NCBI GenBank assembly: GCA_964477925.1
Contig: CAYZFT010000001.1
Coordinates: forward strand, 1 to 58,215
Direction of reading: 5' to 3'
From: an uncultured Candidatus Saccharibacteria bacterium
GTDB taxonomy: Bacteria > Patescibacteriota > Saccharimonadia > Saccharimonadales > UBA4665
Length of the DNA stretch: 58,215 bases
In this document: positions 1 to 58,215 of the stretch, piece after piece
How positions within the stretch are numbered: the stretch's first letter is position 1
How the letters are laid out: each line of letters begins with the position of its first letter
Program-made: the position numbers and the translations under genes
The notes under the pieces: generated by a model
The model's input: only the letters and a program-made list of their open reading frames with translations
Database searches by the model: none
Told to the model about the DNA's origin: nothing

Positions 1-20
1 CCGATTGCCGGGATGAAAAC

Positions 21-235
21 CCGATTTCCTAACCGTTAGAAGATGGGGCCAGGTCAACCACTCTCGTATTATAGTGTTAACGAGAGCTAAATTGTAAAGG
101 TGACGGTTAGGAAATCCGATTTCCTAGCCACGTTCCGCGGCCCCGTAACTTCGCTGCAGGCAACCTAGTTGCCGCCGGAAGATTCCCTTGCACATTGCCA
201 CCGGCAATGCTCACGTTAGAAGATGGGGCCAGGTC
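21..235. repeat. nested direct/inverted repeat cluster at window edge
   Basis: Exact 22-mer cgttagaagatggggccaggtc at 34-55 and 214-235. ccgatttccta at 21-31 and 116-126. Perfect 19-nt palindrome taggaaatc-c-gatttccta at 108-126. Hairpins at 61-86, 159-173 and 193-209. Confidence 0.8.
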
Positions 236-314
236 GCTACGCTCCAATTTTCATTTGACAATATTCAATTTTCAATTGGAAAAAGCAACTGCAATAGTTT
301 AGCATAACGGGGGT

Positions 315-350
315 AAAAAGAAAACCCCTTGTACCAGTGGTAACAAGAGG
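315..350 (-). terminator. intrinsic terminator-like hairpin plus U-run, read on the minus strand
   Basis: Minus strand reads cctcttgttaccactggtacaagggg followed by ttttcttttt, a ~12-bp stem. The plus strand has no U-run after the stem. Confidence 0.55.
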
Positions 351-485
351 CTTCAAAAAGTTGAGCGGTCAGTCACGAGCTCTCCAACTATGCCGTGCAT
401 TGTAGCACAACTAGCCGTAAAATACCAGCGTGAATTTGGTAGTCTACATTACAGACTTCATAGGGTTGGGGCGTATAGTGAGGGT

Positions 486-836
486 ATGCAACAGATAGAG
501 CATAGTACTTTGAGGGACATGCCAAAGACCAGAGGAGGGCGGTGGGCGTTCGGGCTGAGTTTGGGCGCGATGCTGAGCGGCCCACTTCTTGGCGTCTCTG
601 CGGCCGTTTTGGTGCCTTTTGTACAAAATGCGGTCGGTGACACTGCGTCGACTATTTTTGGCTCTGCAGTAGCTGTAGTGGTCGTGGGCGCCTTTATCGC
701 TGCCTTGGTGCTGAGTCTCAAGGCATTTCGCAGCGGCGAAAGGTCGTGGGCGGTCTGGTTTGCGCTCTTTGTATCGTGCCTCATCGCTTGTTTTTGGGCC
801 TTTATGCTCGTTGGCGAGCTTGTGTCGCCCCACTAG
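486..836 (+). CDS. hypothetical small membrane protein (3 predicted TM helices)
   Basis: ORF 390-836. Hydrophobic segments WAFGLSLGAMLSGPLLGVSAAVLVPFV, IFGSAVAVVVVGAFIAALVLSL and AVWFALFVSCLIACFWAFMLVG. ATG 486 is preferred because TATAGT (474-479) lies 6 nt upstream. The start is uncertain; 390 and 519 are alternatives. Confidence 0.55.
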   Translation: MQQIEHSTLRDMPKTRGGRWAFGLSLGAMLSGPLLGVSAAVLVPFVQNAVGDTASTIFGSAVAVVVVGAFIAALVLSLKAFRSGERSWAVWFALFVSCLIACFWAFMLVGELVSPH

Positions 837-957
837 CCTGATTGTATACTCGCTATTGGATACAAGACTAGCGTGGTGTCGGCTACTTTTCTCAATATAC
901 CCTAACCAACGTGCATACGGTTGCACGTGGGCGAGATAACAGATATACTACATAGCT

Positions 958-2391
958 ATGACAAAACAACCCATCATTCCAGTAGAACAGTACAAACACA
1001 CTAAAATTCTCGCGACTATCGGCCCAGTAACCGACACATACGAGCAAATCAAAGCCCTCATTGAGGCGGGTGCTAATGGCATCCGGCTCAATTTTAGCCA
1101 TGGTGGCCACGAAGAGCGCATCGGGCAGATTCAAACTATCCGCAAGATTAGCAAAGAGCTTGGCAAACCGGTTGCAATCGTGCAGGACCTGCAGGGCCCC
1201 AAGATCCGCCTTGGCGATTTTGACGATGTCATCCCCGTGCAAGCTGGTCAAGAGTTGCGTTTCAAATATGGTGCTAAGTGGCCAGAAGACGGCATCATCC
1301 CAATTCAGTATGACCTCAGTACTAAAGTGCACCGCGGCGAGCGTCTGTACCTGTTTGACGGTAAAGTTCGCACCAAAATTACCAATGTTAAAGACGGCGT
1401 CGTCTACGCCCGTGCCGACAACGATGGTATTTTGCTCAAGCGTAAGGGTATGAACCTGCCTGACACCAACTTTGGTGGCGACGTCATAACCGAAAAAGAC
1501 AAAGCTGACCTCGCCTTTGGCTGTACGCAAGACATCGACTATGTGGCCATGAGCTTCATTCATAGTGCCGAAGATATTGAACAAATGCGCATTCTTATCA
1601 AAAACCACAATGTTGAGCGCAAAATCATCGCCAAGATTGAAACAAGCTTTGCAATCGAAAACCTTGACAGTATTATGCAGGCTACCGATGCAGCGATGGT
1701 TGCACGTGGCGACATGGCAGTCGAAGTTGACCTCGAGAGCGTGCCGGTTGTGCAGCGTCGTATCATCAACCTCGGCCTCAAGTATGCCAAGCCGACCATT
1801 GTGGCAACCCAGATGCTCGGCAGCATGACAGACATGCCAGAGCCAACTCGTGCCGAAGTCTCGGATGTCGCAACCGCCGTTTTCCTTGGTGCCGACGCCG
1901 TCATGTTGAGCGAAGAAACCGCCATGGGTAAATACCCAATCGAGGCGGTCAAGGTCATGAAGCGCATCATCAAGTTTGCACAGAGCAACCAAGGTGTCGT
2001 TGGCTTTAACTTCGTTGACGATGTCGCCAAAGACGCATCGCGCCAAGTTTCGATTAGCCGTGCTGTCATTCGCTTGGCCGAGAGCATCCATGCCCGTGCC
2101 ATTGTGGCCGAGACCAAATCGGGCTCGACAGTACTCAATATCGCCTCGCTACGCCCAGACATGCCTATTATCGCGGTAACGGACCAACTACGAACGGCGC
2201 AGCAACTGGCGCTCGTTTTTAATGTAAAGAGCTTTGTGCGACCTGTTAGCAAGACTGCGGCTGGCAAATTGACTGATTTCTTGCGCGGCGAACGTGTATT
2301 TGAAAAAGGTGACATTATCGTATCGGTGAGCGGGCAGTACCCCGGCGTTGTCGGCACAACTGACACCATCAAGGTACGTCAGCTCGACTGA
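958..2391 (+). CDS. pyk: pyruvate kinase
   Basis: 477 aa. N-terminus TKILATIGPVTDTYEQIKALIEAGANGIRLNFSHG and DLQGPKIRLG are classic pyruvate kinase motifs. TATACT at 944-949 lies 8 nt before the ATG. Confidence 0.95.
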   Translation: MTKQPIIPVEQYKHTKILATIGPVTDTYEQIKALIEAGANGIRLNFSHGGHEERIGQIQTIRKISKELGKPVAIVQDLQGPKIRLGDFDDVIPVQAGQELRFKYGAKWPEDGIIPIQYDLSTKVHRGERLYLFDGKVRTKITNVKDGVVYARADNDGILLKRKGMNLPDTNFGGDVITEKDKADLAFGCTQDIDYVAMSFIHSAEDIEQMRILIKNHNVERKIIAKIETSFAIENLDSIMQATDAAMVARGDMAVEVDLESVPVVQRRIINLGLKYAKPTIVATQMLGSMTDMPEPTRAEVSDVATAVFLGADAVMLSEETAMGKYPIEAVKVMKRIIKFAQSNQGVVGFNFVDDVAKDASRQVSISRAVIRLAESIHARAIVAETKSGSTVLNIASLRPDMPIIAVTDQLRTAQQLALVFNVKSFVRPVSKTAAGKLTDFLRGERVFEKGDIIVSVSGQYPGVVGTTDTIKVRQLD

Positions 2392-2393
2392 TT

Positions 2394-2447
2394 AACCCGA
2401 ACTCGACATACGTGTCGGGTTCTTAAGGGAAGGGCTCGCCTTTTTCA
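2394..2447 (+). terminator. two-hairpin module downstream of pyk (terminator-like); related copy at 49703-49755
   Basis: aactcgaca-tacg-tgtcgggtt is a 9-bp stem. It is followed by gggaagggctcgcc and ttttt. Confidence 0.45.
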
Positions 2448-2671
2448 GTACAGGTATCGGTTTGAATCCGTTGCCTGCTCTAAAGTGCAGTTTTTGCTTC
2501 GTTCGCCCATGGGTTCATAAGCAGTGGTGATTACGTCGGGTTGGGGTCGAAAAGAGTCGAAAAAAGAGTTTATCGTTTGTGGGTTTTGGGTTATAGTGAA
2601 GGGCATACGGTTTGCAAGTGTTACGGGTGTTTGTGCCGACGCTGGCAATAGCCGCTAACCTAAGGTGGGCC

Positions 2672-3967
2672 ATGGGTTTTACGAAAAAGACGATTAGAGA
2701 CATAGATATTGCCGGCAAGCGGCTGCTAATACGGGTGGATTATAGTGTTGAGATTGACGCGCAGGGCGAGGTTGTTGATGACGCCAAGATTCGTGCCACT
2801 CTGCCGACCATACGCTATGCACTCGAGCAAGGTGCGGCGATTGTGCTGTGTTCGCACCTTGGTAGACCAGAGGGCGAGCCCAAACCCGAGCTAAGTCTTT
2901 TCCCGGTTGCCAAACGGCTGAGAATCTTACTCGAACATGAGGTTGAGTTTGTGCCAGAGTGTGTCGGTGAGCGGGCCGAAAAGGTAGCCGGCGGCGCTCA
3001 GCCTGGCCAAGTGGTGCTACTCGAGAACCTACGTTTTGATACTCGCGAAGAAGCTAATGATGACGGCTTTGCGGCAGAGCTAGCCAAACTGGCTGATGTT
3101 TTTGTGCAAGACGGTTTTGCCGTGACATACCGCACACATGCCAGCGTCGATGCCATTTCGCATCACATACAAAGTGTGGCTGGGCTATTACTCGAACGTG
3201 AAGTGTCAGAACTAAGCGATATTTATAGTAACAATATGGCGCTGCCTTGTCTCGTCATCGTTGGGGGCACCAGCCTGACCGAAAAGATTCACGTTATTGA
3301 ACGGGCTATCGCAAAAGCCGATGTATTGGTACTGGGTGGGTCGCTTGCTACGGTGTTTTTGCATGAAATGGGCGTCAAGACAGGCAAGAGCCCGATTACA
3401 GATGCCGATGCACCACTCGCTCGTGAGCTGCTCGACCGGGCTCGTGACCAGCGACGGGAACGTGGCTTTACACTCATCGTGCCGCAGGATGCAGTGGTTG
3501 CAAAACACGATGATAGTATGGCCGACTTGCGCATAGTCGACTGGAGTACGCAGGTTTTTGCCGACATTGAGGCGTATCCGAAACGTGTAGCACATGAGGC
3601 AAGCCAGACGGCCGATGATGAGCTAATTCTTGACATTGGTCCGTTTACGGGTGCCTACGTTGGTGGGATGGTCCAGTTCGCTGGTACGGTTGTGTGGAGC
3701 GGTGTGCTCGGTGATATCACGACGCCGGGCCATAGCAACCCAGTTGGGCCATTTGCGCACGGCAGTGAGCTGATGATTGAGGCGCTGACGGGTCAGTTTG
3801 GCCGCAAACCTCCTTGCGTTGTCGTCGCGGGCGATGACACGGCAAATTTTATCCGTAGCCGTGGCATGACTGATGCATTTGATTTTATATCGACCGGCGG
3901 TGGCGCAAGTACTGAGCTACTTGGCGGGCGTTCATTAGTCGGCGTCGACGTGCTGGAGGACATATGA
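2672..3967 (+). CDS. pgk: phosphoglycerate kinase
   Basis: Contains KRLLIRVDYSV, CSHLGRPEG, VLLENLRFD and STGGGASTELL. ATG 2672 is preceded by the SD-like aaggtggg. The ORF track starts earlier, at 2612. Confidence 0.93.
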   Translation: MGFTKKTIRDIDIAGKRLLIRVDYSVEIDAQGEVVDDAKIRATLPTIRYALEQGAAIVLCSHLGRPEGEPKPELSLFPVAKRLRILLEHEVEFVPECVGERAEKVAGGAQPGQVVLLENLRFDTREEANDDGFAAELAKLADVFVQDGFAVTYRTHASVDAISHHIQSVAGLLLEREVSELSDIYSNNMALPCLVIVGGTSLTEKIHVIERAIAKADVLVLGGSLATVFLHEMGVKTGKSPITDADAPLARELLDRARDQRRERGFTLIVPQDAVVAKHDDSMADLRIVDWSTQVFADIEAYPKRVAHEASQTADDELILDIGPFTGAYVGGMVQFAGTVVWSGVLGDITTPGHSNPVGPFAHGSELMIEALTGQFGRKPPCVVVAGDDTANFIRSRGMTDAFDFISTGGGASTELLGGRSLVGVDVLEDI

Positions 3968-4046
3968 TACCGACATTCGCGCTCATTGACCGCTTCGCAA
4001 ACCAGGGACAGTTTTGGTACACTGTAGTCAAGAAAGCACAAGCACT

Positions 4047-4856
4047 ATGACAACAGATAAAAAACTCCTCGTCGTTGGCAATTGGAAAATGAACCTGACC
4101 GTACACCAGTCAAGTATATTGGTGCATCGCTTGCACCAGCACATCACAGCGCACCGTACCGTTGAGGTAGTGCTGGCACCGTCGATGCTTGCACTGCAGC
4201 CGATTAGTCTCGAGATAGACCGTCGTAGGTTTCGGCTCTGTGCGCAAGATGCGTACCACAAAGATGAGGGACCATACACGGGCGAAGTCAGCTTTGCGAT
4301 GCTCCATGACCTCGTACATTATGCGCTCGTTGGCCATTCTGCTCGGCGGCTCTATTTTGGTGAAGGTCTTGACACCGTGTGCGACAAGGTGCAAGCAGCA
4401 GTACGCAATGACATTGAGCCAATTATTTGTGTTGGCGAGACACGGACCGAGCGTGAAGCGGGCGAGACCAACCAGGTGTTGCACGACCAGATTGTGACTG
4501 CACTGATGAACCTCACGAGTCGCGACATCGAGCATGTCGTCATTGCATATGAACCAATCTGGGCTATCTCGACATTTGATGGTATGGTGGCAAAACCACA
4601 TGAAGCCGAGGAGGCAATCAAGTTTATTCGCATGCAAGTACGTGAGTTGTATGGCGAAAAAGCGGCGCGTGAAATGCGCGTACTTTACGGCGGAAGTGTC
4701 AATGAATTCGACGTGCGCAGCTATCTTGAGCTACCCGAAGTCGACGGAGTTTTGGTTGGGGCAGCGAGTCTTAATTATTCGCAGTTTGCCGCCATCGTCG
4801 CAATCGCTCATCAAGTACAACTTACCAGGAAAGTAACAGTACATCATGCCAGATAA
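4047..4856 (+). CDS. tpiA: triosephosphate isomerase
   Basis: Contains LVVGNWKMN, VGHSARR, CVGE, IAYEPIWAI and YGGSV. ATG 4047 gives the canonical N-terminus. The ORF track start is 4014. Confidence 0.93.
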   Translation: MTTDKKLLVVGNWKMNLTVHQSSILVHRLHQHITAHRTVEVVLAPSMLALQPISLEIDRRRFRLCAQDAYHKDEGPYTGEVSFAMLHDLVHYALVGHSARRLYFGEGLDTVCDKVQAAVRNDIEPIICVGETRTEREAGETNQVLHDQIVTALMNLTSRDIEHVVIAYEPIWAISTFDGMVAKPHEAEEAIKFIRMQVRELYGEKAAREMRVLYGGSVNEFDVRSYLELPEVDGVLVGAASLNYSQFAAIVAIAHQVQLTRKVTVHHAR

Positions 4857-5610
4857 AAGCTCAGCCCCCCCGCTCGTTATGGATATCACTCATCCCAGAG
4901 ATGTTCGGCCATCATCGACCTCAAAACCGGTTATTGTTACCAATCGTCCAATGATTGCCGAAGACCCCATGATTTCCCAAGCGGCACGTGAAGCCGTCGA
5001 TAAGGATTTTGACCAGCCGTCGGGTGCGCCGAGTGCACCACTTGTGCCTCCAGATGAGTCTACGGTAGATCGTCGGGCTAAGACTATTAAACCGATTGCA
5101 TTTAGTCATGACCAAGAAACTGTGGCGGAGCTAGATTCGCCAAGTTTTGAACCTGAGATAGCTCTTGAAACAGATATTACGAGCGAGGATGAACTTTCCA
5201 AGCCAGAAGTTGCTGAGGAAGTGCCGATGGAACCTACAAAGACGCCAGACAGCCCCGCCGCAGGGGGAAGCTTACAACCGGTACCTGCCGAGCACGCACC
5301 CGCTTTGCAGGTTGCAGATAGGCCGGTTGAAGGCACGATAGCCGGCTTGACCGTAGATGAGCCCGACACTGATGAAGACGGTGAGTCGCGGCCCGAAACA
5401 CCCGAAGAAAAACATTCACATGATTTAGAGGCGCACGTTACGAAAGGCACATACTTCGTGCCAATCAACCAGGTTGGCAAACGTCGCAGTCGTATTGTAC
5501 TCACCATCATATTCTGTGTTATTTTGGTGTTGATTACGTTCGACCTGCTCCTCGACATGGGCATACTCAAGCTATCGGGCGTCCCTCACACTACTTTCTT
5601 CTCGATTTAG
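4846..5610 (+). CDS. hypothetical acidic Pro/Glu-rich protein with C-terminal TM anchor
   Basis: 254 aa. Low-complexity P/E/D/A-rich body with a C-terminal IVLTIIFCVILVLITFDLLL. The start overlaps the tpiA stop by 11 nt. Confidence 0.6.
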   Translation: MPDKSSAPPLVMDITHPRDVRPSSTSKPVIVTNRPMIAEDPMISQAAREAVDKDFDQPSGAPSAPLVPPDESTVDRRAKTIKPIAFSHDQETVAELDSPSFEPEIALETDITSEDELSKPEVAEEVPMEPTKTPDSPAAGGSLQPVPAEHAPALQVADRPVEGTIAGLTVDEPDTDEDGESRPETPEEKHSHDLEAHVTKGTYFVPINQVGKRRSRIVLTIIFCVILVLITFDLLLDMGILKLSGVPHTTFFSI

Positions 5611-5675
5611 TTAATCCCCCTTACGATTTCATACGAAAAGACACGGCAGCCGCTCTATCGTGTAGAATAGTACGA

Positions 5676-8600
5676 GTGCAGAACGAACATATTTTGACGG
5701 GATTGAACCCAGAACAGCGGCGGGCGGTCGAGACGACTGAAGGGCCATTGCTGATTCAGGCTGGGGCGGGCAGTGGCAAGACAAAAACACTGACGCATCG
5801 CATCGCCTACCTCATCCAAACAAGTCAGGCAACACCATATAGCATTCTTGCAGTAACTTTCACCAACAAAGCTGCCCGCGAGATGCGTGAGCGCGTCGCG
5901 GCACTACTCGGTCAGGCGGCGGACAATCGGGGTTTTATGCCCTACATGGGTACGTTCCACTCCATTTGCGTGCGGTTGCTCCGCATGGACGGCGAGCATA
6001 TTGGCATACCGCGCAGTTTTGTGATATTTGACGAGTCAGACCGTCAGGCAGCTGTGAAGCGCATTAGCAGAGAACTGCATATCGACGACAAGGCATTCCC
6101 CGCGCGTATCATCGCTAGCCTCATTAGCAGTGCCAAGAACGACCTCATCGACCCGGCTGAGTATGCTGAGCGTGCCGGCTCACCCGCAGAGCAAGTCACG
6201 GCGCAGGTCTATCCGCGCTACCAAAAAGCATTACATGAGGCCAAGGCGCTCGATTTTGACGACCTCATTGGCCGGACTGTTGAATTACTTACAGGTAATA
6301 AAGTAGTCCGTGACAAGTGGCGGCAGCAATTTAGCCACATCATGATTGACGAATACCAAGATACTAACGCTGCTCAGTACAAACTGGTGCAGCTATTGAT
6401 TGGTTCGCACAAAAACATTGCAGTTGTTGGTGATGATTGGCAGTGTCTCCCTAAGGGAGTATTAGTTAAAACACCAAAAGGCCAAGTGGCTATTGAGGAC
6501 ATAGCACAGGGTGATGCTGTAATGGCAGCCAGTGGTTATGGTCATACACATGAGGCACGGGTCTCGAGCCGAAAGGAATTTGATTATGACGGGGAGCTTA
6601 TTAGGCTTACGACTGCGAGTGGTATTGTAACCCGCGCCACCCCCAACCACCTCCTTTTTGGCCGTTTTGAAAGCACTGACAGGTACCTTGTCTATTTGAT
6701 GTATGCATCAGCAAAAGGCTTTCGCATCGGGATAGCGAAAGGTACGCGGTACGATGGTCGCAAAGATGACATAGGTTTACGGGTGCGTGCGAACCAAGAA
6801 CGTGCCGAGCGCATGTGGGTACTAGAGACGTGTGCTACGAAGCAAGATGCACAGTATTATGAGGCACTCTATGCTTATCGATATGGTATACCAATGATGG
6901 TGTTTCATGCATATGCAAACCGTTCGATGGCTTTAACGCAGAAACATATTGATACGCTCTACGCTGGCATTGATACCGTTACGCGTGCGCATGAGCTTAT
7001 GCGAGAGCTCGGTATCGATTTTGATTATCCGCATTTTTTGCCTCAAGCAACTACTCGTGGCGAAATAAAGCGCGCCAACGTGAACGTCGTACTTTTTGGC
7101 GACAAACGTAAAACGACAAGTAGCCCGTGGTCAGCAAGCCGCCTTTCAGTCAACACTACTGACAGTGGGCTTCTTGAAACATTTCGTGCCGCAGGATATA
7201 GCGTGCGGACGGCTAGGGCAGGCACATGGCGCGTGGAGTTGCATAATCTTGACTATGGCACGATTGAAGCGGCGCTTGAAGTGCTTGATGCTCGCAAAAT
7301 AACGGTTAGTCGCTATGCATTTATGACCGACCAAAAATTCATATTTCTTCCAGCTAGCCAATTTCACGTTGGTATGTCGGTGCCAATCGAGCAGGGGGGG
7401 CGTATTATAGGGGACAAAATTGTTAGGGTTGAGCGAGTGGCATATGTTGGCAAAGTGTATGATCTTGATGTCGAGAAAGTACATAATTATCTCGCAGAAG
7501 GCATGGTCGTGCATAATAGCATTTATAGCTGGCGAGGGGCTGATTTTCGCAATATTTTGCGTTTTGAGCGGGATTATCCTGATTGTACTGTTATAAAACT
7601 CGAGCAAAATTACCGCAGCACGCGACACATTCTCGATGCGGCACATGGTGTCGTAGCTCGCAACCAAAATCGCAGCGACAAAAAGTTGTGGACTGAAGCC
7701 GGCGATGGCCGCCCCGTGCAGGTGCGACAGGTCATGACCGAGCGTGCCGAAGCTGAGGCGATTGTGCGTGCTGTCAAAACGGGTGTCGATGCGGACGTGC
7801 GCCGGTTTAAAGACTTTGCCGTACTGTACCGCACCAATGCTCAGAGCCGCGCCGTCGAGGAAACATTTATGCAGTACGGCATTCCCTACCGCGTGGTCGG
7901 CGGCCAGCGTTTTTATGACCGCAAAGAAATCAAAGACCTCATGGCATATCTGCGACTCATCTATCAGCCAGATGACCGGGTCAGTTTTGAGCGAATTGTC
8001 AATGTGCCAACGCGCGGCGTCGGTGCCAAGAGCCTTGAGAATTTCAATGGCTGGGCGGCAGCAAATGGCTTGACCATGGGCGACGCACTCGACCGAGCCA
8101 GTGAATGTGATAGCCTGAAGGGTAAAGCGATGACAGGGCTCGTTGAGCTATCGGCGACTGTGCGTGATTTTCGAGTACAAGCCGAAACGATGCTACCCGA
8201 TGAGCTCATCGAAAAACTTGTCCAAAAAATTGGCTACCTGCAGTTTCTCGAAGACGGTACCGCACAGGGTGAGAGCAAGCAAGAAAACGTTCGTGAGCTG
8301 ATTGGTGTAGCGCAGGCATATCAAGCGGTTGGTTTAAGCGGTTTTCTTGAGGAGGTCGCGCTCGTGACCGACCTCGACAATGCTAATTTTGGTGACAATG
8401 TTGTCACCCTTATGACGCTGCACGCAGCCAAGGGGCTCGAATTCCCGGTTGTCTTTATGATTGGGATGGAAGAAACCATTTTCCCGCATAGCCGCGCACT
8501 CTACGACCAAAGCGAAATGGAAGAAGAACGGCGCCTCTGTTATGTTGGCATGACACGCGCCCGTGAGGAGCTGTACCTGCTTCACGCAGCTGGCCGGTCG

Positions 8601-8945
8601 CTATACGGTGGCTTGCAACATAACATCCCGAGCCGCTTTATTGGCGAGATTGCCGGTGAACACGTTGAGCAACAAACACTAATGCCGAGTTTTGGGCGTG
8701 CAAACATGGGCGAAGCTGATGGCTATGATGACTTTGCACAAGTTTCGCCAGGCGATGATTTTGCAGCGCCTGTCGACAACGAGCCACGCTATGTGCCTGA
8801 TTTTGCCGAAGGTGACGGGGTGAGCCACCAGCTTTTTGGCGAAGGGACGATTGTCGAGCTCAGCGGAGATATTGCTGCCATATATTTTAAAGGGAAGGGG
8901 CTCAAAAAACTGAATGTTGCCTTCGCGCCCCTCAAGAAATTATGA
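5676..8945 (+). CDS. pcrA: ATP-dependent DNA helicase UvrD/PcrA, interrupted by an intein
   Basis: Contains Walker A AGAGSGKT, DEYQDTN, VGDDWQ / SIYSWRGAD (motif III split by the insert), QNYRS, TLHAAKGLEF and YVGMTRA. The exteins total 731 aa. GTG start. Confidence 0.93.
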   Translation: MQNEHILTGLNPEQRRAVETTEGPLLIQAGAGSGKTKTLTHRIAYLIQTSQATPYSILAVTFTNKAAREMRERVAALLGQAADNRGFMPYMGTFHSICVRLLRMDGEHIGIPRSFVIFDESDRQAAVKRISRELHIDDKAFPARIIASLISSAKNDLIDPAEYAERAGSPAEQVTAQVYPRYQKALHEAKALDFDDLIGRTVELLTGNKVVRDKWRQQFSHIMIDEYQDTNAAQYKLVQLLIGSHKNIAVVGDDWQCLPKGVLVKTPKGQVAIEDIAQGDAVMAASGYGHTHEARVSSRKEFDYDGELIRLTTASGIVTRATPNHLLFGRFESTDRYLVYLMYASAKGFRIGIAKGTRYDGRKDDIGLRVRANQERAERMWVLETCATKQDAQYYEALYAYRYGIPMMVFHAYANRSMALTQKHIDTLYAGIDTVTRAHELMRELGIDFDYPHFLPQATTRGEIKRANVNVVLFGDKRKTTSSPWSASRLSVNTTDSGLLETFRAAGYSVRTARAGTWRVELHNLDYGTIEAALEVLDARKITVSRYAFMTDQKFIFLPASQFHVGMSVPIEQGGRIIGDKIVRVERVAYVGKVYDLDVEKVHNYLAEGMVVHNSIYSWRGADFRNILRFERDYPDCTVIKLEQNYRSTRHILDAAHGVVARNQNRSDKKLWTEAGDGRPVQVRQVMTERAEAEAIVRAVKTGVDADVRRFKDFAVLYRTNAQSRAVEETFMQYGIPYRVVGGQRFYDRKEIKDLMAYLRLIYQPDDRVSFERIVNVPTRGVGAKSLENFNGWAAANGLTMGDALDRASECDSLKGKAMTGLVELSATVRDFRVQAETMLPDELIEKLVQKIGYLQFLEDGTAQGESKQENVRELIGVAQAYQAVGLSGFLEEVALVTDLDNANFGDNVVTLMTLHAAKGLEFPVVFMIGMEETIFPHSRALYDQSEMEEERRLCYVGMTRAREELYLLHAAGRSLYGGLQHNIPSRFIGEIAGEHVEQQTLMPSFGRANMGEADGYDDFAQVSPGDDFAAPVDNEPRYVPDFAEGDGVSHQLFGEGTIVELSGDIAAIYFKGKGLKKLNVAFAPLKKL
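6444..7517 (+). mobile_element. intein (358 aa) inserted in helicase motif III
   Basis: Begins with Cys (CLPKGVLVKTPKG). TPNH fits block B. Ends VYDLDVEKVHNYLAEGMVVHN, followed by the +1 Ser of SIYSWRGA. Removal restores VGDDWQSIYSWRGAD in frame. Confidence 0.9.
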
Positions 8946-9403
8946 TGCGCCATTTGAAACTTGTTGGCGGTAGGGTTGCGTTTTGGCTCGGCTGGCCACT
9001 CTGGTGGCTGCTCATGCACCATAGTGAGCGTTCTCGTGTTTTGCTCGTAGCCGACAATCATGTGCTATTGACGCGGGGTACGCTGAGTGCAGGCGAATGG
9101 AGCTTGCCAGGTGGCGGGTTACACCATGGTGAGGCCGCAAAGATAGGGGCCTGCCGCGAAATAGACGAAGAGCTCGGTATTAGTATTACCGCCGACCAAG
9201 TGCGCGAGCTGGGCGTTGAGCCGACACGTAACAGCGGTATAGCCTACACAGCGTACTACATGGTCACAGAGCTTGAGACGCGTCAAACGCCTGCAGCTCG
9301 ACTCGAAGTTGCAGATGCCCGCTGGGTATCGGCAAAAGAGATACCGACGCTAGTAGTCGATGCGGCGACACTACGGGCGCTTGAACTTTGGGCAGCTTGC
9401 TAA
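8942..9403 (+). CDS. Nudix hydrolase
   Basis: Nudix box GGGLHHGEAAKIGACREIDEELGI. ATGA overlap with the helicase stop. Confidence 0.85.
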   Translation: MMRHLKLVGGRVAFWLGWPLWWLLMHHSERSRVLLVADNHVLLTRGTLSAGEWSLPGGGLHHGEAAKIGACREIDEELGISITADQVRELGVEPTRNSGIAYTAYYMVTELETRQTPAARLEVADARWVSAKEIPTLVVDAATLRALELWAAC

Positions 9404-9472
9404 GCTTGCTATACTGAAAGGTACTAGCCAGTCCAATTCCAGGTAGTTTGTGGGCGGTTTTGGTACACCATA

Positions 9473-10711
9473 ATGCAAGAGATACAAGACGAAAAACAAT
9501 CGAGGGCAGAGATTCGTCGTGGGCGTTTGCGCCGCTTTATTGAGCACCCCTTTGGGCTGCCGATAGTTGTGTTTTTGGTACTTGTTAGCATCACGGCACT
9601 AATCGTGGGCGTTGTCTTGTGGCGTAACTCACGTCACCCGACGGTGCGTGCTCGCGAGAATTACATTGTTATTGTCAACCACGACGAAAAGAAACAGATT
9701 GTACCAACCGATGAAAAAACGGTGGGTAGCCTGCTCAAACGACTCCGTATTGAAATTAAGGCCGGCGACCGCGTTGAACCAGCTATGGACGAACCGATTA
9801 CCGGCGACAACTTTTTGGTAAATATTTATCGTTCGGCACCAGTGGCTATTGTCGATGGTGCTCAGCAAACGATGGTGAAAAGTGCTGCTGCTACCCCTCG
9901 TAGTGTGGTTGCCGAAACCAGTACGAAGTTGTACCCAGAGGACATATTGAGTGCAGATTTGACCGATAATTTTGTCCTGCAAAAGAGTCTTGGTTACCGT
10001 GCAGTGATTGACCGTGCGACACCGGTAGCGATGAAGCTCTACGGTAAGCCGCTCAATCTGCGGACCCATGCTACAACCGTTGACGCGCTACTCAAAGAAA
10101 AAGGTGTCAAGTTGAGCAAGGAGGATACCGTTCGACCGGCAGCTGCCATGGCGCTAACCCCAGGCATGGAAGTGGCGGTGGTGCGCAATGGCATACAGGT
10201 TATTACGCTTGACGAGCAAATCCCTGCGCCCATTCAAAATATCATTGATGCTTCGCTGTCATTTGGTAGTTCAGCTGTCCGTCAAGAGGGTAGCCCCGGT
10301 ACCGTTACTAACACCTACCAAATCAAAGTAGAAGGTGGTTTTGAAGTCAGCCGAAAACTGTTGCAGTCAGTTAGGGTGAGCGACCCGGTGCCACGTATCG
10401 TCGCCAAGGGTAACACGGTCAATATACCTGCCGACAAGCAAGCTGTCATGGCGGCCGCAGGCATAAGCCCGAGTGATTATGCCTATGTTGACTACATCTT
10501 CTCGCGGGAGTCGCGCTGGAACGCGGCTTCACTCAATGCTGGTGGCTGTGGTGGTCTTGGTCAAGCCTGCCCGGCGGGTAAGCTCGCTACCGTCTGTCCC
10601 AATTGGCAGACTGACCCAGTGTGTCAAACGCGTTGGTTTACTGGTTACGCATCGCGCTATGGTGGGTGGGCCGGTGCATACAATGCATGGCTCACGAAAC
10701 ATTGGTGGTAA
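9473..10711 (+). CDS. secreted/anchored cell-wall protein with a C-terminal APF/SagA-like lysozyme-like domain (RpfB/YabE-like architecture)
   Basis: N-terminal TM helix. A G5-like segment (SPGTVTNTYQIKVEGGFEVSRKLL). C-terminus SRESRWNAASLNAGGCGGLGQ...RYGGWAGAYNAWLTKHWW resembles the aggregation-promoting-factor C-terminal domain. Confidence 0.6.
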   Translation: MQEIQDEKQSRAEIRRGRLRRFIEHPFGLPIVVFLVLVSITALIVGVVLWRNSRHPTVRARENYIVIVNHDEKKQIVPTDEKTVGSLLKRLRIEIKAGDRVEPAMDEPITGDNFLVNIYRSAPVAIVDGAQQTMVKSAAATPRSVVAETSTKLYPEDILSADLTDNFVLQKSLGYRAVIDRATPVAMKLYGKPLNLRTHATTVDALLKEKGVKLSKEDTVRPAAAMALTPGMEVAVVRNGIQVITLDEQIPAPIQNIIDASLSFGSSAVRQEGSPGTVTNTYQIKVEGGFEVSRKLLQSVRVSDPVPRIVAKGNTVNIPADKQAVMAAAGISPSDYAYVDYIFSRESRWNAASLNAGGCGGLGQACPAGKLATVCPNWQTDPVCQTRWFTGYASRYGGWAGAYNAWLTKHWW

Positions 10712-10809
10712 GCGTGAGTGCTGCATCGTGTATGCAGGGGAATCAGCTAATAAACACACTAGTTTGCATTGTTGGCAACTACTAATTATCTATGGTATAA
10801 TAAACAATC

Positions 10810-12375
10810 ATGTCGCCCTCGACTCAACAACTTCGAATTTTGCTGCAAGAACAGCTACGCTTGGCCGATGCCCGCGACCGTGCAGCAGTCGAAGCTATAA
10901 GCAGTGGTGATAACTTTATTGATGTACCTGCGACTGGCAGAACCGTCTCGAGTGCCTATGAGCAGCTCAGGAACGCCGCCGATAATGCCGAAGAGCACCT
11001 GCTTTTGCAACGGGCAATCAAACGCTTCTATCGGCTCAACATATTTACCGCCAAACGGGACGCCAAACAGCTTAACATGGAGCTCATATCAGAGCTTGTG
11101 CTTGCTGGCTACCTGCAGAATAACACGGTGAGCAAACAAGCCATCGAACGTCTTGATACCATTCTTACGTCATACCTTCAAGCGCTTGAGCGTCTGAATG
11201 CGGGTGTCGGTAAGCGTGAGCATAAGACCGAATGGGTGTTGGCTTGCTTGTCATCTGATATTGAGTCTTTACTCAGACCTCACAATCGACGACAAGCTTT
11301 GACGGCAGTCGCCTATCAGTATTTTTCTTTGGCCATCGACCGCAATCAGTTCGAGCACATGCCTGATACCATTGGTTATGAGCTGTGCCTCTACATCGTT
11401 GCACATCAAGCATTACTCAAGTCTGACATCGATATCGTTCGGGCAGATGTTCGTGTCATGTATGGCATCGACCCAGCAGACACTGAGCGGTTTCTACAAA
11501 TCAATCAGCAGGTTGAACATTATTTTTCCTGTCCACTGACAACGCAGTTACGCCGGCTCGTCAACCGCAACGGCGCCCCCCTGCGTATCCTAAAGTCGAT
11601 GATTACGAGCCGGCCTGACTTGCCGGAGCTGCTTGGCGACCGGTCTGGCTTCATGAATGCCTATCGATATCAGGCAGAGCAAGAATACATGCAGGTTAAC
11701 AAAAAGCTCAATACGGGGTTAGCCAAAAGCGTGGCCTTTGTCTTTATTACCAAAATGATTATTGGGCTTGCTATCGAGATACCCTATGACCTCCTGACCC
11801 GAGGGGTTATTGCCTGGACGCCACTGTTAATTAACTTACTTTTCCCGCCAGTTTACATGGTATTGCTCAGACTCGGTATTAACATGCCGAAGCCTGCCAA
11901 TACCGATAAGCTGCAGCTTCTTATTGATGATATTCTTTATAGCGGTGAAGTCGCGCTACTCCCCGCGCCAGGTCAAAAGAAGATTAAGTCATCAGCACAA
12001 GTTGTGTATGATTTGCTCTTTTCGATACCGGTCGCTATCACCATTGCTGTGCTGTACGCGCTTGAGTTTAACATTGTTCAGATGATAATTTTCTTTGTTT
12101 TCTTCTCGACGGCAAGCTCACTCGGTTTTCGCCTGCGCAGCATGGTTACCGACCTGGAGGTCAGTCATCGCAGTACTGGTTTATTTGCCTCGTTGCGCGA
12201 TTTTCTGTACCTTCCGTTTATCGTCTTTGGGCAATGGATTAGCGCAGAATATAAGCGGTTCAACATTGTTGGGCGTATGCTTGACATCATTATCGAGCTA
12301 CCACTCAAAACGTTCTTTCGCCTGGCTCGGCAGTGGATGCGCTTTCTCGATGAGCAACACGAGCAGTTGTACTAA
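10810..12375 (+). CDS. hypothetical multi-pass membrane protein
   Basis: 521 aa. Helical soluble N-terminal half and 4-5 TM helices in the C-terminal half. TGgTATAAT (-10 at 10796-10801) lies 8 nt before the ATG. Confidence 0.6.
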   Translation: MSPSTQQLRILLQEQLRLADARDRAAVEAISSGDNFIDVPATGRTVSSAYEQLRNAADNAEEHLLLQRAIKRFYRLNIFTAKRDAKQLNMELISELVLAGYLQNNTVSKQAIERLDTILTSYLQALERLNAGVGKREHKTEWVLACLSSDIESLLRPHNRRQALTAVAYQYFSLAIDRNQFEHMPDTIGYELCLYIVAHQALLKSDIDIVRADVRVMYGIDPADTERFLQINQQVEHYFSCPLTTQLRRLVNRNGAPLRILKSMITSRPDLPELLGDRSGFMNAYRYQAEQEYMQVNKKLNTGLAKSVAFVFITKMIIGLAIEIPYDLLTRGVIAWTPLLINLLFPPVYMVLLRLGINMPKPANTDKLQLLIDDILYSGEVALLPAPGQKKIKSSAQVVYDLLFSIPVAITIAVLYALEFNIVQMIIFFVFFSTASSLGFRLRSMVTDLEVSHRSTGLFASLRDFLYLPFIVFGQWISAEYKRFNIVGRMLDIIIELPLKTFFRLARQWMRFLDEQHEQLY

Positions 12376-12398
12376 CCCTGGATGGTACAATAGGTTTT

Positions 12399-13211
12399 AT
12401 GAGTAGCGGCGTTATCCCCAAAAAATCACTCGGTCAGCACTGGCTGTACGATGCAGCGACGCTCGAACATATCGTCGACTGCGCCGACGTAAAAGCCGGT
12501 GATTATGTGCTGGAGGTTGGTCCGGGGCTCGGGACGCTGACCGAACGTTTGCTCCATCGTGGCGCAAAGCTGACGGCGGTCGAGTTTGACCATGATTTGG
12601 CCGAGAAACTGCGCGCTCATAATTTTGGCAGTTTGCCAGCTGAGGCCAGCCTGACAGTTATCGAAAGTGACATCTTGCAGTTTGACCTACGCCAACTGCC
12701 GGCAGGTTACAAAGTCGTGGCAAACATCCCCTACTACCTGACGAGTAACCTCATCCGTGTGCTCTCTGAGAGTAGCGTGCCTTTTAGCACTGCAGCGATT
12801 CTCATCCAGAAGGAAGTCGCCGAGCGCGTCTGCGCTGCCCCTGGCAGGATGTCGTTGCTGGCTGTGAGTGCGCAGTATTACTGCGAGGTTTCGCTTGGGG
12901 ATGTCGTGCCGGCACGACTTTTTACACCCCCGCCCAAGGTCGATAGTCAGGTGCTTGTTTTGACTTACCGTGCCAAGCCGCTATTTGATGATGTTGACAC
13001 CAAACTCTTTTTCCGCCTTGTCCGTGCCGGCTTTAGCCAGAAACGCAAAACGCTCGTCAATTCGCTCAGTGGCGGTTTGGCTATCAGCAAAGATGAAGCC
13101 CGTGAGCTGCTCGTGGGTACCGAGGTTGACCCAGCTACCCGCGCCCAAAATCTAGCACTCGCGCAGTGGTACCAGCTTTACACTGCTTACTCTTTGCGAT
13201 ATAGTCACTAA
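12399..13211 (+). CDS. rsmA: 16S rRNA (adenine1518/1519-N6)-dimethyltransferase
   Basis: Contains PKKSLGQHWL, VLEVGPGLGTLT and ANIPYYLTS. TGgTACAAT (12386-12391) lies 7 nt before the ATG. Confidence 0.93.
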   Translation: MSSGVIPKKSLGQHWLYDAATLEHIVDCADVKAGDYVLEVGPGLGTLTERLLHRGAKLTAVEFDHDLAEKLRAHNFGSLPAEASLTVIESDILQFDLRQLPAGYKVVANIPYYLTSNLIRVLSESSVPFSTAAILIQKEVAERVCAAPGRMSLLAVSAQYYCEVSLGDVVPARLFTPPPKVDSQVLVLTYRAKPLFDDVDTKLFFRLVRAGFSQKRKTLVNSLSGGLAISKDEARELLVGTEVDPATRAQNLALAQWYQLYTAYSLRYSH

Positions 13212-13212
13212 T

Positions 13213-13881
13213 ATGAATGAATTACCTGGTATAAAACAGCTTCGCCTAGCCGGCAAAGCGGCGATGGAACACGTCGCAGCGTGGCTCTACAAAATAACAA
13301 ATGGTAAGCTAAAGGCTAACACAGTAACGTGGGTCAGTGTGCTTATGCACATCCCGATAGCGGTGTTAATTGGCATGGGCCAGTTCTGGTGGGCAGCGCC
13401 ACTGCTTATCATTTTCGGCTTGTTCGATGCAGTTGACGGTGCACTGGCACGGCTTTCGGGTACTGCCAATACCGCAGGCATGGTACTCGATTCGTTCACC
13501 GACCGCCTTAAAGAAACGTTTATGCATGCCGGCGTTGCCTGGTTCTTGGCTTCGAGCGATACGCCGCAGCTTGCGGTTTTACCACTCATTGCACTGGGTT
13601 TCTCACTCGCCAGCAACTTTTTGAAGGCAAAAGCCGAAGTTGCATATTCAGTTTTGCACGACGGCTCGATAGACCAGCACACGCTAAACAAAAAGTTCTC
13701 TGACGGCGCTCTTTCGTTCGAGGTGCGCACGGCGGTGTTCATCCTCGGCCTGCCACTTGGCTACCTCTCGGCAACCTATCTTGCAATCGTCGAAGCAGTC
13801 TTGGCTGTCGGCATCTGGCAGACCCCTAAAGACATGCGCGCCATAATTGATGCTATTACTCCGCCCAAAACATCTACATAG
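13213..13881 (+). CDS. CDP-alcohol phosphatidyltransferase family protein
   Basis: Motif DAVDGALARLSGTANTAGMVLDSFTDRLKE fits D-x2-DG-x2-AR-x8-G-x3-D-x3-D. Multiple TM helices. Confidence 0.85.
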   Translation: MNELPGIKQLRLAGKAAMEHVAAWLYKITNGKLKANTVTWVSVLMHIPIAVLIGMGQFWWAAPLLIIFGLFDAVDGALARLSGTANTAGMVLDSFTDRLKETFMHAGVAWFLASSDTPQLAVLPLIALGFSLASNFLKAKAEVAYSVLHDGSIDQHTLNKKFSDGALSFEVRTAVFILGLPLGYLSATYLAIVEAVLAVGIWQTPKDMRAIIDAITPPKTST

Positions 13882-13922
13882 GAACCTGATAACTATATAA
13901 AAATTGTATAGGAGCTAAAACA

Positions 13923-14585
13923 ATGGGATTGGTTACACTAGAGCGCACAGTGCCAGTTACAACGCCATTAGACCAACAAGGTCAGTCGGCTGAGCTGTTG
14001 GGTCTGCCTCAGACAAAGTTAGAGCTCGGAACGAAGTTAGTGGGTTTGGCGCCAGCCTTAGGTCATGTCGTGTCTGGGCTTTTTAATTATGCGAGCCGTC
14101 TTAAAACCGATGTGGGTGCAGTCGGTGAAGAGGGAATACGGTTTAGCGTAGAGTCCGGTGACACATGGATGTATGGCAACAAAGCAGACAATAATGGAAC
14201 GGTTGCCTTAGGGGAGCTTGTTACTGGTATGACACATGGGTTATTACTGCCAAAAAATATGTTGTTAATTCCGAAACTTACTTTGCAAAATGAAGTACAT
14301 CAACTAATCGAGAGCGATGGGTATCATCAAATTTGCGTTGCTCACATGCGTGGGTTTAAATACGAACCGAAAAAGAGAGGTTTGGCAGATTTTATAACCA
14401 TGAATGATTTTTCCATAAATCCATTCGGGAAACCTCGTGAAATTCAAGCAGATCAACCATCTGATGCCGTAGTAAGGTACTCGCATGTGGCACGTGTCTA
14501 TGTTGGACACGTGGCGGCACTTGGTATGAAGCTAAAAATCTTAGGCGCAGGTAAATTGCAGGAGCATCAGTTTTTGGCAGGTTAG
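13923..14585 (+). CDS. hypothetical protein
   Basis: 220-aa ORF with SD taggag 8 nt upstream. No recognisable motif. Looks AT-richer than its neighbours by eye. Confidence 0.55.
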   Translation: MGLVTLERTVPVTTPLDQQGQSAELLGLPQTKLELGTKLVGLAPALGHVVSGLFNYASRLKTDVGAVGEEGIRFSVESGDTWMYGNKADNNGTVALGELVTGMTHGLLLPKNMLLIPKLTLQNEVHQLIESDGYHQICVAHMRGFKYEPKKRGLADFITMNDFSINPFGKPREIQADQPSDAVVRYSHVARVYVGHVAALGMKLKILGAGKLQEHQFLAG

Positions 14586-14610
14586 TCTTTCGGCGGGCAG
14601 GCTTTTGTAG

Positions 14611-14616
14611 TATAAT
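14611..14616 (+). promoter_or_regulatory. -10 box (TATAAT) upstream of ssrA
   Basis: tgtagTATAATatgc lies 29 nt upstream of the mature tmRNA 5' end. No good -35 was seen. Confidence 0.4.
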
Positions 14617-14644
14617 ATGCTTACGGTCTTTTGGCCGTCATAAT

Positions 14645-15049
14645 GGGGCTGAATTTTAAGCTCGACGTTGGTACATTACAGTTATGTTTGCAGGTCGCTT
14701 GTCAGCGTTATAGGCAAAATTGAATAGATGCAAAATCTTTCAAACAAGTAGCCGCCGATTTCAAGGCAGGTTTCGAGACTTTGTCTCTGAATCTCTTTGG
14801 AACTCGTGCAGCTAACGTAGCCTAAACAGCTACAAAACGCCTTTGACGATGCTAGATAGCCAAAGTAGCGTTCTATATTTCTAGACGCTCGCGTGGCACC
14901 ATCCATGCCATGCGCCAAGACTAGGATTGCTCGCGTATGATGTTTGTCTGTTTCGATACATGCGCGCTAAGACAGCAAAATAGACTAAACCTGTAGAAGC
15001 TAACTGTTAAAATCGACGGACCCGGAGGCAGTATCCGGCGGCTCCACCA
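14645..15049 (+). ncRNA. ssrA: tmRNA (SsrA), one-piece
   Basis: The 5' end GGGGCTGAATTTTAAGCTCGACG matches the tmRNA consensus. The 3' end is GGAC-CCGGA-GGCAGTA-TCCGG-CGGCTCC-A-CCA (T-arm, acceptor, encoded CCA). G3:U pair in the acceptor stem. A candidate tag ORF resumes at GCA 14730 and stops at TAA 14823-14825. Confidence 0.85.
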
Positions 15050-15090
15050 AAGTAAAGACCTCATCGAAAGATGGGGTCTTTACTTTGGTG
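15045..15090 (+). terminator. 21-bp hairpin with GAAA tetraloop overlapping the tmRNA 3' end
   Basis: caccaaagtaaagacctcatc-gaaa-gatggggtctttactttggtg. The left arm includes the last 5 nt (CACCA) of the tmRNA. No U-run follows. Confidence 0.6.
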
Positions 15091-15187
15091 CCATATTGCG
15101 AAAAACATATGCAAAATAGTAAATTTTTTCACAGCTAAGACTCAGTAACATGGCGCATGATGAGAGCGGAAAGGAGGATAACAGCTA

Positions 15188-15550
15188 ATGACATACACTA
15201 ACCTAATCCGCAGAATCAAATCCATGGCAGGAGCGCGTGAAGATGAATCGCAAGACGCGCTCGGGGTCGTGGTAGAGAACGTCGCTGCCAACCTAACAGA
15301 CTATACTCGGCGCGGTTTTGCGGCGCGGTTACCACGCGAGCTACAAGACGCCGCGCAGACGATGCCGACCATGACGCATCTCGACGAAGATATCATCGAA
15401 CAGTTGATGGATCTCGACGATGTTGACGAGCATAGGGCAAGGCGCAATCTGCGAGCCGCATGGCGCGCACTACTCGAGCTTTTTGACAACGAGTCGGTTG
15501 AAGACATTAAGGCAGAACTGCCCCAAAATGTTATCGCCGTCTTGCATTGA
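15188..15550 (+). CDS. DUF2267-like protein
   Basis: 120 aa with a two-repeat layout, each repeat carrying an LP-x-E/N-L/V motif (ARLPRELQDA, AELPQNVIAVL). SD aaaggagg upstream. Confidence 0.6.
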   Translation: MTYTNLIRRIKSMAGAREDESQDALGVVVENVAANLTDYTRRGFAARLPRELQDAAQTMPTMTHLDEDIIEQLMDLDDVDEHRARRNLRAAWRALLELFDNESVEDIKAELPQNVIAVLH

Positions 15551-15573
15551 TAGATGTTTAACAAAGAGAGGTA

Positions 15574-15756
15574 ATGATAGTGTCTCGAACATTTCGACAT
15601 CGCAACGAACATGGTAAACAGCAAGAAAGTCGCACGCACAGCCAAGGACACAAATATGATGGCCATAAGCAAGCGGCGATGGTAAACCTCGCACACCTAG
15701 AACGTAACGCAGGCCAGATTGGTACGCGCCGTTCTGGCCGCAATAAGCAGTCCTGA
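15574..15756 (+). CDS. hypothetical small basic protein
   Basis: 58-60 aa, rich in R/K/H/Q. SD agagagg sits 8 nt before GTG 15580 (ATG 15574 is the alternative). Followed by a clean terminator. Confidence 0.45.
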   Translation: MIVSRTFRHRNEHGKQQESRTHSQGHKYDGHKQAAMVNLAHLERNAGQIGTRRSGRNKQS

Positions 15757-15776
15757 GTCGATTGGGATTCCACGTA

Positions 15777-15809
15777 AAACAGCCACAATCCTGTGGCTGT
15801 TTTCGGTTT
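15777..15809 (+). terminator. rho-independent terminator
   Basis: aaacagccaca-atcc-tgtggctgttt followed by tcggttt. Confidence 0.75.
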
Positions 15810-15867
15810 GTGCCAATTTATGAGTGGTTGATGTCGCGACTGTTCGAGCACCTACCTAATCCCATGC

Positions 15868-15897
15868 CAAAAGAAAAAGGCCACACGAGGTGACCTT
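15868..15897 (-). terminator. rho-independent terminator (minus strand) after the tRNA-Ala 3' fragment
   Basis: Minus strand reads aaggtcac-ctcgt-gtggcctt followed by tttttctttt. Confidence 0.6.
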
Positions 15898-15904
15898 CTT
15901 TTCT

Positions 15905-15926
15905 TGGTGGAGCTACAGGGACTCGA
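15905..15926 (-). pseudogene. 22-nt copy of the tRNA-Ala 3' end (T-arm half, acceptor, CCA)
   Basis: tggtggagctacagggactcga is identical to 16093-16114. No cloverleaf can be completed upstream of it. Confidence 0.8.
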
Positions 15927-16056
15927 CCTACCTTTGGCAGGCCCGCAGTTTCACGACTGGCAACAAGTTGCCATCGGAAAGCTGCCTTGCGACATGCCGC
16001 CGGCATGTCTCACCTGGACCTCCGAGGTCCAGTGCTCGAGGTCCGTACATCTACCC

Positions 16057-16084
16057 AAACAAAAAGCCGGTCAAAATGACCGAC
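16057..16084 (-). terminator. weak terminator-like hairpin plus U-run after tRNA-Ala
   Basis: Minus strand reads cggtc-atttt-gaccg followed by gctttttgttt. The stem is only 5 bp. Confidence 0.35.
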
Positions 16085-16092
16085 CCTTTGTT

Positions 16093-16169
16093 TGGTGGAG
16101 CTACAGGGACTCGAACCCTGGACCTCTTCCATGCCATGGAAGCGCTCTAGCCAACTGAGCTACAGCCCC
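16093..16169 (-). tRNA. tRNA-Ala (anticodon GGC), CCA encoded
   Basis: Reverse complement folds as GGGGCTG TA GCTC AGTTGGCTA GAGC G CTTCC ATGGCAT GGAAG AGGTC CAGGG TTCGAGT CCCTG TAGCTCC A CCA. The G3:U70 alanine identity pair is present. Confidence 0.95.
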
Positions 16170-16272
16170 ACAATTTGTAGATTTTGAATGATTGCTCGTG
16201 CGGAGCATGTGCTTGGGTTAGCTAGAGCGCTTTTTGCGGGTTATCTACTAACTCGTTCTTGCGAACTCGGAC

Positions 16273-16292
16273 AGCCAACTGAGCTACAGCCC
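16273..16292 (-). pseudogene. 20-nt copy of the tRNA-Ala 5' end (acceptor plus D-arm)
   Basis: agccaactgagctacagccc is identical to 16149-16168. The downstream sequence does not complete a tRNA. Confidence 0.75.
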
Positions 16293-16336
16293 GGAACCGC
16301 ACCTACTATACCGTACCTTGTGTCATAATACCAGTG

Positions 16337-17092
16337 ATGAGCCGAAAAATAACGATGCTGGTCGGTATGATTGCGGCATCGGTTGTGTCTGCGCTGGGAG
16401 TGGTAATTGTGGCGGCCTGGTTGTGGCCGCAAGCCGGTGGTGTGGCAACGTGCCTCAACACACGGTGTTTTTGTGAGGCGGCCCGAGGCGGACTAATGAA
16501 ACAGCCAATTAATACGTTGAGTTCACTGGCTTATGTTGTGGTAGCGGCATATGCGTGGCTGCGGCTACGGTACGCACGGACGAGCAGGGTATTTCAGGGG
16601 TTCATCGCGAGCATGGTTATCATTGGCTTGGGTAGCGCGTACTACCATGCGAAACTCAGTTTTGCGGGGCAGTGGCTCGATGTACTTGGCATGTATCTTT
16701 TCGCGACACTTATGATTTGCGCGACTCTGTTACGGGCAAATATAGTTTCAAAGAAGTTGGCAACTACACTATTCGTGGCATTCAACATTACACTTGGCAT
16801 TTTACAGTTCACATTACCAGATACGCGTCGGTATCTGTTTGCGTTGCTCATAATCGTCGCACTGGCACTCGAGTTTACGCTTATCAAACACAATCAAAAT
16901 CGCAAACATCTCTACCAAGCTCTTGCGCTCATGGTCGCAGCGTATGCCGTCTGGCTTCTTGACCAATCCCTAACCGCCTGTGCACCCACATCGCTCATTC
17001 AAGGTCATGCCATATGGCACATTCTCGGTGCAATAGCAGCGTATTGCGTGGTCTTACGATATCATTCAGGAGACACCACCAAAGGGGCGTGA
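16337..17092 (+). CDS. ceramidase-family integral membrane hydrolase
   Basis: Seven-TM layout with NTLSSLAY, GSAYYH, DVLGMY and GHAIWHILG, matching alkaline ceramidase family signatures. TGtCATAAT (16324-16329) lies 7 nt before ATG 16337. The ORF track start is GTG 16334. Confidence 0.7.
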   Translation: MSRKITMLVGMIAASVVSALGVVIVAAWLWPQAGGVATCLNTRCFCEAARGGLMKQPINTLSSLAYVVVAAYAWLRLRYARTSRVFQGFIASMVIIGLGSAYYHAKLSFAGQWLDVLGMYLFATLMICATLLRANIVSKKLATTLFVAFNITLGILQFTLPDTRRYLFALLIIVALALEFTLIKHNQNRKHLYQALALMVAAYAVWLLDQSLTACAPTSLIQGHAIWHILGAIAAYCVVLRYHSGDTTKGA

Positions 17093-17123
17093 CATCACAA
17101 GTGGGGTGTGGGACAATGGGGTT

Positions 17124-18758
17124 ATGCTTAAAAAAACTTTGAACCCTATAGTTAACTTGTACTCGTGGCGGATGCCCCGAACGCTTGTCATTGCCTTGCG
17201 CGAGCATGGTAGCTCGACGCGTAAATTTCTCAAATGGTTCTGGACTACCAAGACATACCGCACCCGCTACAACGTATTTTGGGAGCAAGACACGCCGCTG
17301 GTAGCTCTGCTGCTTGCTGGCATGGTCGGGATGATTGTCAGTGGTGTCTGGCTGCTATACGTTTGGGCGATTCACGGTACAGCAGGGTATTGGGCGTTCG
17401 GCCTAGCGATGCTCGTTATTTATCCTGTGGCCATAGCACATGTGTTAGTTCTTGGCGTGTGGTTAAAACGGAGTTTGTGGTATCTTACGCACCCGAAAAA
17501 GCTCGGAAAAGCGGTACTTGCAACGATACTAGAGGCGCAAGTTCTATCGCTACGCCGCCGTCACAATTTTACCATTGTGGCTGTCGCGGGGTCGGTCGGC
17601 AAAACTAGTACCAAGCTTGCCGTTGCCAATCTACTTGGTCAAAATTTGCGTGTCCTGTACCAGACCGGTAACTATAACGACCGTGTAACAGTCCCGCTCA
17701 TCATATTTAATCAGCTGCAACCGAGCCTGTGGAATGTTTTTGGCTGGCTCAAGCTCATTGGTGAGAACACCGCAAGCATCTCGCACCCGTACCCCTACGA
17801 CGTTGTGGTCGTCGAGCTGGGCACTGATGGCCCGGGGCAGATGGCAGACTTCGCCTATCTCAAGCCCGATATCACAGTCCTGACGGCGATATCGGCCGAA
17901 CATATGGAGAATTTTCACTCACTCGATGCGGTTGCCGCCGAGGAACTAACCGTCTTTGATTACAGCAAACGAGTGCTCGTAAACGCCGATGACATCGCCG
18001 GCAAGTACCTTGCAGGGCGAGAGTTTGAAGAATACAGTATCCTCACGAACGTTGCACATAATTACTACGCGAAGCCAACGGGTAGCAGTGTGCAGGGCCA
18101 AAAATTGAACATTGAGTTTCCGTCAGGTAAGTTAACCGCACATATCAAATATATCGGGCGCCAGGGTGCGAAGTTCGCCGTTGCCGCTGCTGCCGTGGCC
18201 GATATGCTTGGTGTATCTCATGCAGACATCGCTCAGGGGCTGGAACGGCTCGAACCATTCGCCGGGCGTATGCAGGTGCTTGAAGGCATACAAGGGAGTG
18301 TGCTCATCGATGATACATATAACGCCAGCCCCCTAGCTACAAAGGCAGCACTTGATGTTCTCTATGCGCACGATTGTTCGCAGCGCATTGCTATCTTGGG
18401 GAGCATGAATGAGCTCGGTAATTATGCTCATGCCGCCCATGTCGAAGTCGGCGAATACTGTGACCCAATAAAACTCGATATGGTTGTGACTGTTGGTGTT
18501 GATGCTGAGCGCTGGTTGGCCCCGGCGGCCAAACGAGCGGGCTGTACTGTACATAGCTTCAAAAGTCCTTATCAGGCCGGCCACTTCGTATCTAAGCACA
18601 TCAAAAAAGGTGCCACGGTACTGGCAAAAGGCTCACAGAATGGTGTCTTCACAGAGGAGGCGCTTAAACAGCTTTTGCATCACCCAGCTGACAGTACCAA
18701 GCTTGTTCGTCAGAGCAAATGGTGGCTACGCACAAAATCTAAACAGTTTACTGCCTAG
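17124..18758 (+). CDS. murF: MurF-like Mur ligase with N-terminal transmembrane extension
   Basis: Contains VAGSVGKTSTK (P-loop), DDTYNASP and LGSMNELG. The N-terminal ~130 aa carry 2-3 TM helices in place of the usual MurF domain 1. TGgGACAAT lies 6 nt before ATG 17124. The ORF track start is GTG 17106. Confidence 0.8.
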   Translation: MLKKTLNPIVNLYSWRMPRTLVIALREHGSSTRKFLKWFWTTKTYRTRYNVFWEQDTPLVALLLAGMVGMIVSGVWLLYVWAIHGTAGYWAFGLAMLVIYPVAIAHVLVLGVWLKRSLWYLTHPKKLGKAVLATILEAQVLSLRRRHNFTIVAVAGSVGKTSTKLAVANLLGQNLRVLYQTGNYNDRVTVPLIIFNQLQPSLWNVFGWLKLIGENTASISHPYPYDVVVVELGTDGPGQMADFAYLKPDITVLTAISAEHMENFHSLDAVAAEELTVFDYSKRVLVNADDIAGKYLAGREFEEYSILTNVAHNYYAKPTGSSVQGQKLNIEFPSGKLTAHIKYIGRQGAKFAVAAAAVADMLGVSHADIAQGLERLEPFAGRMQVLEGIQGSVLIDDTYNASPLATKAALDVLYAHDCSQRIAILGSMNELGNYAHAAHVEVGEYCDPIKLDMVVTVGVDAERWLAPAAKRAGCTVHSFKSPYQAGHFVSKHIKKGATVLAKGSQNGVFTEEALKQLLHHPADSTKLVRQSKWWLRTKSKQFTA

Positions 18759-18776
18759 TTCGCGTATTATAGAAGC

Positions 18777-19511
18777 ATGCAAGTTATCGTAGACGGCACG
18801 CCCATAGCGTACTCAGATGAAGGCTCAGGACCTGCGCTTGTGTTTGTGCATGGCTGGCGGGACGCAAAAGAAACCTGGCAGCCAATTATACAAGTCCTGA
18901 AGGCAAACAATCGTTGCATTGCACTAGATTTGCCCAATTTCGGAGCCAGCGGGCACAGCTCTGTGATTACGTCGCTCGACGCATATGCACAAACCGTGAA
19001 GCAATTTTTGCAGAAACTCGCCGTCGACAACTATGCGCTTGTCGGCCACTCAATGGGTGGGCAAATTGGCATATTTGCCGTTGGCTCGGGCATCTTGACC
19101 CCTCAGCATCTTGTGCTCGTTGCTGCCGCCGGTGTGCGTGACGAAAAACAAACACAAAAGTCTTTTCTAAGAGGGCTGTCGAAGCCACTTCGCCATGTCA
19201 TCCCCGACACCGTCAAGGCAAAATTCTATAAGCGTATTGGGTCCGATTACGACCCGTCACTGGCTCCGGAGCTAAAAGCGACCATCGCTCACATGCTCGA
19301 TACCGATATCCAGTCATTCGCGAGACGTATCACAACCCCAACGTTGCTTATTTATGGCGAACAAGATGCCTCGACGCCACCGCGTTTTGGCCAGAAACTG
19401 CGTGCTGTAATCAAAGACGCACAGTACAAAGAACTCACCGGCCAAGACCACTGGCTTCATCAGCACGCCCCATCAGAAATCGCACAGCTCATTCAGGAGT
19501 TCACACGATGA
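18777..19511 (+). CDS. alpha/beta-fold hydrolase
   Basis: Contains VFVHGW, the nucleophile elbow GHSMGG, and a C-terminal DH pair (QDHWLH). TATTAT lies 6 nt before the ATG. Confidence 0.85.
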   Translation: MQVIVDGTPIAYSDEGSGPALVFVHGWRDAKETWQPIIQVLKANNRCIALDLPNFGASGHSSVITSLDAYAQTVKQFLQKLAVDNYALVGHSMGGQIGIFAVGSGILTPQHLVLVAAAGVRDEKQTQKSFLRGLSKPLRHVIPDTVKAKFYKRIGSDYDPSLAPELKATIAHMLDTDIQSFARRITTPTLLIYGEQDASTPPRFGQKLRAVIKDAQYKELTGQDHWLHQHAPSEIAQLIQEFTR

Positions 19512-20959
19512 AGGCACTGCGATTCTATGCGTCCTGGTTCAGTCCTAAGCTACCGGTTTATTACGTCTATATGCTTCAGCAGGTCGAATACCATCCAGAA
19601 AAATTTATCCAATGGTTCGACGAGTTGGCATCTACCAATCAACCTATATGGAGTGTAATGTACCGCCAACGGCTTGTGTATACCAACCGCGCCAAGTTGT
19701 TGGTTGGGTTTGGCTATGTAGTACTGTTTTGTTGGGTAGCTAGTACTGCGGCCGGGGCTTTGTCGGTTGGTGAGCCCATCCGTGCATCAATATACCTCCT
19801 CATCGGGGTACTTTTTGCACCTTCGTTGCTCACTATCTCCTATTTTGTCGTGCTGTTGATTGCTCGATTGACTTTTGCGCCCGCTCAGGAAAAACGGCTC
19901 ATTGAGGCAACCAAGCAGCGTCTTATGCAGTGCTCGGCCCAAATCATTGTAGTAGCAGGCAGTTATGGCAAGACTACCATGAAAGAATTATTAGTGGACG
20001 TATTGGCTAAAAAATATGTCGTCAAGGCAACACTTGGCAATGGCAATACGCCGTCGGCTCACGCTAAGTTCGTCAGAGGTCTTGAGGGAGACGAAGAAAT
20101 ACTCATTTTTGAGTTAGGCGAGGGCAAACCCGGAGATGTCCGTCAATTTGCCGAGACGCTGCAACCCGATTACGCAGTCATCACTGGTTTAGCACCAAAC
20201 CATCTTGATGCATATAAAACGGTTGATGCACTTGCTGAAGACATTTTGTCACTCAGAGAGTTCGTCGAGCCCGAGAAACTATATGTTGCTGGCGATTCGC
20301 GACTACTGCGTCAGCACGTACGAGATACCGATGTCGTGTATGACGAAAAGGGCGGGCCGGAATGGCATAATTCAGATGTACGAATAACAGCAACTGCGAC
20401 AAAATTCAAAACCAACTTACACAATCGCTCACTTGAGATTGTGAGTCGGCTACCCGGTCGGCACCAGGTGGCGCCACTTAGTTTTGTCGCCGCATTTGCA
20501 GCAATGTTGGGCGTCCCCGAAAAAGACATTTGCCAAGCTATTGAGGATATCTTGCCCTACGAGCACCGTATGCAGCCGTACCAGCTAGGGGGCGCGATAA
20601 TTATAGACGATACCTACAATGGCAATGCCGAAGGCATCATGGCTGGGCTCTCGCTGCTCCTAGAGATAGAAGCAAAGCGGAAGATATATGTTACGCCCGG
20701 TCTTGTTGACCAAGGCTCAGAAACTGATGCTGTACACCGGGCAATTGCCGCAAAAATCGCCGAGACGAAGCCCGACTGGCTAATACTGATGGATAACTCT
20801 GCGACTAAGATTATTAATGATGAGCTCAATACGCTCGGTTATAAGGGCACAGTAACTTTTGAGTCGGCACCACTACGGTTCTACGAGAACCTTGACCAAT
20901 TCGTGAGAGCGGGTGACGTGGTGCTTATGCAAAATGACTGGACTGATAATTATCGATAA
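19508..20959 (+). CDS. second Mur-ligase-family paralog with N-terminal transmembrane extension
   Basis: Contains VAGSYGKTTMK and DDTYNGNAEG. The N-terminal ~130 aa are organised like the gene at 17124 (2 TM helices). ATGA overlap with the hydrolase stop. Confidence 0.75.
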   Translation: MKALRFYASWFSPKLPVYYVYMLQQVEYHPEKFIQWFDELASTNQPIWSVMYRQRLVYTNRAKLLVGFGYVVLFCWVASTAAGALSVGEPIRASIYLLIGVLFAPSLLTISYFVVLLIARLTFAPAQEKRLIEATKQRLMQCSAQIIVVAGSYGKTTMKELLVDVLAKKYVVKATLGNGNTPSAHAKFVRGLEGDEEILIFELGEGKPGDVRQFAETLQPDYAVITGLAPNHLDAYKTVDALAEDILSLREFVEPEKLYVAGDSRLLRQHVRDTDVVYDEKGGPEWHNSDVRITATATKFKTNLHNRSLEIVSRLPGRHQVAPLSFVAAFAAMLGVPEKDICQAIEDILPYEHRMQPYQLGGAIIIDDTYNGNAEGIMAGLSLLLEIEAKRKIYVTPGLVDQGSETDAVHRAIAAKIAETKPDWLILMDNSATKIINDELNTLGYKGTVTFESAPLRFYENLDQFVRAGDVVLMQNDWTDNYR

Positions 20960-20977
20960 ACAGGTATACTAGACTAT

Positions 20978-22150
20978 ATGAAAACCATAGCAGTTATATT
21001 TGGGGGGCGTTCGACTGAGCATGACATATCTGTCATTACCGCACTTGCGAGTGTCATCCGGCCGCTTATACTCAGCCGAAAATACGAAGTTTTGCCAGTC
21101 TACATAACCAAAAAGGGCGAGTGGTATGCCGATGAGCGACTTGGCGATATCCAACTATTTAGCCAAGGCGCAATCCAGCCTTTGCTCGCCAAATTATCGC
21201 CAGTTCAACTCGATATCAATGGTCATTTTGTCGTTGTTTGGCCCGGAAGTGGCTTACGTGCTACGAAACAGCGAAACATTGATGTTGTCTTCCCGGCTAT
21301 GCACGGTATGTTTGGCGAAGACGGAGATTTGATGGGGCTACTTGAAATGGCCTGTGTTCCCTATGTTGGGTGCAACGTGCCAGCCAGTGTCGTCGCCATG
21401 GATAAAGTACTAGCCAAGCAAGTGACGGCTGCAGACCATATCGCCTCGACACCATGGCTATGGTGTACTGGCCGCGAGGCAGTCGAGCAGGCCGATACCA
21501 TAGTTGCCAAAGCGACAATGCAACTAGCATGGTCCATCTTTGTAAAGCCCGCGCACCTTGGTTCAAGTATTGGCATCACACGTGTGGCAAACGAGCTTGA
21601 ACTTCGTAACGCGCTCGAAGTTGCTGCGCACTATGACGATAAAATCATTATCGAGCAGGGTGTGGCTAATCTTATTGAAGTCACGTTGCCAATCATGGGC
21701 AATGAAACACTGACGCCAGCCTTGCTCGAACAACCGCTCACTAGCTCCGAAGATTTCTTTGATTTTGACACAAAGTACATGCAGGGCGGGAAGAAGGGTG
21801 GCAAAAACGGTGGTGGCAAAACTGCTGGTGCTCAGGGCTACAGCAAGCTTCCCGCAGAGCTGCCAGATGATTTATATAAAAAGGCAGAACAGCTTGGTCT
21901 TGCCGTGTACCGTTCGCTGGGTTGCACTGGTACCGCACGCGTCGATATGCTCATCGATAGCAAAACCGAGCAAGTATATTTCAACGAGGTCAATCCACTT
22001 CCTGGTGATTTGTATCGTCATAACTGGCGCCAGGCAGGTGTCTCGGGCATTGAGCTTGTCGACAAACTCATAAACCTGGCCGAAGAGCGTTTTGAAAGCG
22101 TCAGTACCAAAACGACCACATTTAGTACGAGCTTCCTCAAGCAGTTCTAG
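20978..22150 (+). CDS. ddl: D-alanine--D-alanine ligase
   Basis: Contains IAVIFGGRSTEHDISVITA, FPAMHGMFGEDG, FVKPAHLGSSIGI, FDFDTKY and NEVNPLPG. TATACT (20965-20970) lies 7 nt before the ATG. Confidence 0.92.
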   Translation: MKTIAVIFGGRSTEHDISVITALASVIRPLILSRKYEVLPVYITKKGEWYADERLGDIQLFSQGAIQPLLAKLSPVQLDINGHFVVVWPGSGLRATKQRNIDVVFPAMHGMFGEDGDLMGLLEMACVPYVGCNVPASVVAMDKVLAKQVTAADHIASTPWLWCTGREAVEQADTIVAKATMQLAWSIFVKPAHLGSSIGITRVANELELRNALEVAAHYDDKIIIEQGVANLIEVTLPIMGNETLTPALLEQPLTSSEDFFDFDTKYMQGGKKGGKNGGGKTAGAQGYSKLPAELPDDLYKKAEQLGLAVYRSLGCTGTARVDMLIDSKTEQVYFNEVNPLPGDLYRHNWRQAGVSGIELVDKLINLAEERFESVSTKTTTFSTSFLKQF

Positions 22151-22176
22151 CCGGTTCTCTGGTATAATCAGAGTCT

Positions 22177-25164
22177 ATGAGACGGTACAACCCCAAAGAA
22201 ATTGAGCCCAAGTGGCAGCTTGCATGGGATGAGGCGCAGGTTTACAAAGCAGACCTCAAGAGCGACAAGCCCAAATACATCGCCATGAGTATGTTTAACT
22301 ACCCAAGTGGTGCGGGCATACACATTGGACACGCCATGAATTACACCATCAGTGATGTCATGGCACGTTTCAAGCGACAGCAGGGCTACGAGAGTTACCA
22401 TCCGGTTGGCTGGGATGCCTTCGGCTTGCCCGCAGAAAACTTTGCAATCAAAACTGGTGTATCGCCGCAGGCTAGCATGGCCACAATTATTCCAAGCTAC
22501 CACACGCAGTACAAAGCCATGGGCTGGAGCAACGACTGGAGCAAAGAAATCGCCACACACGAGCCCATTTACTACAAATGGACGCAATGGATTTTTGCCG
22601 AAATGTTTAAGCGGGGTATGGCCTACCAAGATGCTCGCCAACAGTGGTGGTGCGAAAAGTGCCAAACGGTGCTCGCCAACGAGCAAGTGATTGACGGCAA
22701 ATGCTGGCGGCATGATGCGGCCGACGACGCTGAAGTCAAGAAAAAAGAAGTCAAACAGTGGTTTTTCAAAGTTACCGACTACGCCGAGGAAATGCTGGAG
22801 GCTACCGATGACCTCGACTGGTCAGAAGTGGTCAAAACCGCGCAAAAAAACTGGATCGGCAAATCCCAAGGCGCCGAAGTCACATTCGCCCTTGCAGACG
22901 ACGAGTCTCGAGTTGCGAGTCTCGAGCCTCGCGACTCGATTACGGTGTTTACGACCCGACCCGATACGCTTTACGGCGCAACGTTTATGGTGCTTGCTCC
23001 CGAGCACGAGCTGGTGGCTCAGATTACGACCGCCACACAGCGGGCATCGGTCGAGGCTTACATTGCTAGTGCGGTCAAAAAGTCAGAAGTCGAGCGCCAA
23101 GAAAACAAGGTCAAAACGGGTGTTTTCACCGGTGCGTTCGCAATCAACCCTGTAAACGGGCTGAAAATACCCATTTGGATTGCCGACTATGTCCTCACCG
23201 GCTACGGCACGGGCGCAATCATGGCCGTCCCAGCCCACGACGAGCGTGACAACGAATTTGCCAAGAAGTTCGATTTGCCGATTCGGCAGGTCATTATGCA
23301 GTGCGAAGAAGATTCAACCAACCCGACTCAGAAGGGCTTCAAAGAAGTCGTTCGTGATACGGTCATAGCACACCTTCGGAATCAGCAAAATGGCAAATTT
23401 GCATTGCTAAAATGGCATGGCACACTCGAGGGCACAACCACGGCCATTATGGGCGGGATTGAAAGCGGGCAGACAGCAGAGCAGGCCGCAGCGACAGAAA
23501 TACTCGAGGAAGCGGGTCTTCGCGGTGTCCGGTTTGTCAAGAAACTTCGTTGGCTCAGTGGGGCGCGTTACTGCGCATCCCATAAACAAGAAAACAGAAA
23601 GTCAATCGCGCATACATTATTAGCAGAGATTGATACTGTTAATGACCAACTAGAGATTGACGAGAAAGAAAAACAAACCCACACGCTGATATGGGTTGAT
23701 GAAAATGAAGTTATTGAGAGCTTGACGCCCGACCACCAAAAATTTGTCTGGAAGCAGCTACAAGATGAAACAATAGTTACCGAAGAAGGTGAATTAGTTA
23801 ACTCAGCAGAGTACACGGGTTTGTCTAGTGCTGACGCAAGGGAAAAGATTATTAAAGATCTCGAAGCGAAGGGGCTTGCGAGATTCGTTACGAACTTCCG
23901 CATACGAGACTGGAGTGTGAGCAGGCAACGCTACTGGGGTGCGCCTATTCCAATCATTAACTGCCCGGAGCACGGTGCAGTTTTGGACGAGAAGTTGCCG
24001 GTGCTTTTGCCCGAGCTCGAAGATTTCCAGCCGAGTGGCGATGGTCGCAGCGCACTCGCACGCGCAACTGACTGGCTGAACGTGCCGTGTCCCCTGTGTG
24101 GTAAGCCTGCCGAGCGCGAGACAGACACGCTCGATACTTACATTTGTAGCAGCTGGTATATGCTGCGCTATTTTGACCCCGCCAATGAAGACGCCATCTT
24201 TGACACGACAGTCGCCAACAAATGGATGCCAATCGACTTTTACAACGGCGGTGACCACGCGACGGCACATATGATTTATGCACGGTTTATGACACGCTTT
24301 TTCCATCATATTGGCCTGCTCGAGAGCCCAGAGCCATTCAAACGCTTCTTGTTTAATGGCAAGGTTACGGCCAGCGACGGCACGATGTTTAGCAAAAGCA
24401 AGGGTAACGGCGTCGACCCGCTCGAAATCATCGCACAGGGCTACGGGGCCGATGCACTGCGTACCTACCTCATGTTTGCCGCTCCACTAGACCTCTGGAT
24501 GCGTTGGGACCCACAAGGTGTGCCCGGCACCTACCGCTTTCTCAACCGTGTCTGGAACCTCGTACAAGAGTTCGTCGACATTCGTCATTCCCGTGAAAAT
24601 GGGAATCCAGTAAAAAATATGTCGCTTGGCGACGAAAATAACTGGATCTCCGATCAGGTCGGAGATGACGGTGGCGTGAAAATTTTACGCGTCATCCACC
24701 CTGTCATCAAAAAAGTCACTGCAGACCTTGAGGTGCAAAAGTATAACACCGCTATCGCGACAATGATGAAGTGTGTCAATGACCTCTACGAGCTCAAAGC
24801 CAAAGACTTATACAATAACCGCGCAAGCTGGCAGTTCGCCCTCGAAAGCCTTGTGGCGCTTGTGGCACCATTTGCACCGCACATCGCCGATGAACTGTGG
24901 CGTGACCTCGGTCGTGGCACAAGTGTCCAGCGTGAAAGTTGGCCGATTTTCGACGAGGTCTATTGTGTCGCCGACACGGTGACACTCGCCGTGCAGGTCA
25001 ATGGCAAACTACGAGGCACGGTGACCGTGGCAGCCGATGCCGACGAAGCCACATCGGTCGATGCAGCCAAAGCTGACGAAAAAGTCGCGAGCTACCTCGC
25101 CGAAGGCACCATCCTCAAAACTATCTACGTCAAAAACAAGCTCATAAGCTTTGTTGTACGCTAG
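22177..25164 (+). CDS. leuS: leucine--tRNA ligase, with extra inserted segments
   Basis: Contains the HIGH motif (GIHIGHAMNY), TTRPDTLYGATF, AVPAHDERDNEFAKKF, RDWSVSRQRYWGAPIP and a KMSKS-like FSKSKGNG. At 995 aa it is longer than typical bacterial LeuRS. TGgTATAAT (22163-22168) lies 8 nt before the ATG. Confidence 0.95.
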   Translation: MRRYNPKEIEPKWQLAWDEAQVYKADLKSDKPKYIAMSMFNYPSGAGIHIGHAMNYTISDVMARFKRQQGYESYHPVGWDAFGLPAENFAIKTGVSPQASMATIIPSYHTQYKAMGWSNDWSKEIATHEPIYYKWTQWIFAEMFKRGMAYQDARQQWWCEKCQTVLANEQVIDGKCWRHDAADDAEVKKKEVKQWFFKVTDYAEEMLEATDDLDWSEVVKTAQKNWIGKSQGAEVTFALADDESRVASLEPRDSITVFTTRPDTLYGATFMVLAPEHELVAQITTATQRASVEAYIASAVKKSEVERQENKVKTGVFTGAFAINPVNGLKIPIWIADYVLTGYGTGAIMAVPAHDERDNEFAKKFDLPIRQVIMQCEEDSTNPTQKGFKEVVRDTVIAHLRNQQNGKFALLKWHGTLEGTTTAIMGGIESGQTAEQAAATEILEEAGLRGVRFVKKLRWLSGARYCASHKQENRKSIAHTLLAEIDTVNDQLEIDEKEKQTHTLIWVDENEVIESLTPDHQKFVWKQLQDETIVTEEGELVNSAEYTGLSSADAREKIIKDLEAKGLARFVTNFRIRDWSVSRQRYWGAPIPIINCPEHGAVLDEKLPVLLPELEDFQPSGDGRSALARATDWLNVPCPLCGKPAERETDTLDTYICSSWYMLRYFDPANEDAIFDTTVANKWMPIDFYNGGDHATAHMIYARFMTRFFHHIGLLESPEPFKRFLFNGKVTASDGTMFSKSKGNGVDPLEIIAQGYGADALRTYLMFAAPLDLWMRWDPQGVPGTYRFLNRVWNLVQEFVDIRHSRENGNPVKNMSLGDENNWISDQVGDDGGVKILRVIHPVIKKVTADLEVQKYNTAIATMMKCVNDLYELKAKDLYNNRASWQFALESLVALVAPFAPHIADELWRDLGRGTSVQRESWPIFDEVYCVADTVTLAVQVNGKLRGTVTVAADADEATSVDAAKADEKVASYLAEGTILKTIYVKNKLISFVVR
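23304..23788 (+). other. Nudix-like domain inserted in LeuRS, bounded by an 8-bp direct repeat
   Basis: KWHGTLEGTTTAIMGGIESGQTAEQAAATEILEEAGL fits G-x5-E-x7-REUxEExGU with E to Q and R to T substitutions. cgaagaag occurs at 23304-23311 and 23781-23788, 477 nt (159 codons) apart. Confidence 0.7.
24581..24677 (+). repeat. in-frame palindromic repeat element (three hairpins) inside leuS
   Basis: attccc-gtgaaaat-gggaat at 24587-24606, gtcgc-ttg-gcgac at 24621-24633, and atctccga-tcagg-tcggagat at 24646-24666. Related to pheT 51146-51203. Confidence 0.75.
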
Positions 25165-25245
25165 CGGCCTTGAGTTTAGGGGCAAAATAGGGTACAATCT
25201 AGTCAATACAATCAATCAAACTCTTTGGAAGGAGTTCGCACATCT

Positions 25246-25401
25246 ATGGGTAAGCCAAAGAAACGCACTAGTCCACGCGCCACCGGCGCACGTCGCAGCC
25301 ACCTTATCGTTAAGTTGGCACGCGCCGTTAACAAAAAGTCACCAGTCAAAGCCTACACAACCCGCCGCGAGAGCGGTAAAGAACTTGCTGCCACCAAATA
25401 A
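25246..25401 (+). CDS. rpmF: 50S ribosomal protein L32
   Basis: 51-aa ORF missing from the track because it is under 60 aa. It translates as MGKPKKRTSPRATGARRSHLIVKLARAV... The KKRTS...RRSH signature is typical of L32. SD ggaaggag lies 11 nt upstream. Confidence 0.8.
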   Translation: MGKPKKRTSPRATGARRSHLIVKLARAVNKKSPVKAYTTRRESGKELAATK

Positions 25402-25425
25402 ACATTAGGGGGTAGTTCTTACACC

Positions 25426-25938
25426 ATGGCAAGCAATCGTCACCTCGGTCGTATCGTAGCGCTGCAGACGTTATATGAGCAAGATTTTCGCCTTGAAGCA
25501 GGTGACGATAGTTTTAACCTGGACGAAGTTCTGGCGCGCAATATAGCTCGCTACAAGTCAACACTCGATGACGTTGGGTTTGTCAAAGTGTTTGTGCTGG
25601 GCGTAACCGAGCATATTACTGAGCTCGATGATGAGCTTCGCCCGCTGGCGCCCGAGTGGCCGCTTGAGAGTATCGCCCGTATGGACCGCATTATGTTACG
25701 CATGGGGCTCTATGAGCTCAAATACGCTACCGATGTCCCGCCAAAGGTTGCCATTAACGAGTCGGTTGAACTTGCCAAGGCGTTCGGTGCCGAGAACTCA
25801 AGCAAATTTATCAACGGAGTGCTTGGCACGGCGCTCAAGAACATAACTAGCGAAGCCACGCCTACAACCGAAGAGATTCCTTCTGCTGAGCCGCCCAAGA
25901 CAACGCCGAAGCCCAAAGCCAAGAAAGCAACCACATGA
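25426..25938 (+). CDS. nusB: transcription antitermination factor NusB, with low-complexity C-terminal tail
   Basis: Contains RIVALQTLYEQDF and AINESVELAKAFGAENSSKFINGVLG. Confidence 0.9.
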   Translation: MASNRHLGRIVALQTLYEQDFRLEAGDDSFNLDEVLARNIARYKSTLDDVGFVKVFVLGVTEHITELDDELRPLAPEWPLESIARMDRIMLRMGLYELKYATDVPPKVAINESVELAKAFGAENSSKFINGVLGTALKNITSEATPTTEEIPSAEPPKTTPKPKAKKATT

Positions 25939-26567
25939 GCACTCGCAAACGCAAGCACCACAACACTGCACCTCAGCATGAGGCGCATATCCCTATTAGC
26001 CCTGCACCCAAACCAGCCGCCGTTCCCGAGGAGGCGCAAGCTCACAAGAACCCGCTCGATGGCGTGAAAGACGTTGTCAAAAGCCCACTCGATGGTTTTC
26101 GCCGTTTTGTGACGCGTCGCCCATCGATACAAGAGATTGTGCAAGAGACGACATCTGGTGGCATTGTCTATCGCCACAACGCCAAAACAGGCGCGGTCGA
26201 GATATTACTCATCAAAGACGCCAAAAACCGCTGGACAATCCCCAAAGGACACGTCGAAGAAGGCGAAGAGCCAAAAGACACCGCCGAGCGCGAAATCCGT
26301 GAAGAAACCGGCCTGCAAGAGATGCGTATGTCGCACTGGCTCGGCAAGGTTGCGTTTCGCTACCGCCGCAACCGCACATTGGTGCTCATGACGATGCATA
26401 TCTACCTCGTAGAAGGCAAGGGCGAGACCGACCGTTTGCACCCCGAAGATTGGCTCAGTGACATTCAGTGGCTGCCCGCCGGTGAGGCAATCGAGGCGAT
26501 TGCCTACGAAGACATCGGTAAGCTGATGTTAGTCGGCATGAAAAAAGTAAGGGACGGAAAGGCTTAA
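25935..26567 (+). CDS. Nudix hydrolase with ~70-aa N-terminal extension
   Basis: Canonical Nudix box GHVEEGEEPKDTAEREIREETGL. Confidence 0.88.
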   Translation: MSTRKRKHHNTAPQHEAHIPISPAPKPAAVPEEAQAHKNPLDGVKDVVKSPLDGFRRFVTRRPSIQEIVQETTSGGIVYRHNAKTGAVEILLIKDAKNRWTIPKGHVEEGEEPKDTAEREIREETGLQEMRMSHWLGKVAFRYRRNRTLVLMTMHIYLVEGKGETDRLHPEDWLSDIQWLPAGEAIEAIAYEDIGKLMLVGMKKVRDGKA

Positions 26568-26580
26568 AGACGAGTATAGA

Positions 26581-26650
26581 TTAACGATTAACGATTTAGG
26601 TATAGAGCTACAAATGCTTCGCTCCTTAATCTTTAATCCTTAATCTTTAA
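26581..26650. repeat. short tandem repeats in the rnc upstream region
   Basis: taacgat occurs twice in tandem. ccttaatctttaat (14 nt) occurs twice in tandem. Confidence 0.7.
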
Positions 26651-26658
26651 TCCAAACC

Positions 26659-27357
26659 ATGGATACAACACCATACCAACAGCTAGCACGAGATGCACTC
26701 GGCGGCGATTTTACCAATCTTGACTTACTCATCACAGCACTGACGCACCGTTCGTACCTGAACGAGCATAAAAAAACAGTCAGCGAGCACAACGAACGGC
26801 TCGAATTTTTGGGCGATGCTGTGCTCGAGCTTGTCGTAACTGAGTATCTTTATGGCAACTTTAGCGAGCCCGAAGGTATCTTGACTAACTGGCGTAGCAG
26901 CTTAGTGCGCACCGAGAGCATTAGCGCCGCAGGGTCCCGTTTGGGCCTTGAGCCACTCTTGCGCCTCAGCCGCGGCGAGAAGCATGGCACTGATCGTGCT
27001 CGCATGCAGATTTTGGCCAATGCATTTGAGGCTGTTACTGGCGCACTCTACCTCGAGCGTGGCTATGAAGCATCCAAGATTTTCATCACCGAGAATATCC
27101 TCAGCACCTTCGAGCAAATCCTCCAAACGGGCTCATGGATGGACCCCAAATCGCGCTTGCAAGAAGTCGTACAAGGGCAGGGTGGTGCGACGCCAAGCTA
27201 CCGCGTGCTCAGCGAGGTAGGCCCCGACCACGAAAAGCTCTTTACCGTTGGCGTCTATGTCGACGAGAAAAAGCTCGGTGAAGGCTCCGGCCACAGCAAA
27301 CAAACCGCCCAAGTCTCCGCCGCCACCGCCGCCCTCAAAAAGCTAACAAAAGAGTAG
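26659..27357 (+). CDS. rnc: ribonuclease III
   Basis: Signature ERLEFLGDAVLELVV and a C-terminal dsRBD (GPDHEKLFTVGVYV...GHSKQTAQVSAATAAL). Confidence 0.93.
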   Translation: MDTTPYQQLARDALGGDFTNLDLLITALTHRSYLNEHKKTVSEHNERLEFLGDAVLELVVTEYLYGNFSEPEGILTNWRSSLVRTESISAAGSRLGLEPLLRLSRGEKHGTDRARMQILANAFEAVTGALYLERGYEASKIFITENILSTFEQILQTGSWMDPKSRLQEVVQGQGGATPSYRVLSEVGPDHEKLFTVGVYVDEKKLGEGSGHSKQTAQVSAATAALKKLTKE

Positions 27358-27359
27358 AT

Positions 27360-27893
27360 ATGGCAGTGTATTTTCTCCGACATGGACAATGCAAAGCTAA
27401 TCTTGAAAAAGTTTTTGCGGGCCAAGGTGATGATTCAGAGCTAACCGGACTGGGTTTTGAGCAGGCGGCACTAGCGGGTGATACTCTTGCTCCACTCAAC
27501 ATAGTTAGGATAATTAGTTCTAATCTTATACGAGCAAGTCATACGGCTGAGACTGCTGGTGCGAAGATTGGCTTTGAGCCAAAAGATATAGTTATAGATG
27601 AGCGACTTGCTGAGTATGACCTTGGGTCACTCACGGGTCGTCCAAGATACAAAATTACTTCTGCTGAGCTTGTTTCTGCTGAAGGTGCAGAAAACCCGAA
27701 TAACTTTTTGCAAAGAGTTATTGGGTCCATTAGAGATTACAAAGATTTGCCCGGCAACACGCTCATTGTCAGTCATGCGGGGGTTGGTAGAATTATCGAA
27801 TGTGCGCGTGTCGGTAGGTCACTCTCCGAGTTCTATGATATTCCTGAATATCCCAATGCCACAGTGGTAGGACTTGACACATCCTGGATGTAA
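27360..27893 (+). CDS. histidine phosphatase family protein (phosphoglycerate mutase-like)
   Basis: N-terminal VYFLRHGQCKAN (RHG motif) and a later SHAGVGR. Confidence 0.85.
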   Translation: MAVYFLRHGQCKANLEKVFAGQGDDSELTGLGFEQAALAGDTLAPLNIVRIISSNLIRASHTAETAGAKIGFEPKDIVIDERLAEYDLGSLTGRPRYKITSAELVSAEGAENPNNFLQRVIGSIRDYKDLPGNTLIVSHAGVGRIIECARVGRSLSEFYDIPEYPNATVVGLDTSWM

Positions 27894-27909
27894 TCAATTG
27901 TATGTCGGT

Positions 27910-27938
27910 TTGACAACAGGGGTGGTTTTTGGTAGGAT
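27910..27938 (+). promoter_or_regulatory. sigma70-type promoter upstream of rpsP
   Basis: TTGACA (27910-27915), a 17-nt spacer, then TGgTAGGAT (-10 at 27933-27938). SD aagggaaggaag precedes the ATG. Confidence 0.6.
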
Positions 27939-27976
27939 AGAACAGATATAAACTTTAAGGGAAGGAAGTACAGACA

Positions 27977-28411
27977 ATGCTAGTCATTCGCCTGCAACGC
28001 GTCGGCCGCAAGGGTCACGCACAATTCCGCGTCGTCGTTCAAGACAGTCGCCGGACCCCTACGAGTGGCAAGATTGTTGCCCAGTTGGGTACCTACGATC
28101 CGCACGCAAAAACAGTAAAAATTAACGCCGAGAAAGCTACGTTCTACCTCGAGCATGGCGCACAGCCAAGCCCACGTGTCACGATGCTGCTCAAGGCCGA
28201 GAAAATCAAGCTGCCAGAATGGGTCAAGGTCGCAGAGAAAAAGGAAAGCAAAATCCGCAATCCTGAAAAGCTTCGCCGCAATCAACCCAAAGAAGAGCCT
28301 ACGGTGGAAGAACCTGTAGCTGAAGCAGCGCCCGCAGAAGAAACAGTCGCTGAGGAAGCTCCTGCCGAAGAAGCAGCTGAAGCGCCAGCCGAAGAGCCAA
28401 AAGCAGAGTAA
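27977..28411 (+). CDS. rpsP: 30S ribosomal protein S16, with Ala/Glu/Pro-rich C-terminal extension
   Basis: MLVIRLQRVGRKGHAQFRVVVQDSRRTPTSGKIVAQLGTYDP. Confidence 0.93.
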   Translation: MLVIRLQRVGRKGHAQFRVVVQDSRRTPTSGKIVAQLGTYDPHAKTVKINAEKATFYLEHGAQPSPRVTMLLKAEKIKLPEWVKVAEKKESKIRNPEKLRRNQPKEEPTVEEPVAEAAPAEETVAEEAPAEEAAEAPAEEPKAE

Positions 28412-28429
28412 TCAAACAGCACTTTGCAA

Positions 28430-28457
28430 AAAAACGCCCCAACTCGGGGCGTTTTTG
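28430..28457 (+). terminator. rho-independent terminator after rpsP
   Basis: aaaaacgcccc-aactc-ggggcgttttt. Confidence 0.8.
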
Positions 28458-28505
28458 CTTGCTTGCTGGTATAATAGAAAAGCTACAAACTTAAAGGAGG
28501 CAACC

Positions 28506-29006
28506 ATGACAAGCAGTATAGACCAGCAATTTGTTGAGTACGTCGTCAAGTCATTAGTCAGCAACCCCGATGCCGTGAGCATCAAAAGAAGCGTCGATGA
28601 AAAAGGCGTATTACTAGAACTAACCGTAGACGCCGAAGACCTTGGCCGTGTAATCGGCAAGCGCGGCGCAACCGCACAGAGCATCCGCACACTGCTTCGT
28701 GCACTTGGCACCAAGAACGAGGCACGTTACAACCTCAAGATTGTTGATGTTGACCGCCTCGACGAAAACGGCAATCCACTGCCACGTCCAGAACGAACTG
28801 AGCGCCCAGAGCGTGCAGACCGCGATGACTACTCGGCCGTTGTGCCAGCAGCAGATGACCATACCGCTACCAGCGATGATAGCGTCAGCCCAGTTGCTGC
28901 CGATGATGATGACGATAACGAATCAGAGGCAGAAAAAGCCAAAGAGAGTGACGCCGTTGCGCGCACCCGCGCCGAGCTCGCCGACCTCGACGACCTCGAT
29001 ATCTAA
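28506..29006 (+). CDS. KH-domain RNA-binding protein (YlqC-like) with acidic C-terminal tail
   Basis: Contains LELTVDAEDLGRVIGKRGATAQSIRTLL (GxxG KH motif). SD aaggagg lies 6 nt upstream of ATG 28506. Confidence 0.85.
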   Translation: MTSSIDQQFVEYVVKSLVSNPDAVSIKRSVDEKGVLLELTVDAEDLGRVIGKRGATAQSIRTLLRALGTKNEARYNLKIVDVDRLDENGNPLPRPERTERPERADRDDYSAVVPAADDHTATSDDSVSPVAADDDDDNESEAEKAKESDAVARTRAELADLDDLDI

Positions 29007-29029
29007 ATAACGCCAAGATCCGTCCAAGG

Positions 29030-29054
29030 AAAGCCCCACTCCGGGGCTTTTCTG
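29030..29054 (+). terminator. rho-independent terminator
   Basis: aaagcccc-actcc-ggggcttt followed by tctg. Confidence 0.7.
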
Positions 29055-29085
29055 TATCCCCCCATAACCCCAGCCATACGTACCT

Positions 29086-29121
29086 AAAAGTTTTCGGCGA
29101 TAGCGGAAATATTTTAGCATG
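29086..29121. repeat. left arm of the ~35-bp imperfect inverted repeat flanking the PaaX-like gene
   Basis: The core ttttcggcgatagcg (29091-29105) is the exact reverse complement of 29735-29749. The flanks continue as gaaatattttagcATG versus tatattttttagaATG. Confidence 0.8.
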
Positions 29122-29139
29122 TTGATAGCGCTGTGGAGT

Positions 29140-29721
29140 TTAGAAGTGAGTGGTGGGGTACTTTTTGCGGAAACGACTGATGAGCACTTTTGCATTACTA
29201 AGCTGCTTTGCCTCGAAATACGAAACATACTGTTCGACCTCGTACCGTGCGCAAATGGTCTCAAGCTCTGTTGCACAAGGAAACGGAGTAATCCAGGTTG
29301 ATCTTTGCAATTGAAAACAGCCAATCTGTCGTAAGAGTGAACCGAGCGAGTCTCGTGCGTATTTGTTCTTTTCGGGAATGTCATATATGACAATACGCCA
29401 TAAGCCGTCCCACCGAGGCTGAGACACAATGCGCAATTCATCAAGCTCAATTTTTTCGAGTCTCTTACGAGCTTTGGCTGTGATTTCCAGGCCATGCTTA
29501 TAATCACCAGCCAGCAAACCACGTTGTTTCATGTATGCGATAATTCGCAGGGCCTCACGTTCTCGTTCGCGGGCGTCTAGAGTTTTATCAAGTTTGCGTA
29601 AACCCTTGTCGAGTACTTGGAGTATGTTTGGCGCTAGCATAGTGGCTGCAGCCACGCTGGCGTATGCACTAAAACGTACAATCTCATCAACTAATTTAGC
29701 AGTCCGCAGATTTTGACCCAT
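29140..29721 (-). CDS. PaaX-family-like protein (winged-helix N-terminus, PaaX C-terminal domain)
   Basis: WDGLWRIVIYDIPEKNKYARDSLGSLLRQIGCFQLQRSTWITPFP matches the PaaX_C signature (W-x-G-x-W, IPE, R-x-x-L, W-x-x-P). TATATT lies 7 nt before the ATG on the minus strand. Confidence 0.65.
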   Translation of the reverse strand: MGQNLRTAKLVDEIVRFSAYASVAAATMLAPNILQVLDKGLRKLDKTLDAREREREALRIIAYMKQRGLLAGDYKHGLEITAKARKRLEKIELDELRIVSQPRWDGLWRIVIYDIPEKNKYARDSLGSLLRQIGCFQLQRSTWITPFPCATELETICARYEVEQYVSYFEAKQLSNAKVLISRFRKKYPTTHF

Positions 29722-29754
29722 TCTAAAAAATATACGCTATCGCCGAAAATTTAT
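29719..29754. repeat. right arm of the inverted repeat flanking the PaaX-like gene
   Basis: cgctatcgccgaaaa at 29735-29749. It contains the -10 and start codon of the PaaX-like gene. Confidence 0.8.
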
Positions 29755-29972
29755 CAAAAGACACCGAGAAATAAAAAAGGTGGTTAGAGAGCGGGATAAT
29801 AATCTTGCGTTAAGCATAAGCAGTGTGGTACAGTATGTGCAGTCTTACCAAAAGCAAGACTAACACCGACAAAACAAAAACACCAAAAGCTTTCTGCGAG
29901 CAAATTATTTTGGAGCTTTATGTGACAAAAGAACCCCTGTTAAATGGGGTTCTTTTGGTATACAATGAATAT

Positions 29973-30626
29973 ATGAAAATTCAAGTGATTACGTTGTTTC
30001 CCGAGATGTTCACGGGAGTGCTGGGTAACAGTATGCTCTGGAAGGCTGCTAATCGCAAAATCGTGCAGTACGAGTTCATCGACCTGCGTGAATATGGGCT
30101 TGGTCCACGCAGGCAAGTCGATGACACTCCTTACGGCGGAGGTGATGGTATGCTTCTCAAACCCGAGCCACTCGTTGCCGCTATCGAGTATGCCAAAACG
30201 CGAGTCTCGAGTCTCGAGTCTCGAGTCTCGGTTGTTCTGCCGACGCCGAGAGGTAAGGTTTACAAACAGTCTGATGCCAAGCGGTTTGCAGCAGAGTACG
30301 ATGATCTCATCATTATTTGCCCACGCTATGAAGGGTATGACGAGCGCGTGACGAAGTGGGTTGATGAGCAGTTTTGCATCGGCAACTACGTGCTGACTGG
30401 CGGAGAACTACCGGCGATGATTATTATCGACAGCGTCGTGCGTCTGCTACCCGGAGTGCTCGGTGGTGAGATGAGCGCCGAGGTTGAATCATTCCAAGAC
30501 GACGATGAATCAATCGAGTACCCGCAGTACACCCGCCCAGAAGACTTCAGAGGCATGAAAGTTCCCGAAGTTCTCCTCAGCGGCCACCATGCCGAAATCG
30601 CCAAATGGCGCCATTCGCGAGATTAG
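29973..30626 (+). CDS. trmD: tRNA (guanine37-N1)-methyltransferase
   Basis: Contains MKIQVITLFPEMF, DDTPYGGGDGML, CPRYEGYDERV, GNYVLTGGELPAM and LLSGHHAEIAKWR. TACAAT (29961-29966) lies 6 nt before ATG 29973. The ORF track start is 29823. Confidence 0.93.
   Translation: MKIQVITLFPEMFTGVLGNSMLWKAANRKIVQYEFIDLREYGLGPRRQVDDTPYGGGDGMLLKPEPLVAAIEYAKTRVSSLESRVSVVLPTPRGKVYKQSDAKRFAAEYDDLIIICPRYEGYDERVTKWVDEQFCIGNYVLTGGELPAMIIIDSVVRLLPGVLGGEMSAEVESFQDDDESIEYPQYTRPEDFRGMKVPEVLLSGHHAEIAKWRHSRD
30201..30230 (+). repeat. tandem heptanucleotide repeat (cgagtct x 4.3) inside trmD
   Basis: cgagtctcgagtctcgagtctcgagtctcg, translated as RVSSLESRVS. Confidence 0.9.
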
Positions 30627-30674
30627 TAATAAGGCATATAGACATAAACAAATAAGTGTGGTAGAAAACAGATT

Positions 30675-31091
30675 ATGATATTTACCACACCGAGTACCAC
30701 ACCGAGGTTGCCGGAAGCAATTATAGTTCGCCCCATAAAACGGGAAGAGGCGGTGTACGTTTGTGAGGGCGACAGAATTTTAGGTGATGCCGATGTGGCA
30801 GCAAGGTTCGGCCAAATCGACGAAGAATATTCAGCAAATTCGCTGGCATATTTCAAGAGAATACGCGAGGGAGTGTCAACGCTCGATTTGCCGGGCGGAA
30901 GGCTGGACTATGCGTTTTTGTACGACGGCATGAGTATTGTGGCAAAAGACATAGCCGTAGTAATGTCACCGTTAAACGATGGGCCACCCAAAAGCCCACC
31001 CGGGGTTGTAAATGATTATGCTAGATCGAAACAGTCTCTTTTGACTAGAGAATATGCGCATTCAAGAGCCGCTTGTAAGTCGACAGCTTAA
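30675..31091 (+). CDS. hypothetical protein
   Basis: 138-aa ORF with no recognisable motif. Overlaps the next ORF by 38 nt in a different frame. Confidence 0.45.
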   Translation: MIFTTPSTTPRLPEAIIVRPIKREEAVYVCEGDRILGDADVAARFGQIDEEYSANSLAYFKRIREGVSTLDLPGGRLDYAFLYDGMSIVAKDIAVVMSPLNDGPPKSPPGVVNDYARSKQSLLTREYAHSRAACKSTA

Positions 31092-31443
31092 AGCCAGCGG
31101 TGCCGAACTTGCTATGCGCACTCGGCAGGGCCGTATAATGTTAGGTAACCCCGCATTATTGCACGGTTTGATTGATAAAGTGCAACCAGTAGATGATATT
31201 GAGCAACTTTTAGGGGGTGGCGTAACGGTCACAGTAGTAAATGCCGAAAATGAGCCGATGGTTGCTCTAACCGCTGGATATCTATCAAATATCATCAATC
31301 GCTACCAAAGACTTCATGTATCCAAAATCTTGGGTGTCGGTGGTGAAGTTGGTATGGGTGTTAACGAAATTTCACCTGTCGTAGCTCTTACGTCTGCCAT
31401 AGGCATAGACAATTATTATCGGGATATTCAAAGTACTAGATAG
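31054..31443 (+). CDS. hypothetical protein
   Basis: 129-aa ORF with no recognisable motif. Confidence 0.45.
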   Translation: MRIQEPLVSRQLKASGAELAMRTRQGRIMLGNPALLHGLIDKVQPVDDIEQLLGGGVTVTVVNAENEPMVALTAGYLSNIINRYQRLHVSKILGVGGEVGMGVNEISPVVALTSAIGIDNYYRDIQSTR

Positions 31444-31546
31444 CGTAGGTTCCAGAATAGTGAGAATTCTAATAGTAGCTGCGCTCCGTACGGCGTACTA
31501 TGGGGGTGCGTTTATAGCATGTTCGTAATATGAGGAGGAGTTTTGT

Positions 31547-31831
31547 ATGGCAGAGGGAGCAGGGGTAGGTAAGGGCTGGCATGGTGACCCGGCGGCGCAT
31601 GCGGCTGCAGGCAAAAAAGGCGGTCAGCTCAGCTCGGGCAATTTTAAGAACGACCCGAAGCGAGCAGCTGAAGCTGGTAAAAAAGGCGGCGCACTGAGCC
31701 CGGGCAATTTCAAGAACGACCCAGAGCGGGCACGTGCAGCAGGCCGTGCGCGTGCCGAAAAACGTAAAGCAGCACAAGCACAGGTAGAAGATAGCACGTC
31801 GAAACAGGCGCAGAAGGAGGCCGAGTCATGA
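31547..31831 (+). CDS. KGG-repeat general stress protein (YciG-like)
   Basis: Repeats AGKKGGQLSSGNFKNDPKRAAEAGKKGGALSPGNFKNDPERA. SD gaggagg upstream. Confidence 0.85.
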   Translation: MAEGAGVGKGWHGDPAAHAAAGKKGGQLSSGNFKNDPKRAAEAGKKGGALSPGNFKNDPERARAAGRARAEKRKAAQAQVEDSTSKQAQKEAES

Positions 31832-32088
31832 GTATATTAATTTGGCTTGTCATGGGAGCGGCTGCGGGGTGGCTAGCCTCGGTGCTGACTGGTAACAACG
31901 CAAGCCAAGGGATGGTTGGGAACATCATTGTTGGCGGTCTAGGAGCGTTCATTGGGGGCTGGCTTATGAACCTGATTGGCAAGGGGGGCGCTGACCTGAC
32001 GACATTTAATTGGTATAGTTTCTTTGTCGCAGTTGGTGGCGCGGTCGTGCTGCTTGTTATATTCAATGCGTTTTCTAGGCGGCACTAA
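31828..32088 (+). CDS. GlsB/YeaQ/YmgE-family stress membrane protein
   Basis: ILIWLVMGAAAGWLASVL...GMVGNIIVGGLGAFIGGWL. ATGA coupling to the KGG gene. Confidence 0.85.
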   Translation: MSILIWLVMGAAAGWLASVLTGNNASQGMVGNIIVGGLGAFIGGWLMNLIGKGGADLTTFNWYSFFVAVGGAVVLLVIFNAFSRRH

Positions 32089-32135
32089 GCGCTCGGTACA
32101 TGTCATCTAATAGCCACAAGAGAGGAGCACGAACG

Positions 32136-32342
32136 ATGTTGTCCGATGACCACTACACCTATAATCCACTAACCAACGACGACAAAGATTTGTTGCTTTC
32201 TAACGGCTATCTGCCGGGCGAATTGCCGCCCGAGGATGAGCTTGAGCTACTGCGTGATTTGCGTATGCAGTCGGGTGACGAGGAGGGGATTGAGCCGCTG
32301 AGTGATGTGGTGATGCCCGACGAATACGACGGCACCAAGTAA
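32136..32342 (+). CDS. hypothetical small acidic protein
   Basis: 68 aa from ATG 32136, with SD agaggag 7 nt upstream. The ORF track start is 32100. Confidence 0.5.
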   Translation: MLSDDHYTYNPLTNDDKDLLLSNGYLPGELPPEDELELLRDLRMQSGDEEGIEPLSDVVMPDEYDGTK

Positions 32343-32426
32343 TTAATGTTGTCTGCTTCGTCCTGTCTTAGCTTTTATCTCATATCTCTTACCTCAAACC
32401 TCGACTAAACATGGTAAAATTTGACG

Positions 32427-33635
32427 GTGAATACATTTGGTTTTACCGTTCAGACGCGACTACGTGGTAGCTTAGCGCGGGCGGGCATCATTCATACACC
32501 GCACGGCTCCATCAAGACGCCGGCTTTTATCGTGGTTGGCACCAAGGCGGCCGTAAAAGCTATGTCACCAGAGCAAGTTTGTGACACGGGCGCGCAGGCG
32601 GTGCTAGCAAACGCTTATCACTTATATTTGCAACCGGGGCACGAGCTAATCGAGTCAGCCGGAGGTTTGGGAAAGTTTATGAACTGGTCTGGGCCAACAT
32701 TTACCGATAGTGGTGGATTCCAAGTGTTGAGTCTTGGGAGCGGTTACAAAAAAACACTCAGTATGGCGGTCGAAGGTGTCTCGCCCGACGATGTTATCGC
32801 GCCGACCAAAGCGCGGCAAGCGTTTATCGATGACGACGGGGTAAATTTTGTCTCGTACCGTGATGGTTCAAAGCACCGTTTTACACCCGAACATAGCATG
32901 CAGGTGCAGCACGGCATTGGCGCTGACATAACCTTTGCGTTTGATGAACTAACCTCGTTGCTTGACGGGTACGATTACCAGGTCGAGTCGCTCGACAAGC
33001 GAACCGAACCGTGGGCCGAGCGTAGCCTGGCAGAGGTACAACGCCTGCGTGCCGCACACCCCGAGCGGCCGTATCAGGCACTGTTTGGTGTGGTACAGGG
33101 GGCACAACACCAAGACTTACGCGAGCGAGCCGCGCGGTTTTTGGCTGAGCGCGATTTTGACGGCTTCGGGGTTGGTGGTGCTATCGAAAAGACCAAACTT
33201 GGCGATATCGTACGTTGGGTCAACACAATTTTACCCGAGAATAAACCGCGGCATATGCTCGGCATTAGCGAGCCCGACGACATATTTGCCGCGATTGAAC
33301 AGGGAATCGACACGTTCGACTGCGTTTCGCCGACAAGAGTTGGGCGCAACGGAGCTTTTTATACTTACCATGGTCGCAAAAATATCCGCGGCAACAAATA
33401 TCAGCGAGACTTTACCCCACTACTTCAAGATTGCGAATGTTACACCTGTCAGAATTATTCAAAAGCCTACATTCAACACCTTAGCCGCAGTCATGAGATC
33501 TCGTTCAATACGCTCATGTCGATTCACAATGAGCATTTTATCGTCAAACTGGTTGATGACATTCGTGCAAGCATCGAAGATGCCTCATTCTATGCGTTTC
33601 GAGATGCGTGGTTGGCTCGTTACTACGCCAAGTAA
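32427..33635 (+). CDS. tgt: tRNA-guanine transglycosylase (queuine tRNA-ribosyltransferase)
   Basis: Contains TPAFIVVGT, FTDSGGFQV, LFGVVQGA, a zinc site (CECYTC...H) and HLL-type motifs. TGgTAAAAT (-10 at 32415-32420) lies 6 nt before GTG 32427. TTG 32421 is the alternative start. Confidence 0.92.
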   Translation: MNTFGFTVQTRLRGSLARAGIIHTPHGSIKTPAFIVVGTKAAVKAMSPEQVCDTGAQAVLANAYHLYLQPGHELIESAGGLGKFMNWSGPTFTDSGGFQVLSLGSGYKKTLSMAVEGVSPDDVIAPTKARQAFIDDDGVNFVSYRDGSKHRFTPEHSMQVQHGIGADITFAFDELTSLLDGYDYQVESLDKRTEPWAERSLAEVQRLRAAHPERPYQALFGVVQGAQHQDLRERAARFLAERDFDGFGVGGAIEKTKLGDIVRWVNTILPENKPRHMLGISEPDDIFAAIEQGIDTFDCVSPTRVGRNGAFYTYHGRKNIRGNKYQRDFTPLLQDCECYTCQNYSKAYIQHLSRSHEISFNTLMSIHNEHFIVKLVDDIRASIEDASFYAFRDAWLARYYAK

Positions 33636-33641
33636 GCAGAG

Positions 33642-34343
33642 CTACTCTTTGACAGCGATACTGAACGGAGTAAAATCGGTCTGTTTGTCGTAGTAGTCGA
33701 TTTGTTCGCGGCGCTTGAGTGCGCCGATGATGCGATAGGTAACGGGCAAAAACAAAACCTCAACTGTTACTTTGAAGCCCCAACCTATGGCAAGATATAC
33801 GAGCATATCTTGGCCAGTCAAGATGCCACCAAAGGCAATCAGCCCAAAAACGAGCGTGTCGAAAAACTCACCAACAATCGTTGAACCAACAAGTCTCAGC
33901 CACATTTGTTTACCCGCGGTTTTGACCTTTAGTTTGGCCAGCACAAATGAGTTCAAAAACTCGCCAACGACATAGGCAACAAGGCTGGCGATGACGATGC
34001 GCGGGAAGAAGCCGAGCGTGGTTTCAAAAGCGTTTTGCCCATCCCAGCCAGGGGCAGCCGGCAAGAACCGGACAATGGTGAGTGCGACAACGGCGAGTAG
34101 CATCACGAAAAAGCCTGTCCATATAGCGCGGCGGGCATAGCGGTAGCCATAGACTTCGGTCAAGATATCACCAAAAATGTAGGCGAGTGGGAAGAGTACA
34201 GCTCCTCCGTCGCTAATGATTGGGCCGAATGCTACGAGCTTGACGGCACCTAAGTTTGATATAAGTAAGATGCTCGCAAAGATTGCAAGAATCAGGTCGT
34301 AGTAACGGAACCGCGGTGCGGCCTCCGATAGGGGTTTTGTCAT
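33642..34343 (-). CDS. yhhQ: queuosine-precursor transporter (YhhQ/DUF165 family)
   Basis: LFPLAYIFGDILTEVYGYRYARRAIWTGF and six TM helices. ATG 34343 has a GGAG SD 7 nt upstream. GTG 34409 is the alternative start. Confidence 0.85.
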   Translation of the reverse strand: MTKPLSEAAPRFRYYDLILAIFASILLISNLGAVKLVAFGPIISDGGAVLFPLAYIFGDILTEVYGYRYARRAIWTGFFVMLLAVVALTIVRFLPAAPGWDGQNAFETTLGFFPRIVIASLVAYVVGEFLNSFVLAKLKVKTAGKQMWLRLVGSTIVGEFFDTLVFGLIAFGGILTGQDMLVYLAIGWGFKVTVEVLFLPVTYRIIGALKRREQIDYYDKQTDFTPFSIAVKE

Positions 34344-34459
34344 AATGGCACTCCATACAGTTGGCAACCGAAAGCTCGGTCGTTTGGTATTGTTTGATAC
34401 GAGTGCCACATCCTCACCCCGGCGGTCGGGGGAGCATACCGTACTAGCTACAAATTGTA
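34344..34459 (-). promoter_or_regulatory. yhhQ promoter and ~100-nt structured leader
   Basis: Minus-strand TACAAT is at 34454-34459. GGCACUC (34407-34401) can pair with GAGUGCC (34353-34347), which overlaps the SD. Confidence 0.4.
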
Positions 34460-34489
34460 CAAGCCGTTGCGTATCGTGACAAGCGTTTG

Positions 34490-36166
34490 TTACAAAATCG
34501 CTGCTTTACCGAGCCGCATGATGTGCTTTTCGCGGTACTCGTCGAAGGCGGCTTTGTTGCTGCCGTTTTTGCGTATAAAGGCGCTCATTTTTTCTGAGCC
34601 GATAAAATGGGGCAGTAACACGTAAGCTGCGCCAAGCTCATAGAGTGCAGCAGCTTTATCGTAGCTGGTCGTGTGGCATATAAAGATGCCGTTCGGGTTC
34701 TGGGACAAGTAGTATTTGAGCAGTTGGCTATTAGTCGTAAAACCAGGTACAACACTGACGACTAACTCGGCGTGGGCGATGCCGATTTCTTGCAGGAGCT
34801 CATAGTCGGTGACATCGCCATAGATGTGGTGGATGTGTTGCGACTCGAGCATTTCGATGACCGCCGGGTCGTAATCGACAACGACATAGGGTTTGTGCAT
34901 GTCGCGGAATACTCGTATGAATTCGTGCCCACCTTTGCGGTAGCCAAAGAGGATGTTCTTGTACTCAACATGCTTGCCGTGGTCACCAAGGGCGTTGCGA
35001 CGCTCGAAGATGCTAAGGTAGCGCCCGAACACCTTAAAGAGCCTATCATCGTACTTCATAAGATAACTTGAGACGGCTATCGTAATAAATGTCGTGAGCG
35101 TCAACGTACTGACGAGTTCAGCGCCGACGTAGCCGTTTGCTGCGGCGAGAGTGAGCATAATCACCGAGAATTCGCTCGTCTGCGACAGATGCGCACCGAC
35201 TCTGAAACCAGTTTGTTTGGTGTAGCCGAGCAGGCCTAAGCCTATTGCGACACTCAATGGTTTGATAATAACAACCACCAGCGATAGCGCCAGTGCGAGG
35301 CCGAGTGAACTTGCCAGCGTGTTGGGGCTAAGCATGCCGCCAAGGCTGACGAAAAAGAGCAACAAAAAGAAGTCACGGAGCGGTTTGAGCCGTGTACTGA
35401 TTTCTTGTGCGTAGGGGAGTGACGCAAGTGAAACACCAGCGAAAAGGGCACCGACTTCGAGCGAAAAACCAGCCCACAGAAAGACGGCCGCAACGCTAAA
35501 CGCCCACGCGAGCGAAAACGTAAACAAAAACTCTTGGCTGGCAGCAAAAAAACGGGCTAACCGTGGCAGTACGAACCAGCCGACAAATGCTAAGCTTCCC
35601 ATCATCATCAGACCCTTGCCGGCCAGAGCGAACATCGCTTCTGCGCCACCGCCTTGTTTGGCCGAAGACAATGCTACGAGTGCAATGGTTGCGGCTATGT
35701 CCTCGACGAGTAATATGCCGATGGCGATTTGACCATGTAGCCGGTGGTGTTCACGGTCATCGACAAGTGCCTTAACCACCACAATCGTACTACTAAAGAG
35801 CATTGCAGTAGCTAGTAGTAGCGCTTCGAGTTGGTTCAGATTAAAGAGTGTACCCACGCCAAGTGTTGTCGCGCCGACGAGGACGGTATTGAGCAGAAAA
35901 ACGAGAAAAACCGGGCGACCCGTCTGCCGGATTACCCCGACATTGAGCCCCAAGCCGACAATGAAAAGTAGGAGAGCAATGCCTATTTGGCTAAAAGACA
36001 GAAAGGCTGCTTGGTCATGTACGATACCGAGCAGCGATGGCCCGCAGATAATGCCTGTCAAAATGTAGCCAATGATGAGGGGTTGGCGCAGTACGCGCAT
36101 GATTATTGACACACTAGCAGCAACGGCGAGGACAACACTAAGCTGCATGAAAAATGACGAATCCAT
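34490..36166 (-). CDS. cation:proton antiporter (Kef/CPA2-type) with C-terminal TrkA-N/RCK-like domain
   Basis: About 12 TM helices (QPLIIGYILTGIICGPSLLG). The C-terminal soluble domain has ILFGYRKGGHEF. The ORF track start is 36202. Confidence 0.85.
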   Translation of the reverse strand: MDSSFFMQLSVVLAVAASVSIIMRVLRQPLIIGYILTGIICGPSLLGIVHDQAAFLSFSQIGIALLLFIVGLGLNVGVIRQTGRPVFLVFLLNTVLVGATTLGVGTLFNLNQLEALLLATAMLFSSTIVVVKALVDDREHHRLHGQIAIGILLVEDIAATIALVALSSAKQGGGAEAMFALAGKGLMMMGSLAFVGWFVLPRLARFFAASQEFLFTFSLAWAFSVAAVFLWAGFSLEVGALFAGVSLASLPYAQEISTRLKPLRDFFLLLFFVSLGGMLSPNTLASSLGLALALSLVVVIIKPLSVAIGLGLLGYTKQTGFRVGAHLSQTSEFSVIMLTLAAANGYVGAELVSTLTLTTFITIAVSSYLMKYDDRLFKVFGRYLSIFERRNALGDHGKHVEYKNILFGYRKGGHEFIRVFRDMHKPYVVVDYDPAVIEMLESQHIHHIYGDVTDYELLQEIGIAHAELVVSVVPGFTTNSQLLKYYLSQNPNGIFICHTTSYDKAAALYELGAAYVLLPHFIGSEKMSAFIRKNGSNKAAFDEYREKHIMRLGKAAIL

Positions 36167-36311
36167 TACTACTATAGTCGCACGCCGCTTGTGGTTGGGC
36201 AATAGTTCTTGGACGTAATACGTTGTCAGTAAGTTTGCTTACATACAAAAGCGCCGTGGAGGGGTAGAGTACTAAGCGGAAACACGATTACATACGAGAA
36301 TCATTTCCGTG

Positions 36312-36337
36312 AAAAAGCCCGAATGTGCGGGCTTTTT
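36312..36337. terminator. bidirectional rho-independent terminator
   Basis: aaaaagcccg-aatgtg-cgggcttttt. Confidence 0.8.
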
Positions 36338-36346
36338 AAAATAGGC

Positions 36347-36766
36347 TTACTTTTTCTGGCACTCGGCGCATAACCCAAACAGTTCGACCTGGTGAGAGTG
36401 AACCGAAAACTCATAGTGGTTCGCAAGGCGCTTGATAGCTTCCTCAAACGTAGAGTCCTCCTCGAGAATGATACTGGCTGCACAACGTGTGCATGTTGCA
36501 TGGTGATGGTGGTGGTCAAAACTGTCACTGAGCTCAACTTTGTATTTCCAGCCGATATGTACTCTGTGGGTGATGGCGAGCGTCTCAAAAAGCTCGACAG
36601 TACGATACACACTTGCGCGGTCAATGCCTGAGCAGTATGAAATCAACTCGTGCATAGTCAGCGCACCATGCTCTGCAAGCACCGTAAATACTGTTTTACG
36701 CGCAGTGGTCAGGCTGTAGCTATGCTGCTTGAGGGTTGCGGAGAGGGTAGTAATTTTGGGCTGCAT
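36347..36766 (-). CDS. zur: Fur-family metalloregulator (probable Zur)
   Basis: Winged helix (TTARKTVFTVLAEHGALTMHELI), a His-rich site HHHHHATCTRC, and a C-terminal CAEC. Divergent from the ZIP transporter. TGcTACAAT lies 7 nt before ATG 36766. Confidence 0.85.
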   Translation of the reverse strand: MQPKITTLSATLKQHSYSLTTARKTVFTVLAEHGALTMHELISYCSGIDRASVYRTVELFETLAITHRVHIGWKYKVELSDSFDHHHHHATCTRCAASIILEEDSTFEEAIKRLANHYEFSVHSHQVELFGLCAECQKK

Positions 36767-36767
36767 G

Positions 36768-36805
36768 TTGCAAATTGTAGCAATATTGCGACACTTTTGC
36801 AATTA
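36768..36805. promoter_or_regulatory. candidate Zur operator in the divergent zur/ZIP promoter region
   Basis: Perfect 10-bp palindrome gcaatattgc at 36780-36789, flanked by ttgcaaatt (36768-36776) and ttgcaatta (36797-36805). It overlaps the zur -10 box. Confidence 0.45.
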
Positions 36806-36862
36806 TCACACGCGGCAGTTAGGCTTAAGAAAGATATAAATCAACAAAAGGTAGCTCCAGCT

Positions 36863-37639
36863 ATGGCAGATTACGGACAAGTTATATTTTTCTCTCTAAT
36901 CGGAGGCTTGTTTTCCCTGATAGGCGGGGCAATCCTGCTCGCCAGCAAAAAAACCGCGATTGGACTGGCGCGCTATGCAACGCCGTTTGCAGCCGGTGCG
37001 ATGATTGCGGCGGTTTTTATGGATTTGCTACTCGAGGGCATCGAGCAGTCACCGGCCAAAACCGTCATGCTGGCCACTGTTGTCGGAATCATCTTGTTTT
37101 ATTTTTCTGAGCGCTTTCTGCATTGGTTTCACCATCACCACCAAGATGATGAGTCAAGCGAAGTCAAACAGAATCATGACGCAACATTGCCACTCATCAT
37201 TGCGGGCGATACGATCCATAACGCACTTGACGGCGTGGCGATTGCTGCCGCATTCCTGGTAAGTCCTGCGACCGGTATCATTACGACCATCGTGATTGCG
37301 GCGCATGAAATACCACAAGAGATTGGGGATTTTGGCCTGATGTTGCACAAGGGTTTAAGCCGCGGCAAAACACTACTCGTCAACGCCATGAGTGCGCTAG
37401 CCACGACTGTATTCGCCGTCGTCACTTTTGCACTGGGAAGTTCAAATGCATTGCCAATGGGCATACTAATTGGCCTCTCGGCTGGATTCCTGCTCTACAT
37501 CGCCATGAGCGACATCATGCCTGAACTACATAAGCATGATAAGAGTGGTCGTCTGTTCAATTGGCAACCGTTGCTCCTAGTTCTCGGCGTTATCGTTGTA
37601 GTCTTAGCCGTGCAGGTTGCACATAATATCATCAAGTAA
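36863..37639 (+). CDS. zupT: ZIP-family divalent metal transporter (ZupT-like)
   Basis: Contains HNALDGVAIAAAF and AAHEIPQEIGDFG plus a His-rich loop HWFHHHHQDD. ATG 36863 gives MADYGQVIFF. The ORF track start is 36650. Confidence 0.88.
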   Translation: MADYGQVIFFSLIGGLFSLIGGAILLASKKTAIGLARYATPFAAGAMIAAVFMDLLLEGIEQSPAKTVMLATVVGIILFYFSERFLHWFHHHHQDDESSEVKQNHDATLPLIIAGDTIHNALDGVAIAAAFLVSPATGIITTIVIAAHEIPQEIGDFGLMLHKGLSRGKTLLVNAMSALATTVFAVVTFALGSSNALPMGILIGLSAGFLLYIAMSDIMPELHKHDKSGRLFNWQPLLLVLGVIVVVLAVQVAHNIIK

Positions 37640-37657
37640 ATCTGCTACACTACTAGT

Positions 37658-38737
37658 ATGCAAATAGCGGTGATAGTACTCGGGGTGTTGGTTGTCTTGC
37701 TCGGCGGAGCAGTACTCTTTATGGCTAGCCAGCCGAAAAAAGACGATACACAGAGTGCGCTGCTTATCAAAGAAGATTTGCGAGCGCTGAGCGAAGATAT
37801 CACCAAGCTCAAAGATGGCGTCCAGACGCAGATAAATGACCGCATGGAAAAAAGCCAAGCCATGATGATGGGTAGCCTGCAAAAACAGTCGAGCGAGAGC
37901 AACAAAATTATCACCGAAATCACACGCAATCTCACAGAGTTGAAAGAGTCAAACAAACGCGTGGTTGATGTAGCCGATGAGCTCAAAACTTTGCAAAATG
38001 TCTTGCAAAACCCTAAGCAGCGTGGTGGCTTGGGCGAATACTACCTCGATACGGTGCTTGGCAACGTATTGCCGCCGCATATCTACGAGATGCAGTACAA
38101 ATTCAAAGATGGTGAGATCGTCGATGCTATCATCAAGCTTGATAAAGGGCGCATTCTGCCTATCGATAGCAAATTTAGCCTTGAGAACTACAACCGTCTA
38201 ATCGAGGAAAAAGACAAAACGCAGCGTGAAATTATCGTGAAAACATTTAAAACTGACCTCAAAAACCGCATAGACGAGACGGCCAAATACATTCGCCCAG
38301 CCGAAAACACCCTCGATTATGCCTTTATGTTTATCCCGTCAGAAGCAATCTATTACGACCTGCTTATCAATAACGTCGGTGCAACTGGTACGAACTCTCG
38401 CGACCTCATCGAGTACGCATTCATCGACAAAAAGGTCATCATCGTCAGCCCGACAACACTACTCGCATACCTGCAAACTGTCATGCAGGGGCTGAAGAGC
38501 TTACAAATAGAGGAGCAGGCCAAAGACATTCAGAAACGTGTCGGCGAACTCGGCAAACATATTGCCGCACACGATAGCTTTATGCAGAAGCTCGGCAACA
38601 GCCTCGGCACCACAGTGAACCATTTCAATAGTGCTCACAAGTCGCTTGGTCGTATGGACAAAGATGTCGTCAAAATCGCCGATGCGACACCTTCGGTAGA
38701 ACCACTCCTCCTTGACAAACCCCAAACCGACGACTAA
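37658..38737 (+). CDS. rmuC: DNA recombination protein RmuC
   Basis: N-terminal TM helix, a coiled coil, then RGGLGEYYLDTVL, PIDSKF and FIPSEAIY. TGcTACACT (37646-37651) lies 6 nt before the ATG. Confidence 0.88.
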   Translation: MQIAVIVLGVLVVLLGGAVLFMASQPKKDDTQSALLIKEDLRALSEDITKLKDGVQTQINDRMEKSQAMMMGSLQKQSSESNKIITEITRNLTELKESNKRVVDVADELKTLQNVLQNPKQRGGLGEYYLDTVLGNVLPPHIYEMQYKFKDGEIVDAIIKLDKGRILPIDSKFSLENYNRLIEEKDKTQREIIVKTFKTDLKNRIDETAKYIRPAENTLDYAFMFIPSEAIYYDLLINNVGATGTNSRDLIEYAFIDKKVIIVSPTTLLAYLQTVMQGLKSLQIEEQAKDIQKRVGELGKHIAAHDSFMQKLGNSLGTTVNHFNSAHKSLGRMDKDVVKIADATPSVEPLLLDKPQTDD

Positions 38738-38767
38738 TTATTTTATAGCGACCGTGAAGGCTAGAGG

Positions 38768-39013
38768 TTATGCTGCTGTACACATGAAGCGACTCAGATT
38801 TCTAATGTGATGACCAAAGTTATCGCCGGTCGGCGATTCGATTGCTCGTGCGATTGGCATTTGGCCGAGTTTGCGCGCTAGAGTTGGGTGGTCTGTGACA
38901 GGCCCACGAAGTGCTGTACGGGCCTGCCATCTTTCGTCATGGAGCTCTATACATGAATCTGGTTCGATTGTTTGATTAGGTTGGTGTTGTGGGACGTTCT
39001 CAATCTTATGCAT
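38768..39013 (-). CDS. hypothetical protein
   Basis: 81 aa from ATG 39013, with SD aagga upstream. No motif recognised. Lies in a region that looks AT-rich by eye. Confidence 0.35.
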   Translation of the reverse strand: MHKIENVPQHQPNQTIEPDSCIELHDERWQARTALRGPVTDHPTLARKLGQMPIARAIESPTGDNFGHHIRNLSRFMCTAA

Positions 39014-39451
39014 GTAGTTTTTCCTTTCGTTACGATTTTGTGATGGGAATAGTAGCGTACAATAGGCCATCGCTACAGGCAAAACGGTTGAATATTTTTG
39101 TCACCATAGTACAAACCGCTGAAGCTAGTACATACATAGTTCATACTAACAACACAGCACTAAAAAATATCCGCGATAGCAGAAAATTTTTAAGGTGTGA
39201 GCAGAGACTAGCGATTATTTGCGCAACTTAGAGCGGGGCATGCAGTTTTTAGCGAAGGAAGTAGTAGGTGCTGATAGCATACCGTGAAATAGTAGGGGTT
39301 AGCTGTACGCAAAGGTCTGGTAGTAACTTATGACCCAACTTCGCATTTAAAACGGCACGCCCAGTCGTTTGATTGGTGCTGTCGCAGTCAACCAGATTGT
39401 TACATTAATAGATACCGAACCGCTGCTTCTCAATAGTACCTAAGCCGACGA

Positions 39452-39991
39452 TTAGCGTACCACAGAAGGTGCTATTGAGACGTTGAGCATGTGGAGCACA
39501 CCAACATAAATGCCATTTTGAGCAGCCGGTTCGGCGCCAATATTCACGCATGTATCTGGCGAACCAAAGAAAGTCGACACAAGACTCATATGGGGGCCGA
39601 CGATAAAACCGGTTTCAAGCCGGGGCTCAATGTGTCGTTTTGTTGGCAACATAAAATCAATTTTTCTACCACGCATTCCTTCGATTGCCGACCCTAGACT
39701 CGCCATAGTATCGAGCAGAAACGCCCCTTCTGGCCCTTCGTTTCTCATGCGCTCTTCCCATAGTGCCGACCACTGCGCTTCAGTTTTTGGTGTAGCTATG
39801 TCTTGTGTTCTTTTGGTCTGAGCAAAAAGATCTTGCCAAGCGAGTTCACTATATTTTGCAAGTATACCTCTACCTCTGAGCTGTTGAAATGCTAAAGATT
39901 CCAGGCTCTTGACCCCATTGACATAAGTTTCCTCATGCGTTCCCGGCACGACACCCTCGAGAAATGATTGTTCAAAACGTTGTGTTGCCAT
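39452..39991 (-). CDS. hypothetical protein
   Basis: 179-aa ORF with no motif recognised. Flanked by ~370 and ~410 bp of non-coding sequence. Confidence 0.5.
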   Translation of the reverse strand: MATQRFEQSFLEGVVPGTHEETYVNGVKSLESLAFQQLRGRGILAKYSELAWQDLFAQTKRTQDIATPKTEAQWSALWEERMRNEGPEGAFLLDTMASLGSAIEGMRGRKIDFMLPTKRHIEPRLETGFIVGPHMSLVSTFFGSPDTCVNIGAEPAAQNGIYVGVLHMLNVSIAPSVVR

Positions 39992-40404
39992 GTTGTACCC
40001 CTATGTTAAGTTGATGCGGGTGTAAGTTTATAAAAATACCTAGACATCAAAAATAGAAGGTGGTGACAATTTTTTGTTGCAAACATGACCTTTGCTGTGT
40101 GGGCACAAGAGTTCGCACAAAAACATAGTGTAGTCATTCAGCGGGCCACTTAACTTTTGTATTAACGGTGGAAGTAGTAGAGGTGGGCGAGAAAATGCCG
40201 CGTAACCGCGCGACTGAGCTGTAAAAGCGCAAGAAAATGTGCAGTAATAATGGTGGCGTGTACAAGTCTAGTCATAATTTTTGTTTTGGTTAACTATGGC
40301 ACATACTAGCACCGAACCTAGAAAAAATATGTAATAAAACTTACCGAAACGGACACGAACCACCGTCTTTCTGACGACGCAGAAGTAGGGGCGAGATTTG
40401 ATGC

Positions 40405-41220
40405 TTAGACTAATATGCCGGCGGCGATGAGAAAGAGGATGATAAAGCCGATGACGATGCGATATATGGCAAAAATGCGGAAGTTATGCCTGGTGATGTA
40501 GCGTAGAAGCCACTTAATGGCAAAAAGGGCAGTCACGAACGAGGCGATAACGCCGACTATAAGCGCCGGCCAGCCGCCGGTAACATTCGGCACTTGGTCG
40601 TAATATTTGACGAGTTTATAGCCACTAGCCAAAACCATGACAGGTATGCTCAGGTAAAATGAGAAGGCAGTTGCAGTGGGGCGGTTAAGACCAACAGCTA
40701 GGCCGGTGACAATGCTAGCGCCACTTCGTGAAACACCAGGGAATATTGCGATGGCCTGGCCGAGGCCAACGAGGATGGCTTGTTTTTTGGTGATGGTTGC
40801 GAGGTCGGTCTTGGGCGCTCGCTCACCAGCGGGCTTGCGGTCAACGAACCACAAGATGATACCACCGAGTATCAGCGAAACGGCAACGTAAAATGGTATG
40901 GTCAACCCCTGCATTGGTTTGTCGAGCAACAGACCGAAAATGCCGGCCGGGACGGTGCCGATGGCGAGTATGAGCCAAAAATTGAGCGCGGCTTTGTCGC
41001 GTTTGAAAAACCCGAGCGTTTTCTCAATTAAATCCTTACGGTAATACCAGACGACTGCGGCGATTGCGCCGAGTTGGATTACCACGGTAAAAAGCTCATT
41101 TTTATCATGAAAATTCAAGATTTTTTCGGAGACAATAAGGTGCCCGGTACTGCTAATGGGTAGAAACTCAGTAACACCTTCAATTATCCCCAGAACAATT
41201 GCCTGTATAAGCGCTAACAT
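40405..41220 (-). CDS. uppP: undecaprenyl-diphosphate phosphatase
   Basis: Contains GIIEGVTEFLPISSTGHL and PGVSRSGASI. TGtATACT lies 7 nt before ATG 41220. The ORF track start is GTG 41226. Confidence 0.93.
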   Translation of the reverse strand: MLALIQAIVLGIIEGVTEFLPISSTGHLIVSEKILNFHDKNELFTVVIQLGAIAAVVWYYRKDLIEKTLGFFKRDKAALNFWLILAIGTVPAGIFGLLLDKPMQGLTIPFYVAVSLILGGIILWFVDRKPAGERAPKTDLATITKKQAILVGLGQAIAIFPGVSRSGASIVTGLAVGLNRPTATAFSFYLSIPVMVLASGYKLVKYYDQVPNVTGGWPALIVGVIASFVTALFAIKWLLRYITRHNFRIFAIYRIVIGFIILFLIAAGILV

Positions 41221-41252
41221 GCTCACTAGTATACAGCAATAACGTGGTTACT

Positions 41253-41444
41253 TTAGCTATAAAATGAGTGTAAGAGCTCATAGACGACGTAGGCTGGCCA
41301 GACTATCGCCTTGAGTAAGCCAAGTGTGCCGGCCCAGAAGCTATCGGCGTTTTGTATAAAATAAATGGCCGCACCAATTAGGCCGAGGCCGTAGACTGCT
41401 TCGCCACCACCTTGCGCGGTCGTGCAATTTCCTTGCTTTGACAT
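41253..41444 (-). CDS. hypothetical small membrane protein (2 TM)
   Basis: 63 aa with a strong SD aaggagg 8 nt upstream on the minus strand. Contains GLGLIGAAIYFI and LLKAIVWPAYVVY. Confidence 0.65.
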   Translation of the reverse strand: MSKQGNCTTAQGGGEAVYGLGLIGAAIYFIQNADSFWAGTLGLLKAIVWPAYVVYELLHSFYS

Positions 41445-41521
41445 ATACTTATCCTCCTTAGGTACTTCTCAGTATACGCCCAAATGTACACGTAACAGTA
41501 GGCTCGATTACAGGGAGAGAT

Positions 41522-42940
41522 CTAGCGGTATTCGGTGTTCAGCAGGTCGATAATGAGTGCGGCGGTCCATGAGAAGTTGTGCGCGCCAAGCGGCTCGGCA
41601 GTGAGCGGGTCGAAGTACTCGGCAAAGCCTGATTGTTGCACCATAGCAATGGTGCTTTCGGCGAGCGCGGCAGCATGGTCGTGGTAGCCGTAGCGCTTGA
41701 GACCGTCGATGATGAGCCAGTTGGTGTTGACCCAGGCGGGGCCTTGCCAATAGCGCTTCGGGTCAAACTGTGGGCTGTTGAGCGGCACGCTCGGTATGGG
41801 GTAGTTTGGCCCAAACATGTGTTGGTTCTCGAGTGTTGCCACGAGCTCGGCGGCCCGTTGTTTGCTGATGCAGCCAGCGTAGAGCGGGAGCAGAGTGGCG
41901 ATGGAGGGCTGTTTGAGCAAGCGGTGCGTGACGAAATCGCGTGACCAATAGGACTTGGCATAGGGGTCCCACAGCTGCTCAAGAGCCACCTCGGTCTTTT
42001 TCATATTTGCTAATAAATCTTCAGGCAGTTCGTGGTGAAGTGTGTGGGCAATGTCGCGGAGGCGACTATTGGCACGGATGAGGATGCTATTAAAATTAAG
42101 ATCCTCGATAGTGAAGAGACCGTGGTCGAGAATTTTGATAGTGTCGTAAGCTTTGCGGCGCAAGCGGCGCTGAGCGTTAAAAAGCGTCAGTATTTCGAGC
42201 GTAGAAAAGCGTTGGCCAGGGGGGATTGAGCGGCGGTCGCGGCGAAAGAAACCAATCACACCTTCGAGGTGCAACTTGCTGATGGTACGTATCCAGCCGG
42301 GCATGCGGTGTTCGTGTAGCTCGGTCATCCAGGGCGGTGTGTTGTCGAGGCCGGTTTCCCACGGGTGTACGAGCAAGATCAGGCCTTCTTTGTGTGGGTC
42401 GCGGTCATTATATAGCCACTGGTGGTATTTGATAATGCTTGGTAGCATAAATTTGAACCAACTGCGCCGTTCGGCAGCGCTTAGGCTCTGGCCAACTTGC
42501 CAGACAGCCTCGGCCAGCATGGGTGGTTGCGTGATGCCACTCGTAGCTAGGTCGTCTGGAGAGCTGGGATTGATTTCGCTGCGCCAATAGTCTCGGTCAG
42601 TGCGATACTGCGGCTCTTGGCTAAAGATAATGTTGGGCAACATGCCGCTTGACCATTGCCCTCTAGTTAGGCTGGCAAGCTCCATTTGAGCACGGTCAAC
42701 ATCGAGGTGGCGGAGGCCAATCGCGATAAAGCAGCTGTCCCAGAGCCATTGGTGTGGGTAGAGGTCTTCGGCGGGAACGGTGTAAAAACCGCGGTCATTG
42801 GTGGCCAAAATCTGCGCAGCCCGCTCCGCCAACGTGGTCGGAGTTTCAACGCCAGAGCTTCTTGGCTCCATGGTACTTGGGCTTGAGTCAGAACTGTGGG
42901 CACTAGAACGAGATTTTGTATTTTCGGTTAGAGTGCTCAT
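41522..42940 (-). CDS. six-hairpin glycoside hydrolase (GH63/glycogen-debranching-like)
   Basis: Contains YPHQWLWDSCFIAIGL, HPWETGLDN and WQGPAWVNTNWLIIDGLKRYG. TATAAT lies 7 nt before ATG 42940. The ORF track start is 42949. Confidence 0.75.
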   Translation of the reverse strand: MSTLTENTKSRSSAHSSDSSPSTMEPRSSGVETPTTLAERAAQILATNDRGFYTVPAEDLYPHQWLWDSCFIAIGLRHLDVDRAQMELASLTRGQWSSGMLPNIIFSQEPQYRTDRDYWRSEINPSSPDDLATSGITQPPMLAEAVWQVGQSLSAAERRSWFKFMLPSIIKYHQWLYNDRDPHKEGLILLVHPWETGLDNTPPWMTELHEHRMPGWIRTISKLHLEGVIGFFRRDRRSIPPGQRFSTLEILTLFNAQRRLRRKAYDTIKILDHGLFTIEDLNFNSILIRANSRLRDIAHTLHHELPEDLLANMKKTEVALEQLWDPYAKSYWSRDFVTHRLLKQPSIATLLPLYAGCISKQRAAELVATLENQHMFGPNYPIPSVPLNSPQFDPKRYWQGPAWVNTNWLIIDGLKRYGYHDHAAALAESTIAMVQQSGFAEYFDPLTAEPLGAHNFSWTAALIIDLLNTEYR

Positions 42941-43083
42941 AGTTATCATTATACGTTAAGCTACGTCTGTATGTCATGGAAATACTAATCTACCAGTGCA
43001 ATTTAGCTCCCTTTTCTTGGGTATCACGGCATAAACCCATACATATAATTGAAAAAAGTAAAAAGACATGATATCATACAAGT

Positions 43084-43794
43084 ATGATTATAGAAAATCG
43101 TAATTATGTTACCGCCGTTAGTGTATTAAATGCCGAATATCCAAAGCTAGTCGAATATGAGGGTGTGGCTTGGGAGGTAGCTTTGGCAGAGAAGCCTTAT
43201 CGTGACTTCCTTAAATATTGTAAGTCATCAGACAACCACCAGCCTGAACTTTTTACTGATGAGATTCAAACTACGCTTGAAACTAAATGCGAAATAGCAG
43301 GGAACCAAGCAGGTCTTACGGCCGTAGGGGAAGAGCGATTGCGATTCAACCAATTAAAAAAAGAGTGGCGACCCAGGTATCGTAATCAAAACGTTTTAGA
43401 CGGTGTATTTGATGAGGGCGCGGCACCCGCAGAAACAGACATTGACGCCTGGGGTTTGATCTATGCGATGCAAGACGCAGCGCAGGTTTATATGGATGCA
43501 AAACGTACGCTTGAGGCGACAGGGGACCTTGAGCCGTCAGTGGAAGTATTGGTCGCGGCTGCGCTCACGGCTGCAACTCAATCTACACAATATTATCTCG
43601 CAGAAAGAGGCAATAGACTCGTTCAGTTAAAAACAATGTTTAGTACGAGCTCGAAACCGCAGAGTGGACCGGTCGTAGAAGGAACACCTGAAAGTGTTGC
43701 AGGTGAGCCTGCTCTTGAAGACCCTCGGACCGGCATGTCACCTATAAAAAGTGCCATGTTAGGTGAAACTATTACCTACTTGTGGGGCAATTAG
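43084..43794 (+). CDS. hypothetical protein
   Basis: 236-aa ORF with no motif recognised. TGaTATCAT (43072-43077) lies 6 nt before the ATG. Confidence 0.55.
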   Translation: MIIENRNYVTAVSVLNAEYPKLVEYEGVAWEVALAEKPYRDFLKYCKSSDNHQPELFTDEIQTTLETKCEIAGNQAGLTAVGEERLRFNQLKKEWRPRYRNQNVLDGVFDEGAAPAETDIDAWGLIYAMQDAAQVYMDAKRTLEATGDLEPSVEVLVAAALTAATQSTQYYLAERGNRLVQLKTMFSTSSKPQSGPVVEGTPESVAGEPALEDPRTGMSPIKSAMLGETITYLWGN

Positions 43795-43892
43795 CTTAAG
43801 TAGCATGACAACTGCGTAGCGGGGTTAGGTATGCTCGAAGATATTTAATAAGGGTTTGTCTTAGGCAAAAACAGTTCACCTGAATGTCGATC

Positions 43893-44390
43893 TTAGCGGT
43901 AGTTGGTGAAGCTGAGGGGGAAGTCGAGGTCATCTTTGGCTTTGAGGAGTTGCATGACTGATTGTAGGTCGTCTTTGCTGCTGCTCATGACGCGGACAGC
44001 ATCACCCTGAATTTGTGGTTTGACCTTGGGGTATGACTCGCGGATGAGCTTGGTGAGCACCTTGGCTTTGTCTTGGTCGAGGCCTGCCTTGAAAACAACT
44101 TCTTTGGTGGTTTTAAGGTTTGACTCGACGAGGTCTTTGCTGGTGTCGAGCACTTTTTGGCTGATGCCACGGGCGCTCAACTTTTTGCGCACGATGTCGA
44201 GAATGGCATCAATTTGCCATTCGCCGTTGCCAATCACCTTAAAGCCTTTTTTGTCGTCGAGCCATTCTAGCTCGGCTGGTGTGCCCTTAAAGTCATAGCG
44301 ACTTGCCATTTCGCGCAAAACTTGGTCGTAGACGTTATTCATCTCGGCCTTGTCATATTCACTGACAATATCAAAACTAAAATTTGCCAT
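43893..44390 (-). CDS. yajQ: YajQ-family nucleotide-binding protein (UPF0234)
   Basis: FSFDIVSEYDKAEMNNVYDQVLREMASRYDFKGT. TGcTATACT lies 6 nt before the ATG on the minus strand. Confidence 0.88.
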   Translation of the reverse strand: MANFSFDIVSEYDKAEMNNVYDQVLREMASRYDFKGTPAELEWLDDKKGFKVIGNGEWQIDAILDIVRKKLSARGISQKVLDTSKDLVESNLKTTKEVVFKAGLDQDKAKVLTKLIRESYPKVKPQIQGDAVRVMSSSKDDLQSVMQLLKAKDDLDFPLSFTNYR

Positions 44391-44549
44391 ATAGTTAGTA
44401 TAGCACCACGCTATGACAACTGCCGCAAGCGCGGGTTACCATGAGGCTTTCGAAAGCCGTAACACTTCGCGGTGATAACAATAAATGAGTCGCGTATTGC
44501 TATCATGGTCTTGTCCTCGTAGTATAAGAGTAAAACGTGAGGAGAACGT

Positions 44550-45158
44550 ATGCCCGATAACGCTGTTGATAATTCTGCCAAAATCTCTGTTGCCATACCA
44601 GGCTACGAGCCAGTGCCGCACTCTCTCTTGACCGAGCAGCAGATTACTGATCGTGTCTCAGAGCTCGGAGCTGAGCTTGCCGCCAAATACCGTGAGATGG
44701 GTAGCGTACACGTCGTGACGGTTCTGCAGGGTGCGATGCATTTTTCATCTGACTTGCAACGGGCTATGCAACACGCCGCACCAGGCTTGCACATGACGAT
44801 GGATAGCATAAGCGTTCAATCATATGAAGGTACAGGAAGCACTGGCAAAATGCGCACTCTCAACAATTTACATGCTCCGGTCGAGGGAAGGAATGTGCTG
44901 ATTGTCGAAGACATTTTTGACACAGGTAATACATTAAGGTGGCTCATAGGCTACTTTAATGAGCTCAAGCCTGCGTCACTTAATGTGGTTACTCTGCTCG
45001 ACAAACAAGTGCCCGGTCGACCGACTGACTTGCTTGGCAAAACCCCACTTTTTACCGGTTTTAAAATCCCAGATGATTTTGTGATTGGGTATGGGCTCGA
45101 TTATAACCAGCTGTACCGTAACTTACGTGGCATTTACCGGCTCAAGAAACAGGGGTAG
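44550..45158 (+). CDS. hpt: hypoxanthine phosphoribosyltransferase
   Basis: PRPP motif VLIVEDIFDTGNTL, plus FVIGYGLDY. SD gaggag upstream. Confidence 0.92.
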   Translation: MPDNAVDNSAKISVAIPGYEPVPHSLLTEQQITDRVSELGAELAAKYREMGSVHVVTVLQGAMHFSSDLQRAMQHAAPGLHMTMDSISVQSYEGTGSTGKMRTLNNLHAPVEGRNVLIVEDIFDTGNTLRWLIGYFNELKPASLNVVTLLDKQVPGRPTDLLGKTPLFTGFKIPDDFVIGYGLDYNQLYRNLRGIYRLKKQG

Positions 45159-45228
45159 TGCATGCCGATGTGCTATACTGCTTACGCACACTTAATTGCA
45201 AACTGTGTATAAATGGGAGACATTAATC

Positions 45229-45963
45229 ATGTCATTATTTCGCAAAGTACTGTATGTTTTTGGGCTCTTTGCCGTCGGCGCAGGGTTGATTATATTCTCA
45301 TCACCGGCTGTGCGGGCGGTCGAGAACAGCGATGATAGCGTAAAAACCGAAACGACAACATCGTCCGAGTCTGAAAAGGACGAACAAATAGAAAGCTCAC
45401 GGAGCCGCGTACGCACCGAAGCGGTCGAGAGTGCCGTTGTTGAGAACCGTGCAAAAGCCGAAAAAGAAGTTGCGAGCGAGCGCAAAACGCGCGTGCAGCT
45501 CGACGACGATACGCGTACTCAGCTCTGCGAAAATCGCAAAGAAACCATTCAAAATAAAGTCAGAGCATATGGTGCGCATGCTAATGCCTACCTAGACCGT
45601 CTCGATGGTGTCGACAGCAAACTCAAGACATATTTACTCGCAAACACTATCGAAGGGCTGAGCCTGTCCGCTGTTGATAAAACCCAAGAAACTGCTGCCC
45701 AAAAAGTAGTTGCTCTTGAAGAAATAGTCGGTGCGGCAACGCTTGACTGTTCGAACCCGACCGATAATGCGACGTGGCTCACGCAAGTGCGTAGTGCTGC
45801 CACCGAGGCAAAAGATGCACTTAAGGCCTACCGAATCGAGCTGAAAAAGGTTGTTACAGCCATAGGTAGTGCGCAGCAAGATACCAAACAGCAAGAAAGT
45901 AACGGTACATCATCTGAGACGGGTGACGGTACGAGTGCTGACGATGCGCAGCAGGGGTTTTAG
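45229..45963 (+). CDS. hypothetical secreted/anchored coiled-coil protein
   Basis: Signal/anchor MSLFRKVLYVFGLFAVGAGLIIF. SD gggaga upstream of ATG 45229. Confidence 0.6.
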   Translation: MSLFRKVLYVFGLFAVGAGLIIFSSPAVRAVENSDDSVKTETTTSSESEKDEQIESSRSRVRTEAVESAVVENRAKAEKEVASERKTRVQLDDDTRTQLCENRKETIQNKVRAYGAHANAYLDRLDGVDSKLKTYLLANTIEGLSLSAVDKTQETAAQKVVALEEIVGAATLDCSNPTDNATWLTQVRSAATEAKDALKAYRIELKKVVTAIGSAQQDTKQQESNGTSSETGDGTSADDAQQGF

Positions 45964-46239
45964 ATGGGTGAGGATGTCCCAGAAGCGGTTAAACGTTCTC
46001 ATACAAAAATAGCCATAATTATCAGTGGTGTGGCAGTTTTGACCGTGCTTGGTTTAGTCTACGTGCTCATGCTGTGGCAGCCAACACCCGACAAAACCAT
46101 AACACAGACGCTGCAGCAAAAGATTACTCCGCCCAAAGAGATTAAGGCTGCCGACCAGGTGCTTGAAGAAACCAATCAAACACTCGACACTGACCTCAAC
46201 ACAACCGATCTCGACCAAGAAATTGATAATCTGCTGTAA
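45964..46239 (+). CDS. hypothetical membrane-anchored protein
   Basis: 91 aa with a single TM helix IAIIISGVAVLTVLGLVYVLML. Starts immediately after the preceding stop codon. Confidence 0.55.
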   Translation: MGEDVPEAVKRSHTKIAIIISGVAVLTVLGLVYVLMLWQPTPDKTITQTLQQKITPPKEIKAADQVLEETNQTLDTDLNTTDLDQEIDNLL

Positions 46240-46240
46240 G

Positions 46241-46400
46241 TATAAAGTCAAAAAGTTGATAAAGTTCCAAAGTTCATAAAGTTTAGATTTCGAGTGTTTG
46301 CGCACGACGTGGCTTGTGTAGCGCGGTGCAACTCAGTATACTTCTATCAGATAGTTTAAAGGTTAATTTTCAATTTTAAATTTCGACTTTATCAACTTTA
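46241..46400. repeat. MITE-like unit bounded by 14-bp inverted repeats with internal ataaagt iterations
   Basis: aaagttgataaagt (46252-46265) is the exact reverse complement of actttatcaacttt (46386-46399). The left end carries tataaagtc, gataaagtt and cataaagtt. Confidence 0.6.
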
Positions 46401-46418
46401 CGGGCTTTTAACTACTAT

Positions 46419-47465
46419 ATGAGTTATCACAATAAACAGATTGATGCGGTTGCAGCGGCACTAAACCGAGAGTTTGATGCACTGGCCGACAAGCAGGCGA
46501 TTTTGCGATCAAAAGGTCTGGGGCTCTTGTACGGCGCGCTGCGCACCTTGCCAAACGATGAGAGAGCGGCCTTTGGCAAAGAACTCAATGCGCTCAAGCA
46601 AGAGCTGATGGTTCGTATCTCTGAGGCGAAAGGTGTGGCCCAAGAAGTACGCCGCCCTATCGACGTTACTGCGCCGATGGATGTCAACACACCACGACCA
46701 GGCTTGTTGCCGAGCGAGCAGGGGACGACGCATCCGTTGACACAAGAAATTGAACGGGTAGCCGAGATTTTTGAGCGCATGGGCTTTGTGACAGAAGAAT
46801 CGCGTGAAATTGACGACCAGTACCACATGTTCGAGTCACTCAACTTCCCCAAGGGCCACCCCGCGCGCGATGATTGGGATACGTTTATGACGGTCGAGAC
46901 CGACAAAGATGGCGACGCCTTTATTGCTCCGGCGCATACCAGTACCATGCAGAACCGCATACTTCGTAAGTATGCCAATGTTTTGAAAACGGGCGACGCA
47001 ATTGCCGCCATTGTGCCAGACAGAACTTTTCGAAACGAAGACCTCGATGCACGCCACGAACACACGTTTTACCAAGTCGAAGGAATCTATGTTGCAAAGG
47101 GTGTTCATGCCGGCATGCTTGTGGCGGCACTGCAGAAGTTCCTCGAGGAGTATTACGGGCGAGAGCTTGAAGTGCGGGTCAACCCATTTTATTTCCCCTT
47201 TACCGAGCCCAGTTTTGAGTTCGCACTCAGCTGCCCATTTTGCGACAAAAAAGGTTGTGGCGTATGCTCGCAGTCTGGCTGGGTTGAGCTACTTGGCTGC
47301 GGCATGATTCACCCCAATGTCCTCAAGGCTGCCGACATTGATTCAAATGTTTACACTGGATTTGCCTTTGGCTGTGGCATCGACCGTCTCGTCATGATGA
47401 AACACAACATAGAAGACATCCGCCACTTTGAATCAGCAAAACTTGATTTCCTAAGGCAGTTCTAA
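46419..47465 (+). CDS. pheS: phenylalanine--tRNA ligase alpha subunit
   Basis: Contains HPLTQEIERVAEIFERMGF, HPARDDWDTF, FRNEDLDARHEHTFYQVEG, FPFTEPS and GCGMIHPNVL. Confidence 0.94.
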   Translation: MSYHNKQIDAVAAALNREFDALADKQAILRSKGLGLLYGALRTLPNDERAAFGKELNALKQELMVRISEAKGVAQEVRRPIDVTAPMDVNTPRPGLLPSEQGTTHPLTQEIERVAEIFERMGFVTEESREIDDQYHMFESLNFPKGHPARDDWDTFMTVETDKDGDAFIAPAHTSTMQNRILRKYANVLKTGDAIAAIVPDRTFRNEDLDARHEHTFYQVEGIYVAKGVHAGMLVAALQKFLEEYYGRELEVRVNPFYFPFTEPSFEFALSCPFCDKKGCGVCSQSGWVELLGCGMIHPNVLKAADIDSNVYTGFAFGCGIDRLVMMKHNIEDIRHFESAKLDFLRQF

Positions 47466-48076
47466 TGCGAGTACTTGTGTTTGGTGACAGCATTGGCCAA
47501 GGTTTCGGCGACCCGAGCGGTGGTTGGGTAGAAGCACTTAAGCGTCACTATTTAGCCCTCGGCACTGAAATTGAGATTTTCAACATGAGTATTTCGGGCG
47601 ACACGAGCCAAAACGTACTTGCGCGTATCGAAAATGAGACCGTTGTGCGGCGTTGGCCAAAAGACCCAGTCATGATTGTGCTCGCCGTCGGCGTGAACGA
47701 CACCCAAAAACATTTCAGAGATGTCAAGACAACAGCCGATGATTTCCAAACTAACTTTGAGAGCATGGTCAAGATAGCCCGTCGTGTTGCCGACAAGCTG
47801 CTCATAGTAGGCCTAACGCCCTGCATTGATGTACGGCTTAACCCAGCACCATGGAACAAAAACATCACCTTTAGTAATGAGCGCATCGGCAAGTACGAAA
47901 AACTGCTCGAAGAAGTGGCCGAGCGCCGCGAGGTACCGTTTGTGCCGCTATGGGAGGGCTTGGCCAATAAATGGCGTGTCGAAGACATCTTTCCGGATGG
48001 TTTGCACCCGACCGCTGCCGGTCATGAGCTTATTTTGCACATCGTTCAGCCCGAGATTGAGGAGCTATTTGTATGA
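47465..48076 (+). CDS. SGNH/GDSL hydrolase
   Basis: Contains VLVFGDSIGQG, GVNDT and DGLHPT. Confidence 0.85.
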   Translation: MRVLVFGDSIGQGFGDPSGGWVEALKRHYLALGTEIEIFNMSISGDTSQNVLARIENETVVRRWPKDPVMIVLAVGVNDTQKHFRDVKTTADDFQTNFESMVKIARRVADKLLIVGLTPCIDVRLNPAPWNKNITFSNERIGKYEKLLEEVAERREVPFVPLWEGLANKWRVEDIFPDGLHPTAAGHELILHIVQPEIEELFV

Positions 48077-48399
48077 GCCGTGTCAAAATAACCATTACCG
48101 TACCAATCGACTATGCCGATGCCGTGCGACGTGCCTTGGGCGATGCTGGGGCGGGCGTACTGGGCAACTACTCGCACTGTAGCTTTTCGACGAGAGGTGT
48201 CGGTCGCTTCATGCCGCAAGACGGCGCGCAACCGTTTATCGGTGCAGTCGGCGGCTACGAAGCAGTCGAAGAAGAAAGGGTCGAAGTTATTTGCGAGCAA
48301 GATAACGCTAAATTTGTCATTGCTGCTATGAAAGCTGCGCACCCATACGAAGAAGTTGCAGTTGACGTTGTTGCAATAATCGAGGAGGACCAATTATGA
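48073..48399 (+). CDS. standalone homolog of the PII-like insert domain of NIF3/YqfO proteins
   Basis: GDAGAGVLGNYSHCSFSTRGVGRFMPQDGAQPFIGAVGGYEAVEEERVEV...AHPYEEVAVDV matches the NIF3 insert-domain pattern. Confidence 0.65.
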   Translation: MSRVKITITVPIDYADAVRRALGDAGAGVLGNYSHCSFSTRGVGRFMPQDGAQPFIGAVGGYEAVEEERVEVICEQDNAKFVIAAMKAAHPYEEVAVDVVAIIEEDQL

Positions 48400-48803
48400 A
48401 AATCGCCAGTCAGATTGTCGAGAGTGCTGAGCTCATGAAGCACACCGAGAACATTAGTGTCATAGCGCACGACCTGATGGACCAATTGCCCGAAGAAGGC
48501 GCGTGGGATATCGAGAGCAAGCTGCGTTATGCTTCGGTCGACATCGTCACTGACATCGCCAACGCCTGTGGTTCGCTAGACCCGCGCGATTCGCTGTACA
48601 AGCTTGGGCATGCCCGTGGCTTGCTTTTTGAGATTATGAGTACGCTCAAAATCGCCCATCGTCTGCGCTTGCTCGAGCTACAGCCTGAGCTTATGCTTGA
48701 GATTGAGCAGACAATCGCCATGCTCGACAAAGAAGCGGCCCGTTTGCCTAAAGTCGCGCGGCAGTGGCTCAAAGAAGCATACCCATCTACAGGAGAAGCT
48801 TGA
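48396..48803 (+). CDS. four-helix-bundle protein (23S rRNA intervening-sequence protein-like)
   Basis: The layout KLRYASVDIVTDIANACG...LGHARGLLFEIMSTLKIA resembles the TIGR02436-type four-helix-bundle family. Confidence 0.5.
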   Translation: MKIASQIVESAELMKHTENISVIAHDLMDQLPEEGAWDIESKLRYASVDIVTDIANACGSLDPRDSLYKLGHARGLLFEIMSTLKIAHRLRLLELQPELMLEIEQTIAMLDKEAARLPKVARQWLKEAYPSTGEA

Positions 48804-48806
48804 GCC

Positions 48807-49262
48807 ATGGACCGCACCACGATATTTGATGACATTGTGAACGGCACTATGCAGTCGTGGGTTGTGTGGGAAGACGAAGACTACATGGCGTTTCTGACGT
48901 CTTACCCAAACACACCCGGCATGACGGTGGTTATACCTAAATTGAACTCTGGCGATTATGTCTTCGAGCTCGACGATGAGCAGTACGTTGGCCTCATGCG
49001 AGCCACCAAGACAGTGGCGAAGCTGCTCGAAAAGGCGTTTGATACGCCACGGGTAGCCTGTGTGTTTGAGGGGACTGGCGTGGCACATGTACACGCCAAG
49101 CTCTACCCTTTGCACGGCGTACTTGCTGGCGAAACCGATGTTTGGTCGAAAGAAACAGAGTTTGTATCAGAATACCGCGGCTGGCTGACTACAATCGAAG
49201 GCCCCAAAATGCCCGACGAAGAACTTGATGCCATTCAGGCAAAAATCCGGAGCGCACTGTGA
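48807..49262 (+). CDS. HIT-family-like protein with a variant histidine triad
   Basis: MAFLTSYPNTPGMTVVIPK and GVAHVHAKLYP. The third His of HxHxH is replaced by Lys. Confidence 0.65.
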   Translation: MDRTTIFDDIVNGTMQSWVVWEDEDYMAFLTSYPNTPGMTVVIPKLNSGDYVFELDDEQYVGLMRATKTVAKLLEKAFDTPRVACVFEGTGVAHVHAKLYPLHGVLAGETDVWSKETEFVSEYRGWLTTIEGPKMPDEELDAIQAKIRSAL

Positions 49263-49699
49263 GCACCGACAAATTATTGTCAGACAATCTTTACGCTAAC
49301 CTAGCGACGGTGTGCGAGGACGGTTCACCGTGGAACACACCATTATTTTACGCTCATGATGGTAACAAGATTTATTGGTGGTCGCCAGTGAATGCCGTTC
49401 ATTCACGCAATCTATTTCGTGACCCGCGTGCATTTATAACAATCTATGATTCAAGAGTACCAGAGGGAGAAGGTGTCGGTGTATATTTTGAGGGTGTTGC
49501 TCGCGAAGTAGTAGCCGAGAATGTTGATAAAGTAATATCGATATATTGTCGAAAAGCTCGTGTTTTCAAACTAAGCAGCAAAGACTGTACTGGTAATGCC
49601 CCGACGAGACTCTACGAATTCAAAATTAAAAAATCATGGACGAACGACGAAGCGAAAGAAAACGGAATGTATATTGATGTCAGAAAAGACTCTGACTAA
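49259..49699 (+). CDS. pyridoxamine 5'-phosphate oxidase-family (FMN-binding split barrel) protein
   Basis: YANLATVCEDGSPWNTPLFYAHDGNKIYWWS...HSRNL. GTG start overlapping the HIT gene stop. Confidence 0.7.
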   Translation: MSTDKLLSDNLYANLATVCEDGSPWNTPLFYAHDGNKIYWWSPVNAVHSRNLFRDPRAFITIYDSRVPEGEGVGVYFEGVAREVVAENVDKVISIYCRKARVFKLSSKDCTGNAPTRLYEFKIKKSWTNDEAKENGMYIDVRKDSD

Positions 49700-49702
49700 C
49701 TT

Positions 49703-49848
49703 CCCCGAACCCGACGTAAGACGACAGGTTCTCGAGGGAAGGGCGAGCCCTTCCCGTTATACCAATTGAAGTAAATTCAATCGGTATAACTCCCTACCTC
49801 TAAAGGCTTCGTTCGCACTTGCTTGCGCCAATATGGCGCGAACAGAAG
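49703..49848 (+). other. hairpin-dense non-coding segment (4 stems), first part related to 2394-2447
   Basis: gaacc...ggttc at 49707-49731. gggaaggg-cgag-cccttccc at 49736-49755. A 15-bp stem at 49756-49790. Nested stems at 49807-49848. Confidence 0.6.
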
Positions 49849-49966
49849 TGTTTATGTCGGGTTGATATTGATGATAACTACCATAGATGGGTAATACACT
49901 TCAGTGGTGGCCGCTTGTTACGGTAAGGTTGGAGGAGTTAGTTGCATAAGCTATAATGGCTAACAG

Positions 49967-50308
49967 ATGAAAACGATTGATTCAATATCGCTCGCCGAGC
50001 TGCGGGAAATGGCCAAAAAGATGTATGGTACGCTTGTAAAAGCTGATGTTGACGTCGTAAAAAACATTATTGTCATAGACTTGGAAATGCACGCAGATGG
50101 TGTGGCATACTTGCTCGAAAATGGTTCTGCACAGACCGATATTTGGGGTATAAACCTGCACCCTGATGATTTTGGCACGACCAACTTCATAGAGTTTGAT
50201 AGCATGATGAACATTCGCCCTATACAGCAAAACCCGTCACGTGATGTACTTGACGAAAACATTCGCTCTCAAATTCGGGATATTATCGACGGAGCGGTGC
50301 ATGAGTGA
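49967..50308 (+). CDS. hypothetical protein
   Basis: 113-aa ORF. TATAAT (49952-49957) lies 9 nt upstream of the ATG. No family could be assigned with confidence. Confidence 0.55.
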   Translation: MKTIDSISLAELREMAKKMYGTLVKADVDVVKNIIVIDLEMHADGVAYLLENGSAQTDIWGINLHPDDFGTTNFIEFDSMMNIRPIQQNPSRDVLDENIRSQIRDIIDGAVHE

Positions 50309-50618
50309 GCATATTTTCGACAAGGCAAAATGGCAGTCTTTGACATTTTTTGAGCAGATGGGCAATATTGGTTCTGAAGTCGGTCGTGCGTTTAGCGCGC
50401 AGCGACGTGGTGATGAAGCGTCATCACGAGCGGCATTTCACCGAGGTTTGGATCTTATCGACGCGACTGCTGAGCAGCTCGCACGGCAGCAATCACCGCG
50501 GCTGAAAGAAGTCCTGAGAGCCCGTGAGATTTTTGCAACAAATGTGATGGCAAAAAATGATGATGGACTCGAGATATATTTTATGGAATTTGCAATCGCC
50601 GCAAGGAGCAACGGATGA
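50301..50618 (+). CDS. hypothetical helical protein
   Basis: 105 aa from ATG 50301, with an ATGAGTGA overlap with the upstream stop. The stop overlaps the pheT start. Confidence 0.5.
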   Translation: MSEHIFDKAKWQSLTFFEQMGNIGSEVGRAFSAQRRGDEASSRAAFHRGLDLIDATAEQLARQQSPRLKEVLRAREIFATNVMAKNDDGLEIYFMEFAIAARSNG

Positions 50619-53305
50619 AAATAAGCCTTAATACCATCAAACAATTTACCGATATTGACGTACCGGTCGATGAGTTGGTCAAAAAAATCAACGAGCAGCT
50701 CGGTGGGGTAGAGGAGGTCGTTGACCTTGGCACAAAGTACAAAGACGTTGTTATCGTCAGAGTTGTCGAGTGCGATAAGCACCCCAATGCCGACAAACTC
50801 AGCGTCTGTCTGGTTGACGACGGCGGTGTGGTGGCCGATGTGCCGCGCGACGCGAACGGTCTAGTGCAAGTTGTCTGTGGCGCCCCAAATGTGCGCGCCG
50901 GCATGGTTGCCGCATGGTTGCCGCCAGGCAGTACGGTGCCAGCAAGTTTTGACGACAAAGAGCCGTTTGTGCTGAGTGGCCGCGAACTGCGTGGTATCGT
51001 CAGTCAGGGTATGCTTGCCGCACCCGATGAGTTGGCAATTGGCACCGACCACAACGGGATACTTGAAATCACCGAAGCCGACCTATCACCACTATCGTCA
51101 TCCTCGCGATTCGCTGTACAGCGAAGGGGATCTAGTAATCAAGGTGTCGCCGACGGCGACGTAGACAACTGGATTCCCAATCGAGTTGGGAATGACGGGG
51201 CGGTAGCTGGGGATGATGAGACCGCAGCTGGGGGTGACGAGACTTCAGGCGGCGGCTTGGTCCCAGGCGCAAGCTTTGCGAAGCTGTTTGGGCTTGACGA
51301 TACCATTATCGACATCGAAAACAAGATGTTTACGCACCGGCCAGACTGCTTTGGGCAGCTTGGCGTAGCACGGGAGATATCGGCGATTTTGAAGGGGTTA
51401 CCTGCCGATTCTACTGACGTTGATACGCGGTTTGTAAACCCCGATTGGTACTGGCAAAAACCGTCTTTTGCAACAGGCGAAGGTCTTGGGTTGACGGTTT
51501 TCAATGACGTTCCAGACAAATCACCGCGCTTTATGGCGGTGGCGATGAAAAATGTTGAGGTCAAACCAAGCCCGCTGTGGCTACAGATTGAGCTCGTTCG
51601 TCTCGGGAGCAAATCAATCAACAATGTTGTTGATATAACGAACTATATGATGCTGCTTACAGCACAACCGTCACATGCGTACGATTATGACAAGCTGCGC
51701 GGTGCAACACTCGGTGTTCGCATGGCGACAAAAGGCGAAAAGGCAACATTCCTCAACGGCAAGTCGTACGAGCTTGCAGAAGATGATGTTGTTATCGCCG
51801 ATAGCGAAGGGGTCATTGGTTTGGCCGGCATCATTGGTGGAGGCAACAGTGAGGTGTCGCTCGATACCAAAAACATCGTTCTCGAAGTGGCCAATTTTGA
51901 TATGTACACGCTACGCAAAAGTAGCATGCGACACGGCATATTCACCGACGCGCTGACGCGTTTTAGCAAAGGTCAGTCGCAGCTTCAAAATGACCGCGTT
52001 CTTGCTCGTATCATGGAAATGATGGGTGAGTATGCCGGGGCAAACCAAGCGAGCAACGTGCTTGATGAGCCAGATAGCTTCGGCCAGCTCGAAGAAGTGT
52101 CAGTGCATGGTGAGATTACAATCAGTGCCATTTTTATTAATTCGCGGCTCGGTTTGGGCCTTGAGTTATGGCAGATTGGTGGGTTACTTCGGCGGGCCAA
52201 TTTTGCATCATACCCCGCGGAGAACGATAAAAATACTCTCATAATCACTGCGCCGTTTTGGCGAACGGATATTGAGCTCCCCGAAGACATCGTCGAGGAA
52301 GTCGGCCGGCTGTATGGTTTTGACAAATTACCACGTGAGCTACCGCTGCGTAGCATTAAGCCAGCGCCCAAAAACGCACGTATCGAGATGAAACGTCGCG
52401 TACGCCATGCACTCGCACGTGCTGGCGCTAATGAAGTGCTCACCTACAGCTTTGTGCACGAGAATGTGCTCAAGAAGGCCGAGCAAGACCCGGCGCAGGC
52501 ATTCAAACTTGGCAATGCGCTTAGCCCCGACCTGCAGTACTACCGCCTCAGTGTACTCCCAAGCCTGCTCGACAAAGTCCATGGCAATATTAAGGCTGGC
52601 CATGACGAGTTCGTGCTGTTTGAGTTTGGCAAAGCACATCGTAAGGGTGACAATGACGACGAAGGCCTGCCACGCGAGTACGAGCGGCTTGCCGCCGTCT
52701 ACGCCGCCAAGAAATCAGACAAAACACCCTATTTTATGGCTCGCCGTTACGTCGAATCGGTCGCCCCAGATGTTGAGTTTGTGCCACTTGCAGGCTTCGA
52801 CATAAGCCAATATGCCATTTTCGAGCAGCTTGCCAAGCCGTTCGACCCACAGCGCTCAGCCGTGCTCATGAACGGCGAAAAATTCGTTGGTGTTGTTGGC
52901 GAGTTCCGCCTAAACGTGCGAAATGCGTTTAAACTGCCCGAGAGCTCAGCCGGTTTTGAACTGTTCCGGTCATATTTACTCGGCTTACAGCCAAAACCAT
53001 ATACGCCGCTCAGCCGTTTTCCGAGCGTGACACAAGACATCAGCTTGCGTGTTGTCACTACCGTGACTCAGGCGCAGTTATTTGCGATTGCACGTGACGC
53101 TTTCACAAGCATTCAACCCGCCCAAACAACTGCCAAACTTCATACCATTGGCATATACCAACCCGACAGCAACGAAGCAAAAACCGTGACGTTGCGCTTG
53201 CGAATTGCGAGCTACGAGCGCACGCTCACCGATGCCGAAGTAAGTGCCTACCTCGACCACATTGCCGAAGCAACCGCCCACAGCCTTCAAGCCGTCCGCG
53301 TGTAA
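50615..53305 (+). CDS. pheT: phenylalanine--tRNA ligase beta subunit, with an inserted low-complexity segment
   Basis: N-terminal tRNA-binding domain (HPNADKLSVC, VCGAPNV), the B3/4 and B5 regions, and a C-terminal FDX-ACB-like domain (FPSVTQDISLRV). 896 aa. Confidence 0.93.
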   Translation: MKISLNTIKQFTDIDVPVDELVKKINEQLGGVEEVVDLGTKYKDVVIVRVVECDKHPNADKLSVCLVDDGGVVADVPRDANGLVQVVCGAPNVRAGMVAAWLPPGSTVPASFDDKEPFVLSGRELRGIVSQGMLAAPDELAIGTDHNGILEITEADLSPLSSSSRFAVQRRGSSNQGVADGDVDNWIPNRVGNDGAVAGDDETAAGGDETSGGGLVPGASFAKLFGLDDTIIDIENKMFTHRPDCFGQLGVAREISAILKGLPADSTDVDTRFVNPDWYWQKPSFATGEGLGLTVFNDVPDKSPRFMAVAMKNVEVKPSPLWLQIELVRLGSKSINNVVDITNYMMLLTAQPSHAYDYDKLRGATLGVRMATKGEKATFLNGKSYELAEDDVVIADSEGVIGLAGIIGGGNSEVSLDTKNIVLEVANFDMYTLRKSSMRHGIFTDALTRFSKGQSQLQNDRVLARIMEMMGEYAGANQASNVLDEPDSFGQLEEVSVHGEITISAIFINSRLGLGLELWQIGGLLRRANFASYPAENDKNTLIITAPFWRTDIELPEDIVEEVGRLYGFDKLPRELPLRSIKPAPKNARIEMKRRVRHALARAGANEVLTYSFVHENVLKKAEQDPAQAFKLGNALSPDLQYYRLSVLPSLLDKVHGNIKAGHDEFVLFEFGKAHRKGDNDDEGLPREYERLAAVYAAKKSDKTPYFMARRYVESVAPDVEFVPLAGFDISQYAIFEQLAKPFDPQRSAVLMNGEKFVGVVGEFRLNVRNAFKLPESSAGFELFRSYLLGLQPKPYTPLSRFPSVTQDISLRVVTTVTQAQLFAIARDAFTSIQPAQTTAKLHTIGIYQPDSNEAKTVTLRLRIASYERTLTDAEVSAYLDHIAEATAHSLQAVRV
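51100..51250 (+). repeat. in-frame palindromic repeat element inside pheT
   Basis: ttcgctgtacagcgaa (16-nt palindrome, 51110-51125). gtcgcc-gac-ggcgac at 51146-51160. attcccaa-tcgag-ttgggaat at 51173-51193. Tandem 21-mers at 51204-51245. Confidence 0.75.
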
Positions 53306-53382
53306 GTGCCAGACGGTGCCATAAATATGTCACTACTCGGCATAGTTTGCCAAGTAAGCTAGTGGTACGATAAGCAGCACCT

Positions 53383-54111
53383 ATGGAGCGCTGCTTACGA
53401 TACCCTACACAACTTGTCGACGAGCCACTGAGGCTTGACCGGTTTCCGCTTGGTGCGGCGGGCGATAGGGCTGTTTTGGCGCTGCGCGAAGGTGGTCTTG
53501 TTGCGGTTGCTGGTCTGAGCACTACGATGCTCCCCGATATCCAGGCAATCGCCACCGAAAATGACGTGCAAGAATTTTGTCCGAACGATAGTGGGCGTTT
53601 TGCCTACTCGAATGTAGGGCAATGGGTCGCCAAAGGGGGCGGCAGGGGCTTTGTGGGCATAGGCCAACTTGAGGCTTCTGGGCGACTGCGTGTCGTCGGC
53701 TACGGCTGGTCGGCTTTCAAAGAAAATAAAGCAATAATTGGCGCCGACATTACGACAGCATACCGCGTGGGCAGTGCAGGTAATCAGCTTGCCCGAGAAA
53801 TCGGCCCCGATTTTCGTATGGGGTTACTGCTGGGCGAACTGGTCATTGCCTCGGCAGTGCATTTGTACGGCGCCAATCTGCGTCAAATCTCGCTCGAGAC
53901 ATGGGCGAGCAATACGCGAGCACGTAAACTGTATGACAAGATTGGGTTTGTGCAACCGCTCGGCGTCAAACCTAAACCCGACTATCGACCAACACTTGCA
54001 CCGATTGGCACGGTTATCAATGGCAAAGTCGTCCGTCTCGATACTGACCCAAAGCACCAAGGTCGACATATTGTCGATGACGAGCGGTGTTACTACCGTT
54101 TAGCCTGCTAA
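53383..54111 (+). CDS. GNAT-family N-acetyltransferase-like protein
   Basis: ISLETWASNTRARKLYDKIGFV resembles the GNAT motif A/B region. The start is uncertain. Confidence 0.55.
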   Translation: MERCLRYPTQLVDEPLRLDRFPLGAAGDRAVLALREGGLVAVAGLSTTMLPDIQAIATENDVQEFCPNDSGRFAYSNVGQWVAKGGGRGFVGIGQLEASGRLRVVGYGWSAFKENKAIIGADITTAYRVGSAGNQLAREIGPDFRMGLLLGELVIASAVHLYGANLRQISLETWASNTRARKLYDKIGFVQPLGVKPKPDYRPTLAPIGTVINGKVVRLDTDPKHQGRHIVDDERCYYRLAC

Positions 54112-54224
54112 CCGGGCTTGCGGTAGGGGCTATCTCTCAATACTGTCGGCTAGCTTACACTTTTGCGCAGCGAAGCGTGCTATCATCAGTTTATCAGTGC
54201 GGGAGCACAAACAAAGGAGGTGGT

Positions 54225-54662
54225 ATGGCTGGACCAGCAAGAAAACTGTATAGATTACCGAAAGAAGGTGTCGTAACAGGGGTAGCGGCGGGTTTCGCGC
54301 AGTACTTTGGCATGGATGTGACGCTCATGCGACTGATATTTGTTGCCATCATCATTGCCAGTGGTGGCGCGGCGCTTATTGCATACATCGTGCTAGCCAT
54401 TGTCATGCCGACAGCAGATATTGGCGACGTCAAACAGCCCGATGTCAGTCAAAAGTTCGAGAACCTTGTCGAAGAAGTCGCCGAAAGCGGTCGTGCGGGG
54501 CGCATTGGCAACCTGTTTGGTATCGGCCTTGTCGCACTTGGTGCCTGGCTGCTCATTGGTCAGTTTTTCCCTGGGTGGTTCAACTGGCAGTGGGATTTCA
54601 TCTGGCCGGGGCTTATCATTGCGCTCGGCGTCTGGATTTTGCTGCGGAGTAAAAAATCATGA
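54225..54662 (+). CDS. PspC-domain membrane protein
   Basis: KLYRLPKEGVVTGVAAGFAQYFGMDVTLMRLIFV. SD aaaggagg lies 5 nt upstream of ATG 54225. Confidence 0.88.
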   Translation: MAGPARKLYRLPKEGVVTGVAAGFAQYFGMDVTLMRLIFVAIIIASGGAALIAYIVLAIVMPTADIGDVKQPDVSQKFENLVEEVAESGRAGRIGNLFGIGLVALGAWLLIGQFFPGWFNWQWDFIWPGLIIALGVWILLRSKKS

Positions 54663-55663
54663 GTGCCCCCAAGAAACCACCTCAGACCGACCCAATTGAG
54701 GGTGAGGTCGTTGACGCGGCACCGCAAACTTCATCGTCAGAGCCACCGCGCACGCAGCCAAAAAGGTGGCGACTCGGTGGCGTGTTTTGGGGGCTACTCT
54801 TTATGCTCATTGGTGGGCTACTCTTGCTCGATAACTTCAATGTCGTGAGTGTTAATTTCGCCAACCTGTGGCAGCTGTGGCCGGTGATTATCATCTTTGC
54901 GGGGGCTTCGATGCTGTCACTGCGTGGCTGGGTCAGCGGACTTCTGGCGTTTGCGCTAGGGGCTGGGCTGCTTGCGCTGGTCGCTGCAACAGCCATCGAA
55001 AACCCCTGGTACAGCGTGACGCCGCAGGTCAGGGTGCAGACGCAGCAGGTTGCCGAAGGCAGCGAAACTGCCAACGTAAAGAAGCTTGATGTTGGGGTCA
55101 AAGCTGGCGCGGCCGAGATTAACCTGTCTTCGAGTGCTAACCGCCGCGGTGTCTTGGCACGGCTCGAGAGTTCGCATATGACGCTTGAGCAATCATCGCG
55201 CACTGATGGTACTACGCAATACGTTACTTTCTCGACCGAGTCGGCCAACCAGCTCTGGCTGGGCAACGTCAAAAACAAGCTGAGCCTCGACTATACTCGT
55301 TCGGTGTCGCTGGCACTCCATTTCGACATCGGTGCTGCGAGCCTCAAGGGTGACGTATCGGCCGCAAAACTTCGCAATCTTGACGTTGAAGCGGGAGCGA
55401 GTAGTATTGACCTCAAGCTTGGTACGGTACTGCCCGAGCAAGACATTACGCTTAAGACAGGCGCAAGCTCAGTTACGCTGAGTTTACCAAAAGATGCCGG
55501 CGTACGGGTCTTCACAGATGATGGTTTGAGTAGCACTGAGTTTGCGGGCGTCGACAAACTCACCGATGGTCTGTACCAGTCACCGAGTTTCGACACAGCT
55601 ACCGCCAAAGTCACGATTCGCGCCAATCTCGGCGCCTCAAGCTTCACTATCAAACGCTACTAA
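54659..55663 (+). CDS. LiaF-like / DUF4097-type cell-envelope stress protein
   Basis: N-terminal LiaI-LiaF-like TM region (LLFMLIGGLLLLDNF, WPVIIIFAGA). The C-terminal beta-rich repeats contain GAAEINL, GAASLKG, GASSIDL and GASSVTL. Confidence 0.7.
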   Translation: MSAPKKPPQTDPIEGEVVDAAPQTSSSEPPRTQPKRWRLGGVFWGLLFMLIGGLLLLDNFNVVSVNFANLWQLWPVIIIFAGASMLSLRGWVSGLLAFALGAGLLALVAATAIENPWYSVTPQVRVQTQQVAEGSETANVKKLDVGVKAGAAEINLSSSANRRGVLARLESSHMTLEQSSRTDGTTQYVTFSTESANQLWLGNVKNKLSLDYTRSVSLALHFDIGAASLKGDVSAAKLRNLDVEAGASSIDLKLGTVLPEQDITLKTGASSVTLSLPKDAGVRVFTDDGLSSTEFAGVDKLTDGLYQSPSFDTATAKVTIRANLGASSFTIKRY

Positions 55664-55705
55664 GCCGCCAGCGGTAACAATGTATGTAAGTAAGGAGGTA
55701 ATACC

Positions 55706-55825
55706 ATGGATTCACTCTACGCACTACTTGGTTGGGGCTCGCCTATTGGCACGGGCCTGTTTCTCGTGTTTCTTGGGCTTTTTATTTTCTTGCTCTCCCG
55801 CTCTGATAATCGCTCGAAAAAATAA
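55706..55825 (+). CDS. hypothetical 39-aa membrane peptide
   Basis: Missing from the ORF track because it is under 60 aa. It translates as MDSLYALLGWGSPIGTGLFLVFLGLFIFLLSRSDNRSKK. Strong SD aaggagg lies 7 nt upstream. Confidence 0.6.
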   Translation: MDSLYALLGWGSPIGTGLFLVFLGLFIFLLSRSDNRSKK

Positions 55826-55843
55826 CGTAGCTAGGAGGTAATT

Positions 55844-56227
55844 ATGGGACGCGTCGTACATTTTGAGATAGCAGCAGAGGACGTCGTACGGGCTCAAAAG
55901 TTCTACACAATCTTTGGCTGGAAAATGTCAGATGCCAGTATGCCAGGTATGGGGTATTGGCTAGCAGGCACAGGGGAAGACGGCCCGGGGATAGATGGGG
56001 CAATCGTCGAACGCTCGGCCATGTCGCAGCCAGTTAGAAATACTATAGCGGTCGACGACATCGACACCATGATAGCCCAGGTTAGTGCAGCAGGTGGCAA
56101 AATAATCGGCGAGAAAATAATCATCCCAGATGTGGGCGAGTACATCAATGCAATCGATACCGAAGGTAACCAGTTTGGCATGTTGCAGCCAGTACCGCCA
56201 TCCGCCAGTTCTCGACCAGCGGCATAG
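55844..56227 (+). CDS. VOC/glyoxalase-family protein
   Basis: VVHFEIAAEDVVRAQKFYTIFGW and GNQFGMLQ. SD aggagg upstream. Confidence 0.85.
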   Translation: MGRVVHFEIAAEDVVRAQKFYTIFGWKMSDASMPGMGYWLAGTGEDGPGIDGAIVERSAMSQPVRNTIAVDDIDTMIAQVSAAGGKIIGEKIIIPDVGEYINAIDTEGNQFGMLQPVPPSASSRPAA

Positions 56228-56285
56228 GTGCGCCCCGTCGACTCAATAGCAGTAAGCGCACAATAACGCGAAGGATGTTAGCAGC

Positions 56286-56900
56286 ATGAACAAGACAGAT
56301 TACAAAAAAGCGTTTGGCGGCTTGTACAGCGGTAAAGTTGGGCAATTCGCCGTAGTAGATGTGCCGCCGATGAACTTTTTGATGATAGACGGCCACGGCG
56401 ACCCAAACACCTCGCAGGAATACATTGATGCCATTCAGGCATTGTACCCAGTCGCCTACACACTCAAATTTATGTGCAAAAAAGAGCTTGACGAGGATTT
56501 TACGGTTATGCCGCTTGAGGGCTTGTGGTGGAGCGAAGATATGCGCGATTTTGCGATGCAAAACAAGGATGATTGGCAGTGGACGGCCATGATTATGCAG
56601 CCCGCCATTGTCACAAAAGCTATGTTCGAGCGTGCCGTCCAGCAAGTCGCCGACAAAAAAGCGCCTACGTCACTTAGCAAGGTCAGGTTCGAGGCGTACG
56701 ACGAGGGCAGGGCAGCACAGGTGATGTACCTCGGGGCGTATGCCGATGAGGGGCCGACCATCCAGCAGTTGCATGCGTTCATCGCAGAACAGGGCGGCGC
56801 ACTTTCTGCCACCAACAAGCACCACCACGAGATTTACCTCAGTGACCCACGCCGCTTGGCGCCCGCCAAGCTCAAAACCATCATCCGCCAACCATACTAA
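56286..56900 (+). CDS. GyrI-like small-molecule-binding domain protein
   Basis: DYKKAFGGLY...VDVPPMNFLMIDGHGDPNTS...EGLWW and HHEIYLSDPRR are typical of the GyrI-like family. Confidence 0.8.
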   Translation: MNKTDYKKAFGGLYSGKVGQFAVVDVPPMNFLMIDGHGDPNTSQEYIDAIQALYPVAYTLKFMCKKELDEDFTVMPLEGLWWSEDMRDFAMQNKDDWQWTAMIMQPAIVTKAMFERAVQQVADKKAPTSLSKVRFEAYDEGRAAQVMYLGAYADEGPTIQQLHAFIAEQGGALSATNKHHHEIYLSDPRRLAPAKLKTIIRQPY

Positions 56901-57109
56901 TACCCCACCCCACACCTACCCATACGAATATGACACATGATAGTAGCAATGTCTTGCTAGGACGGCTCCAGAGTGCCGCAATACCTTTGGACAGCATCAC
57001 AGACACTCGGTTGCTGCTGTGCTCTATGTCGTAATCTGTAATCCAAATTATTCATTCCTGAGAGCAAAGGTGCTATGATGCCGATGGTAATGTAAAGGAG
57101 TAATGGTAT

Positions 57110-57358
57110 ATGTTTGCATCAACAATATTAGGCTACACGATAAGCGCATCGGCACTCATGTTTTTACTGATACTCGGTGCTGCACTATGGGTATTTTTGG
57201 CATTTTGGCCAGCATCGATTGCTAGCAAAAAAGGTCATAGTTTTTGGCTGTTTTTTATCATCAGCCTGTTCTTTTGGTGGATTACACTTTTTGTAGCGCT
57301 ATTTATGAAGGACCAATCAGCATCGGCCGGGCAAACGACCGCTACTCCCACCGAATAA
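57110..57358 (+). CDS. small membrane protein (superinfection-immunity-like)
   Basis: 82 aa with 2 TM helices. FWPASIASKKGHSFWLFFIISLFFWWITLFVALF resembles the Imm_superinfect pattern. SD aaaggag upstream. Confidence 0.5.
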   Translation: MFASTILGYTISASALMFLLILGAALWVFLAFWPASIASKKGHSFWLFFIISLFFWWITLFVALFMKDQSASAGQTTATPTE

Positions 57359-57386
57359 GAGTTATTTTGCAAGAGATTTTTGAGTG

Positions 57387-58215
57387 CTAAAACAGTACTT
57401 TTGCTTTTGATTCGGCTATGAGCATACCGGCTACACCAACGATGAGAGCGATTTTAAAACTGATGTCTGGCTCTATGAGCCATGCCATGCCAATAGAGGT
57501 CGAGATAACAAAAAGCATTGGGAAAATGAGCCCACCTCGGTAACCCATGGTTTTTGACCAAGCGGTGGCGGTAAGTTTAATGAGGGCAAGAAGTGCGAGC
57601 CCGACAAAACCGAGTTCTGGCGCTTGCTCGAGCATGGGCTTGATAGTTGTATTGCCGGTTGACTGCACAAGCGGCCCGCCAATGAGATACAAGGCAATCA
57701 GCCCGGCGGCTGCTAGCAGTGCTTGTTGCCACCAGACCAAGCTGTGCTGGCGCTTGTGCAAGGGTGCGATGGCTTTAGTGGCGTACGCTACAAGCCACGT
57801 TGCGGCATAGCCGGTTGCAAAGACGCCCGCGAGAAGTGCGAGATGAGCTACGTCAATATGGTAGCTGCTTGCCGGTGTCTGCAAAAACTCTGTTGGAGGC
57901 TCGATGAACTTGAGTGCGCCTATCGAGCCGGCACTTGCCGCGATAGTAATGAGCCACAGGCGCGGGCTGAGCGGTATTTTGGTGATTTTGCCAACGAGTA
58001 GTGTCGTGAGTACTCCGACAAAAAACGAGTCAAAAAACGCGGCGAATAGCGCGACGACAGCTGCCGCGGCCGCAGCAGCGAAGGCAAGCTTATCTTTTGG
58101 CCCAAACACCTTGTGTGCGACCATGCCGCCGATTACAAGACAAGCGGGCAAAAGTACGGCTTCAGGGCCAAGTGACGCGCCGGTCAGCAGGGCAAAGAAG
58201 CCAACCAGTAAGATG
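57387..58215 (-). CDS. ClC-family chloride channel, N-terminus beyond the window
   Basis: YRGGLIFPMLFV fits the GxFxP motif. The reading frame stays open to the window edge and encodes GASLGPEAVLLP, which fits the GxxxGPE selectivity motif. Confidence 0.7.
   Translation of the reverse strand, partial: ILLVGFFALLTGASLGPEAVLLPACLVIGGMVAHKVFGPKDKLAFAAAAAAAVVALFAAFFDSFFVGVLTTLLVGKITKIPLSPRLWLITIAASAGSIGALKFIEPPTEFLQTPASSYHIDVAHLALLAGVFATGYAATWLVAYATKAIAPLHKRQHSLVWWQQALLAAAGLIALYLIGGPLVQSTGNTTIKPMLEQAPELGFVGLALLALIKLTATAWSKTMGYRGGLIFPMLFVISTSIGMAWLIEPDISFKIALIVGVAGMLIAESKAKVLF

Follow-up and report, generated by a model that had tools for sequence, protein, structure and literature searches.

Few enzymes are as conserved as the aminoacyl-tRNA synthetases (aaRSs), and the bacterial leucyl-tRNA synthetase (LeuRS) is structurally well studied. 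What, then, is the long extra segment that interrupts the CP1 editing domain of the LeuRS encoded in the 58,215-nt stretch of Saccharibacteria DNA analysed here (the window), how did it come to be there, and what might it do?

LeuRS carries an extra domain in its editing region

The synthetase itself looks fully functional as far as its sequence tells: HIGH (aa 49-52), FSKSK in place of KMSKS (aa 738-742), the T-rich CP1 motif TTRPDT (aa 259-264), the AHDxRD motif AHDERD (aa 353-358) and Pfam matches PF00133, PF13603 and PF08264 make up the complete signature set of a bacterial class Ia LeuRS with CP1 editing. The AF2 model of the full-length protein has a pLDDT of 86.9 and matches E. coli LeuRS 5omw with a target-normalised TM of 0.86. 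The overall fold is also that of the T. thermophilus (1H3N/2BYT) and E. coli (4AQ7/4ARC) enzymes (target-normalised TM 0.83-0.86); all catalytic and editing motifs are shared with bacterial LeuRS that have CP1, and CP1 is placed as in the bacterial type. Where the loop of known LeuRS structures is short (about 15 residues) and acidic, however, the window LeuRS has a folded domain of 164 residues, lying between ...FAKKFDLPIRQVI and GELVNS... and starting 15 residues past AHDERD, in the loop that corresponds to approximately residues 366-380 of T. thermophilus LeuRS. Since the same interval measures 9-13 residues in insert-less Saccharibacteria LeuRS and about 15 in T. thermophilus, the unusual length reported in the initial annotation (about 164 residues) is borne out. 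The features discussed below are collected in Table 1.

Table 1. Positions of leuS, its editing domain, the insert and the free-standing Nudix genes in the window.
Feature	Position	Strand	Basis or remark
leuS, leucyl-tRNA synthetase, 995 aa, single ORF	22177..25164	+	ORF list; Pfam tRNA-synt_1, tRNA-synt_1_2, Anticodon_1
CP1 editing domain, N-terminal part, aa 224-373	22846..23295	+	PF13603 at aa 224-383 (profile positions 1-150 of 185); aligns with T. thermophilus LeuRS residues 220-379
T-rich motif TTRPDT, CP1	22951-22968	+	Motif location
AHDERD motif, CP1	23233-23250	+	Motif location
Inserted Nudix-fold domain, Q-type subfamily, LeuRS aa 374-537	23296..23787	+	Pfam, AF2, Foldseek, homologous inserts at same site
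Left octamer CGAAGAAG, tgC GAA GAA Gat = C-E-E-D	23304..23311	+	Module's own acidic N-terminal linker; chance repeat
Degenerate Nudix box GGIESGQTAEQAAATEILEEAGL, aa 426-448	23452..23520	+	Sequence; A2 alignment
Downstream motif YCASHKQENR, aa 465-474	23569..23598	+	Family counts; A2 alignment
Right octamer CGAAGAAG, acC GAA GAA Ggt = T-E-E-G	23781..23788	+	Backbone sequence
CP1 editing domain resuming, GELVNS... up to RDWSVSRQRYWG	23788..23904	+	Aligns with T. thermophilus LeuRS residues 377-487
Free-standing canonical Nudix gene, 153 aa	8942..9403	+	Box GGGLHHGEAAKIGACREIDEELGI
Free-standing canonical Nudix gene, 210 aa, overlaps nusB end	25935..26567	+	Box KGHVEEGEEPKDTAEREIREETGL

The insert adopts a Nudix fold

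The proposal that this segment is a Nudix domain embedded in the LeuRS editing region was upheld by profile and structure searches, which found a Nudix fold rather than a known lineage-wide LeuRS insertion of a different fold. Against a Pfam gathering score of 21.1 bits, PF00293 (NUDIX) scored 35.1 bits within the whole LeuRS and 40.8 bits on the insert alone. AF2 modelled the isolated insert as the alpha/beta/alpha sandwich of the Nudix fold (pLDDT 93.8, pTM 0.87), and in the full LeuRS model each 10-residue block of aa 381-540 averages at least 86, all except one at least 90. Foldseek searches of the PDB with the insert gave 550 matches at E <= 0.001, and the best 50 of these 550 were all Nudix-family proteins; a PDB profile search agreed. 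The top match was 2AZW (TM 0.73/0.81), with the CT771 Ap4A hydrolase, RppH, NUDT15, NudC and NUDT2 also among the best. We conclude that 23296-23787 encodes an independently folding Nudix-fold domain in a surface loop of LeuRS CP1.

The Nudix box of this domain is degenerate. It reads G426-x5-Q432-x7-T440-E-I-L-E-E-A-G-L and does not fit the complete consensus GX5EX7REUXEEXGU: Q432 replaces the first Glu and T440 the Arg, while the three REUxEE glutamates (E441, E444 and E445) are kept, just as had been read from the peptide at the outset. In alignment A2, which holds 43 diverse LeuRS inserts, G426, E441, E444 and E445 are invariant, and the loss of metal-binding Nudix-helix glutamates that marks non-catalytic Nudix-fold proteins was seen in none of the 43. 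About 100 homologous inserts at this LeuRS position have the full box, against about 40 Q-type copies in which the first Glu and the Arg are lost jointly. For 48 of 51 Q-type domains the nearest neighbour is also Q-type, and some Q-type members are free-standing. By these alignments the window copy is a member of an old "Q-type" branch in which the first Glu and the Arg were replaced together.

In ApnA hydrolases a Tyr 16-18 residues past the Nudix box is conserved, an X-loop marker (PMC5389931). Tyr465 of the window LeuRS lies 17 residues past the box; among 214 domains of the family, 159 have a Tyr at +16 to +18 and 194 have the K..N pair. K470 and N473 (K97 and N100 in A2) are nearly invariant, and Tyr465 is invariant within the Q-type clade. 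Q-type pairs from related species gave dN/dS values of 0.014-0.058, which indicate constraint without distinguishing binding from catalysis; by this measure the Q-type relatives are under strong purifying selection.

The CP1 loop is a variable site

Judged by its homologues, the insert belongs to a distinct Nudix subfamily whose members in public data reside for the most part in the LeuRS of Saccharibacteria and other Patescibacteria. Of 120 close LeuRS homologues, 79 have a homologous insert at this site, and more than 160 LeuRS proteins of Saccharibacteria/Patescibacteria carry the same subfamily in this CP1 loop. A profile scan found the insert in 65 GTDB species representatives, a count that covers only the window's subtype because it was taken with the Q-type alignment A3. 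A search of 1.84 billion representatives placed 103 of the insert's 150 nearest relatives inside LeuRS. A second CP1 site and one class II ProRS also harbour the subfamily, which includes small free-standing proteins as well. Nudix insertions recur at three LeuRS positions, all within CP1 or at its edge; some LeuRS have two or three Nudix copies, and several have a Q-type copy in tandem beside a canonical one. At the window's own loop other LeuRS have either a Nudix with a canonical box or an insert of about 116-125 aa that is unrelated, while relatives of the window LeuRS, unlike known structures, have further inserts at the second CP1 site. LeuRS proteins in these lineages also contain small hydrolase domains of unrelated kinds (ASCH, Ser hydrolase, Ham1). 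The CP1 loop is a variable cassette position: the orthologue survey that the initial annotation had called for confirmed that the Nudix insert recurs, and the window copy is not a one-off but one allele of a widespread variable site.

In a tree of LeuRS cores the window protein nests among insert-less LeuRS with 89% and 88% core identity. In these closest backbones the insert is absent, an ASCH domain is present elsewhere and the gene order is the same. Sliding-window identity places the window backbone nearer to the insert-less clade on both flanks, up to the junctions, which rejects recombinant flanks. The insert itself is 52-65% identical to every other sampled Q-type insert regardless of core identity; a recent transfer from a sampled donor is rejected on this basis.

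The two free-standing Nudix genes that had been noticed in the window do have canonical boxes. Their recent duplication as the source of the insert is rejected, and no recent link to either was found: by BLASTP the product of 25935-26567 matches the insert at E = 0.001 with 27% identity, that of 8942-9403 has no significant match (E = 4.9), and the similarity is at superfamily level only. The 25935-26567 gene is kept downstream of leuS in two insert-less relatives, L066 and L067. An extra 145-aa ORF downstream of the L066 leuS was considered as a hidden Nudix and rejected (hhalign probability 0.1%). The closest free-standing homologue of the insert, P0138, has its gene 2 bp upstream of a leuS that bears a Nudix domain; conserved leuS linkage of free-standing homologues is rejected, as it was seen in one of five contexts.

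The flanking octamer does not mark a mobile element

Could the insert be a recent arrival or an artefact, that is, an excisable element with an 8-bp target-site-like repeat, an intein or an assembly chimera? Three observations point that way: an exact in-frame octamer at both junctions, the reduced GC3 of the insert and the lack of an insert in the nearest backbones. The octamer copies do lie at the positions first described, 477 nt apart, but as a domain boundary they amount to no more than chance. The window contains 11 copies of the word (1.6 expected), and at both junctions its frame gives Glu-Glu (GAA-GAA); a shared 8-mer between two 30-45-nt stretches 477 nt apart arose in 0.7-2% of trials across the window. 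No junction repeat of at least 8 nt was found in any of 34 relatives with the same insert. At the position of the left octamer Q-type relatives have C-E-D-D or other residues, and the right-hand copy CGAAGAAGG is present at the empty site of L066 (caC GAA GAA Ggc). With the word this common, missing from the junctions of all 34 relatives and present at an empty site, neither a target-site duplication nor the precise excision by recombination that had been suggested is tenable, and from these sequence comparisons the 8-bp repeat is a chance one, without role.

The impression that the insert is AT-richer than its flanks was correct as far as it went, GC3 being 0.40-0.52 in the insert and 0.60-0.72 in the remaining leuS. 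The same dip is found in 30 of the 34 relatives (mean -0.07); being characteristic of the domain itself, it does not speak for recent import, and a foreign origin inferred from GC is rejected. An intein is likewise rejected, since the junctions (...VI/MQCEED...IVTEE/GELV) lack a C-terminal His-Asn as well as a Cys/Ser/Thr at +1. With at most 65% identity between the insert and any sampled copy, nothing points to a recent donor, and independent assembly of the same architecture in dozens of MAGs argues against a chimera. A recent mobile or artefactual insertion is thus largely refuted and, in our judgement, scarcely credible. The suggestion of mobility holds in a weak evolutionary sense, in that presence and absence differ between close relatives, and fails as regards the repeat and recent import.

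Possible functions of the inserted module

The ApnA/RppH group (E. faecalis 2AZW, C. trachomatis CT771, E. coli RppH, human NUDT2) shares with the insert the alpha/beta/alpha fold (TM 0.58-0.73), the REUxEE glutamates and a size of about 150 aa, and the ApnA hydrolases also share the Tyr 17 residues past the box. Members of this group are free-standing, whereas the insert is embedded in another enzyme, with 14-20% identity to them, and unlike them it has the first Glu and Arg of the box replaced and reaches no NCBIfam equivalog threshold. Its best scores were 17-19 bits against cut-offs of 116-158 (RppH fitted best, at 17 bits versus 116), and canonical-box inserts scored 25-32 against 116-118. 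Assignment to a named Nudix enzyme family via NCBIfam is rejected, and the substrate class is therefore a matter of resemblance only.

Taking sequence and models together, we lean slightly towards a CP1-inserted Nudix subfamily module that rides on LeuRS as a passenger, binding or hydrolysing nucleoside polyphosphates, with the activity of the Q-type altered or reduced. Such a module would bind a nucleoside-polyphosphate compound with Mg2+ and would probably still hydrolyse it, its closest resemblance appearing to be to Nudix enzymes of the ApnA-hydrolase/RppH type. Its most likely role would be house-cleaning, as a "passenger" enzyme carried by a protein that is essential and abundant, and it would probably take part in neither leucylation nor editing; the Q-type copy probably has a changed or diminished activity. 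The passenger role is suggested because close relatives manage without the insert, free-standing members of the subfamily exist, LeuRS also houses ASCH, Ser hydrolase and Ham1 domains, and the same Nudix family occurs in one ProRS.

The bias of the subfamily towards LeuRS, and specifically CP1, could instead reflect a real coupling with editing or adenylate chemistry. As a cis-acting accessory of LeuRS, the domain would destroy Ap4A/Ap3A or other adenylate-derived by-products from the synthetic site, or would sense nucleotide and so modulate the aminoacylation/editing movement of CP1. Ap4A is a product of a side reaction of aaRSs, and the ApnA Tyr marker and the Ap4A hydrolases and RppH among the nearest structures are consistent with such a role, as are the preponderance of LeuRS-embedded proteins among the closest relatives (103/150), the three recurrent positions in or beside CP1, the LeuRS with two or three copies and the location of P0138 next to a Nudix-bearing leuS. 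We nevertheless consider it unlikely: the nearest LeuRS relatives (89% core identity) do entirely without the domain, other, unrelated domains reside in the same protein, four of the five free-standing homologues examined do not adjoin leuS, and the family is found in a class II ProRS too.

Because Q432 and T440 break the full box consensus, catalysis may also have been lost altogether, leaving a structural, dimerisation or RNA/tRNA-binding module like CFIm25. The replacement of the first Glu and Arg in the window and across the Q-type branch would fit, as would the tandem Q-type and canonical copies of several LeuRS, which could form a catalytic/regulatory pair, and non-enzymatic Nudix proteins are documented (PMC5389931). 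The low dN/dS of the Q-type pairs, being a sign of constraint, is neutral here. CFIm25 and similar non-enzymatic proteins combine a Nudix fold with an incomplete box, as the insert does, but CFIm25 reportedly lacks the key catalytic glutamates, whereas in LeuRS inserts the three of REUxEE are invariant (43/43 aligned). Together with the conserved Tyr, Lys and Asn (Tyr465 in the Q-type clade, K470 and N473 almost throughout), these glutamates form the pattern expected of a maintained metal/phosphate site, and a complete loss of hydrolase activity seems doubtful to us. Quite improbable is a more far-reaching idea, in which LeuRS of Saccharibacteria/CPR is a modular platform whose editing-domain loops accept swappable hydrolase cassettes (Nudix, ASCH, Ser-hydrolase, Ham1), the Nudix being a new cis-acting quality-control or regulatory aaRS module that might remove by-products of the Ap4A type where they arise, or might link editing and aminoacylation to the nucleotide state.

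Comparison with other aaRS accessory domains

The initial annotation knew of no Nudix module in an aaRS editing region, and in the full-text literature searched we likewise found no description of a Nudix domain inside LeuRS; the surveys of aaRS architectures that we found do not list Nudix among the added domains. The arrangement, present in hundreds of related uncultured bacteria, thus appears to be undescribed. If the domain is catalytically active, it may physically connect translation with nucleotide house-cleaning or the turnover of Ap4A in organisms whose genomes are minimal, or may show reduced genomes parking small enzymes inside essential proteins. Active or not, it is under strong purifying selection across many uncultured Patescibacteria and yet present or absent between close relatives, and orthologues with and without it that share 89% core identity make a clean natural system in which to study how an essential enzyme tolerates domain insertion, as well as providing testable constructs. 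Other aaRSs with accessory domains (the INS/YbaK-like editing domain of ProRS; eukaryotic GST, WHEP and EMAPII appendages; parasite-specific inserts) similarly use the synthetase as a scaffold for a separately folding, lineage-specific extra domain. The window LeuRS differs from them in that the added domain has a Nudix pyrophosphohydrolase-type fold, is inserted internally in the editing domain rather than fused to a terminus, and is polymorphic between close relatives.

A Nudix domain in the CP1 loop of LeuRS

The LeuRS of the window is intact, with the expected Pfam set (tRNA-synt_1, LeuRS editing domain PF13603, Anticodon_1) and all of the HIGH, FSKSK, TTRPDT and AHDERD motifs. The full protein also matches NUDIX PF00293 at aa 395–524 with 35.1 bits, and the excised insert with 40.8 bits (E = 2.7e-10), where the gathering score is 21.1 bits. 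Between PIRQVI and GELVNS the window protein has 164 residues (aa 374–537), and insert-less proteins in an alignment of 120 close homologues of LeuRS have 9–13 (KNAASDDECSHEE being the short counterpart of this segment); the site falls in the editing-domain loop at approximately residues 366–380 of T. thermophilus LeuRS. When the insert was modelled alone with AlphaFold2, from an alignment of 43 homologous inserts, the result was a beta-rich sandwich with the Nudix helix (pLDDT 93.8, pTM 0.87). A Foldseek search of the PDB with this model gave 550 matches at E <= 0.001, and Nudix-family structures make up 50/50 among the matches listed: the E. faecalis MutT/Nudix protein 2AZW comes top (TM 0.73/0.81), followed by C. 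trachomatis CT771 Ap4A hydrolase, E. coli RppH, NUDT15, NudC and human Ap4A hydrolase. A profile search against PDB sequences agrees (2AZW, AvrM14, lupin Ap4A hydrolase; E ~1e-11). In the full-length model (pLDDT 86.9, pTM 0.76) the LeuRS body matches E. coli LeuRS 5omw with a target-normalised TM of 0.86, and the 10-residue block means over aa 381–540 are all >= 86, all but one >= 90. Thus a folded Nudix domain occupies a CP1 surface loop of LeuRS. The core observation of the initial annotation, a Nudix-like domain within LeuRS where other LeuRS have a short segment, is confirmed and extended, and the peptide it quoted is found in the LeuRS ORF; its interpretation is partly supported.

The order leuS, small bL32-like ORF, nusB, 210-aa Nudix gene, rnc is common to the window and to L066 and L067, the loci of P0006/P0011 (the closest LeuRS backbones, without the insert), and relatives without the insert also keep this Nudix gene downstream of leuS. 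Both free-standing Nudix genes of the window have canonical boxes, as had been annotated, and comparing them with the insert, also proposed there, indicates only remote similarity (one at E = 0.001 and 27% identity, the other with no match).

Features of the window discussed in the text
Feature	Position	Strand	Remarks
Free-standing Nudix gene	8942–9403		canonical box
leuS ORF, 995 aa	22177–25164	+	ORF list, Pfam
Position of the relatives' ASCH insert	~22888–22950		linker only
Nudix insert	23296–23787	+	LeuRS aa 374–537
Left octamer	23304–23311	+	CGAAGAAG
Right octamer	23781–23788	+	CGAAGAAG
Lineage-specific stretch	24598–24663		LeuRS aa 808–829
bL32-like ORF, 51 aa	25246–25401		downstream of leuS
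nusB	25426–25938		downstream of leuS
Free-standing Nudix gene, 210 aa	25935–26567		canonical box; 4-bp overlap with nusB
RNase III (rnc)	26659–27357		after 210-aa Nudix gene
Cluster of four octamers	47908–48498	+	CGAAGAAG

The domain is widespread in Saccharibacteria LeuRS

The relatives found with full-length LeuRS are Saccharibacteria/Saccharimonadales LeuRS. At the window's site 79 of the 120 close homologues carry a long insert, nearly always Nudix, and the others do not. When 1.84 billion representatives were searched exhaustively with the insert only, just 183 proteins came back at E <= 0.001, and 103 of the best 150 of these are LeuRS. In the GTDB species collection the window's subtype occurs in 65 species at 46–63% identity, almost all labelled as Saccharibacteria or Patescibacteria MAGs; one LeuRS cluster with Nudix and Ham1 is labelled Paceibacterota. 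LeuRS-borne instances occupy three positions, ~170 lying in the window's loop and others ahead of WIGKS or in the stretch from WIGKS to TTRPDT, and ~45 further instances are free-standing proteins.

Box variants divide these domains. At the window's site ~100 inserts have the canonical E...R box, and ~40, including that of the window, have Gln at the first Glu and Ala, Met or Thr at the Arg (Q432 and T440 in the window); we call the latter Q-type. The two changes occur jointly. None of 43 diverse inserts departs from the first Gly or from any of the three REUxEE glutamates, and a downstream Lys, Asn and Trp are nearly invariant; judged by sequence, the window domain retains its metal-binding glutamates (E441, E444, E445). 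Since the nearest neighbour of 48 of 51 Q-type domains is another Q-type domain irrespective of location, and this branch takes in free-standing proteins, Q-type is an old subfamily and not a product of recent decay. Q-type locus pairs with unsaturated dS gave dN/dS of 0.014–0.058, showing strong purifying selection on the insert in related species.

Several LeuRS have two or three Nudix copies (P0127, P0128, P0130, P0133, P0156). In several of these a canonical-box copy and then a Q-type copy stand in tandem at the N-terminal edge of CP1, an arrangement that recalls a catalytic/regulatory Nudix dimer. In other Patescibacteria LeuRS the Nudix insert is combined with a Ham1/RdgB non-canonical NTP pyrophosphatase domain (aa 984–1167) or a Ser-hydrolase/alpha-beta-hydrolase domain (P0141/P0275, 1330 aa; P0107, 1147 aa; P0126, 1155 aa); the NCBI name of P0275 is taken from Ham1, not LeuRS. 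The same subfamily is present in a prolyl-tRNA synthetase (P0187, 643 aa; PF00587, PF03129, PF09180), at aa 398–515 between the anticodon-binding and C-terminal domains. Among the free-standing homologues, P0173 is encoded just 4 bp after fpg (L072, L073).

In line with the initial annotation, which knew of no Nudix module in the editing-domain region of an aminoacyl-tRNA synthetase, our full-text literature searches found no paper on a Nudix domain in LeuRS or other synthetases, including those of Saccharibacteria, Patescibacteria or CPR. Since public annotation pipelines record PF00293 on these LeuRS, databases already show the architecture. It is of a known kind, a synthetase with an inserted accessory domain, here from a known superfamily; its interest lies mainly in its wide distribution, conservation, polymorphism and suitability for experiments.

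Possible functions of the insert

The domain would be expected to bind a nucleoside-polyphosphate compound and probably to hydrolyse it, with ApnA-hydrolase/RppH-type enzymes as the likely closest resemblance. A Tyr 16–18 residues past the Nudix box is a reported marker of ApnA hydrolases (PMC5389931); it is found in 159 of 214 family domains and is Tyr465 (+17) in the window. None of the NCBIfam equivalog models reached its cut-off on the domain, and the weak best matches were RppH models. As close relatives lack the domain, some members are free-standing, and LeuRS also houses small hydrolases unrelated to it (ASCH, Ser hydrolase, Ham1), the most economical reading would make it a house-cleaning enzyme that rides as a passenger on an essential protein. 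A less likely alternative is a role coupled in cis to LeuRS, such as Ap4A clearance or nucleotide sensing, which the strong bias of the subfamily to LeuRS CP1 would suit, as would the closest free-standing homologue (P0138, 163 aa, on a JGI contig), whose gene ends 2 bp upstream of a leuS (951 aa) with a Nudix insert of its own. Another less likely alternative is a non-catalytic role of the Q-type domain, to which the loss of the E and R of the box would point.

The loop behaves as a hot-spot of gain, loss and swap

Over 788 core columns, the window LeuRS is 89.2% identical to P0006, 87.7% to P0011 and 83–85% to a further group, all without an insert at this site and with a common linker, xNxAxDDECSHxE; core identity to Q-type carriers is just 64–76%. 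A neighbour-joining tree nests the window LeuRS inside this insert-less clade, and the sequence on both the left and the right side of the insert is closer to that clade. The insert itself is 52–65% identical to every other Q-type insert, whatever the core identity, which implies that no recent donor has been sampled. The 13-residue linker common to the insert-less relatives favours a gain by the window's lineage over repeated losses among those relatives. Losses do occur: P0075 (837 aa) has a 36-residue remnant, AWSKSDATSPPKDGLEKDARDTVIAYLQEEGVFTEE, that corresponds to the two ends of a Q-type insert (its first ~26 and last ~8 residues) and looks like an internal-deletion scar. As the tree mixes canonical, Q-type, other and empty states, the loop behaves as a hot-spot of gain, loss and swap. 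P0056, P0061 and P0062 carry in it an unrelated insert of ~116–125 residues starting YTVIEASLDWDDAEGGLKEFGTLEVRE; P0056, the one of the three scanned, gave no Pfam match for it at E <= 0.001. At another CP1 site, between the GAExxF strand and VFTTRPDT, P0006/P0011 (L067:1067-3901, L066:6001-8787) have a 118-aa ASCH-type insert (PF04266), and the window has just a 21-residue linker, ALADDESRVASLEPRDSITV. Orthologues at 89% core identity thus differ by two whole-domain indels.

The flanking repeat and base composition

The insert had been described as bounded by an in-frame direct repeat and as looking AT-richer than flanking leuS. The octamers are where they were reported and encode Glu-Glu (GAA-GAA) at both junctions, but we conclude that the repeat is a coincidence. 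The word is common, with 11 copies in the window, every one of them on the + strand, where shuffles lead one to expect 1.6; the longest junction repeats in 34 related leuS with the same insert are 5–7 nt; and the right copy (acC GAA GAA Ggt) is backbone sequence, present at the empty site of insert-less L066 as caC GAA GAA Ggc. The left copy is part of the module's own acidic N-terminal linker, C-E-D-D in other carriers. Across the window, two 30–45-nt stretches 477 nt apart have any 8-mer in common in 0.7–2% of trials. The compositional difference holds, with GC3 falling from 0.60–0.72 in the LeuRS core to 0.40–0.52 across the insert, but it is not evidence of recent import, since 30 of the 34 relatives have the same dip (mean difference -0.073). 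A local GC3 dip is also seen in the anticodon-binding region at a lineage-specific stretch, NGNPVKNMSLGDENNWISDQV, which has pLDDT < 50 and aligns poorly even with the closest relatives (20–27% identity).

Follow-up and report, generated by a model that had tools for sequence, protein, structure and literature searches.

The CGTC-tagged REPs were described by Di Nocera, De Gregorio and Rocco in 2013 (BMC Genomics 14:522), with the families CGTC-1 and CGTC-2. By definition, a unit comprises an unpaired CGTC tag (or TGTC/CCTC), a stem of 8–9 bp with A-T at positions 1 and 2, a loop of 4–5 nt and a short unpaired CCA tail. The units occur mostly as inverted pairs with spacers of 20–100 bp, some of which hold a small stem-loop, and in-frame intragenic copies in tRNA synthetase genes were already reported in that study. 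The same survey (PMC3733652) equated the Rickettsia palindromic elements (RPEs) RPE-6 and RPE-4 with CGTC-1 and CGTC-4 repeats, respectively; an enzyme dedicated to CGTC repeats was not found there, and various transposases were suggested as mobilisers.

The NTS consensus of Neisseria consists of the dRS3 repeat and its directional flanks. The cognate nuclease of the family was described only in 2025 (Nat Commun; PMC11893778): Ssn is a GIY-YIG single-stranded DNA nuclease that recognises such hairpins, binding them only as single-stranded DNA and on one strand, and cutting just upstream of the tag, while the loop sequence is not essential for cleavage. Its biochemistry has been published only for homologs from Neisseria and Wolbachia. 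According to the same paper, SRM units lie near 71% of ssn homologs and a phage recombinase is reported to target dRS3, while transposition or copying by Ssn is the authors' hypothesis and has never been demonstrated.

The present analysis concerns a stretch of 58,215 nucleotides from a Saccharibacteria genome (the window), in which a first-pass annotation had proposed a palindromic repeat family residing in frame in two essential synthetase genes. The sequence and a covariance model support this core reading. Judged by their sequence, the inserts in leuS and pheT are inverted, tags-outward pairs of CGTC-tagged REP units. The repeat family is a known one and the insertion largely ordinary; the host group, Saccharibacteria, is new for the repeat. 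The features are as follows.

22177..25164, plus strand: host gene leuS (LeuRS, 995 aa; Pfam)
24583..24609, plus strand: leuS 5′ unit, CGTC-1/NTS-like form (sequence)
24610..24642, plus strand: leuS spacer, 33 nt, with the small hairpin GTCGC-TTG-GCGAC at 24621–33 (sequence)
24643..24670, plus strand: leuS 3′ unit in mirror orientation, CGTC-2-like form (covariance model)
50615..53305, plus strand: host gene pheT (PheRS beta, 896 aa; Pfam)
51096..51134, plus strand: pheT 5′ unit, rearranged (sequence; weak covariance-model match)
51135..51169, plus strand: pheT spacer, 35 nt, with the hairpin GTCGCC-GAC-GGCGAC at 51146–60 (sequence)
51170..51197, plus strand: pheT 3′ unit, composed of TGG, the stem ATTCCCAA/TTGGGAAT, a TCGAG loop and the GACG tag at 51194–97 (covariance model)
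51198..51239, plus strand: two extra 21-nt repeats 3′ of the pheT pair (sequence)

In general layout, a CGTC tag is followed by an 8-bp stem starting with AT, a 4–5-nt loop and a CCA tail, then by a hairpin-bearing spacer of 33–35 nt and a mirror unit that runs to GACG. The tag (CGTC or GACG) is found in all four units, and the 8-bp AT-start stem and the short loop (GAAA, TCAGG or TCGAG; 4 nt in the 5′ and 5 nt in the 3′ position) in three of the four, the exception in both cases being the pheT 5′ unit with its ATCCTC/GGGGAT stem. The CCA tail lies at 24607–09 and its complement TGG at 24643–45 and 51170–72, with CTA instead in the pheT 5′ unit. Both spacers, each with a hairpin of 5–6 bp, fall inside the published range for CGTC-REPs. 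The locus differs from the described repeats in its host, since Saccharibacteria (Patescibacteria) lie outside the five phyla of the 2013 list, in having two pairs per 58 kb that are both intragenic, and in the pheT peculiarities, namely a rearranged 5′ unit with a nested palindrome and half-site repeats of 21 nt beyond the pair.

The leuS element measures 88 nt (24583–24670) and is in frame. Its 5′ unit is built from the CGTC tag (24583–86), the stem ATTCCCGT/ATGGGAAT (24587–94 and 24599–606; 8 bp including one G-T pair) and the GAAA loop (24595–98) before the tail. All three hairpins proposed for this gene were recovered (ATTCCC-N8-GGGAAT at 24587–24606, GTCGC-TTG-GCGAC at 24621–24633 and ATCTCCGA-TCAGG-TCGGAGAT at 24646–24666); the 6-bp arms given for the first are correct, and its fuller form is the 8-bp stem that counts the G-T pair. 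The spacer ends and the unit tails are able to pair (CCAGT/ACTGG). The 3′ unit runs from TGG through the stem ATCTCCGA/TCGGAGAT, with the TCAGG loop between its arms, to the GACG tag at 24667–70. Folding of the element gave z = −5.3 as DNA and −6.0 as RNA. It encodes LeuRS residues ~803–832, a coil between helices 781–803 and 831–852 of the anticodon-binding domain, where residues 809–830 have an AlphaFold pLDDT below 50; the equivalent variable linker of E. coli LeuRS lies at residues ~700–722.

The pheT element is longer than had been annotated. The hairpin at 51146–51160, the segment AACTGG, the stem-loop ATTCCCAA-TCGAG-TTGGGAAT at 51173–51193 and the closing GACGG are as described, but the element starts not at 51146 but at 51096, with a CGTC tag and a 5′ hairpin, and is followed by 21-nt repeats up to 51239. 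In this 5′ unit, the tag (51096–99) precedes an ATCCTC..GGGGAT stem with one T-G pair and the CTA tail, and the loop is enlarged to 20 nt and contains a perfect 16-nt palindrome, TTCGCTGTACAGCGAA (51110–25). The unit can be aligned to the canonical TGTC-ATCCTCGC-GAAA-GCGAGGAT-CCA of the pheT copy in L126, which also has a like spacer hairpin (GTCGCC-GAA-GGCGAC). Each of the two 21-nt repeats ends in a half-site (GGGGATGATG at 51209–18 and GGGGGTGACG at 51230–39). Together, the pair and the repeats make up 144 nt, the 48-codon length gap to the closest ortholog, and encode residues ~161–208 in a linker past the tRNA-binding OB domain (AlphaFold pLDDT below 50 for residues 162–213). Both inserts are predicted to be disordered coil.

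The leuS and pheT copies are 78% alike. In the shared 32-mer AACTGGAT..ATGACGG, 24 of 32 positions agree; of the eight that differ, six make up three compensated stem pairs, as had been noted, and the other two fall in the loop. For the most part, these stem differences represent distinct sequence types within the family and not compensation in place: over its 28 nt, the pheT 3′ unit has exact counterparts in unrelated MAGs (e.g., L048, L119 and L123). The claim that both copies are read in the same frame holds for the 3′ halves and fails for the 5′ units, which read CGT CAT TCC (RHS) in leuS and tCG TCA TCC (SSS) in pheT. A shared frame is in any case weak evidence, because four of the six frames of a unit, and three of the six for the leuS pair, are free of stops.

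The exact pattern AACTGGAT-N17-ATGACGG occurs in just two places in the window, leuS and pheT. A perfect hairpin with a stem of at least 6 bp followed by ATGAC occurs at three sites, all of them units of the two elements, compared with a mean of 0.8 sites in shuffled sequence even at stems of at least 5 bp. A covariance-model scan of the 58 kb returned exactly four units, that is, two pairs. The two 3′ units scored highest (pheT, 47.8 bits, E = 2e-13; leuS, 47.4 bits, E = 3e-13), the leuS unit being itself one of the model's 34 training sequences, which came mostly from other organisms and also included L048 with its 28-nt identity to the pheT unit. The leuS 5′ unit followed with 27.2 bits (E = 1.7e-6, or 2e-6 rounded), and the pheT 5′ unit is a weak match (10 bits, E = 0.9) in the expected place and orientation. 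A candidate third copy at 44352–44417 (GTCAT...ATGAC with 5-bp hairpins) was rejected, as it overlaps the N-terminus, which is conserved, of a DUF520/YajQ gene and has no covariance-model score. Rfam has no family for the region, whether the gathering threshold or a cut-off of E = 10 is applied, and a full-text literature search with the encoded peptides (CHPELVSGS, KQVQHD and others) returned nothing relevant.

The likeness to dRS3 had been presented as an analogy only, which proves too cautious. The dRS3 core ATTCCC-N8-GGGAAT is exact in the leuS 5′ unit, which shares the directional flanks CGTC and CCAG and is identical to the Neisseria NTS 28-mer consensus CGTCATTCCCGCGMAVGCGGGAATCYRG at 25 of 28 positions, and so belongs to the same family as dRS3. 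Its three mismatches, two of which keep their pairs as T-A and G-T, exceed the single mismatch allowed for an NTS. The comparison with RPEs is likewise better than an analogy, given the equivalences of RPE-6 and RPE-4 published in 2013, on which, rather than on direct comparison with Rickettsia sequences, the link rests. As with RPEs, a palindromic repeat sits in frame in functional, often essential genes and is tolerated in loops: the frames are intact, the inserts lie in low-confidence coil and the closest PheT ortholog is free of the insert. The sequences of RPE-1 and other long RPEs are unrelated, and the host of RPEs belongs to a different phylum, yet its genome, like that of Saccharibacteria, is reduced.

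Beyond the window, a scan of species genomes located the 3′ unit at no fewer than 120 sites in genomes from many phyla. Among 134 copies from many phyla, collected with a pattern that imposed no pairing, 121 have perfect stems. Stem cells changed on both sides number 34, compared with 11.5 in shuffles, none of 500 of which reached as high, so the proposed covariation stands with many copies; the stems covary because structure, not peptide, defines the family. An inverted partner upstream accompanies 24% of cross-phylum matches but 0.6% of controls, and extra half-sites at ~21 nt are found in other phyla with 17% of matches and 2.7% of controls. Other contigs of similar depth from the same wastewater metagenomes, which cannot be assigned to this genome, have only the units in common with the window. 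A metagenome scan with the subfamily pattern (spacer hairpin arm and 3′ unit) gave three chance matches, in RTX-type repeat proteins or unrelated ORFs. Phages are not an obvious carrier, as the unit was found just five times in viral contigs. These results extend a cross-phylum hairpin family to Saccharibacteria and other candidate-phyla bacteria.

How the pairs came into the two genes can be proposed with a probability of about 0.6: the inserts would be gene-less, REPIN- or MITE-like derivatives of a selfish hairpin-ssn-hairpin unit, tolerated in permissive linkers. Such a unit would have given rise to gene-less pairs, which may long since have reached leuS and pheT, through insertion or copy-repair at single-stranded DNA. 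They would have persisted because disordered surface linkers and a stop-free frame allowed ~30 and 48 extra residues, probably dispensable for enzyme function. The tags-outward bracket is that of the hairpin-ssn-hairpin units of L010 (Peribacteria), L018 and L083 (twice), where GIY-YIG genes (Pfam PF01541) lie between such pairs, in a search that targeted this gene family alone. The recognition mode of Ssn would account for a conserved tag and stem pairing alongside variable stem letters and loops. The locus differs from the NTS/SRM–Ssn system in that its units are not clustered in intergenic mosaics and that tblastn up to E = 1 and Pfam on 40 ORFs gave no ssn gene (cd10448, a small GIY-YIG) in the window. 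None of the 120 listed Ssn homologs bears a Saccharibacteria name, few of those listed carrying names at all, and a 146-aa ORF between two units in a Saccharibacteria MAG (L064) fits no family in either Pfam or PADLOC.

The published, degenerate SRM motif (HGTCWY-N0-2-YYVSBRH-N0-5-WNVSBRG-N0-2-RNCYNB) matches one of the four units, the leuS 3′ unit (24642–24670, minus strand), with a shuffle mean of 0.33, and gives one unrelated match at 15344–76. This single match in four, like the three mismatches to the NTS where one is allowed, counts against the selfish derivation, and so do the lack of an ssn gene, or of any other nuclease or transposase gene, in the window and the apparent age of the copies. 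The REPIN/RAYT system follows a similar logic, in that recognition is of a tagged hairpin in single-stranded form, and what multiplies is an inverted doublet that arose from the sequences flanking a single-copy enzyme gene. It differs in its tag (GTAG rather than CGTC) and enzyme (an HUH tyrosine transposase rather than a small GIY-YIG nuclease), and the evidence supports mobilisation of REPINs, whereas that of CGTC/SRM units is a hypothesis.

Orthologs bear on the age of the inserts and on their necessity. The closest PheT ortholog (P0122, 82% identity) has no insert; the LeuRS copy is common to four orthologs, which carry 88 nt at the same site with 73–80% identity (flanks, 66–86%). In most LeuRS orthologs the loop at this position is short; P0007, P0024 and P0026–28 are relatives free of the leuS insert, and in other relatives the same loops are filled by unrelated simple repeats. 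The inserts seem inessential to the host proteins, given P0122, the short LeuRS loops and the low-confidence coil. Both copies look old rather than recently mobile from their sequences, because the four LeuRS copies diverge like their flanks and leuS and pheT are only 78% alike. The patchy distribution on the tree could suggest recent repeated insertion, but the equal length of 88 nt and the flank-like divergence point to an old insertion that was later lost in places, with a second subfamily taking its place in some lineages. Comparison of filled and empty sites revealed no recognisable target-site duplication, and contigs of four public runs, which cannot prove the absence of variants, contained no joints that skip the inserts.

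The same four LeuRS copies give some weight to an alternative that we consider unlikely, namely that the hairpins were domesticated and that selection retains them within the genes because, as DNA or RNA, they serve the host. Candidate functions are a limit on recombination with incoming single-stranded DNA (proposed for NTS and SsnA in Neisseria), an inter-domain translational pause and mRNA stability. Despite 20–27% divergence of the element, 88% of stem cells are paired, the CGTC and GACG tags hardly vary and, as the spacer peptide changes (SLGD, PQSG, SQSD), the spacer hairpin holds two compensated pairs (GTCGC/GCGAC, GCCGC/GCGGC, GTCAC/GTGAC); five cells are double-changed, a count that 8 of 500 shuffles reach, and the folding scores of the leuS element agree. 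However, three of the four lineages show decay of the 3′ unit (2–3 mismatches, 78% of cells paired), close relatives do without the insert in one gene or the other, further relatives have simple repeats in its place, and the statistics are weak, with four sequences compared. Stems kept better than simple decay predicts also count against a purely selfish derivative and leave room for a host-level function.

A related suggestion, more tentative still, is that the LeuRS and PheT linker loops of Saccharibacteria may be recurrent landing pads, where subfamilies of hairpin pairs are gained, exchanged and lost and the hairpins are perhaps actively maintained. Maintenance is suggested by the compensatory stem changes, the invariant tags and the phased 21-nt half-site arrays. 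If this were so, the hairpins would not be inert relics in a reduced, episymbiotic genome but functional DNA sites, of use to the host or to an Ssn-type nuclease residing there.

It is improbable that an enzyme other than Ssn moves or targets the units, such as a tyrosine transposase of the IS200/RAYT type or a recombinase of the Piv/IS110 type (cf. filamentous phages at dRS3 in Neisseria). The shared logic of REP–RAYT, with inverted doublets of a tagged hairpin as the mobile unit, the phage recombinase reported for dRS3 and the transposases suggested in 2013 would fit such an enzyme. However, the genes between pairs encode small GIY-YIG proteins (in a search restricted to that family), SRM units accompany most ssn homologs, and a Pfam scan of 40 ORFs revealed no RAYT, other nuclease, transposase or recombinase gene in the window.

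Selection for the inserted peptides as a functional protein loop, with the DNA symmetry incidental, is very improbable: ENGN and NW..QVGDDG are fairly conserved in the four LeuRS copies, but the DNA unit is mostly intergenic (112 of 136 matches lie outside long open frames) and the coding ones use four different frames, leuS and pheT themselves read their 5′ units in different frames, and the segment is a predicted disordered coil that most orthologs lack. Chance resemblance or mis-assembly at a repeat is scarcely credible, for even though contigs from the same samples end near repeats and the units recur on many short ones, the reading frames are continuous across both inserts, contigs from separate runs span them, independent assemblies of relatives carry the element at the same codon positions, and the expected count is far below that observed.

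The inserts show that such repeats are able to stay long inside essential translation genes. Orthologs with and without them are natural test cases to distinguish neutral passengers from functional single-stranded DNA sites and to ask whether such sites are spread by Ssn-type nucleases. For annotation, the family accounts for odd low-complexity peptides in MAG proteins (RHSxENGNP, WIPxQVGNDG, CHPELVSGS). In-frame intragenic units were also found in real genes elsewhere, in dnaX of Patescibacteria and in a 1172-aa oxidoreductase of Azonexus.

The hairpin-rich inserts in leuS and pheT are CGTC-REP/SRM pairs (SRM, Ssn-related motif; Ssn, a GIY-YIG nuclease of single-stranded DNA). The first-pass annotation, which had described them as one palindromic element present in both genes, was right about a real feature and essentially right in its interpretation. 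It placed all three leuS hairpins and the collinear segment of pheT exactly, and both copies are present, but both are longer than it had claimed. Since both elements start with CGTC and a first hairpin and end with a second hairpin and GACG, each is an inverted pair of units (tag, stem, loop and CCA tail) with the tags facing outward. The features in the window are as follows.

Host genes, elements and associated repeats in the window
22177-25164: leuS ORF, LeuRS of 995 aa
24583-24670: leuS element, CGTC-ATTCCCGT-GAAA-ATGGGAAT-CCA, 33-nt spacer, TGG-ATCTCCGA-TCAGG-TCGGAGAT-GACG
Spacer of the leuS element: 33 nt, inner hairpin GTCGC-TTG-GCGAC
50615-53305: pheT ORF, PheRS beta subunit of 896 aa
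51096-51197: pheT element, rearranged first unit, 35-nt spacer, TGG-ATTCCCAA-TCGAG-TTGGGAAT-GACG
Spacer of the pheT element: 35 nt, inner hairpin GTCGCC-GAC-GGCGAC
51198-51239: extra repeats in pheT, two 21-nt repeats, each closing with a half-site (GGGGATGATG, GGGGGTGACG)

The pheT pieces sum to 144 nt, which equals the 48-codon length excess over the closest ortholog. The 32-mer common to both genes (AACTGGAT..ATGACGG) is identical at 24/32 positions; the differences comprise three compensated pairs in the stem and two changes in the loop. Its pattern matches exactly only at these two sites in the window. Perfect hairpins followed by ATGAC, with a stem of at least 6 bp, occur at three sites in the window, each a unit of these elements; shuffled controls gave a mean of 0.8 sites even with stems of at least 5 bp. 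A covariance model was built from 34 distinct copies (31 of unrelated organisms, two belonging to LeuRS relatives, and one being the window's own leuS 3' unit), and on the window it recovered four units and nothing else (E-values 2e-13, 3e-13, 2e-6 and 0.9). The 88-nt leuS element folds far better than its shuffles (z = -5.3 as DNA, -6.0 as RNA) into a predicted cloverleaf with tag-tag and tail-tail pairing.

The repeat family, its in-frame habit (tRNA synthetases included) and its cognate nuclease family are already described. In the CGTC-tagged REP superfamily, units combine the CGTC tag with a stem of 8-9 bp that begins with AT, a 4-5-nt loop and a CCA tail, and form inverted pairs with 20-100-bp spacers in which small stem-loops may lie; intragenic copies, also in tRNA synthetases, were known in 2013, when a dedicated transposase was not (PMC3733652). 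The resemblance to Rickettsia palindromic elements noted earlier is borne out, as CGTC-1 comprises RPE-6 and CGTC-4 is RPE-4 (PMC3733652). The likeness to Neisseria dRS3 also stands in form, but it is more than the analogy it was taken for: CGTC-1 is dRS3 itself (PMC3733652), and the leuS 5' unit is identical at 25/28 positions to NTS, the Neisseria 28-mer containing dRS3.

A scan for further copies in one genome per species, in which the 3' unit could vary within purines and within pyrimidines and did not have to pair, found it at at least 120 places in many phyla. Hosts among the matches listed include Zixibacteria, Sulfuricurvum, Nitrospirales, Bacteroidales, Rhodothermales, Dehalococcoidia, Planctomycetota, many Alpha-, Beta- and Gammaproteobacteria, and the candidate phyla Peribacteria, Berkelbacteria, Paceibacterota and Saccharibacteria. 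Stems are perfect in 121/134 copies among the matches listed and fall into a few covarying types (ATCCCCGA/TCGGGGAT, ATTCCCGA/TCGGGAAT, ATCCCCGG/CCGGGGAT, ATTCCCAA/TTGGGAAT). The stem covariation first seen between two copies holds with more aligned: across 34 distinct sequences, 96% of cells are paired and 34 are double-changed, against 11.5 ± 4.6 after shuffling (0/500 shuffles as high), and the signal collapses in slid controls. An inverted partner (GTCATTCCCGCGAAAGCGGGAATCCA) lies upstream of 24% of the matches listed versus 0.6% of controls, and extra same-orientation half-sites lie downstream of 17% versus 2.7%, mostly about 21 nt away.

Long open frames hold 24 of the 136 matches listed, several of these being spurious high-GC frames. 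Genuine in-frame units include those in a Patescibacteria dnaX, an Azonexus oxidoreductase of 1172 aa and a Berkelbacteria membrane protein, and in one Saccharibacteria MAG the units are intergenic. The reading frame shared by the two window copies had been pointed out earlier; the 5' units of the two genes, however, differ in frame. A single unit is stop-free in 4/6 frames and the leuS pair in 3/6, so a common frame is expected from filtering and is no sign of peptide selection.

Ssn, the partner enzyme of about 95 aa identified in 2025, binds the 28-nt NTS (CGTCATTCCCGCGMAVGCGGGAATCYRG) solely as single-stranded DNA. It is specific to one of the strands, and its cut falls just upstream; the ssn gene typically has a copy of the motif on either side (PMC11893778). 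The degenerate SRM motif from the same study is fitted by the leuS 3' unit, but not by the other window units. GIY-YIG genes (Pfam PF01541, E ~1e-16) lie directly inside tags-outward pairs at three fetched loci (L010, from Peribacteria; L018; L083, twice) and adjoin units at two more (L086, L113). L010 combines a GAAA-loop left unit with a TCAAG-loop right unit, the heterodimer seen in the window, except that the gene stands where the short spacer would be. The window pairs therefore look like the bracket of a hairpin-ssn unit minus its gene. The Ssn family has at least 6495 matches, the best 65-78% identical, and is well conserved across classes; no transposase, recombinase or GIY-YIG gene was found in the 58-kb window. 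The best-supported mechanism is that the elements would be gene-less derivatives of the ssn unit, carried as tolerated passengers. The GIY-YIG gene of L010 (6617-6990) has an in-frame TGA and is either a pseudogene or has the stop recoded. In a Saccharibacteria MAG (CAZGPZ01, L064 5598-6332), a cassette-like 146-aa ORF (5788-6228, minus strand) has one CGTC unit on each side, both in the same orientation, and gave no Pfam or PADLOC match.

The LeuRS loop at the insert site measures 7-12 residues in most Saccharibacteria, the source of the LeuRS and PheT relatives (best full-length LeuRS matches, 69-71% identity), and one subclade carries long fillers of several kinds, patchily distributed across a rough neighbour-joining tree. 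The window filler type (RHSxENGNP...NW..QVGDDG) recurs in two orthologs (P0004, P0022) and is decayed in a third (P0002). A second (CHPELVSGS...IPKQVRND) has the same layout with other stems, TGTC-ATCCTGAA-CTTGT-TTCAGGAT, and no covariance-model score at E up to 0.1; a third consists of unrelated simple repeats. In general, repeat DNA accumulates in this loop. In the P0007 LeuRS (L131, ~12260-12300) an AACAATC tandem encodes NNQQSTINNQQ there, and other relatives have SQESRVKSQE-type stretches or VILSGSEGS..AGFAQDD-type palindromes. Each of the four type-A copies measures exactly 88 nt; they lie at one site and are 73-80% identical, much like their flanks (66-86%), from which we infer one old leuS insertion with later losses or replacements. 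In these copies 88% of stem cells are paired. Two pairs of the spacer hairpin are compensated although its peptide changes, and three lineages show decay of the 3' unit. That the maintained hairpins serve a host-level function is less likely than the passenger reading.

The closest PheT ortholog (P0122, the best match at 82% identity) has no insert. At the codon where the window has its insert, P0151 (61% identity) bears a canonical pair belonging to the same subfamily, and further relatives have different variants. Identity between the elements of the window and P0151 is 81%, and between their flanks ~74%, which fits shared ancestry and independent insertion alike. Within the window, the leuS and pheT elements are 78% alike, so no recent burst took place.

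Four metagenomes from wastewater and sludge contain the window. Further contigs of comparable depth there match it only over the units (for example, a 2598-nt contig of depth 12 with one pair), depth is several-fold higher over the units than elsewhere, and no contigs skipping the leuS or pheT inserts were found in these four.

Both inserts occupy protein segments predicted to be loosely structured. The leuS element codes LeuRS residues ~803-832; 809-830 is coil in the AlphaFold model (pLDDT <50) between anticodon-binding-domain helices 781-803 and 831-852, and its E. coli counterpart is a variable linker. The pheT insert codes residues ~161-208, within a stretch of pLDDT <50 (162-213).

Several further observations concern the repeats. 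A perfect 16-nt palindrome (TTCGCTGTACAGCGAA, 51110-51125) lies within the loop of the 5' unit in pheT, where the canonical unit of a relative's pheT locus (L126) has GAAA, which suggests a secondary insertion or hairpin-templated duplication. Arrays of tag-plus-arm half-sites (GGGRATGAYG, or ACGTCATTCCC mirrored), spaced ~21 nt or roughly two helical turns, lie beside complete units at 51198-51239 and at fetched loci L012, L019, L023, L049, L090 and L111. The pheT repeats encode GNDGAVA/GDDETAA/GGDETSG, and the resident AQNDTA codons of an insert-free ortholog (L125) resemble one of them. At 24689-24701, 19 nt downstream of the leuS element, the conserved LeuRS codons LRVIHP read CGCGTCATCCACC, a mimic of the tag and arm start with a partial covariance-model match; the loop could as a result be favoured for landing or recombination.

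The neighbourhood is a housekeeping run (pyk, pgk, tpiA, UvrD-type helicase, ksgA, tmRNA, mur ligases, ddl, leuS, nusB, rnc, trmD, tgt, pheS, pheT). LeuRS itself holds a complete NUDIX domain after the editing domain (residues ~389-530, window 23341-23766; Nudix box GGIESGQTAEQAAATEILEEAGL, Pfam E-value 1.5e-8, confident AlphaFold fold). Most Saccharibacteria LeuRS relatives share it, others having an ASCH domain or nothing there, and a literature search found no description of it. The UvrD/PcrA-type helicase (5676-8945, 1089 aa) has an Intein_splicing match at residues 574-614, between its N- and C-terminal helicase domains, and the insert is probably an intein.
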